Notes under the pieces: model-generated
Told to the model about the DNA's origin: nothing
Database searches by the model: none
What the model saw: the letters and a program-made list of their open reading frames with translations, nothing else
Made by a program: the position numbers and the translations under genes
Part shown: piece by piece, positions 1-10,322 of the stretch
Layout of the letters: each line of letters starts with the position of its first letter
Position numbering within the stretch: position 1 is the first letter of the stretch
Source: a virus
Taxonomy: Duplodnaviria > Heunggongvirae > Uroviricota > Caudoviricetes
Reading direction: 5' to 3' (one strand)
IMG/VR virus record: IMGVR_UViG_2693429623_000011
Length of the DNA: 10,322 nucleotides

Positions 1-17
1 GGAGGGTGAGGGGAGTA

Positions 18-45
18 AGCCCGCTACATTGCGGGCTTTGTCTTA
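18..45 (+). terminator. Candidate rho-independent terminator (hairpin plus T-rich tail)
   Basis: Inverted repeat AGCCCGC(18-24)/GCGGGCT(31-37) with a 6-nt loop, followed by TTTGTCTT. Confidence 0.35.
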
Positions 46-86
46 TAGTCTTATCACTGTTTCAAGTCGGTGAGGGCACCAAAAAG

Positions 87-120
87 AAAACCCGCAGTTT
101 TTACGCTGCGGGTTTGTTGT
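87..120. terminator. Candidate bidirectional rho-independent terminator
   Basis: Stem CCCGCAG(91-97)/CTGCGGG(106-112) with an 8-nt loop. It is flanked by an A-run (81-90, giving a U-tract for minus-strand transcripts) and by TTTGTTGTT (113-121) for plus-strand transcripts. Confidence 0.45.
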
Positions 121-140
121 TCATATCTGTGAGATAGGGT

Positions 141-158
141 GCCTTATCCGGCCTTACC
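141..158. repeat. Partial REP-like (repetitive extragenic palindromic) element
   Basis: GCCTTATCCGGCCTTACC closely resembles the enterobacterial REP half-consensus CGCCTTATCCGGCCTAC. Only one arm is present. Confidence 0.3.
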
Positions 159-171
159 CTGGCAACCGATT

Positions 172-193
172 GACGGGGGATTGCTCCCCCGTC
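172..193 (-). promoter_or_regulatory. Stable stem-loop just downstream of the hok stop; candidate hok mRNA 3' structural element
   Basis: Perfect 9-bp inverted repeat GACGGGGGA / TCCCCCGTC with a 4-nt loop, located 10 nt 3' of the hok stop codon on the minus strand. hok mRNAs are known to end in a stable 3' hairpin involved in fold-back inhibition. Confidence 0.4.
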
Positions 194-202
194 GCGGTTT
201 CC

Positions 203-343
203 TTACTGCTTACACTGTAAGAACGCCGCAAACTCCGCTCCCCAGAAGCTCATCCGTATTTCACACAGCGAACCGTGCAACATCCAGATGATGAGGATTG
301 CCGTCACGCAGAACGTGATGGTCGTAAGCGATTTTTGCGACAT
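203..343 (-). CDS. hok: Hok/Gef-family type I toxin (small membrane peptide, 46 aa)
   Basis: Manually translated minus-strand ORF, below the six-frame track cutoff: MSQKSLTTITFCVTAILIIWMLHGSLCEIRMSFWGAEFAAFLQCKQ. It has an N-terminal hydrophobic helix followed by the SLCEIR and AAF motifs shared with Hok, HokA and Gef. AAGGAG lies 8 nt upstream of the ATG, and the gene sits in the +1 overlap with the mok-like ORF. Confidence 0.75.
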   Translation of the reverse strand: MSQKSLTTITFCVTAILIIWMLHGSLCEIRMSFWGAEFAAFLQCKQ

Positions 344-473
344 AGCACTTGCTCCTTTTCCGGAGAGGCGCTAACCTTTCACTTGTCAAGGTAATGCGGT
401 TAGGGCCTCGGTTAAACAGAGATGTTTTCCGGGGCCTTTCCACATCTGGCCTTCGGGTATTCCCTCCGACCAT
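261..473 (-). CDS. mok: mok-like overlapping reading frame (modulator of killing), 70 codons
   Basis: A 70-aa minus-strand ORF begins upstream of hok and overlaps its first ~27 codons in a different frame, mirroring the mok/hok arrangement of plasmid R1 (mok is also 70 codons). No strong Shine-Dalgarno sequence was seen, and the protein itself is not recognisable. Confidence 0.4.
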   Translation of the reverse strand: MVGGNTRRPDVERPRKTSLFNRGPNRITLTSERLAPLRKRSKCYVAKIAYDHHVLRDGNPHHLDVARFAV

Positions 474-533
474 CAGCCGAAAGGCACCCGCGCGTAATCT
501 ATCGCTTTTTTGTTACTCCGGCAATTCTGCCTG

Positions 534-794
534 TTAATTCTGAGGTAAAGGCAAGCTCATCTGATTGTTTCCCCTGTGTGAAGCTGGCAGATCATGCCAC
601 GGGATATCTTCTGAAGAGTGAACGCCGGAGGCGTGTTTTGATGTGAATTTATGGAAAGCTTCCAGTGTTGAGAAGCATACGCCGCATTCCAGATTGTTAC
701 ACTGGTAATACTTTTGCCGCACGGTGTTTGAATCATTTTCCGGACGACTGGTGCGGATACGGGCAGATGCGCCACAAAGCGGACAACGGAACAT
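534..794 (-). CDS. ogr: Ogr/Delta-family zinc-finger late-gene transcriptional activator
   Basis: The 86-aa product MFRCPLCGASARIRTSR...YYQCNNLECG has the Ogr-type CxxC...CxxxxC zinc-binding arrangement (C4, C7, C32, C37) and an N-terminal match to P2 Ogr. GGGAGG lies upstream of the ATG at 794. Confidence 0.85.
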   Translation of the reverse strand: MFRCPLCGASARIRTSRPENDSNTVRQKYYQCNNLECGVCFSTLEAFHKFTSKHASGVHSSEDIPWHDLPASHRGNNQMSLPLPQN

Positions 795-824
795 AGCGAC
801 CTCCCTTAACGTAGTGCAGGGGCT

Positions 825-853
825 ATTCTAAGTTGTTCTGGCTCATACTCCAA
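825..853 (-). promoter_or_regulatory. Candidate sigma70 promoter for ogr
   Basis: On the minus strand: -35 TTGGAG (complement of 848-853), a 17-nt spacer, and -10 TAGAAT (complement of 825-830), about 30 nt upstream of the ogr ATG. Confidence 0.25.
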
Positions 854-902
854 CAGCCAGTCCGTTTCGAGCGAAAAGCGGTGATTTAACTCTTGAAGAA
901 AT

Positions 903-930
903 AGGCTTTGATACGATTTATCCAAAGCCT
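903..930 (-). terminator. Candidate terminator downstream of the AT-rich cargo gene
   Basis: Inverted repeat AGGCTTTG(903-910)/CAAAGCCT(923-930), followed on the minus strand by ATTTCTTC. It sits between the cargo-gene stop (1038) and the ogr promoter region. Confidence 0.3.
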
Positions 931-1037
931 GTAAAAGATTGGAATGTTTTTTATCCTGTCATCTATTTTGGGAAAAGATCAGGAAATAGTTATGCACTTA
1001 TAGATTTACTATAGCATTGTATTATTTGAGTACACCC

Positions 1038-2540
1038 TCATGTTTTGATTTGTGCGCTAATAGAACTTTTCTGTCTTTTCTTCTGCTCTTGAATGTATGT
1101 CTGCACCATTTCTGTTATGGTTGAAAATGCACTATGTTCTTCTATAGTTATTTTTAATTTAAATGTTTTAATGACCGGATTGGTAAGGTTATTTGCATCA
1201 ACTCTCACCTCAATTGCACCATTCACTTTCTTTGGTTTGTTGGCTGTATATACGAACAACGGGAATATTTCTTCTTTGACTTGATGACGCCACTCTTCGC
1301 ATTCCAGCGATACAACTTGAACTGGCTCATTTCTCTTTTCTTTATAATAAAAATCGTTTTTATCCCTTTCTGTTGGAGTAAGAGATAACAAAGGACCAAT
1401 TTCTTTTGAAATTATACTGGATAGCGGTGTTTCCAAAGCTCCCCCAGCGTAAGGCATTCTTTCTGTTACGCCACATACACTACGCCATTTTCCTTTGGGG
1501 GCGGTAGGGGCTGAAGGTAGGTCAATCCTTTTGCTTTCAGTCAGCTCTTCCATTATCTCCCAATTAAATCCACACAGACGAAAATCTCCTTTTGCTGTAA
1601 ATGTTACCACAGCACGTTCAGCGATAGTATAACCTGTGTTTTGTAATAAAAACGACAGCGGGTAATTTATTGCCTTCGGATTAATATGAGTATGACAGTT
1701 TTTCAGTATTTCTTCACACTGCTTTTTCCAAAGTGGATAATGTTTTTCTTTATAAAGAGAAATATCATCTGCTGATACAGGGAAATACTCCTGTTGACTA
1801 AATGACTTGATGATTTTTTCTAGTGATTGTGGGGTAGTTTGTTCATTGTCAAAGTTTGTAACCAATGGGAATGCATCCGTTAGTTGACAAAGCAAATTAT
1901 CAACTTCATATTCAGATAAAGCTGTATAATAAGGAAGTACAATATTTAATTGCTCGTCATCGGCTACTTTAATGCTGAAATCGGGCATAGACTGAGTGAA
2001 TTGCTTCAGCTTAGCTTCCAGCAATTTAATTTGTTTATCCTTTTCATCTGGCTCAGCAGGAAGCAACCATGAAGAAGGCACTTTATAGCAGATTATATTA
2101 TGTTTTATTGCTGAAAAACGTGGACCGCTATCATTGGTAATGATTGCCACCTCCGAATCTGGATCGTCAGCGCAATACCCTGCCGCAATACCAACAAAAC
2201 GATCGTCGGCCTCCTGATAATCCAATTGTTCAGATAACTGTTCACATGGTTTCAGGCTTAGATCCATGGTAAGAAAAACTCGCGGCGAGCGTTCACGAAT
2301 AACAAGAGTCATGTCAGTTGAATCAACTACTTGATTAAATAGGCTAGCAGCCTTCCTTGCTTTTTTGGATAGGCGGGAATTACCTTGCCCTTTCTGGCGG
2401 TCAATCTCTTGCTGAATGGGCCTTGTAATAATGATACATACTTCATCACAAGCAGTAATCTCGGAAAAATTTACCTGCGTCAAGTCCTTGCATTGTAGAA
2501 AAATGTTTGAGTCTGGGAATAAATACAGCTTTTTGTTCAT
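1038..2540 (-). CDS. Orphan 500-aa protein with an N-terminal PIN-like nuclease domain and an uncharacterised C-terminal region; candidate phage-carried defence/abortive-infection cargo
   Basis: A long uninterrupted ORF in a markedly AT-rich segment, whereas the flanking phage genes are noticeably GC-richer. A stop-free 1.5-kb ORF is very unlikely by chance in AT-rich DNA. GAGG lies 6 nt upstream of the ATG. N-terminal motifs fit a PIN fold: LYLFPD10SN, IQQE45ID, EAD112D113RFVGIAAGY, AIIT135ND137. No Walker A, HEPN or helicase motifs were seen in the C-terminal ~340 aa. Confidence 0.75.
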   Translation of the reverse strand: MNKKLYLFPDSNIFLQCKDLTQVNFSEITACDEVCIIITRPIQQEIDRQKGQGNSRLSKKARKAASLFNQVVDSTDMTLVIRERSPRVFLTMDLSLKPCEQLSEQLDYQEADDRFVGIAAGYCADDPDSEVAIITNDSGPRFSAIKHNIICYKVPSSWLLPAEPDEKDKQIKLLEAKLKQFTQSMPDFSIKVADDEQLNIVLPYYTALSEYEVDNLLCQLTDAFPLVTNFDNEQTTPQSLEKIIKSFSQQEYFPVSADDISLYKEKHYPLWKKQCEEILKNCHTHINPKAINYPLSFLLQNTGYTIAERAVVTFTAKGDFRLCGFNWEIMEELTESKRIDLPSAPTAPKGKWRSVCGVTERMPYAGGALETPLSSIISKEIGPLLSLTPTERDKNDFYYKEKRNEPVQVVSLECEEWRHQVKEEIFPLFVYTANKPKKVNGAIEVRVDANNLTNPVIKTFKLKITIEEHSAFSTITEMVQTYIQEQKKRQKSSISAQIKT

Positions 2541-2765
2541 TCAAACCTCAACTATGTCAATGGTGTTAGATTAATATAATAATAGTTATCAATTGGTTAT
2601 CAAAGCATGATTCTTACCACCCCTGATGTCAGGTAGGAAAACACCATATGTTTCTGCTCTGTTTTTCCTTAGAAATAGGCATCCTTGCTGGAACAAAGCG
2701 AGCAGCTATATTGACTCTATGTTGTGAGTGTGTTGATCCGTTCTGAGTTAATACATTTAAGTTGC

Positions 2766-3875
2766 TCACTCTGTTTCTGCTATCCATTCCGGGATTTTTG
2801 CCTCAAGCTCAAGCTGCGTGGTAAAGCCGCTGTTATCAATGGTGTGCTCGGCTTTTGCAATAATCCAGTCCTGATTATCAATCTCGCTTTTAAATCCTGT
2901 TACCGTGCCATGCATTTCGGGGTAGAGTTCTGCACGTCCATGCGCCAGTGTGATGGAGAATGATGCGGCTCCGCGTTGTAGCTGCTGCCACTTTGCCGCC
3001 GCTGCACGTCTTGCTGCCTGCTCGTTCTGATAAGTTTTGCGTAACACAAACACGTTGCCTTCCGCACCTTCCATATAGTCGCCTTCCCGGCTGCTGCTTT
3101 TCTCCTTTTTTGGTTTTGACGGTTTGCGGCGTTTCACGCTGACTTTTTTCTTTTTCCCGTAATTAAGATCAAGCCAGTAAGCGCGTACCCCCGTATACGC
3201 TTCGCGGTCAGCAATGCGGAACTGATGGCGATCGCCGCTGCTGCGTGTGATGGCGAACGAGGGCAACGGCTGGCCCTGTGCGTTCACGCCACCACCGGGC
3301 ATGATGAATAACAGATTACCGCTTTTTACCGTGGTGATTGCGCCCAGCATTTCCGCCATGCGCGTAAGGAAGGACATGTCGCTTTCTTCGGTCTGGTCGG
3401 CGTGGTCGATTTCGATATCCATCAGCATTTCGCTGATTTGCGGTTTCAGACCATACCGATGAGCGATGGCGGATACCACACGCTCAACGGTCACATCATG
3501 CCAGGACACCTCACGTTTAACGTTAAATTCAGCCCGAAAATCTGCGCTTCTGGCTGAAACAGTCAGCCTGTCCGGCGGTCCTTCGTGAGCGATTTCATCA
3601 ACAATGTAAGTGCCTTTTTCTGTCAGCGGTTCTCCCTTCCAGCCAATGAGAACCGTCAGGCGCGCGCCCCGTGGCGGTAGCTGCAACTGACCATCCGCAT
3701 CATCCAGCGTGATGGTGAGCTGGTCCGCCTCAAATCCCCGGTTGTCGGTCAGTGACAGGCTCATCAGGCGCTCTGCCACGCCTGACAGCGTTTTACCCTC
3801 CGCGAGAATATCAAAATCCGGCATTTTCACGGGGTCTGTGCCCTGACTGAGCAATTGCATGGTGGTGTCGGTCAT
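2766..3875 (-). CDS. D: P2 gpD-like tail protein (phage late control gene D family)
   Basis: The translation resembles the gpD family, especially the C-terminal block ...ITLAHGRAELYPEMHGTVTGFKSEIDNQDWIIAKAEHTIDNSGFTTQLELE. Start chosen at ATG 3875 (MTDTTMQ...) because AGGGAGGGAG lies 5 nt upstream. The longer ORF reaching 4007 has no ribosome-binding site and would nearly abut FI. Confidence 0.8.
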   Translation of the reverse strand: MTDTTMQLLSQGTDPVKMPDFDILAEGKTLSGVAERLMSLSLTDNRGFEADQLTITLDDADGQLQLPPRGARLTVLIGWKGEPLTEKGTYIVDEIAHEGPPDRLTVSARSADFRAEFNVKREVSWHDVTVERVVSAIAHRYGLKPQISEMLMDIEIDHADQTEESDMSFLTRMAEMLGAITTVKSGNLLFIMPGGGVNAQGQPLPSFAITRSSGDRHQFRIADREAYTGVRAYWLDLNYGKKKKVSVKRRKPSKPKKEKSSSREGDYMEGAEGNVFVLRKTYQNEQAARRAAAAKWQQLQRGAASFSITLAHGRAELYPEMHGTVTGFKSEIDNQDWIIAKAEHTIDNSGFTTQLELEAKIPEWIAETE

Positions 3876-4032
3876 CTGCTCCCTCCCTGTGTGGCATGGT
3901 CGCATGTGCGTGCGGAGGGGGTTACTGCTTTTTGTTGTCGCCGTGGCGGGAGAATGGCGCAGGGGTGAGATTACGCGCGTGGTGGGTGATGATTGTTGCC
4001 GAATCATTTAACGGATACAAGGGGTTGAAGCT
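3876..4032. promoter_or_regulatory. Divergent intergenic region between D (minus) and FI (plus); presumed promoter region for both
   Basis: A 157-bp non-coding gap between two divergently oriented genes, each with a strong Shine-Dalgarno sequence. No canonical Ogr-dependent late-promoter dyad (TGT-N12-ACA) was found by eye. Confidence 0.3.
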
Positions 4033-5217
4033 ATGAGTGAAACTCGTTTTCATGGTGCCCGTGTTACGGAAAATACCGACCTGGTAACAGCGATTAACGA
4101 TGTTGATTCCAGCGTTATCGGTATCGTGGCAACGGCGGATGATGCGGACGCGGAGCTGTTCCCGCTGAACAAGCCCACACTGCTGCCCCGCGTCAATGAC
4201 GTGCTGGGAAAATGCGGAACAACGGGGACGCTTTATCGTGCGCTTAAGGCCATCGCAGACCAGGTGAGCACAAAGGTGATCGTCGTTCGCGTGGCTGAAC
4301 ACAAAGAAGAAGACGGAAAAACGCAGGATCAACTGGTTATCGGTGGTTCTGAATCTGACGGCAGCTATACGGGGATGTATGCGCTGCTTGTTGCAGAGCA
4401 GGATGAAAGCATCGGATACCGTCCGCGTATTCTGGCCGCGCCGGAGCTGGACACGGAGGCGGTGACAAAATCCCTGTGCGTGATTGCGGGTAAACTGCGC
4501 GCGTTTGTGTATGCCTCATGTCATGACTGTAACACGATGGCTGAGGCAATTACCTACCGCCAGAAATTCAACGAACGTGAGGTGATGCTCTTATGGCCGG
4601 ACTTCATCGCCTACAACCCGAAAAGTGGCAAAAACGAAACGTTCCCCGCGCCTGCCTATGCGTGCGGCCTTCGTGCGTACATTGACCATGAGCAGGGCTG
4701 GCACAAATCGCTGTCCAACGTTCCGGTTAAAAATGTGCTGGGGATGTCCAGGCATGTGTTCTGGTCGTTGCAGGCCGAAGACAGTGATGCCAACAGCCTC
4801 AACAACAAAGAAATCACGACCATTATTCGTCGCAACGGGTTCCGCTTCTGGGGCAACCGCACACCGGAAACGAACGCCTACATCTTTGAGGTGTATACCC
4901 GAACCGCACAGGTGCTGGCTGATTCAATTGCGGAAGCGCAGTTTGAAACCATCGACAGTCCACTGACGCCTGCGAACGTGAAGGATGTTATCGGTGCCAT
5001 CAGGGCAAAACTGGATTCACTGGTTACTGCCGGGAAACTGATTGGGGCGTCGTGCTGGTATGACGTGGTGGATAACGGCACCACGAATTTACGTCAGGGG
5101 CGCGTGCGTATTCGCTACAAATATACGCCTGTTCCCCCGCTGGAAGACATGGAGCTTTACCAGTCGTTTACTGATGAATTCTTTGGTCCCGCATTTGCGG
5201 TGCTGGGAGGTGCCTGA
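4033..5217 (+). CDS. FI: Contractile tail sheath protein (P2 gpFI-like)
   Basis: The 394-aa product has N-terminal similarity to P2 FI (…GIVATADDADAELFPLNKP…TGTLYRALKAIADQ…). AAGGGG ribosome-binding site is present. The stop overlaps the FII start (ATGA). Confidence 0.9.
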   Translation: MSETRFHGARVTENTDLVTAINDVDSSVIGIVATADDADAELFPLNKPTLLPRVNDVLGKCGTTGTLYRALKAIADQVSTKVIVVRVAEHKEEDGKTQDQLVIGGSESDGSYTGMYALLVAEQDESIGYRPRILAAPELDTEAVTKSLCVIAGKLRAFVYASCHDCNTMAEAITYRQKFNEREVMLLWPDFIAYNPKSGKNETFPAPAYACGLRAYIDHEQGWHKSLSNVPVKNVLGMSRHVFWSLQAEDSDANSLNNKEITTIIRRNGFRFWGNRTPETNAYIFEVYTRTAQVLADSIAEAQFETIDSPLTPANVKDVIGAIRAKLDSLVTAGKLIGASCWYDVVDNGTTNLRQGRVRIRYKYTPVPPLEDMELYQSFTDEFFGPAFAVLGGA

Positions 5218-5729
5218 TGGCTGTACCAAAACATCTTCGCTTTTTTACGCTGTTTGTGGATGGTGAAAACGAAGTGGGTAAGGTGACGTCCGTCACTCTG
5301 CCTAAGCTGACGCGCAAAACCGACAGCTACCGGGGTGGTGGCATGATGGGAGCGGTAAGTATTGATCTCGGCCTGGATGACTCCGCGCTTGATGCGAGCT
5401 TTGTCATGGGGGGCGCAGTTCGTGAGCTGTTCCTTAAGTATGGCGGCACGATTGACGGTACGCTGCTGCGTTTTGCGGGTGAATACTACACCGACGCTGA
5501 AAGCGACCTGTATGAAGTCGAAATGCGCGGACGTGTGACGGAAATTGATATGGGGGAAGCCAAACAGGGCGAAGCCACATCACACACTTACGCCATTAAA
5601 AACACCTACTACAAGCTGAGTGTTAACGATCGCCCGTTGTGGGAGATTGACCTGCTGAACTTCATTTACCGGAAGGACGGCAGGGACATTGTGCCCGATC
5701 GCATCCGTTCCGCGCTCGGGCTTGGCTGA
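5217..5729 (+). CDS. FII: Tail tube protein (P2 gpFII-like)
   Basis: A 170-aa ORF immediately after the sheath gene, translationally coupled (ATGA overlap) with GGGAGG upstream. Size and position match P2 FII. Confidence 0.88.
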   Translation: MAVPKHLRFFTLFVDGENEVGKVTSVTLPKLTRKTDSYRGGGMMGAVSIDLGLDDSALDASFVMGGAVRELFLKYGGTIDGTLLRFAGEYYTDAESDLYEVEMRGRVTEIDMGEAKQGEATSHTYAIKNTYYKLSVNDRPLWEIDLLNFIYRKDGRDIVPDRIRSALGLG

Positions 5730-5783
5730 TAAGTAATATGCAGGCGGCGCAGTGCGTCGCCTCTGACTGAAAGGAGTTTCCTG

Positions 5784-6149
5784 ATGAAAGAGACGAAAAA
5801 CATCGATACCGAAAACACGGTCGTTGCTGACACTGTGAAAGAAACCAGTGAGCGTGGCGTAAAACTTACCCAACCAATTGAGCGAGGCGGCGAAAAAATC
5901 ACGTATGTGGAGATCACCGGGGCTATTGAGCAGGCTGGATCTCTGCGAGATTTGTCGCTGTCTGATGTGCTGAATTTGAAAGCGGAATCCATGTTTACGC
6001 TGCTGTCACGCGTGACATCACCGCGACTGGATGAAGTGACGATCAAAAAAATGGCATCCCGTGACTTTATTCAGTTATGTGTGGTTGCCGTAAATTTTTT
6101 GAGCGGTGCGGACTCTGGCGAGAAGAACGAACAGGCGACGGAAGCCTGA
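5784..6149 (+). CDS. E: Tail assembly chaperone (P2 gpE-like), zero-frame product
   Basis: A 121-aa ORF between the tube and tape-measure genes, with AAGGAG 7 nt upstream. It contains a TTTTTTG slippery site near its 3' end, as in P2 E. Confidence 0.85.
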   Translation: MKETKNIDTENTVVADTVKETSERGVKLTQPIERGGEKITYVEITGAIEQAGSLRDLSLSDVLNLKAESMFTLLSRVTSPRLDEVTIKKMASRDFIQLCVVAVNFLSGADSGEKNEQATEA

Positions 6150-6313
6150 TCACGGTTGTGTGCTTTGAGCACATAGAAGACTTTGTGGCGGATATTGCCG
6201 CCATTTTTAACTGGTCGCCCGCCGAAATCTTCATGATGACGCCCGGCGAAGTGGTTAGCTGGCGTGAGCGGGCGGCACTTCGCAGCGGGAATGCAGACAA
6301 TGAAGACTCTTGA
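5784..6313 (+). CDS. E+E': Tail assembly chaperone frameshift product (gpE+E'-like), made by programmed -1 ribosomal frameshift at 6095-6101
   Basis: The -1 frame ORF 6077-6313 is open across the slippery heptamer T TTT TTG and runs to a TGA at 6311-6313 that overlaps the T start. Predicted fusion is about 176 aa (...VVAVNFL then ERCGLWREERTGDG...). This matches the conserved chaperone frameshift upstream of tape measure genes. Confidence 0.75.
6095..6101 (+). promoter_or_regulatory. Programmed -1 frameshift slippery heptamer (T TTT TTG)
   Basis: The heptamer is in X XXY YYZ register relative to the gpE frame (codons AAT TTT TTG), identical in sequence to the P2 E/E' slip site. Confidence 0.75.
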
Positions 6314-9137
6314 TATCCGGGTCGCTTTCAGCGCCGTTGACAGGCTGACCCGGCCTGCCGAAAACGCCCGCCGCCTGATGGGGCAGTTTGGTGACTCCAT
6401 CCAGCGAACGCAGGGGGCGATCAAAAATCTCGAGCGTCAGGCGCGTTCATTTGAGCGCGCCCGTGACGCTGTCAGTAAAGCGGATGCGGGCATCGTGAAA
6501 GCACGACGCCAGCTTAACGCCCTTAATCAGTTACAACGCACGGGTACAGTGCTCAGCGAAAAACAACAAAAGCTGATGCAGCAGTTAAGCACCCGGCTTG
6601 AACGCCTGAATGAATCGCGCACACGGGAAATTCAGAAAATGCGGGAACTTGGCGGAGAGCTGAAACGCCACGGCATTTCCCTGACAGGCAGCGATAACAC
6701 CATCCAGCAGGCCATCAGACGCACCGGACAATACAACAACCAGCTTGAACGCGAACGGCGGGCGCTTGCGCGTGTAACGCAGGCGCGTGAGCGGTATTCA
6801 CGCGCGCAGGAAACAGCGGGAAAACTGAAAACAGGTGGTGCGCTGGCAACAGGTGCGGCGGCAGCGGGCGGCTATGCTGCCGGGCGTTTTTTGCAGCCCG
6901 CTATCGGGTTCGGGAAAGAGATGTCCCGTGTTCAGGCACTGACGCGAATCGATAAAAACAGCCCGCAGTTTAAGGCGCTGCGTGAGCAGGCGTTAAAACT
7001 TGGCTCTGAAACGCAGTTCACCGCAGGCGATGCCGCCAGTGGACAGGCATTTCTTGCAATGGCTGGTTTCACACCGCAGGCCATTCAGGCTGCGCTTCCC
7101 GGCGTGCTGAGCATGGCAACGGCTGGCGGTATGGACCTCGGCGAGACGGCGGATATTGGTTCCAATATCCTGACGCAGTTCGGCCTCTCTGCTGACCAGA
7201 TGGACCGGGTCGGTGACACACTTACCGCAGCGTTTACCCGTACCAACACTGACCTTCGCGCACTGGGCGAAACCATGAAATATGCAGGTCCGGTGGCGGG
7301 TAAGCTGGGAATATCGCTGGAGCAGGCCGCAGCGATGGCGGGCGTGCTGGCGAAGATGGGTATCAGGGGGAGTGATGCAGGTACAGCGTTGCGTAAAAGC
7401 CTGGCCAATCTGTCATCACCGCCAAAGGCAGCGGCAGAAGCACTGAAAGAGCTGGGGGTGTCAGTTGCTGACGCCAAAGGCAAAATGCGCCCGATGGAGA
7501 ATGTGCTGGCCGATCTCTATAAAGCCACCCGCAAATACGGGGAGGTTGACCGGGTATCGTTCTTTAAGGACATTGCCGGAGAAGAGGCTTTCACATCATT
7601 TATGGGCCTCGTTGATGCGGCAGGNNNNNNNNNNNNNNNNNNNNNNNNNNNNNNNNNNNNNNNNNNNGCCAAACTGAGAAAAGAACTTGAAGGCGCGCGC
7701 GGTGAGGCAGAACGCACGGCAAAGGTTATGGCCAATAACCTTGATGGCAACCTGAAATCACTCGGCAGTGCATGGGAAGGTCTGCGTATTCGCATCAGTG
7801 ATCTGGTTGACGGTCCGCTGCGTTCTGTCACGCAGTGGCTCACGCGGGTTGTCTCAAAGGTGACGGCGCTGGCGCAGGCCCACCCGGCACTGACGCGCCA
7901 GTTACTGATAGCGGGAGGCGCACTGCTGGCGACAACAGCAACGGTTGGTTCGTTGTCTCTGGTTATTGGGGTGCTTCACGGGAAGCTGGCTACGTTGCGT
8001 CTCGGTTTTTCTCTCCTGACCGAATCAATGAATGTTGTCAGGGTTCTGCCTGCATTATGGGGAATGGTGACGGGTTCCGTTTCTTTACTTGGTGGCGCTA
8101 TCGGGGCGCTGTTCAGTCCGGTTAGTCTTATCGTGGCTGCGCTTGCCGGAGCTGCCGTTCTTATCTGGAAATACTGGGATCCCATCAGGGCATTTTTTGC
8201 CGGGGTGTTCAGCGGGATTATGGAAAGGCTGACCCCGTTGCGCGAAACCTTTGAACGGTTTGGCCCTGTTTTTGATGTCGTGCGCGATGGGATTATTCAG
8301 GTCTTTAACTGGTTTAAATCGCTGCTGTCACCGATGGAGTCCAGCAAGGAAACGCTGGATAAATGTGCCAGTGCTGGCGAGATATTCGGTAACGTTCTTG
8401 GCGGTGCGTTACAACTTGTTCTGACACCTGCAAAAATGCTACTGGATACGCTGGCGTGGATACTTGAAAAACTTGGCGTCCTTCCGGATGAAGCGGAAAG
8501 GGCGCGCAAGAAAATCGAAGACGCACAGCGTGCGGCCATTCTTCAGGACAAGGTTGCCTTGCTTCAGGGGAACCTGGCGAAAATCAATCCGCCGAAGCCT
8601 GTGGAAAATGGCAATGGCACCGGAGGTGATAAACCCAAAGACAACAAACCGCTCACAGACAGCAATACCGGGACGCTACGCAGACTCAGCAAAATTGCTG
8701 ATAACACAGGTAAGCTGGTTGATGAGACGAAAAAACGCATTGGCCCCGGCGATATTGTCTTTAAGAACCTGCCCCGCGCACTTGCTGTTCGTGGGGAGTG
8801 GCAGGAGCGGAAGATTGCGCAGGTCAGTAAGCCTGCCCCCGCAATTAATATCACACCCGTGGTCCCGGCTCCGCTGCCTCCGGCGCTGGTCCCTGTTGTT
8901 GCGGCCAGCTCCCGCCCGGTGGCGGAGGCCATACGCTCTCCAGTGGCATCAGTTCCTGTAACTTCCCGTAACCGGGAGCCTGTTGCCTCCGGATTTGGTG
9001 GTGAAATTCATGTTCATCTGCATAACGTTGTTACGCAGAATCCCCGCGAACTGGCGAAACTGGTCGGTGAAATGGTCAGGGCAGAAATGGAACGGCGCGC
9101 CCGTGCCGGGCGTGGCAGTTTTTACGATAAAGATTGA
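6300..9137 (+). CDS. T: Tail tape measure protein (P2 gpT-like); an internal 43-nt N-run leaves part of the sequence unknown
   Basis: A ~945-aa ORF after E/E' with an N-terminal coiled-coil-like region rich in R/Q/E/L and a central hydrophobic segment (LLIAGGALLATTATVGSLSLVIGVLHG...). Start is uncertain: ATG 6300 (MKTLDIR), ATG 6291 or GTG 6264 are all possible. Confidence 0.85.
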   Translation: MKTLDIRVAFSAVDRLTRPAENARRLMGQFGDSIQRTQGAIKNLERQARSFERARDAVSKADAGIVKARRQLNALNQLQRTGTVLSEKQQKLMQQLSTRLERLNESRTREIQKMRELGGELKRHGISLTGSDNTIQQAIRRTGQYNNQLERERRALARVTQARERYSRAQETAGKLKTGGALATGAAAAGGYAAGRFLQPAIGFGKEMSRVQALTRIDKNSPQFKALREQALKLGSETQFTAGDAASGQAFLAMAGFTPQAIQAALPGVLSMATAGGMDLGETADIGSNILTQFGLSADQMDRVGDTLTAAFTRTNTDLRALGETMKYAGPVAGKLGISLEQAAAMAGVLAKMGIRGSDAGTALRKSLANLSSPPKAAAEALKELGVSVADAKGKMRPMENVLADLYKATRKYGEVDRVSFFKDIAGEEAFTSFMGLVDAAXXXXXXXXXXXXXXXAKLRKELEGARGEAERTAKVMANNLDGNLKSLGSAWEGLRIRISDLVDGPLRSVTQWLTRVVSKVTALAQAHPALTRQLLIAGGALLATTATVGSLSLVIGVLHGKLATLRLGFSLLTESMNVVRVLPALWGMVTGSVSLLGGAIGALFSPVSLIVAALAGAAVLIWKYWDPIRAFFAGVFSGIMERLTPLRETFERFGPVFDVVRDGIIQVFNWFKSLLSPMESSKETLDKCASAGEIFGNVLGGALQLVLTPAKMLLDTLAWILEKLGVLPDEAERARKKIEDAQRAAILQDKVALLQGNLAKINPPKPVENGNGTGGDKPKDNKPLTDSNTGTLRRLSKIADNTGKLVDETKKRIGPGDIVFKNLPRALAVRGEWQERKIAQVSKPAPAINITPVVPAPLPPALVPVVAASSRPVAEAIRSPVASVPVTSRNREPVASGFGGEIHVHLHNVVTQNPRELAKLVGEMVRAEMERRARAGRGSFYDKD
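7625..7667. other. Masked or unknown sequence (43 N) inside the tape measure gene
   Basis: A run of N. The reading frame is continuous across it, which suggests masking of real sequence rather than an arbitrary-length gap. Confidence 0.95.
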
Positions 9138-9149
9138 GGAGTCATGGCC

Positions 9150-9638
9150 ATGATGATGATCTACGGCATGTTTGTTTTTGAGCTGCGTACATTGCCGCAT
9201 CAGCAGTTACAGCAAAACAAAAGCTGGCGGCATGTGAAAAATGAACGCGTTAACCGTTCGGCAAGCTGGCAGTATATCGGTGCAGGTGATGAGCGCATCG
9301 TTCTTTCTGGTGTGCTTTATCCTGAAATTACAGGTGGCGAAGTGTCGCTGTCGCTGCTGACCACGCAGGCGTATACAGGACGACCCTGGCCTCTGATTGA
9401 TGGCGTCGGGCAGATTTACGGCATGTATGTCCTGACCGAAACGAATACGACCCGCTCCGAGTTTGATCGCTACGGTAAGGCGAAAAAGATAGAATTTTCA
9501 CTGACTCTTGAACGCTGTGATGAGGATTTGCGGGAGCGCCTGCAATCCTCATCGTTCAGCGATATGCTGTCCGGCTTCAAAGATAAGGTAACATCATCCC
9601 TTAACAGCGCGGCCAGTTCAGTTAAAGGGTTGTTCTGA
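9150..9638 (+). CDS. U: Tail protein gpU-like
   Basis: Product MMMIYGMFVFELRTLPHQQLQQNKSWRHV...WQYIGAGDERIVLSGVLYPEITGG closely resembles P2 gpU. Start set at ATG 9150, with GAGGAG (9136-9141) 8 nt upstream. ATG 9144 is too close to the Shine-Dalgarno sequence. Confidence 0.88.
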   Translation: MMMIYGMFVFELRTLPHQQLQQNKSWRHVKNERVNRSASWQYIGAGDERIVLSGVLYPEITGGEVSLSLLTTQAYTGRPWPLIDGVGQIYGMYVLTETNTTRSEFDRYGKAKKIEFSLTLERCDEDLRERLQSSSFSDMLSGFKDKVTSSLNSAASSVKGLF

Positions 9639-9646
9639 TTTAACAC

Positions 9647-9684
9647 AAAAACCGCTAATGGTCAGATTAGCGGTTATTTTGTTT
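9647..9684 (+). terminator. Rho-independent terminator after U
   Basis: 9-bp stem ACCGCTAAT(9651-9659)/ATTAGCGGT(9666-9674) with a 6-nt loop, followed by TATTTTGTTT. An A-run precedes it. Confidence 0.55.
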
Positions 9685-9701
9685 CCTGACTCTTCTCTAT
9701 T

Positions 9702-10271
9702 NNNNNNNNNNNNNNNNNNNNNNNNNNNNNNNNNNNNNNNNNNNNNNNNNNNNNNNNNNNNNNNNNNNNNNNNNNNNNNNNNNNNNNNNNNNNNNNNNNN
9801 NNNNNNNNNNNNNNNNNNNNNNNNNNNNNNNNNNNNNNNNNNNNNNNNNNNNNNNNNNNNNNNNNNNNNNNNNNNNNNNNNNNNNNNNNNNNNNNNNNNN
9901 NNNNNNNNNNNNNNNNNNNNNNNNNNNNNNNNNNNNNNNNNNNNNNNNNNNNNNNNNNNNNNNNNNNNNNNNNNNNNNNNNNNNNNNNNNNNNNNNNNNN
10001 NNNNNNNNNNNNNNNNNNNNNNNNNNNNNNNNNNNNNNNNNNNNNNNNNNNNNNNNNNNNNNNNNNNNNNNNNNNNNNNNNNNNNNNNNNNNNNNNNNNN
10101 NNNNNNNNNNNNNNNNNNNNNNNNNNNNNNNNNNNNNNNNNNNNNNNNNNNNNNNNNNNNNNNNNNNNNNNNNNNNNNNNNNNNNNNNNNNNNNNNNNNN
10201 NNNNNNNNNNNNNNNNNNNNNNNNNNNNNNNNNNNNNNNNNNNNNNNNNNNNNNNNNNNNNNNNNNNNNNN
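9702..10271. other. Masked or unknown sequence (570 N)
   Basis: A run of N. The minus-strand ORF 9674-10303 in the track is an artefact of translating N. Confidence 0.95.
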
Positions 10272-10322
10272 TTCAAATATTTGTTCACATCCTGCACAAA
10301 CAAGAGCGTTTCGTTGCAGGTC

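Follow-up and report, generated by a model that had tools for sequence, protein, structure and literature searches.

A probable hok/sok-family type I toxin-antitoxin cassette beside ogr in a P2-like prophage

The DNA analysed here (the window) is a stretch of 10,322 nucleotides from the IMG/VR virus record IMGVR_UViG_2693429623_000011 (Caudoviricetes). Near its start, a minus-strand Open Reading Frame (ORF) encodes a peptide of 46 aa, MSQKSLTTITFCVTAILIIWMLHGSLCEIRMSFWGAEFAAFLQCKQ, which an initial annotation had assigned to the Hok/Gef family from the letters alone. Profile searches bear this out: comparison with Pfam HOK_GEF (PF01848), which had been proposed as a check, gives 29 bits, where the cutoff is 22 (E 8.1e-7), and the peptide also matches PHROG 251 (E 1e-22). 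The same protein is found in RefSeq as WP_000078923.1 (“Hok/Gef family protein”), and phage records annotate it too. Among NCBIfam models, the best match is HokA (NF007290), which shares the W-M-x-x-x-SLCE and AAFL-C motifs with the window peptide; assignment as a HokA equivalog was rejected, as the score is 34.1 bits while 89 are required.

A search of genome contigs with a Hok-alignment profile detected only 5 loci, several of them on contaminant-looking contigs. These loci were poor in divergence and were replaced in the comparisons by diverged copies from E. coli, plasmids and Stx phages. The hok ORF is intact in all 16 complete homologs, with 45–46 codons and no indels, and dN/dS is about 0.2–0.5. 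Judged from these comparisons, the hok of this family is under purifying selection, and the ORF is a genuine Hok/Gef toxin gene, not a chance reading frame.

Together with its surrounding elements (Table 1), hok very probably makes up, at ~78–524, a complete type I toxin-antitoxin cassette of the hok/sok family, accessory cargo of a P2-like (P88/Xuanwuvirus-type) prophage. A type I toxin locus had initially been delimited at 150–533; the locus itself stands, but its 3' limit does not, as fbi and the terminator lie beyond it.

Table 1. Features of the hok/sok-family cassette, in window coordinates
Feature	Position	Strand	Description
hok promoter	496–524	-	Predicted; -35 TTGCCG (524→519), 17-nt A-rich spacer, -10 TAGATT (501→496)
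Full-length hok mRNA, predicted	78–489	-	~412 nt, +1 at ~489 (GGGUGCC...); RF01794 model start at 489
tac element	475–489	-	5' end GGGUGCCUUUCGGCU; partner is fbi in full-length RNA, ucb in truncated RNA
ucb / anti-SD box	431–440	-	GAAAGGCCCC
GAGG box	406–409	-	Positional homolog of the R1/hokB/hokC mok SD; no start codon after it (Rfam alignments, frame analysis)
dcb box (GCCUC)	365–369	-	Partner of GAGGC in truncated RNA
hok Shine-Dalgarno (SD) GGAG	352–355	-	8 nt before ATG
hok toxin gene	203–343	-	46 codons; Pfam HOK_GEF, PHROG 251, dN/dS, RefSeq
70-codon ORF proposed as mok	261–473	-	Exists, out of frame with hok; judged fortuitous
3' stem-loop	165–200	-	Core 172–193; predicted cap protecting the processed active mRNA
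fbi element	137–155	-	…AAGGCCGGAUAAGGCACCC, complementary to the mRNA 5' end
Rho-independent terminator of hok mRNA, predicted	78–115	-	Stem 115→88, then U-run
Predicted Sok promoter	349–377	+	-35 TTGCTC (349–354), 17 nt, -10 TAACCT (372–377)
Predicted Sok RNA	384–441	+	~58 nt: 14-nt single-stranded 5' tail, GC-rich hairpin, UUUCC

The position directly downstream of ogr, noticed from the start, is confirmed by Pfam Ogr_Delta, which places ogr at 534–794 on the minus strand, immediately upstream in the hok sense. The cassette thus sits between ogr and the prophage end. The same cassette is found beside ogr in the free P2-like phages Chuche, P88, PhiR44_2 and P884B11, and homology to the E. coli K-12 host stops at window position -62, that is, 62 nt before the window. 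The suggestion that the locus might come from the host chromosome at the prophage boundary is contradicted by both observations, and by sequence context the cassette belongs to the prophage, not to the host. Of 5426 complete E. coli genomes, 1742 contain it, spread over many sites in the chromosome. Copies 100% identical to that of the window occur in at least 56 genomes. Temperate phages are the main carriers of the subfamily; in Stx phages it is a separate locus downstream of lom, and the same cassette also exists on conjugative plasmids. Directly next to the window cassette lies an inserted AT-rich gene with a PIN domain.

In P2, only a terminator and attP follow ogr, and the ogr/F-operon terminator lies 11 nt past ogr. 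Between ogr, which stops at 534, and the hok cassette of the window, no minus-strand terminator is predicted. A terminator 3' of the cassette is present in most P2-like contexts, and the stem at 78–115 also scores as a plus-strand terminator (bidirectional). No homology of the P2 ogr terminator or attP to window 1–140 was found, so the equivalence between the P2 and window terminators is positional only.

The predicted hok promoter agrees with the consensus at 8 of 12 positions, and its hexamers are conserved in position across unrelated genomic contexts in which the flanks diverge. Since a stringent sigma-70 scan of 1–900 listed no promoter, neither for hok nor for Sok, the promoter calls are based on positional conservation. 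The hok-sense strand matches the Rfam model RF01794 from 489 to 330 over its full length (1–157), with 48.4 bits, below the gathering score of 59 (E 1.3e-9 for 900 nt searched). This match was found by permissive search, and a search of the whole window at the gathering threshold gave no match. The predicted full-length mRNA has a minimum free energy (MFE) of -176.7 kcal/mol (z -7.4 compared with shuffles). The mean pairwise identity is 0.96 for tac (16 homologs) and 0.98 for dcb, and homology between contexts stops right after fbi. A GUG mini-ORF (GUG AAA GGU UAG) is conserved in the leader; it was considered as a leader peptide and discarded, as GUA replaces GUG in several homologs.

In the unconstrained MFE fold of the full-length RNA, the 5' end forms a 15-bp 5'–3' helix with 137–155, the ucb pairs with GAGG (partner segment CCGAGGCC), and CUCC, an extension of the dcb, has the hok SD as its partner. 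The 7-bp core of tac/fbi is kept in at least 15 of 16 homologs, with changes between GC and GU only. In the 3'-trimmed RNA (489→165; z -5.5), the MFE fold switches to tac/ucb and GAGGC/GCCUC, and over 17 sequences tac/ucb is 99% paired and GAGGC/dcb 96.8% paired. Both the fold-back pairing and the upstream complementary box, which the initial annotation had named for checking, thus appear in MFE folds. In the 17-sequence alignment, the two conformations are 88–91% paired, compared with ~40% when the partners are slid, a comparison in which the tested structures are favoured over the slid controls because they come from the window's own MFE. The tac, ucb and dcb are nearly invariant, which is seen as conservation without covariation signal.

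A perfect 9-bp hairpin, GACGGGGGA-TTGC-TCCCCCGTC, had also been reported at 172–193. It is present and looks functional: the 3' stem-loop reaches -23.6 kcal/mol (z -4.9), and the hairpin is 99.3% paired across the alignment, with 4 of its 9 pairs changed on both sides (compensatory). A protective role of the 3' stem-loop is known from mutagenesis of R1 (PMC9841398), and by analogy the hairpin would protect the processed mRNA of the window.

In order to compare the states of the ribosome binding site (RBS), opening energies were used in place of SD unpaired probabilities, which are uninformatively low in every state. The median cost of opening the RBS window is 14.1 kcal/mol in the full-length RNA, 10.1 in the truncated RNA and 13.2 in the truncated RNA with Sok, and this ordering, with the truncated form lowest, holds in 16 of 16 homologs. 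The hok RBS is still costly to open when truncated (~10 kcal/mol), and an extra opener may exist; a ribosome standing by at GAGG, or a short ORF in the leader that begins at a non-standard codon, could serve as one.

With these parts intact, it seems extremely improbable that the locus is a non-functional relic in decay, as several hok loci of the E. coli K-12 chromosome are. Decayed copies of the subfamily do exist, for example one with internal deletions on an E. albertii plasmid (L012). In the window, however, the ORF, promoter boxes, tac, ucb, dcb, fbi and 3' hairpin are all intact, and the identical copies in other genomes, the purifying selection on the family and the toxicity reported for near-identical peptides in a preprint (see below) also speak against decay.

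The antisense RNA had been expected at 440–512 on the plus strand, with a T6 run at 505–510 as its terminator. The run actually occupies 506–511 (plus strand), where it sits in the spacer of the hok promoter with no terminator hairpin before it, and Sok is predicted instead at ~384–441 by homology with R1, sokB and sokC together with a conserved promoter and hairpin. The predicted Sok folds at -22.9 kcal/mol (z -3.1), and its tail-plus-hairpin architecture is kept in 17 of 17 homologs. The target of the tail is the most variable segment of the leader, with an identity of 0.62 vs 0.95–0.98. The predicted Sok promoter, positionally homologous to that of R1, is a weak match to the consensus (6 of 12), and the hok-sense boxes underlying it are 0.89–0.98 identical. 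With a length of 58 nt and a distance of 41 nt from the hok ATG, the predicted Sok matches the annotated sokB and sokC, which are 57–59 nt long and 48–49 nt from the hok ATG.

The 70-codon ORF overlapping hok had been taken to match the mok arrangement of R1. In a canonical hok/mok/sok system of this kind, Mok would be the product of this ORF, or of a version of it starting at TTG 387–389, translation of hok would need translation of mok, and Sok would act by blocking the mok RBS. The window does contain an out-of-frame ORF overlapping hok, its GAGG box is conserved at the position of the mok SD in R1, hokB and hokC, and truncation still leaves the hok RBS with a fair amount of structure, a situation which mok translation resolves in R1. 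However, only in the window and in one near-identical copy is the ORF open. The -1 frame of 12 of 17 homologs lacks ATG, GTG and TTG and is closed 13–76 nt upstream of hok, and in at least 8 of 17 no start reads into hok in any of the three frames, even with the near-cognate CTG, ATT, ATC and ATA. The ATG at 473 falls on mRNA position +17, within tac, and has no SD. The in-frame TTG, 46 nt before the hok ATG and present in the window and one other copy, stands 16 nt from GAGG; it is replaced by TAA in phages Chuche and P88, at 93–95% identity. The 70-aa product has no match in Pfam, NCBIfam or PHROGs. We therefore regard the canonical arrangement as very unlikely for the window. The position homologous to the mok start is occupied by AUUA or CUAC, and an in-frame N-terminal extension of hok, like the annotated mokC, was rejected, as an invariant TAG lies 27 nt upstream. 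The phage-borne Hok subfamily of the window appears to have no mok leader gene, which is a mildly new point.

Compared with hok/mok/sok of plasmid R1 (parB), the window shares the Hok/Gef peptide, an mRNA of ~400 nt, the tac/fbi end-pairing, the ucb anti-SD and the GAGG/dcb stem, as well as refolding on 3' trimming and a protective 3' stem-loop, the RNA pairings in silico. Similarly, the predicted Sok resembles R1 Sok, a cis-antisense RNA of ~60 nt with a single-stranded 5' tail and a promoter overlapping the hok SD region. The two Hok peptides are only 28% identical (52 aa in R1, 46 aa here). Moreover, the window subfamily differs from R1 in that it has no conserved mok ORF or start, its leader is below the Rfam gathering threshold, and it is carried by temperate phages, not by a plasmid as the R1 system is. 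The K-12 loci hokB/mokB/sokB and hokC/mokC/sokC have the same leader architecture in Rfam coordinates. The hokB and hokC loci score 110–118 bits on RF01794, vs 48 for the window, and their annotated mokB and mokC ORFs start 57–58 nt upstream of hok, where the window has no start codon.

Another prophage-borne type I system is hokW-sokW from the Stx2 prophage Sp5 of E. coli O157:H7 Sakai. Phage annotation pipelines label homologs of the window peptide “MokW-like host killing” (PHROG 251), which might suggest that the two loci are the same. This identification was rejected: HokW is a HokD-like peptide of 51 aa in cluster 35, while the window Hok has 46 aa, belongs to cluster 72 and is 24% identical to it, and the leader sequences differ as well (compared via primers).

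The toxicity of such peptides was addressed in a 2026 preprint by Escalera-Maurer et al. (bioRxiv 10.1101/2025.08.07.668861). Their tested peptide 72_1621 equals the window Hok except for one residue (T8A), and three of our alignment homologs, StxLyz, lamJ and pB39, are identical to 72_1589, 79_1563 and 82_1289, respectively. These four peptides are outside the three exceptions described as non-toxic on overexpression, and clusters 72, 79 and 82 are named “high abundance clusters”. Peptides near-identical to the window Hok are thus toxic according to the preprint, and for the window peptide itself toxicity is suggested by this literature only. The preprint also reports that hok is enriched in prophages. 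It treats the Hok CDS only, explicitly excluding Mok, Sok and mRNA structure, and its accessible part does not describe the ogr-adjacent position in P2-like phages.

From the folds, a mechanism can be proposed. Transcription from the minus-strand promoter would give a hok mRNA of ~410 nt, in which tac pairs with the 3' fbi; this pairing would leave the ucb paired with GAGG and CUCC/dcb with the hok SD, so the full-length RNA should be translationally inert. Exonucleolytic trimming from the 3' end to the 172–193 stem-loop would remove fbi, after which tac would re-pair with the ucb, GAGGC would take the dcb, and the hok RBS would become ~4 kcal/mol easier to open. The short, unstable Sok is predicted to pair through its 5' tail with the leader loop, which would restore SD sequestration and presumably trigger cleavage by RNase III. 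When Sok is no longer supplied, because the prophage is lost or excised or host transcription is shut off, translation of the stable processed mRNA would yield the 46-aa membrane toxin. With no mok leader ORF conserved in the subfamily, in contrast to R1, ribosomes most likely start hok directly from the GGAG SD of the gene. In this scheme, the steps up to the opening of the RBS are shown in silico, the action of Sok is predicted, and toxin release and direct initiation of hok are inferred; the two promoters, the ends of the transcripts and processing at the 3' end are likewise predictions.

The role of the cassette would most likely be selfish prophage stabilisation by post-segregational killing, and the addiction role suggested in the initial annotation is a reasonable guess. 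The cassette might also assist lysis on induction, as shown for hokW-sokW, though this is unlikely. In such a module, Sok would be lost on induction and Hok would permeabilise the membrane early, raising phage release, and read-through from ogr or the late operon could reinforce this. Deletion of hokW-sokW halves the release of Sp5, and HokW is seen only once RecA-dependent induction has taken place (PMC8621323). The prevalence of the subfamily in temperate phages fits this role, and so does the stretch between ogr and the cassette, which, unlike in P2, has no predicted minus-strand terminator. However, read-through is deduced only from this missing prediction, and HokW belongs to another Hok cluster, so that its role may not transfer. 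A full-length RNA that stays inert until it has slowly been processed at the 3' end is a poor match for a fast lytic cycle, and a lysis role would be senseless on the conjugative plasmids which carry the same cassette.

Abortive infection or phage exclusion, which we consider quite unlikely, would also make use of Sok decay: a lytic phage stops host transcription, Sok decays, and Hok kills the infected cell while the lysogen population is spared. R1 hok/sok has been reported to exclude T4 (reference 15 of bioRxiv 10.1101/2025.08.07.668861), defence morons such as tin and old of P2 are known from P2-like prophages, and the neighbouring PIN-domain gene would suit a defence locus. However, neither Hok nor the PIN protein has a PADLOC match, and according to the same preprint hok is not enriched near defence systems.

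At low confidence, we also propose a broader scheme. Clusters 72, 79 and 82 might represent mok-independent hok/sok systems, in which GAGG, formerly the mok SD, serves as an anti-anti-SD: by capturing dcb in the processed mRNA it would release the hok SD directly, an effect undone by Sok binding. The cassette of P2-like phages might replace the ogr terminator, with ogr and late transcripts carrying hok RNA, so that toxin release would be wired to the lytic programme rather than, or besides, addiction.

The window cassette is already known through RefSeq and phage annotation, its peptide cluster has been catalogued and toxicity-tested, and the prophage enrichment of hok has been reported; the discovery value is therefore small and the practical value lies in annotation. 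The locus marks the ogr-proximal cargo slot of P88-type P2-like prophages, which are present in about one third of complete E. coli genomes, and the “Mok”-style labels given to it are misleading. If the absence of mok is confirmed, the R1 paradigm of mok-coupled translation would not be universal in the family, and the window subfamily would offer a simpler natural hok/sok variant in which to study how the mRNA switch alone gates the toxin.

The 46-codon minus-strand frame beside ogr, proposed in the initial annotation to be a Hok-type toxin gene, is supported by profile searches. When aligned to the Pfam HOK_GEF profile, as had been recommended, the peptide scored above the gathering score (29 vs 22 bits; E 8e-7), and it also matched PHROG 251 "MokW-like host killing" (E 1e-22). 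Its score against the HokA equivalog of NCBIfam is only 34 bits, far under the cutoff of 89. The gene is intact in all 16 complete homologs (45–46 codons, no indels), with dN/dS about 0.2–0.5 where dS is substantial, and its own SD (GGAG, 8 nt ahead of the AUG) is rated good. On sequence grounds the peptide is evidently no chance ORF, and the locus is a real, well-formed hok/sok-family cassette.

Features of the hok/sok-family cassette and its flank, in window coordinates
Feature	Position	Strand	Basis or detail
First downstream terminator of hok mRNA	115→88	minus	terminator prediction
Perfect 9-bp hairpin	172-193	minus (hok RNA)	sequence and folding
hok toxin ORF, 46 codons	203-343	minus	product MSQKSLTTITFCVTAILIIWMLHGSLCEIRMSFWGAEFAAFLQCKQ
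Out-of-frame ORF, 70 codons	261-473	minus	proposed mok
Predicted Sok -35, TTGCTC	349-354	plus	positional homology; followed by a 17-nt spacer
Predicted Sok -10, TAACCT	372-377	plus	positional homology
Predicted Sok RNA, 58 nt	384-441	plus	positional homology with R1, sokB and sokC
hok promoter, predicted	524→496	minus	TTGCCG-17-TAGATT; 8/12 consensus match
Ogr/Delta zinc-finger gene	534-794	minus	directly upstream in hok sense

The cassette carries an existing annotation, and its peptide family has been catalogued and tested before. Many EHEC/STEC chromosomes match the first 1100 bases of the window at 100% identity (≥99% in at least 56 records); RefSeq labels a "Hok/Gef family protein" there (WP_000078923.1), with ihfA on one side and an ogr-family gene on the other. 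Representative Hok peptides were assayed in a recent preprint, in Table S2 of which 72_1621 equals the window Hok apart from T8A, and 72_1589, 79_1563 and 82_1289 are identical to three aligned homologs (bioRxiv 10.1101/2025.08.07.668861). The only non-toxic peptides named in the available text are 19_179, 60_1482 and 69_1540 (bioRxiv 10.1101/2025.08.07.668861); because these four are not among them, they would be toxic on overexpression.

The locus had also been considered as possible host chromosome at the prophage boundary. Homology with K-12 stops at window coordinate -62, just past the ihfA terminator, therefore the entire window falls within an insertion. The free P2-like phages Chuche (95.5% identity) and P88 (93.7%) carry this cassette at the same place beside ogr, as do PhiR44_2, Xuanwuvirus P884B11, 500465-2 and Citrobacter phage Shae_phiSM. 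It thus evidently belongs to the prophage, not the host. In prototype P2, by contrast, ogr is followed by just a rho-independent terminator and attP, and hok is absent. Of the 5426 complete E. coli genomes searched, 1742 contain the cassette, some as many as 9 times, and the ogr-adjacent copies occupy varied chromosomal sites (ihfA, serS, raiA and others). Copies of 74–88% identity follow lom or gpJ in Stx and lambdoid prophages or are carried by plasmids (IncI1, IncF and others), and by this distribution the cassette moves independently of P2-like phages. The homology common to all contexts spans about 137-510, bounded by the hok -10 region and a point slightly beyond the fbi box.

Several of these copies deserve mention. 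Stx and lambdoid prophages carry the 46-aa Hok subfamily downstream of lom (loci L005 and L006, 2566-2706, and L022), and in Stx-phage copies an annotated 402-nt ORF begins at ATGGCACCC and overlaps the fbi box. This locus of Stx-converting phages is separate from the published hokW-sokW of Sp5, which belongs to a different Hok cluster. Identity of the window cassette with hokW-sokW was likewise rejected: HokW (51 aa, HokD-like, cluster 35) is 24% identical and its leader differs. The E. albertii plasmid pEA5_1 (L012, 601-885) holds a decayed cassette, labelled "hok/gef family protein" over 102 nt, with deletions within hok and without the 3' hairpin and fbi. Two copies about 700 nt apart (L010, 670-810 and 1394-1534) come from CP061233.1, a 1-Mb "plasmid" record whose size points to a mis-assigned chromosomal fragment. 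Near-identical copies on contigs named Planococcaceae MAG, Vagococcus sp. and Xanthomonas pisi (857-bp contig) (L016, L018 and L019) most probably reflect contamination of those assemblies with E. coli or phage DNA.

In the R1 paradigm, the hok mRNA has a tac/fbi stem, an ucb anti-SD, tac/ucb and SD/dcb pairings after 3' processing, a protective terminal stem-loop, and the antisense Sok (PMC9841398). Rfam RF01794 is named "sok" but actually models the leader in hok sense; the entire model aligns to 489→330 of the minus strand (E 1.3e-9) at 48.4 bits, under the gathering score of 59, whereas the K-12 leaders of hokC and hokB reach 118 and 110 bits. In the unconstrained fold of the full-length RNA (489→78; MFE -176.7 kcal/mol, z -7.4), 15 nt at the 5' end form the tac/fbi helix with 137-155, and ucb (GGCC.CCG) pairs with the GAGG box (CGG.GGCC). 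RNA cut after the 3' hairpin (489→165) refolds into tac/ucb and GAGGC/GCCUC (SD-box/dcb), with z -5.5. Across the 17-sequence alignment, pairing reaches 88.1% for the first conformation and 90.8% for the second vs about 40% for partners slid by 1–3 columns, a comparison biased in their favour since the structures come from the window's own fold. The 3' hairpin, present as first described, shows 99.3% pairing, and 4 of its 9 pairs are altered on both sides. The tac/fbi core is retained in at least 15 of 16 sequences with GC↔GU changes only, while tac/ucb is 99% paired yet invariant, and invariant helices carry no covariation evidence. Within the hok CDS, another, small hairpin lies at 301-321 on the minus strand (codons 8–14; CCAUCACG-UUCUG-CGUGACGG). 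Among homologs, both partners differ in 5 of its 8 pairs, the strongest covariation in the alignment after the 3' hairpin, which suggests conserved RNA structure there.

By positional homology with R1 and with the curated K-12 annotation, Sok would be expected to start about 40–50 nt upstream of the hok ATG and to extend about 57–59 nt away from it. In K-12, sokC (59 nt) and sokB (57 nt) have their 5' ends 49 and 48 nt upstream of hokC and hokB. Because this geometry and a conserved fold put the predicted Sok at the position in the table, its former placement at 440-512 is most probably wrong. The predicted promoter matches the consensus at just 6/12. The predicted RNA folds (-22.9 kcal/mol, z -3.1) with a single-stranded tail of 14 nt at its 5' end, then a GC-rich hairpin and UUUCC; tail and hairpin are predicted in 17/17 homologs despite differing inner hairpin sequence. 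The leader target of the tail is among the most variable leader parts (mean identity 0.62, vs 0.95–0.98 for tac/ucb/dcb), which would fit antisense-specificity diversification among co-resident paralogs. The T6 run formerly proposed as the Sok terminator lies at 506-511 rather than 505-510; it is the other strand of the A-rich hok promoter spacer, and no terminator hairpin precedes it. The predicted hok promoter keeps its position across unrelated flanks; a stringent promoter scan did not list it.

The 70-codon ORF exists, but the mok arrangement ascribed to it does not stand. Its ATG at 473 is mRNA nucleotide +17, within tac, an SD is absent, and searches of Pfam, NCBIfam and PHROGs found no match to its 70-aa product. 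Of the 17 homologs, 12 lack ATG/GTG/TTG in the -1 frame, which is closed 13–76 nt upstream of hok; these 12 include Chuche and P88 (93–95% identity), with TAA in place of the window's in-frame TTG. Even with near-cognate starts and all three frames allowed, at least 8 homologs have no start reading into hok. A mokC-type in-frame extension is ruled out by an invariant TAG 27 nt upstream of hok. The mokC and mokB AUGs lie about 7–8 nt past GAGGCC in Rfam coordinates, where the window has AUUA and other lineage members CUAC, AUAC or AUAA. The phage-borne lineage thus appears to be organised without mok. Its absence seems to pass unremarked in the available preprint text, because Mok was explicitly left out of that analysis (bioRxiv 10.1101/2025.08.07.668861).

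Without mok, the fold switch and the predicted Sok could gate hok directly. In the full-length fold, hok SD to AUG lies in an 11-bp helix with UAGCGC.CUCC (94.7% paired across homologs); in the truncated fold, GCCUC of the SD partner is taken by GAGGC. Simple SD unpaired probabilities were uninformative. Direct gating is possible because the computed median cost of opening the hok RBS falls from 14.1 kcal/mol for the full-length RNA to 10.1 after truncation and is 13.2 once the Sok-complementary segment is blocked, an ordering found in 16/16 homologs. Since the RBS of the truncated RNA still costs 10 kcal/mol to open, an additional opener might be involved.

From the prophage end at about -62 to the hok cassette there are two terminator-like hairpins, at 17-38 and 88-115. 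The stem at 88-115 receives a terminator score on either strand, and the one at 17-38, with its plus-strand T-run, could keep ihfA transcription from running on into the prophage.

On the other side of ogr, a 500-aa PIN_4-domain protein gene (1038-2540, minus) is inserted before gpD. Its GC content is 35–43% vs 50–59% in the flanks (AT-rich flanks about 800-2800), and it is missing at this position in Chuche, P88 and other prophages, which have ogr directly next to D. The gene resembles an acquired moron, possibly for defence or a nuclease; PADLOC gave no match for the protein. A 413-aa ORF (2766-4007, minus) matches Pfam Phage_GPD over residues 135–393, whereas RefSeq has only an 801-nt "VgrG/Pvc8 family" CDS and a small pseudogene, which points to an error in start site or annotation more than to truncation of gpD. 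A Com/DNA-methyltransferase (Mom-like) pair separates the hok cassette from att/int in Chuche (L002, 1956-2898) and at L007 (434-1382); since some P2-like phages hold this pair there, the ogr-att interval is a variable cargo slot.

The novelty is low, and only the apparent mok-less organisation of the phage-borne lineage is modestly new. Because the same cassette is also on conjugative plasmids, prophage addiction (post-segregational killing of cured cells) is favoured by default. Abortive infection is another possible role. A third is help with lysis and phage release when the prophage is induced, a role demonstrated for hokW-sokW (PMC8621323). No predicted terminator was found between ogr and the cassette, whereas P2 terminates 11 nt past ogr, so ogr transcription may read through into the cassette in lytic growth.

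What the first reader, a model, noticed from the sequence alone, without database searches (positions are those of the whole stretch)
795..2765. AT-rich orphan gene with a PIN-like N-terminus inserted between tail gene D and ogr: candidate undescribed single-gene defence system
In P2 the ogr gene follows D directly. Here a ~1.97-kb segment of clearly lower GC content separates them and carries one 500-aa gene (1038-2540, minus) with its own AT-rich promoter region (2541-2765), a Shine-Dalgarno sequence and a candidate terminator hairpin (903-930). Residues 1-150 carry the acidic signature of a PIN-like nuclease (D10, E45, D112/D113, T135-x-D137). The remaining ~340 aa show no motif I recognise: no Walker A, no HEPN Rx4-6H, no helicase motifs. 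No antitoxin-like partner ORF is adjacent. A nuclease-plus-unknown-sensor protein as compositionally foreign cargo in a P2-like prophage is the typical signature of phage-carried anti-phage or abortive-infection systems, and this D-ogr position is not one of the classic P2 cargo loci (Z/fun, tin/old).
Basis: partly seen in the sequence, partly recalled or inferred. Interest (0 to 1): 0.85.

Follow-up and report, generated by a model that had tools for sequence, protein, structure and literature searches.

The report
Prophage-borne PIN nuclease, candidate anti-phage gene
A 1.9-kb AT-rich cassette between tail gene D and ogr of a P88-like (P2-family) E. coli prophage carries one 500-residue protein, a PIN nuclease domain fused to an unannotated beta-sandwich module, whose relatives sit in known phage-defence hotspots and inside restriction-modification operons, so it is a strong but untested candidate for a new single-gene anti-phage defence family.

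Summary
A 1,920-bp insert (window 835-2754, 38% GC against 54% elsewhere) lies between D and ogr and carries one 500-aa gene (1038-2540, minus).

- **N-terminus:** residues 10-151 match Pfam PIN_4 above its cut-off. D10, E45, D112 and D137 are at least 95% conserved in 174 homologues.
- **C-terminus:** residues 156-500 have no family match and model as helices plus an Ig-like beta-sandwich.
- **"Orphan" is wrong:** about 870 clusters at 50% identity, across many phyla, share this PIN-plus-C-module architecture.
- **Host element:** a P88-like prophage (Peduoviridae), not P2 itself.
- **The site:** D-ogr is a recurrent cargo hotspot. It is interrupted at one fixed breakpoint in about 40% of the 1,200 E. 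coli genomes that carry this junction.

Relatives occupy three other Peduoviridae hotspots, an ICE and a Gabija-like island. They also lie next to AbiE, and in about a fifth of the distant loci they sit between hsdS and hsdR, the slot of prrC.

There is no PADLOC, NCBIfam or meaningful PHROG match, and I found no paper on it. The best reading is a stand-alone, abortive-infection-type latent PIN RNase with a C-terminal sensor or regulatory module. Defence is inferred from context, not shown.

The parts
835..2754 (.). Inserted cargo cassette (1,920 bp, 38.0% GC) between D and ogr
   Evidence: blastn against an empty-site genome (L070) gives flanks that end at window 834 and start at 2755. No terminal inverted or direct repeats of a transposon were found.
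1038..2540 (-). 500-aa gene (RefSeq WP_001035742.1, 'PIN domain-containing protein')
   Evidence: ORF list; RefSeq annotation in E. coli O111:H- 11128; full-length homologues down to 28% identity.
2076..2540 (-). PIN_4 nuclease domain, residues 1-155 (acidic residues D10, E45, D112, D137)
   Evidence: Pfam PF13638 at 33.9 bits, cut-off 21.9. At least 95% conservation of D10, N12, E45, D47, K50, R56, D112 and D137 in 174 sequences. Foldseek hits to SMG6 (2hww), Nmd4 (8rdd), Rrp44 and AF0591 PIN domains. pLDDT is about 87-95 over residues 1-160.
1041..2075 (-). C-terminal module, residues 156-500: linker helix, small alpha/beta subdomain, helical pair, Ig-like beta-sandwich with a disordered loop (358-388), C-terminal helix
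2541..2754 (-). 5' leader of the cassette: SD GAGG at 2546-2549 and sigma-70-like TTGATA-16-TATTAT at 2576-2603
   Evidence: Sequence; promoter scan (the number of sites is not above chance). The leader is conserved in homologous cassettes at other insertion sites, with invariant GAGGTT and ATG (GTTGAGGTTT-nn-ATG in 6 of 8) and a TAnAAT-like element further upstream.
903..930 (-). Weak candidate terminator hairpin followed by AUUUCUUC
   Evidence: RNA fold gives -10.7 kcal/mol, z = -2.08. The terminator scan did not report it.
826..834 (.). Left junction, TTCTAAGTT. This is the fixed hotspot breakpoint, just upstream (in ogr orientation) of a TAGAAT -10-like hexamer about 30 nt before the ogr ATG.
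   Evidence: Junction sequences. The breakpoint falls at probe position about 186-190 in the occupied-site rows of a 60-row sample. The promoter reading is my inference from the sequence.
2746..2754 (.). Right junction, ATTTAAGTT (TAAGTT microhomology with the left junction), 11 bp after the D stop codon
   Evidence: Junction sequences.
534..794 (-). ogr (late-gene activator), flanking core gene
   Evidence: Pfam Ogr_Delta E 5.2e-14; RefSeq annotation.
2766..3866 (-). Tail gene D, flanking core gene. The ORF runs to 4007; the likely start is at 3866, by comparison with a 366-aa annotation.
   Evidence: Pfam Phage_GPD E 5e-17; 1101-bp 'phage late control D' CDS in L074.

Best explanation
The segment is a horizontally exchanged single-gene cargo cassette sitting in a recombination hotspot of a P88-like Peduoviridae prophage. 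I infer that its product is a stand-alone anti-phage defence protein of the abortive-infection type.

Proposed mechanism:
1. The gene is transcribed from its own leader in the lysogen.
2. The N-terminal PIN_4 domain is a metal-dependent endoribonuclease. It is kept latent in uninfected cells by, or together with, the C-terminal helical and beta-sandwich module.
3. On infection by a competing phage the C-module senses a trigger, either a phage protein or a perturbation of a host complex, and the PIN site becomes active.
4. Cleavage of cellular or phage RNA (tRNA, rRNA or mRNA) stops translation and phage production.

Shown by computation here: the insertion, the PIN fold with an intact and conserved catalytic tetrad, the obligate PIN + C architecture, and the defence and mobile-element contexts.

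Inferred only: expression in the lysogen, RNA as the substrate, latency, the trigger, and protection itself.
For: **Cargo in a hotspot.**
- The cassette has a fixed breakpoint and foreign GC.
- 720 of the 1,200 E. coli genomes matching the junction probe have an uninterrupted junction. In a 60-row sample of all matching records, the others break at the same position.
- Alternative single-gene cargo at the same site includes a GmrSD-type restriction enzyme and several unknown proteins.

**Nuclease.**
- PIN_4 scores above the Pfam cut-off, and the catalytic D/E/D/D are at least 95% conserved across 174 sequences.
- The fold matches the SMG6, Nmd4 and Rrp44 RNase PIN domains.
- SMG6 and PhoH2, both PIN_4 members, are RNA-specific (PMC5499597).

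**Family contexts.**
- The A-Q (old/tin) hotspot: L065-67 and L003.
- The Z/fun-equivalent hotspot: L080.
- Between S and V: L002.
- An ICE: L068.
- Beside a Gabija-like ATPase and UvrD pair: L082.
- Directly downstream of AbiEi/AbiEii in 3 loci.
- Co-directionally between hsdS and hsdR in about 11-13 of 58 loci, with 17-26 bp gaps or overlapping stop and start codons.

**Stand-alone gene.** No partner gene is conserved across the 58 loci; subsets share hsd or AbiE neighbours. The C-module is found almost only with an N-terminal region of about 155 aa; that region is PIN_4 in the homologues checked with Pfam.

**Distribution.** It is patchy: 57 of 5,426 E. coli genomes, yet many phyla.

**Precedent.** Single-protein PIN defence without an antitoxin has been validated experimentally for DS-3 (PMC13092281).
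Against: - There is no experimental evidence for this family, and I found no paper mentioning WP_001035742.
- It has no PADLOC, NCBIfam or meaningful PHROG match, so the defence call rests on guilt by association.
- The other cargo proteins at the D-ogr site are themselves mostly uncharacterised. The site is therefore not proven to be defence-specific, and prophage hotspots also carry anti-defence and virulence cargo.
- Relative domain orientation in the full-length model is uncertain (pTM 0.53), so autoinhibition could not be examined.
- Promoter and terminator predictions are at chance level.
- About three quarters of the distant homologue loci showed no recurring defence neighbour in my clustering of neighbours, and most of those neighbours were not annotated.
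Confidence: 0.6

Rival explanations
1. PrrC-like guard of type I restriction-modification. This is still defence, but with a specific mechanism. The protein is a latent RNase held silent by binding an Hsd (type I R-M) complex through its C-module. It is unleashed when a phage anti-restriction protein (Ocr-, Stp- or ArdA-like) inactivates that complex. The prophage-borne copy would use the host's chromosomal type I system.
For: In L043, L044, L040, L028, L011, L020 and L023 the homologue lies co-directionally between hsdS (Methylase_S) and hsdR, tightly spaced or overlapping. L010 and L033 have the same order with extra genes between, and L008 and L047 have hsdR downstream. By my recollection this is the slot of prrC in prrA(hsdM)-prrB(hsdS)-prrC-prrD(hsdR); I did not check that gene order in a paper. 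PrrC is latent on EcoprrI and activated by a T4 inhibitor of EcoprrI (PMC1484252). prrC is always linked to an R-M locus, while its homologue rloC rarely is (PMC3458546).
Against: - Only about a fifth of the sampled loci are R-M-embedded.
- The enterobacterial copies, including the window, are stand-alone in prophage hotspots or an ICE, with no hsd genes nearby.
- Genes embedded in R-M operons are often independent defence genes.
- There is no sequence or domain relationship to PrrC: no ABC ATPase and no Walker A.
Confidence: 0.15
2. Selfish addiction or stabilisation module. The protein is a fused toxin-antitoxin, with a PIN toxin and a C-terminal neutralising domain. It stabilises the prophage, or whatever element carries it, and has no role against other phages.
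For: Many bacterial PIN domains are TA toxins (PMC5499597). The cassette sits two genes from a hok-type killer gene in the same prophage end. It occurs on an ICE and on plasmids.
Against: - A single polypeptide has no separately labile antitoxin, so classical post-segregational killing is hard to achieve.
- There is no upstream DNA-binding antitoxin gene.
- Placement between hsdS and hsdR, next to AbiE, and in hotspots known to hold defence genes points to defence. TA-like modules found in such places have often turned out to be defensive.
Confidence: 0.1
3. A gene that benefits the phage itself: an RNase used during the prophage's own lytic growth (host RNA shut-off, RNA processing) or as a counter-defence, rather than a defence expressed in the lysogen.
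For: The gene lies among late genes in the same orientation as D and ogr, so read-through from late transcription is possible. The insert displaces whatever lay upstream of the ogr -10-like element. Prophage hotspots can also carry anti-defence genes.
Against: - It is absent from all 50,697 deposited phage genomes by tblastn.
- It is absent from the isolated P88-like phages, which have an empty site.
- Most homologues are chromosomal, in R-M operons or islands of bacteria with no prophage context.
- The conserved leader moves with the gene.
Confidence: 0.08
4. Cellular RNA-metabolism enzyme or functionless passenger: a PIN RNase with a housekeeping or stress role that merely hitch-hikes on mobile elements.
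For: PIN_4 includes PhoH2- and YlaK-type and eukaryotic RNA-decay enzymes. The C-module has a conserved aromatic and basic patch that could simply bind RNA.
Against: - It is present in only about 1% of E. coli genomes, with a patchy distribution across phyla.
- It is always in variable or mobile contexts.
- Its length and catalytic residues are strongly conserved over 174 divergent sequences, which argues against decay.
Confidence: 0.05

Closest known systems
PIN_4 (PF13638) branch of the PIN-like nuclease superfamily (SMG6, Swt1, PhoH2/YlaK)
   Same: The N-terminal 155 residues match the HMM above its cut-off and carry the four conserved acidic residues. The predicted fold superposes on the SMG6, Nmd4 and Rrp44 PIN domains.
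   Different: It is fused to a 345-residue helical and beta-sandwich module that is found almost only in this family. It lacks the PhoH ATPase of PhoH2 and the small antitoxin partner of VapBC. Nuclease activity has not been tested.
DS-3 (DefensePredictor; WP_022645725.1, 340 aa), an experimentally validated single-protein PIN defence in E. coli
   Same: One protein, a PIN nuclease and no antitoxin. The authors proposed that it is auto-inhibited until infection, and its catalytic residues are required for defence (PMC13092281).
   Different: No detectable homology (hhalign probability 0.2%). The DS-3 PIN domain is split between the N- and C-termini, whereas here it is contiguous and N-terminal. 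The sizes differ, and DS-3 has no beta-sandwich module.
PrrC / RloC anticodon nucleases linked to type I R-M
   Same: The same genomic slot (hsdM-hsdS-X-hsdR) in about a fifth of distant homologues. A latent RNase acting as a second line of defence is the most economical functional analogy (PMC1484252, PMC3458546).
   Different: No ABC ATPase domain and no Walker A. The nuclease fold is unrelated. The window copy is not R-M-linked.
HEC-03 (ABC ATPase + VapC-like PIN) and DS-5 (PIN + DUF5830 protein)
   Same: PIN effector in validated anti-phage systems (10.1101/2024.01.29.577857; PMC13092281).
   Different: Those are two-gene systems. Here no partner is conserved, and there is no PADLOC hit, HEC models included. 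An AAA_21 ATPase lies next to the homologue in L003, but divergently oriented and not conserved elsewhere.
Classic P2 hotspot cargo (old/tin at A-Q, Z/fun between G and FI)
   Same: An AT-rich, self-contained gene in a variable slot between conserved Peduoviridae genes. Homologues of this very protein occupy the A-Q and Z/fun-equivalent slots in other prophages.
   Different: Different site (D-ogr) and a different genus (P88-like). The site is only loosely covered by earlier work: a 'third hotspot between a tail protein and CI' (10.1101/2024.10.15.618418) and minor hotspots (PMC13586616).

Membership tests
PIN-like nuclease superfamily, PIN_4 (PF13638) | Match to the family HMM above the curated gathering score | tested here: met
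   33.9 bits against a 21.9 cut-off, residues 10-151, E 4.5e-8. Most homologues carry the same precomputed Pfam hit.
PIN-like nuclease superfamily, PIN_4 (PF13638) | Four conserved acidic active-site residues (D, E, D, D) | tested here: met
   D10, E45, D112 and D137 are each at least 95% conserved in a 174-sequence alignment and invariant or nearly so in 38 sequences.
PIN-like nuclease superfamily, PIN_4 (PF13638) | Alpha/beta/alpha PIN fold | tested here: met
   AF2 pLDDT is about 87-95 over residues 1-160. Foldseek probability is 1.0 to SMG6 2hww (TMt 0.58), AF0591 1o4w (TMt 0.68) and Nmd4 8rdd (TMt 0.61).
PIN-like nuclease superfamily, PIN_4 (PF13638) | Metal-dependent nuclease activity | not testable with these tools
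   Needs purified protein and RNA or DNA substrates.
VapBC-type type II toxin-antitoxin | Adjacent small antitoxin gene, usually upstream, with a DNA-binding domain | tested here: not met
   No ORF above 52 aa lies in the flanks, and none is conserved. No neighbour cluster is shared by more than 10 of 58 loci, and those that recur are hsd genes.
VapBC-type type II toxin-antitoxin | Single-domain toxin of about 130-150 aa | tested here: not met
   500 aa with an obligate 345-aa C-module.
PrrC/RloC anticodon nucleases | N-terminal ABC-type NTPase domain | tested here: not met
   No Walker A and no ATPase Pfam hit.
PrrC/RloC anticodon nucleases | Gene embedded between hsdS and hsdR of a type I R-M locus | tested here: inconclusive
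   Met in about 11-13 of 58 homologue loci. Not met in the window or in the enterobacterial copies.
DS-3 single-protein PIN defence (DefensePredictor) | Sequence homology to WP_022645725.1 | tested here: not met
   hhalign of A1 against DS-3 gives probability 0.2%, E 0.33.
Any system in PADLOC-DB 2.0.0 (known and candidate defence systems up to 2023, including HEC and PDC) | Match to a PADLOC protein model | tested here: not met
   0 families at E <= 1. Later DefenseFinder or PADLOC releases could not be run.
Prophage hotspot cargo ('moron') | Variable occupancy of one site between conserved phage genes, with alternative cargo in related prophages | tested here: met
   720 of 1,200 genomes have the empty junction. 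In a 60-row sample the others break at one position. At least 9 alternative cargo types were seen.
Prophage hotspot cargo ('moron') | Composition foreign to the phage backbone | tested here: met
   38.0% against 53.9% GC; GC3 32% against 58%.
Prophage hotspot cargo ('moron') | Own promoter and terminator, expressed in the lysogen | tested here: inconclusive
   Consensus matches are at chance frequency and the hairpin is weak. However, the 5' leader travels with the gene between sites. Expression needs RNA data.
Anti-phage defence system (functional class) | Reduces phage infection when expressed; effector mutants lose protection | not testable with these tools
   Only contextual evidence is available.

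The most novel reading that the evidence does not exclude
This PIN + beta-sandwich family (about 870 clusters at 50% identity, many phyla) is a new, widespread class of latent 'retaliation' RNases that is functionally analogous to PrrC but structurally unrelated. Its conserved C-module (the Y263/Y268/W271, N301/G303, C414/R418/H419 and N451 patch) would dock on type I R-M complexes or another conserved host machine and detect phage anti-restriction proteins. Prophages would then have captured stand-alone copies that guard the host's own R-M systems.
Probability: 0.15. Interest if true: 0.8.

Novelty: new variant of a known kind. Interest (0 to 1): 0.6.

Why it matters
**If the cassette protects against phages.** It would add a widespread, compact (1.5 kb, single gene) PIN-RNase defence family with a previously unannotated sensor module. 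It is carried by Shiga-toxigenic E. coli O111 prophages and found across many bacterial phyla.

**A testable mechanistic lead.** The family recurs in four different Peduoviridae hotspots and in the prrC slot of type I R-M operons. This raises a clear question: is it an autonomous Abi protein or a guard of restriction systems?

**The hotspot itself.** D-ogr is occupied in about 40% of P88-like E. coli prophages and carries mostly uncharacterised single-gene cargo (PIN_12, DUF3800, SEC-C, ParA-like and hypothetical proteins). It is a ready source of further candidates, and the classic two-hotspot view of P2 overlooks it.

**If there is no phage phenotype.** The family would still be a conserved, mobile PIN nuclease of unknown role.

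Tried and rejected
- **Known defence systems:** PADLOC, NCBIfam and PHROG scans gave nothing useful.
- **Solved structures:** a sequence-profile search of the PDB gave no relative.
- **Enzymatic or known sensor fold in the C-module:**
  - The afdb50 library was unavailable.
- **Zn site (C275/H283/C414/H419):** dropped. C275 falls below 85% conservation in the larger alignment, and only C414 and H419 stay at or above 95%.
- **Alternative effectors fused to the C-module:**
  - Only one odd 745-aa protein (P0081) lacked a PIN domain.
  - It looks like a chimeric metagenomic gene call: a membrane-protein N-terminus and a low-complexity, frameshift-like C-terminal tail that does not align to the family.
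- **Identity with published PIN defences:**
  - DS-3 is unrelated.
  - The DS-5 PIN fragment is not significantly similar to the PIN_12 cargo seen at the same site.
  - HEC-03 and HEC-09 have different architectures.
- **Transposon origin:** no terminal repeats.
- **Structured RNA:** no Rfam hit in the window.
- **Deposited phage genomes:** no tblastn hit.
- **Literature:** no paper mentions the accession. The motif search of the DefensePredictor supplements was empty, but those tables are truncated. Brenes and Laub 2025 could not be read.
Full report

Yes.
- The window holds ogr at 534-794 (-) and tail gene D ending at 2766 (-). A single 500-codon ORF at 1038-2540 (-) lies between them. Pfam confirms Ogr_Delta and Phage_GPD.
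- GC falls to 0.31-0.45 across about 750-2850, against 0.48-0.61 on either side.
- Measured exactly, the insert is 38.0% GC and the rest of the window 53.9%. GC3 is 32% for the gene and 58% for D.
- Alignment with an E. coli genome that has D and ogr adjacent places the insert at about 835-2754, or 1,920 bp (L070; 51-bp spacer). TAAGTT is present at both junctions.
- No transposon-like terminal repeats are present.

**2. What is the surrounding element?**

- The window is 99.7% identical to a prophage next to ihfA in E. coli O111:H- 11128 and other O111 strains.
- It is not P2 itself. It is 95-97% identical to Escherichia phages PhiR44_2 and P88. The other matches include Xuanwuvirus and Gemsvirus phages of the Peduoviridae.
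- In this lineage the FI-FII-E-T-U block (4033-9638, +) is on the opposite strand to D and ogr. This holds in every matching record whose annotation I fetched.
- The isolated P88-like phages have an empty D-ogr junction.

**3. The site is a hotspot.**

- A 351-bp probe across the empty junction matches 1,200 E. coli genomes, and 720 of them have it uninterrupted. In a 60-row sample of all matching records, the others break at probe position about 186-190. That corresponds to window position about 834.
- Sampled occupied sites carry the following cargo:
  - a GmrSD_N + HNH restriction protein
  - a 356-aa PIN_12 protein
  - a DUF3800 protein (in O104:H4)
  - a SEC-C protein
  - a ParA-like ATPase
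  - hypothetical proteins
  - an IS3 with two small ORFs
  - a 340-aa hypothetical protein in phage 500465-2
- The PIN cassette studied here is present in 57 of 5,426 genomes.
- So "not one of the classic P2 cargo loci" is true of P2. In this lineage, however, D-ogr is a regular exchange site.
[quoted passage not shown] A 2026 survey lists minor P2 hotspots (PMC13586616).
- The breakpoint sits immediately upstream of a TAGAAT hexamer about 30 nt before the ogr ATG. My inference is that each cargo supplies whatever lies upstream of that -10-like element.

**4. The protein.**

N-terminal domain:
- Residues 10-151 match Pfam PIN_4 at 33.9 bits, cut-off 21.9.
- In 174 full-length homologues D10, N12, E45, D47, K50, R56, D112 and D137 are at least 95% conserved. 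D113 and T135 are 85-95% conserved.
- An AF2 model built on 38 homologues has mean pLDDT 84, and about 87-95 over the PIN domain.
- Foldseek matches the PIN domains of SMG6, Nmd4, Rrp44/Dis3 and AF0591.
- PIN_4 members with known activity, SMG6 and PhoH2, cut RNA (PMC5499597).

C-terminal module:
- Residues 156-500 match nothing in Pfam, NCBIfam or PADLOC and no solved structure by sequence.
- Modelled alone they fold confidently (pLDDT 84.7, pTM 0.72). The parts are a linker helix, a small alpha/beta subdomain, two helices, an Ig-like beta-sandwich with a disordered and poorly conserved loop (358-388), and a terminal helix.
- The module carries a strongly conserved set of residues: W158, P186, P225, Y263, Y268, W271, N301, G303, P345, P348, F397, C414, R418, H419, A449 and N451.
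- It evolves faster than the PIN domain, with median identity to the query of 28% against 36%.

Other checks:
- There is no Walker A, no conserved Rx4-6H and no TM segment.

**5. Not an orphan.**

- A word-index search found 52 full-length relatives.
- An exhaustive phmmer search with the C-module alone found 874 representative clusters at 50% identity. Almost all are 470-530 aa with the module at about 155-490. Where Pfam was checked, the N-terminal region is PIN_4.
- The single exception looks like a chimeric gene call.
- Homologues occur in Gamma- and Alphaproteobacteria, Dehalococcoidia, Gemmatimonadota, Acidobacteriota, Planctomycetota, Latescibacterota, an Opitutales MAG and others.

**6. 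Where the family lives.**

Enterobacterial relatives:
- A 73%-identical copy sits between tail genes S and V of a Rahnella P2-like prophage.
- 68%- and 52%-identical copies sit in the A-Q (old/tin) hotspot.
- A 52%-identical copy sits in the Z/fun-equivalent hotspot of a prophage with the same inverted tail block.
- One copy is in a Pectobacterium ICE.
- One copy is beside a Gabija-like ATPase and UvrD pair, with integrases and a zeta toxin nearby.

Distant homologues. I clustered the neighbours of 58 loci and annotated the recurrent clusters.
- In about 11-13 loci the gene lies co-directionally inside a type I R-M operon. In most of these it sits directly between hsdS and hsdR, with 17-26 bp gaps or overlapping stop and start codons.
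- In three loci it follows AbiEi/AbiEii.
- No partner gene is conserved across the family, so it is a stand-alone unit.

The 5' leader moves with the gene between insertion sites. GAGGTT and the ATG are invariant (GTTGAGGTTT-nn-ATG in 6 of 8 cassettes), and a TAnAAT-like element lies further upstream.

**7. How it most likely works.**

- Established here: this is a mobile, compositionally foreign single-gene cassette. It encodes a PIN nuclease with an intact catalytic site, permanently coupled to a conserved beta-sandwich module. It is repeatedly found where defence genes are found.
- Inferred: it is expressed in the lysogen, the PIN domain is a latent endoribonuclease, the C-module senses infection and releases or positions the nuclease, and RNA cleavage aborts the infection.
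- The hsdS-X-hsdR position is, by my recollection of the prr locus, that of prrC. PrrC is silenced by EcoprrI and triggered by a T4 anti-restriction peptide (PMC1484252, PMC3458546).
- That makes a "guard of type I R-M" mechanism a serious sub-hypothesis. It cannot be general, because the enterobacterial copies are not R-M-linked.
- Confidence: about 0.6 that the cassette is a defence gene with the autonomous sensor-nuclease mechanism described above, and about 0.15 for the R-M-guard variant.

**8. Comparison with what is known.**

- **Membership:** the protein is a PIN_4 member by every testable criterion.
- **Not VapBC:** there is no antitoxin and the protein is 500 aa.
- **Not PrrC/RloC:** there is no ATPase and the nuclease is unrelated.
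- **Not DS-3:** hhalign probability is 0.2%.
- **Not HEC-03 or DS-5:** those are two-gene systems.
- **Not in PADLOC 2.0**.
- **Functional analogies:** it most resembles DS-3-like single-protein PIN defences. The CapRel-type fused toxin-sensor comparison rests on my own knowledge and was not tested.
- **Literature:** I found no paper on this family. Later DefenseFinder or PADLOC releases and Brenes and Laub 2025 could not be checked.

**9. Verdict.**

- Corrections are needed on "orphan", on the identity of the phage, on the uniqueness of the site, and on the strength of the promoter and terminator calls.
- It is a well-supported candidate for a new single-gene defence family. That makes it a new variant of a known kind, not a new category.
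- Interest is moderate to high. Many such candidates now exist, but this one is widespread and compact. Its PrrC-like placement also gives an unusually clear experimental path.

Noticed in passing
window 2766-9638; L001 20267-27119: The tail block FI-FII-E-E'-T-U (4033-9638, +) is on the opposite strand to D and ogr, and diverges from D across about 3867-4032. In P2 all of these genes form one co-directional operon. The arrangement is the same in the O111 record and in the other matching E. coli and phage records I fetched. D must therefore have its own promoter here. PGAP annotates D as a truncated 266-aa 'VgrG/Pvc8' CDS plus a pseudo-ORF in many genomes, although the ORF is intact in the window.
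   Followed up: partly
window 203-343 (-): A 46-aa Hok/Gef-family killer ORF (…SLCEIR…EFAAFL…) lies between ogr and the prophage end next to ihfA. No Sok or other Rfam family reached threshold. In some relatives a Com-like regulator and a DNA methyltransferase follow hok (L070, L072).
   Followed up: partly
window 826-834 / 2746-2754; L071-L078, L084: The D-ogr junction is a cargo hotspot with a fixed breakpoint. About 40% of the 1,200 E. coli genomes with this junction are interrupted there. Other cargo includes GmrSD_N+HNH (527 aa), PIN_12 (356 aa), DUF3800 (389 aa, in O104:H4 2009EL-2071), a SEC-C-motif protein (379 aa), a ParA-like AAA_31 ATPase (352 aa) and hypothetical proteins of 340 and 385 aa. 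Most have no PADLOC match, so they are further untested candidates.
   Followed up: partly
window 7625-7667 and 9702-10271: Two runs of N (43 and 570 bases). The second covers the position where the O111 reference has a serine O-acetyltransferase gene (L001 27276-27848) between U and the tail-fibre assembly gene. That is the cargo of this prophage's Z/fun-equivalent hotspot, and it is masked in the window.
   Followed up: no
window 2541-2754 (-); A3; L079 about 6850-6950: The leader upstream of the PIN gene is conserved among cassettes at different insertion sites. GAGGTT and ATG are invariant, the fuller GTTGAGGTTT-nn-ATG is present in 6 of 8 cassettes, there is a TAnAAT-like element, and the window, Rahnella and P0004 copies share a block of about 80 nt that includes CCTGACATCAGG. 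One copy (L079) carries a tandem (TTTTTGAT)n expansion in the AT-rich part. This may be a regulatory region.
   Followed up: no
L010 7056-8687, L011 8329-9972, L020 8225-9973, L033 7010-8698, L007 8350-10002: In several R-M-embedded loci the ORF upstream of the PIN homologue combines a Pol-beta/MNT-type nucleotidyltransferase signature with hsdS (Methylase_S). My crude ORF calling probably merged an MNT-like gene with hsdS. If so, a second small defence- or TA-like gene is embedded in the same operons.
   Followed up: no
L003 7822-9351 and L082 3501-6655: Two homologues have ABC/AAA_21-type ATPase neighbours. In an Enterobacter P2-like A-Q hotspot it is a divergently oriented 509-aa ATPase. 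In an integrase-rich island it is a Gabija-like 579-aa ATPase plus a 472-aa UvrD helicase. These are probably separate systems that share the hotspot.
   Followed up: no
P0081 (745 aa): This is the only protein found in which the C-module follows a non-PIN N-terminus, a multi-TM O-antigen-ligase-like region. Its C-terminal tail is low-complexity and does not align to the family, as if frameshifted. It is probably a chimeric metagenomic gene call rather than a real alternative architecture.
   Followed up: partly

Follow-up and report, generated by a model that had tools for sequence, protein, structure and literature searches.

Introduction

In phage P2, all genes from V through ogr lie on one strand and are fully colinear. 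The tail genes FI-FII-E-E'-T-U-D form the F operon under the promoter PF and are followed by ogr, with D just downstream of U on the same strand. The late promoters of P2 depend on Ogr, for which the recognised consensus is TGT-N12-ACA (PMC3931495). In the P2 record, the annotated transcript starts lie about 55 bp downstream of the centres of the activator sites. One of these sites (3057-3087) is given for both pP (start at 3016) and pO (start at 3127), in the 173-bp divergent gap between the P and O coding regions. Its centre lies 55.5 bp from each of the two mapped starts, which are 111 bp apart, and 46 bp from the centres of the -10 hexamers, TAGCCT and GAAACT. In the FI promoter of P2, approximately 80-88 bp separate the site from the FI start, and 46-47 bp separate its centre from the -10 element.

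Phage P88 (NC_026014) is arranged differently. On its map, V-W-J-I-H-G occupy the plus strand, U-T-E'-E-FII-FI the minus strand, and D, ogr and hok the plus strand again; an invertible fibre segment and an invertase gene stand after V-W-J-I-H-G and before U. P88 is chemically inducible and lytic, and spontaneous release, plaque formation and lysogeny in K-12 have been described for phage phiSM (PMC5285337, PMC6456863).

A stretch of 10,322 nucleotides of viral DNA (IMG/VR record IMGVR_UViG_2693429623_000011), referred to here as the window, was described in an earlier note as having a non-canonical gene order, with D divergent from FI-U. The explanations offered there were an inversion, the joining of two prophage remnants, and a misassembly. 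Comparison of the window with P88, P2 and their relatives shows that its gene order is the fixed lineage order of P88-like phages and makes it probable that D is driven by an Ogr site shared with FI.

Results and discussion

Gene map of the window

The gene map was obtained from the listing of open reading frames, Pfam scans and direct reading of the window. Within these 10 kb, identity and gene order both place the window in Xuanwuvirus, as the right-hand end of an E. coli prophage of P88-like type (genus Xuanwuvirus, family Peduoviridae), which adjoins ihfA in the closest complete E. coli genome. At the prophage end near ihfA stands, for context, a hok/gef-type toxin gene of 46 aa (203-343, minus strand), which by tblastn is 100% identical to the Hok/Gef gene annotated in E. 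coli 2015C-3108. The gene ogr (534-794, minus strand) encodes a zinc-finger late-gene activator of 86 aa (Pfam Ogr_Delta, E = 5e-14). Its cysteine motif is CX2CX24CX4C, and its match to the NCBIfam family PRK09678 was below the family cut-off.

A cargo gene (1038-2540, minus strand) coding for a 500-aa protein with a PIN_4 domain (Pfam, E = 4.5e-8) is inserted between D and ogr; its GC content is 36-42%, compared with approximately 55% in the flanks. A sigma-70-like sequence, TTGATA-16-TATTAT, is located at 2603-2576 on the minus strand. The searches of the cargo protein against PADLOC and NCBIfam gave no match.

The tail/baseplate hub gene D (2766-3875, minus strand; 369 aa; Pfam Phage_GPD, E = 4e-17) has an intact reading frame, and its product is 98.6% identical to P88 D. 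The long open reading frame extends to 4007, and the ATG at 3875 is the start used by relatives. The Shine-Dalgarno sequence, read directly from the DNA as AGGGAGGGAG (3879-3888, minus strand), has its GGAGG core 6 nt from the ATG and is the strong ribosome-binding site that had been described for D. A remodelling of the D N-terminus at the breakpoint was also considered and was dropped, since the first ~15-25 residues vary in all clades, P2 included.

Across an intergenic gap of 157 bp (3876-4032), the plus-strand block begins with the tail sheath gene FI (4033-5217; Pfam Phage_sheath_1 and related domains) and the tail tube gene FII (5217-5729; Pfam Phage_tube, E = 2e-46). E (5784-6149) is an open reading frame for which Pfam gave no match, and E+E' (5784-6313) arises by a -1 frameshift at the TTTTTTG slip site 6095-6101, the E' frame ending at 6313. 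The frameshift site is the same as in P2. The tape measure gene T (6300-9137; Pfam PhageMin_Tail, E = 3e-58) is open from 6264, the ATG at 6300 being chosen as in annotated relatives, and 43 nt are masked inside it (7625-7667). The tail protein gene U (9144-9638; Pfam Phage_P2_GpU, E = 8e-39) closes the block. The strands and positions of D, the cargo gene, ogr and FI-U, together with the length of the divergent gap, agree with those given in the earlier note.

Between U and the invertase gene convergent with it, a bidirectional hairpin terminator was located at 9642-9683. It has arms of 18 nt, 89% complementary, and a loop of 6 nt; the hairpin at 9650-9675 has T-runs on both strands, and the termination of FI-U that had been described before was found again. 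The Rfam scan of the window returned nothing at gathering thresholds.

Comparison with P88 and P2

The order and the strands of U-T-E'-E-FII-FI, D, ogr and hok in P88 are identical to those of the window, and in P88 the invertase gene is likewise next to U. The proteins of the two are 97-99% identical for all the genes compared except the C-terminal part of T, for which the value was 85%. The two differ between D and ogr: the window holds the 1.5-kb PIN cargo gene there, whereas in P88 ogr follows 45 bp after D, a position at which the RefSeq record of P88 has no ogr annotated.

The gene set of the window and its FI-U order are those of the P2 F operon. In contrast to P2, D and FI diverge on opposite strands, 157 bp apart, and FI-U has its own terminator. 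The colinear order that defines the P2 type, with D after U, is present in P2 and in 22 colinear relatives and absent from the window. Since D and ogr of P88 keep the orientation of V-W-J-I-H-G, it is the FI-U block, promoter included, that is flipped, and not D. Of the inversion relative to P2 that had been proposed, the breakpoints near the D-FI gap and after U were retained.

Distribution of the D-FI junction

A query of 2.8 kb spanning D, the gap and FI was searched against 5426 complete E. coli genomes. The junction was present in 1110 of them, with at least 80% coverage in one piece and mostly 95-99% identity. It was also found in the isolated phages P88, PhiR44_2, 500465-2, P884B11, Citrobacter phage Shae_phiSM and Chuche; over ~2.5 kb (D, gap and FI), the nucleotide identity to P88, P884B11 and PhiR44_2 was 97-98%.

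An assembly artefact, in which D would truly stand downstream of U and the contig would have been misjoined, is hardly credible in view of these results. The same junction occurs in the 1110 complete genomes, which are mostly long-read and closed, and in independently sequenced phages, among them inducible and plaque-forming ones. Moreover, when a synthetic query running from U into D was used, 1413 genomes matched either half and none joined the two.

It is similarly very far from probable that the window combines the remnants of two prophages or underwent a recent rearrangement specific to its strain. Some local insertion is indicated by the low-GC PIN cargo gene between D and ogr, and some local decay by the annotation of D as frameshifted in one close relative. 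Against this, the D gene of the window is intact, the order is common to phage genera whose D proteins are 59-80% identical, and exactly this order is found in the intact phages P88 and phiSM, which are inducible or plaque-forming (PMC5285337, PMC6456863). Because P88 and phiSM carry it, the inverted gene order is fully functional. The two explanations put forward in the earlier note besides inversion, prophage remnants and misassembly, are excluded by the complete genomes and the functional phages.

The search was extended to more distant relatives. A protein search with D revealed the inverted order in the Klebsiella phages Kp4871-3 (Reginaelenavirus) and Kp4848-1 (Reipivirus) and in the Salmonella phage SEN5 (Senquatrovirus), and the colinear order in Cartapus (Elveevirus) and P2. 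Species-representative genomes were then scanned with a D alignment, which added 80 further loci, the best 80 of 502 matches; this sampling is biased towards the query. With this bias, the inverted order was observed in 65 of the 87 D-holding loci surveyed and the colinear order in 22. In the 65 inverted loci D was at least 59% identical to D of the window, and in the 22 colinear loci at most 54%. The hosts of the inverted loci belonged to many Enterobacterales genera, among them Salmonella, Edwardsiella, Symbiopectobacterium, Serratia, Erwinia, Enterobacter, Pantoea, Klebsiella, Xenorhabdus, Photorhabdus, Providencia, Morganella and, with Y. aleksiciae, Yersinia; one inverted locus came from an Aeromonas genome bin. 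In the trees of D and of FI, both simple neighbour-joining trees without support values, one branch each splits the two orders exactly. This would fit a single ancient inversion inherited by a large clade.

The order with D facing away from FI is therefore the standard, anciently fixed order of P88-like phages and their relatives, and as such it is ordinary. It can be called non-canonical only by reference to P2, being canonical in P88 (Xuanwuvirus) and in most of the related loci surveyed, and the comparison of synteny with related prophages that had been suggested for the window gave the same order as in P88-like phages. The order is visible in published, classified phage genomes and is thus already known. 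In the searchable literature on Xuanwuvirus, P88, SEN4/5, Peduoviridae and P2-like gene order, neither the FI-U inversion nor the D promoter was found to be discussed. For genome annotation, it follows as a caution that P2 is not a template for all Peduoviridae, and that D diverging from an adjacent FI, as in about one of five E. coli genomes, should not be taken as a sign of rearrangement, of a prophage remnant or of misassembly.

The masked stretch and the invertase

The stretch masked at 9702-10271 had been considered as a possible place for a second, colinear copy of D. With 570 nt it is too small for a gene of ~1.1 kb, which rules out a second D. What it encodes is a Gin/Pin-type DNA invertase (9674-10261, minus strand), whose gene is almost wholly masked. 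To the right of the mask, 10272-10322 corresponds to the 5' part of the P88 invertase gene (26977-27564), and the reverse complement of this flank translates to DLQRNALVCAGCEQIFE. On the other side, E. coli FDAARGOS_943 matches window 9200-9701, one 502-nt half of the synthetic query, with 100% identity and carries a 588-bp gene, annotated as 'recombinase family protein', 35 bp from U. The invertase is that of the tail-fibre switch and is unconnected with the inversion of FI-U.

The invertases Gin, Cin, Pin and Hin switch invertible segments such as Mu G, P1 C and e14 P. Like these segments, FI-U is a flipped block with an adjacent invertase gene, immediately beyond U, and it could be supposed that FI-U is itself actively switched by this enzyme, in the way of Mu G or P1 C. 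Such a switch is most improbable. Inverted repeats, for which a search at both breakpoints had been recommended, were not found from border to border in the window or in P88, where only pairs at chance level were seen; FI-U thus differs from the invertible segments in having no flanking crossover repeats. A second orientation was looked for with the same synthetic query, made of the 5' part of D joined to the flipped 3' end of U, and was seen in none of the 1413 E. coli genomes, so that close relatives of the window do not show both orientations. In addition, the record of SEN5 has no invertase annotated between G and U, yet its FI-U block is inverted, and an invertase gene occupies the corresponding position in Cartapus, which is colinear. 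In P88-type prophages, the invertase has been reported to switch a tail-fibre segment between H and G (bioRxiv 10.1101/2022.05.07.487787).

Predicted shared Ogr promoter in the D-FI gap

D is cut off from the transcript of the FI promoter and, as the earlier note pointed out, needs a promoter of its own. A search of the window for exact TGT-N12-ACA gave no match. Comparison with relatives was required for the site to emerge: a single putative Ogr-type activator site, TGTCGCCGTGGCGGGAGA, of the form TGT-N12-AGA, lies at 3936-3953, midway in the gap, one mismatch away from the P2 consensus. Klebsiella and Salmonella relatives have exact TGT-N12-ACA at the same place, and in P88 the gap is likewise 157 bp long and contains the same activator site. 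The site has a T-rich flank on the side towards D.

In total, 66 gaps of the inverted clade were compared, most of them ~145-162 bp long and 61 of them unique in sequence. The TGT-N12-ACA/AGA site was present in 62 of the 66, centred 77-90 bp from the FI start, and no recognisable site was seen in the other 4. Across the clade, no second site was found at a consistent position; the other one-mismatch matches were scattered.

On each side of the site, a -10 element is predicted with its centre 46 bp from the site centre: GACCAT (3896-3901, minus strand) for the late promoter of D and GATGAT (3988-3993, plus strand) for that of FI. Hexamers of the type NANNNT at 44-48 bp from the site centre are conserved on both sides in 98% of the 61 unique gaps. 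The distance was exactly 46 bp in 48 of the 61 gaps on the D side and in 54 on the FI side. For control offsets, NANNNT frequencies of 0-33% were obtained overall and of 0-15% on the D side.

For FI, the one-mismatch Ogr site and the -10 element stand at the right spacing for a P2-type FI promoter, with the same layout as in P2 and a predicted start. The 17 colinear relatives examined keep the site and the FI-side hexamer in 16 cases and the distal hexamer in only 4; by these counts, the D-side element is peculiar to the clade with the inverted order, and the site evidently travelled with FI.

The resemblance extends to the P-O region. Both sequence features of pP/pO, a single mid-gap dyad and symmetric -10 hexamers at ~46 bp, were found in the window: the P2 pP/pO region and the D-FI gap each have one central dyad of the TGT-N12-(A/C/G)CA type with a -10 hexamer 46 bp to each side. 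The divergent gaps are ~150 bp long both in the inverted clade and between P and O of P88, which is somewhat shorter than the P-O gap of P2. When the whole P88 genome was scanned, only its P-O and D-FI gaps combined a TGT-N12-A[CG]A site with a hexamer on either side; the site in the P-O gap had the same TGT-N12-AGA form, and its hexamers also stood about 46 bp away. A duplication of the P-O gap was considered as the source of the D-FI gap and was rejected, because the T-rich flank and the CG tract differ in relative orientation between the two gaps.

The best-supported model is that the D-FI gap serves as an Ogr-dependent late promoter working in both directions from a single site, and we regard this as likely from the conserved sequence elements and from the analogy with pP/pO. 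The shared-site pair would drive D and FI in the window, whereas it drives P and O in P2. The one activator site at 3936-3953, with one -10 element at 46 bp on each side, would serve both genes, with predicted starts at ~4000 (plus strand) and ~3889 (minus strand), ~111 bp apart. The leader of D is predicted to be very short, ~13-17 nt (~14), and would carry the strong ribosome-binding site.

It seems rather unlikely that, within the same fixed lineage order, D depends on a separate promoter, either of the sigma-70 type or served by another factor through the CG tract, in both cases without read-through. Such a promoter would be in line with the weakness of GACCAT as a -10 hexamer, with the conserved alternating CG tract that abuts it, and with the deviation of the window site from TGT-N12-ACA. 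However, a scan of the minus strand of 3876-4032 for the sigma-70 consensus gave no promoter-like site. Furthermore, the mirror-symmetric 46-bp geometry is kept in nearly all the gaps, is specific to the inverted clade and matches that of P2 pP/pO, which argues for the shared site. As to read-through, transcription would have to reach D through 5.6 kb of antisense DNA, past the bidirectional terminator.

Proposed origin of the predicted two-way promoter

With the shared site as the preferred model, the following course of events may be proposed. In the ancestor of a large P2-related clade, a block comprising the FI promoter and FI-FII-E/E'-T-U would have been inverted, and D and ogr would have remained oriented like the other late operons. 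The P2-type F operon would have been split in two by this inversion. FI-U would then have ended at its own hairpin terminator, and the dyad-symmetric Ogr site of the FI promoter would have come to sit directly upstream of D. A transcript from D could run on towards ogr; since ogr follows D by ~50 bp in most relatives, D-ogr would form one late unit there.

It is somewhat more likely than not that an ancient inversion made a late promoter that had worked in one direction work in both in this manner, with FI-U and D-ogr co-regulated by one site, ogr placed behind its own late promoter, and the CG tract acting as a specific, possibly supercoiling-sensitive, promoter element. A symmetric activator site lets an inversion split an operon without loss of co-regulation, of which this locus would be a tidy example. 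The model makes the testable prediction that P2-like phages have a second pair of divergent late promoters served by one shared site. As a contribution, the D/FI promoter model is a modest new inference and neither describes nor opens a new kind of system.

CG tract beside the D-side element

An alternating pyrimidine/purine tract, mostly CG, CGCATGTGCGTGCG, is located at 3901-3914, just upstream of the predicted -10 element of D. The median run of this alternation was 12 nt across the gaps. Tracts of at least 10 nt were found in 77% of the gaps, compared with 10% on the FI side and 4% in shuffled sequences. The tract could belong to a different control element. Similar CG-rich tracts were observed beside the P-side -10 element in both P88 and P2.

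Sequence elements beside the predicted D promoter

An alternating pyrimidine/purine tract, composed mostly of CG, was found at window positions 3901-3914, where it abuts the predicted -10 element of D on its upstream side. The tract is conserved: among the compared loci it occupies the equivalent position in L003, L004 (SEN5), L006 and most of L009-L075. In the intergenic regions that separate D from FI in the inverted clade, that is, the P2-related loci whose FI-U block is flipped relative to P2, its median length was 12 nt. A tract of at least 10 nt was present on the D side in 77% of the 61 unique gaps; the corresponding figures were 10% for the FI side and 4% for shuffled sequences. Comparable CG-rich tracts adjoin the P-side -10 element in the gap between the divergent late genes P and O of both P88 and P2.

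Accessory genes

The cargo gene inserted between D and ogr (1038-2540, minus strand) encodes a protein of 500 aa with an N-terminal PIN_4 domain. Its GC content is 36-42%, compared with approximately 55% in the flanks, and it is preceded by a promoter-like site of its own, the sigma-70-like TTGATA-16-TATTAT, at 2603-2576 on the minus strand. The D-ogr interval is an uncommon cargo site, since the spacing exceeds 300 bp in only 4 of the 64 inverted-clade loci. No match to the protein was obtained in PADLOC or NCBIfam; the gene may have an as yet uncharacterised function in defence or lysogenic conversion.

Beyond ogr, at the prophage end, lies a hok/gef-type toxin gene of 46 aa (MSQKSLTTITFCVTAILIIWMLHGSLCEIRMSFWGAEFAAFLQCKQ; 203-343, minus strand), which fell below the 50-aa minimum of the ORF list. 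The Rfam scan at the gathering threshold reported neither Sok nor any other RNA. At the other end of the window, a Gin/Pin-type DNA invertase gene (9674-10261, minus strand; masked at 9702-10271) is convergent with U, and the two share a bidirectional terminator at 9642-9683. The invertase is part of a tail-fibre host-range switch located just outside the window.

Annotation of related records

The P88 RefSeq record (NC_026014) carries no gene at 34476-34733 (plus strand), where an Ogr with 99% identity to that of the window is encoded. In the SEN5 record the label "ogr" is placed on a 120-nt ORF of the opposite strand, and tblastn located ogr at 13141-13374 of the locus, on the same strand as D. 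The late activator is therefore unannotated or mis-annotated in these references.

A P88-like prophage region with 98% identity was also found in a record titled Vagococcus sp. WN89Y (NZ_JBQPOM010000071). Vagococcus is Gram-positive, and the match is most probably explained by contamination or mislabelling of the assembly, not by a true host.

D is intact in the window. In E. coli 2015C-3108, the closest complete genome, D (12267-13376 of the locus) is annotated as a truncated protein of 267 aa adjoining a partial pseudogene fragment, and by tblastn all 369 aa align with 99.5% identity. The annotation reflects either a different start call or decay in some O111-lineage copies. The T ORF, interrupted by a 43-nt masked patch (7625-7667), was listed with a GTG start at 6264; in annotated relatives T begins at the ATG at position 6300, within the last part of the E' frame, which ends at 6313.
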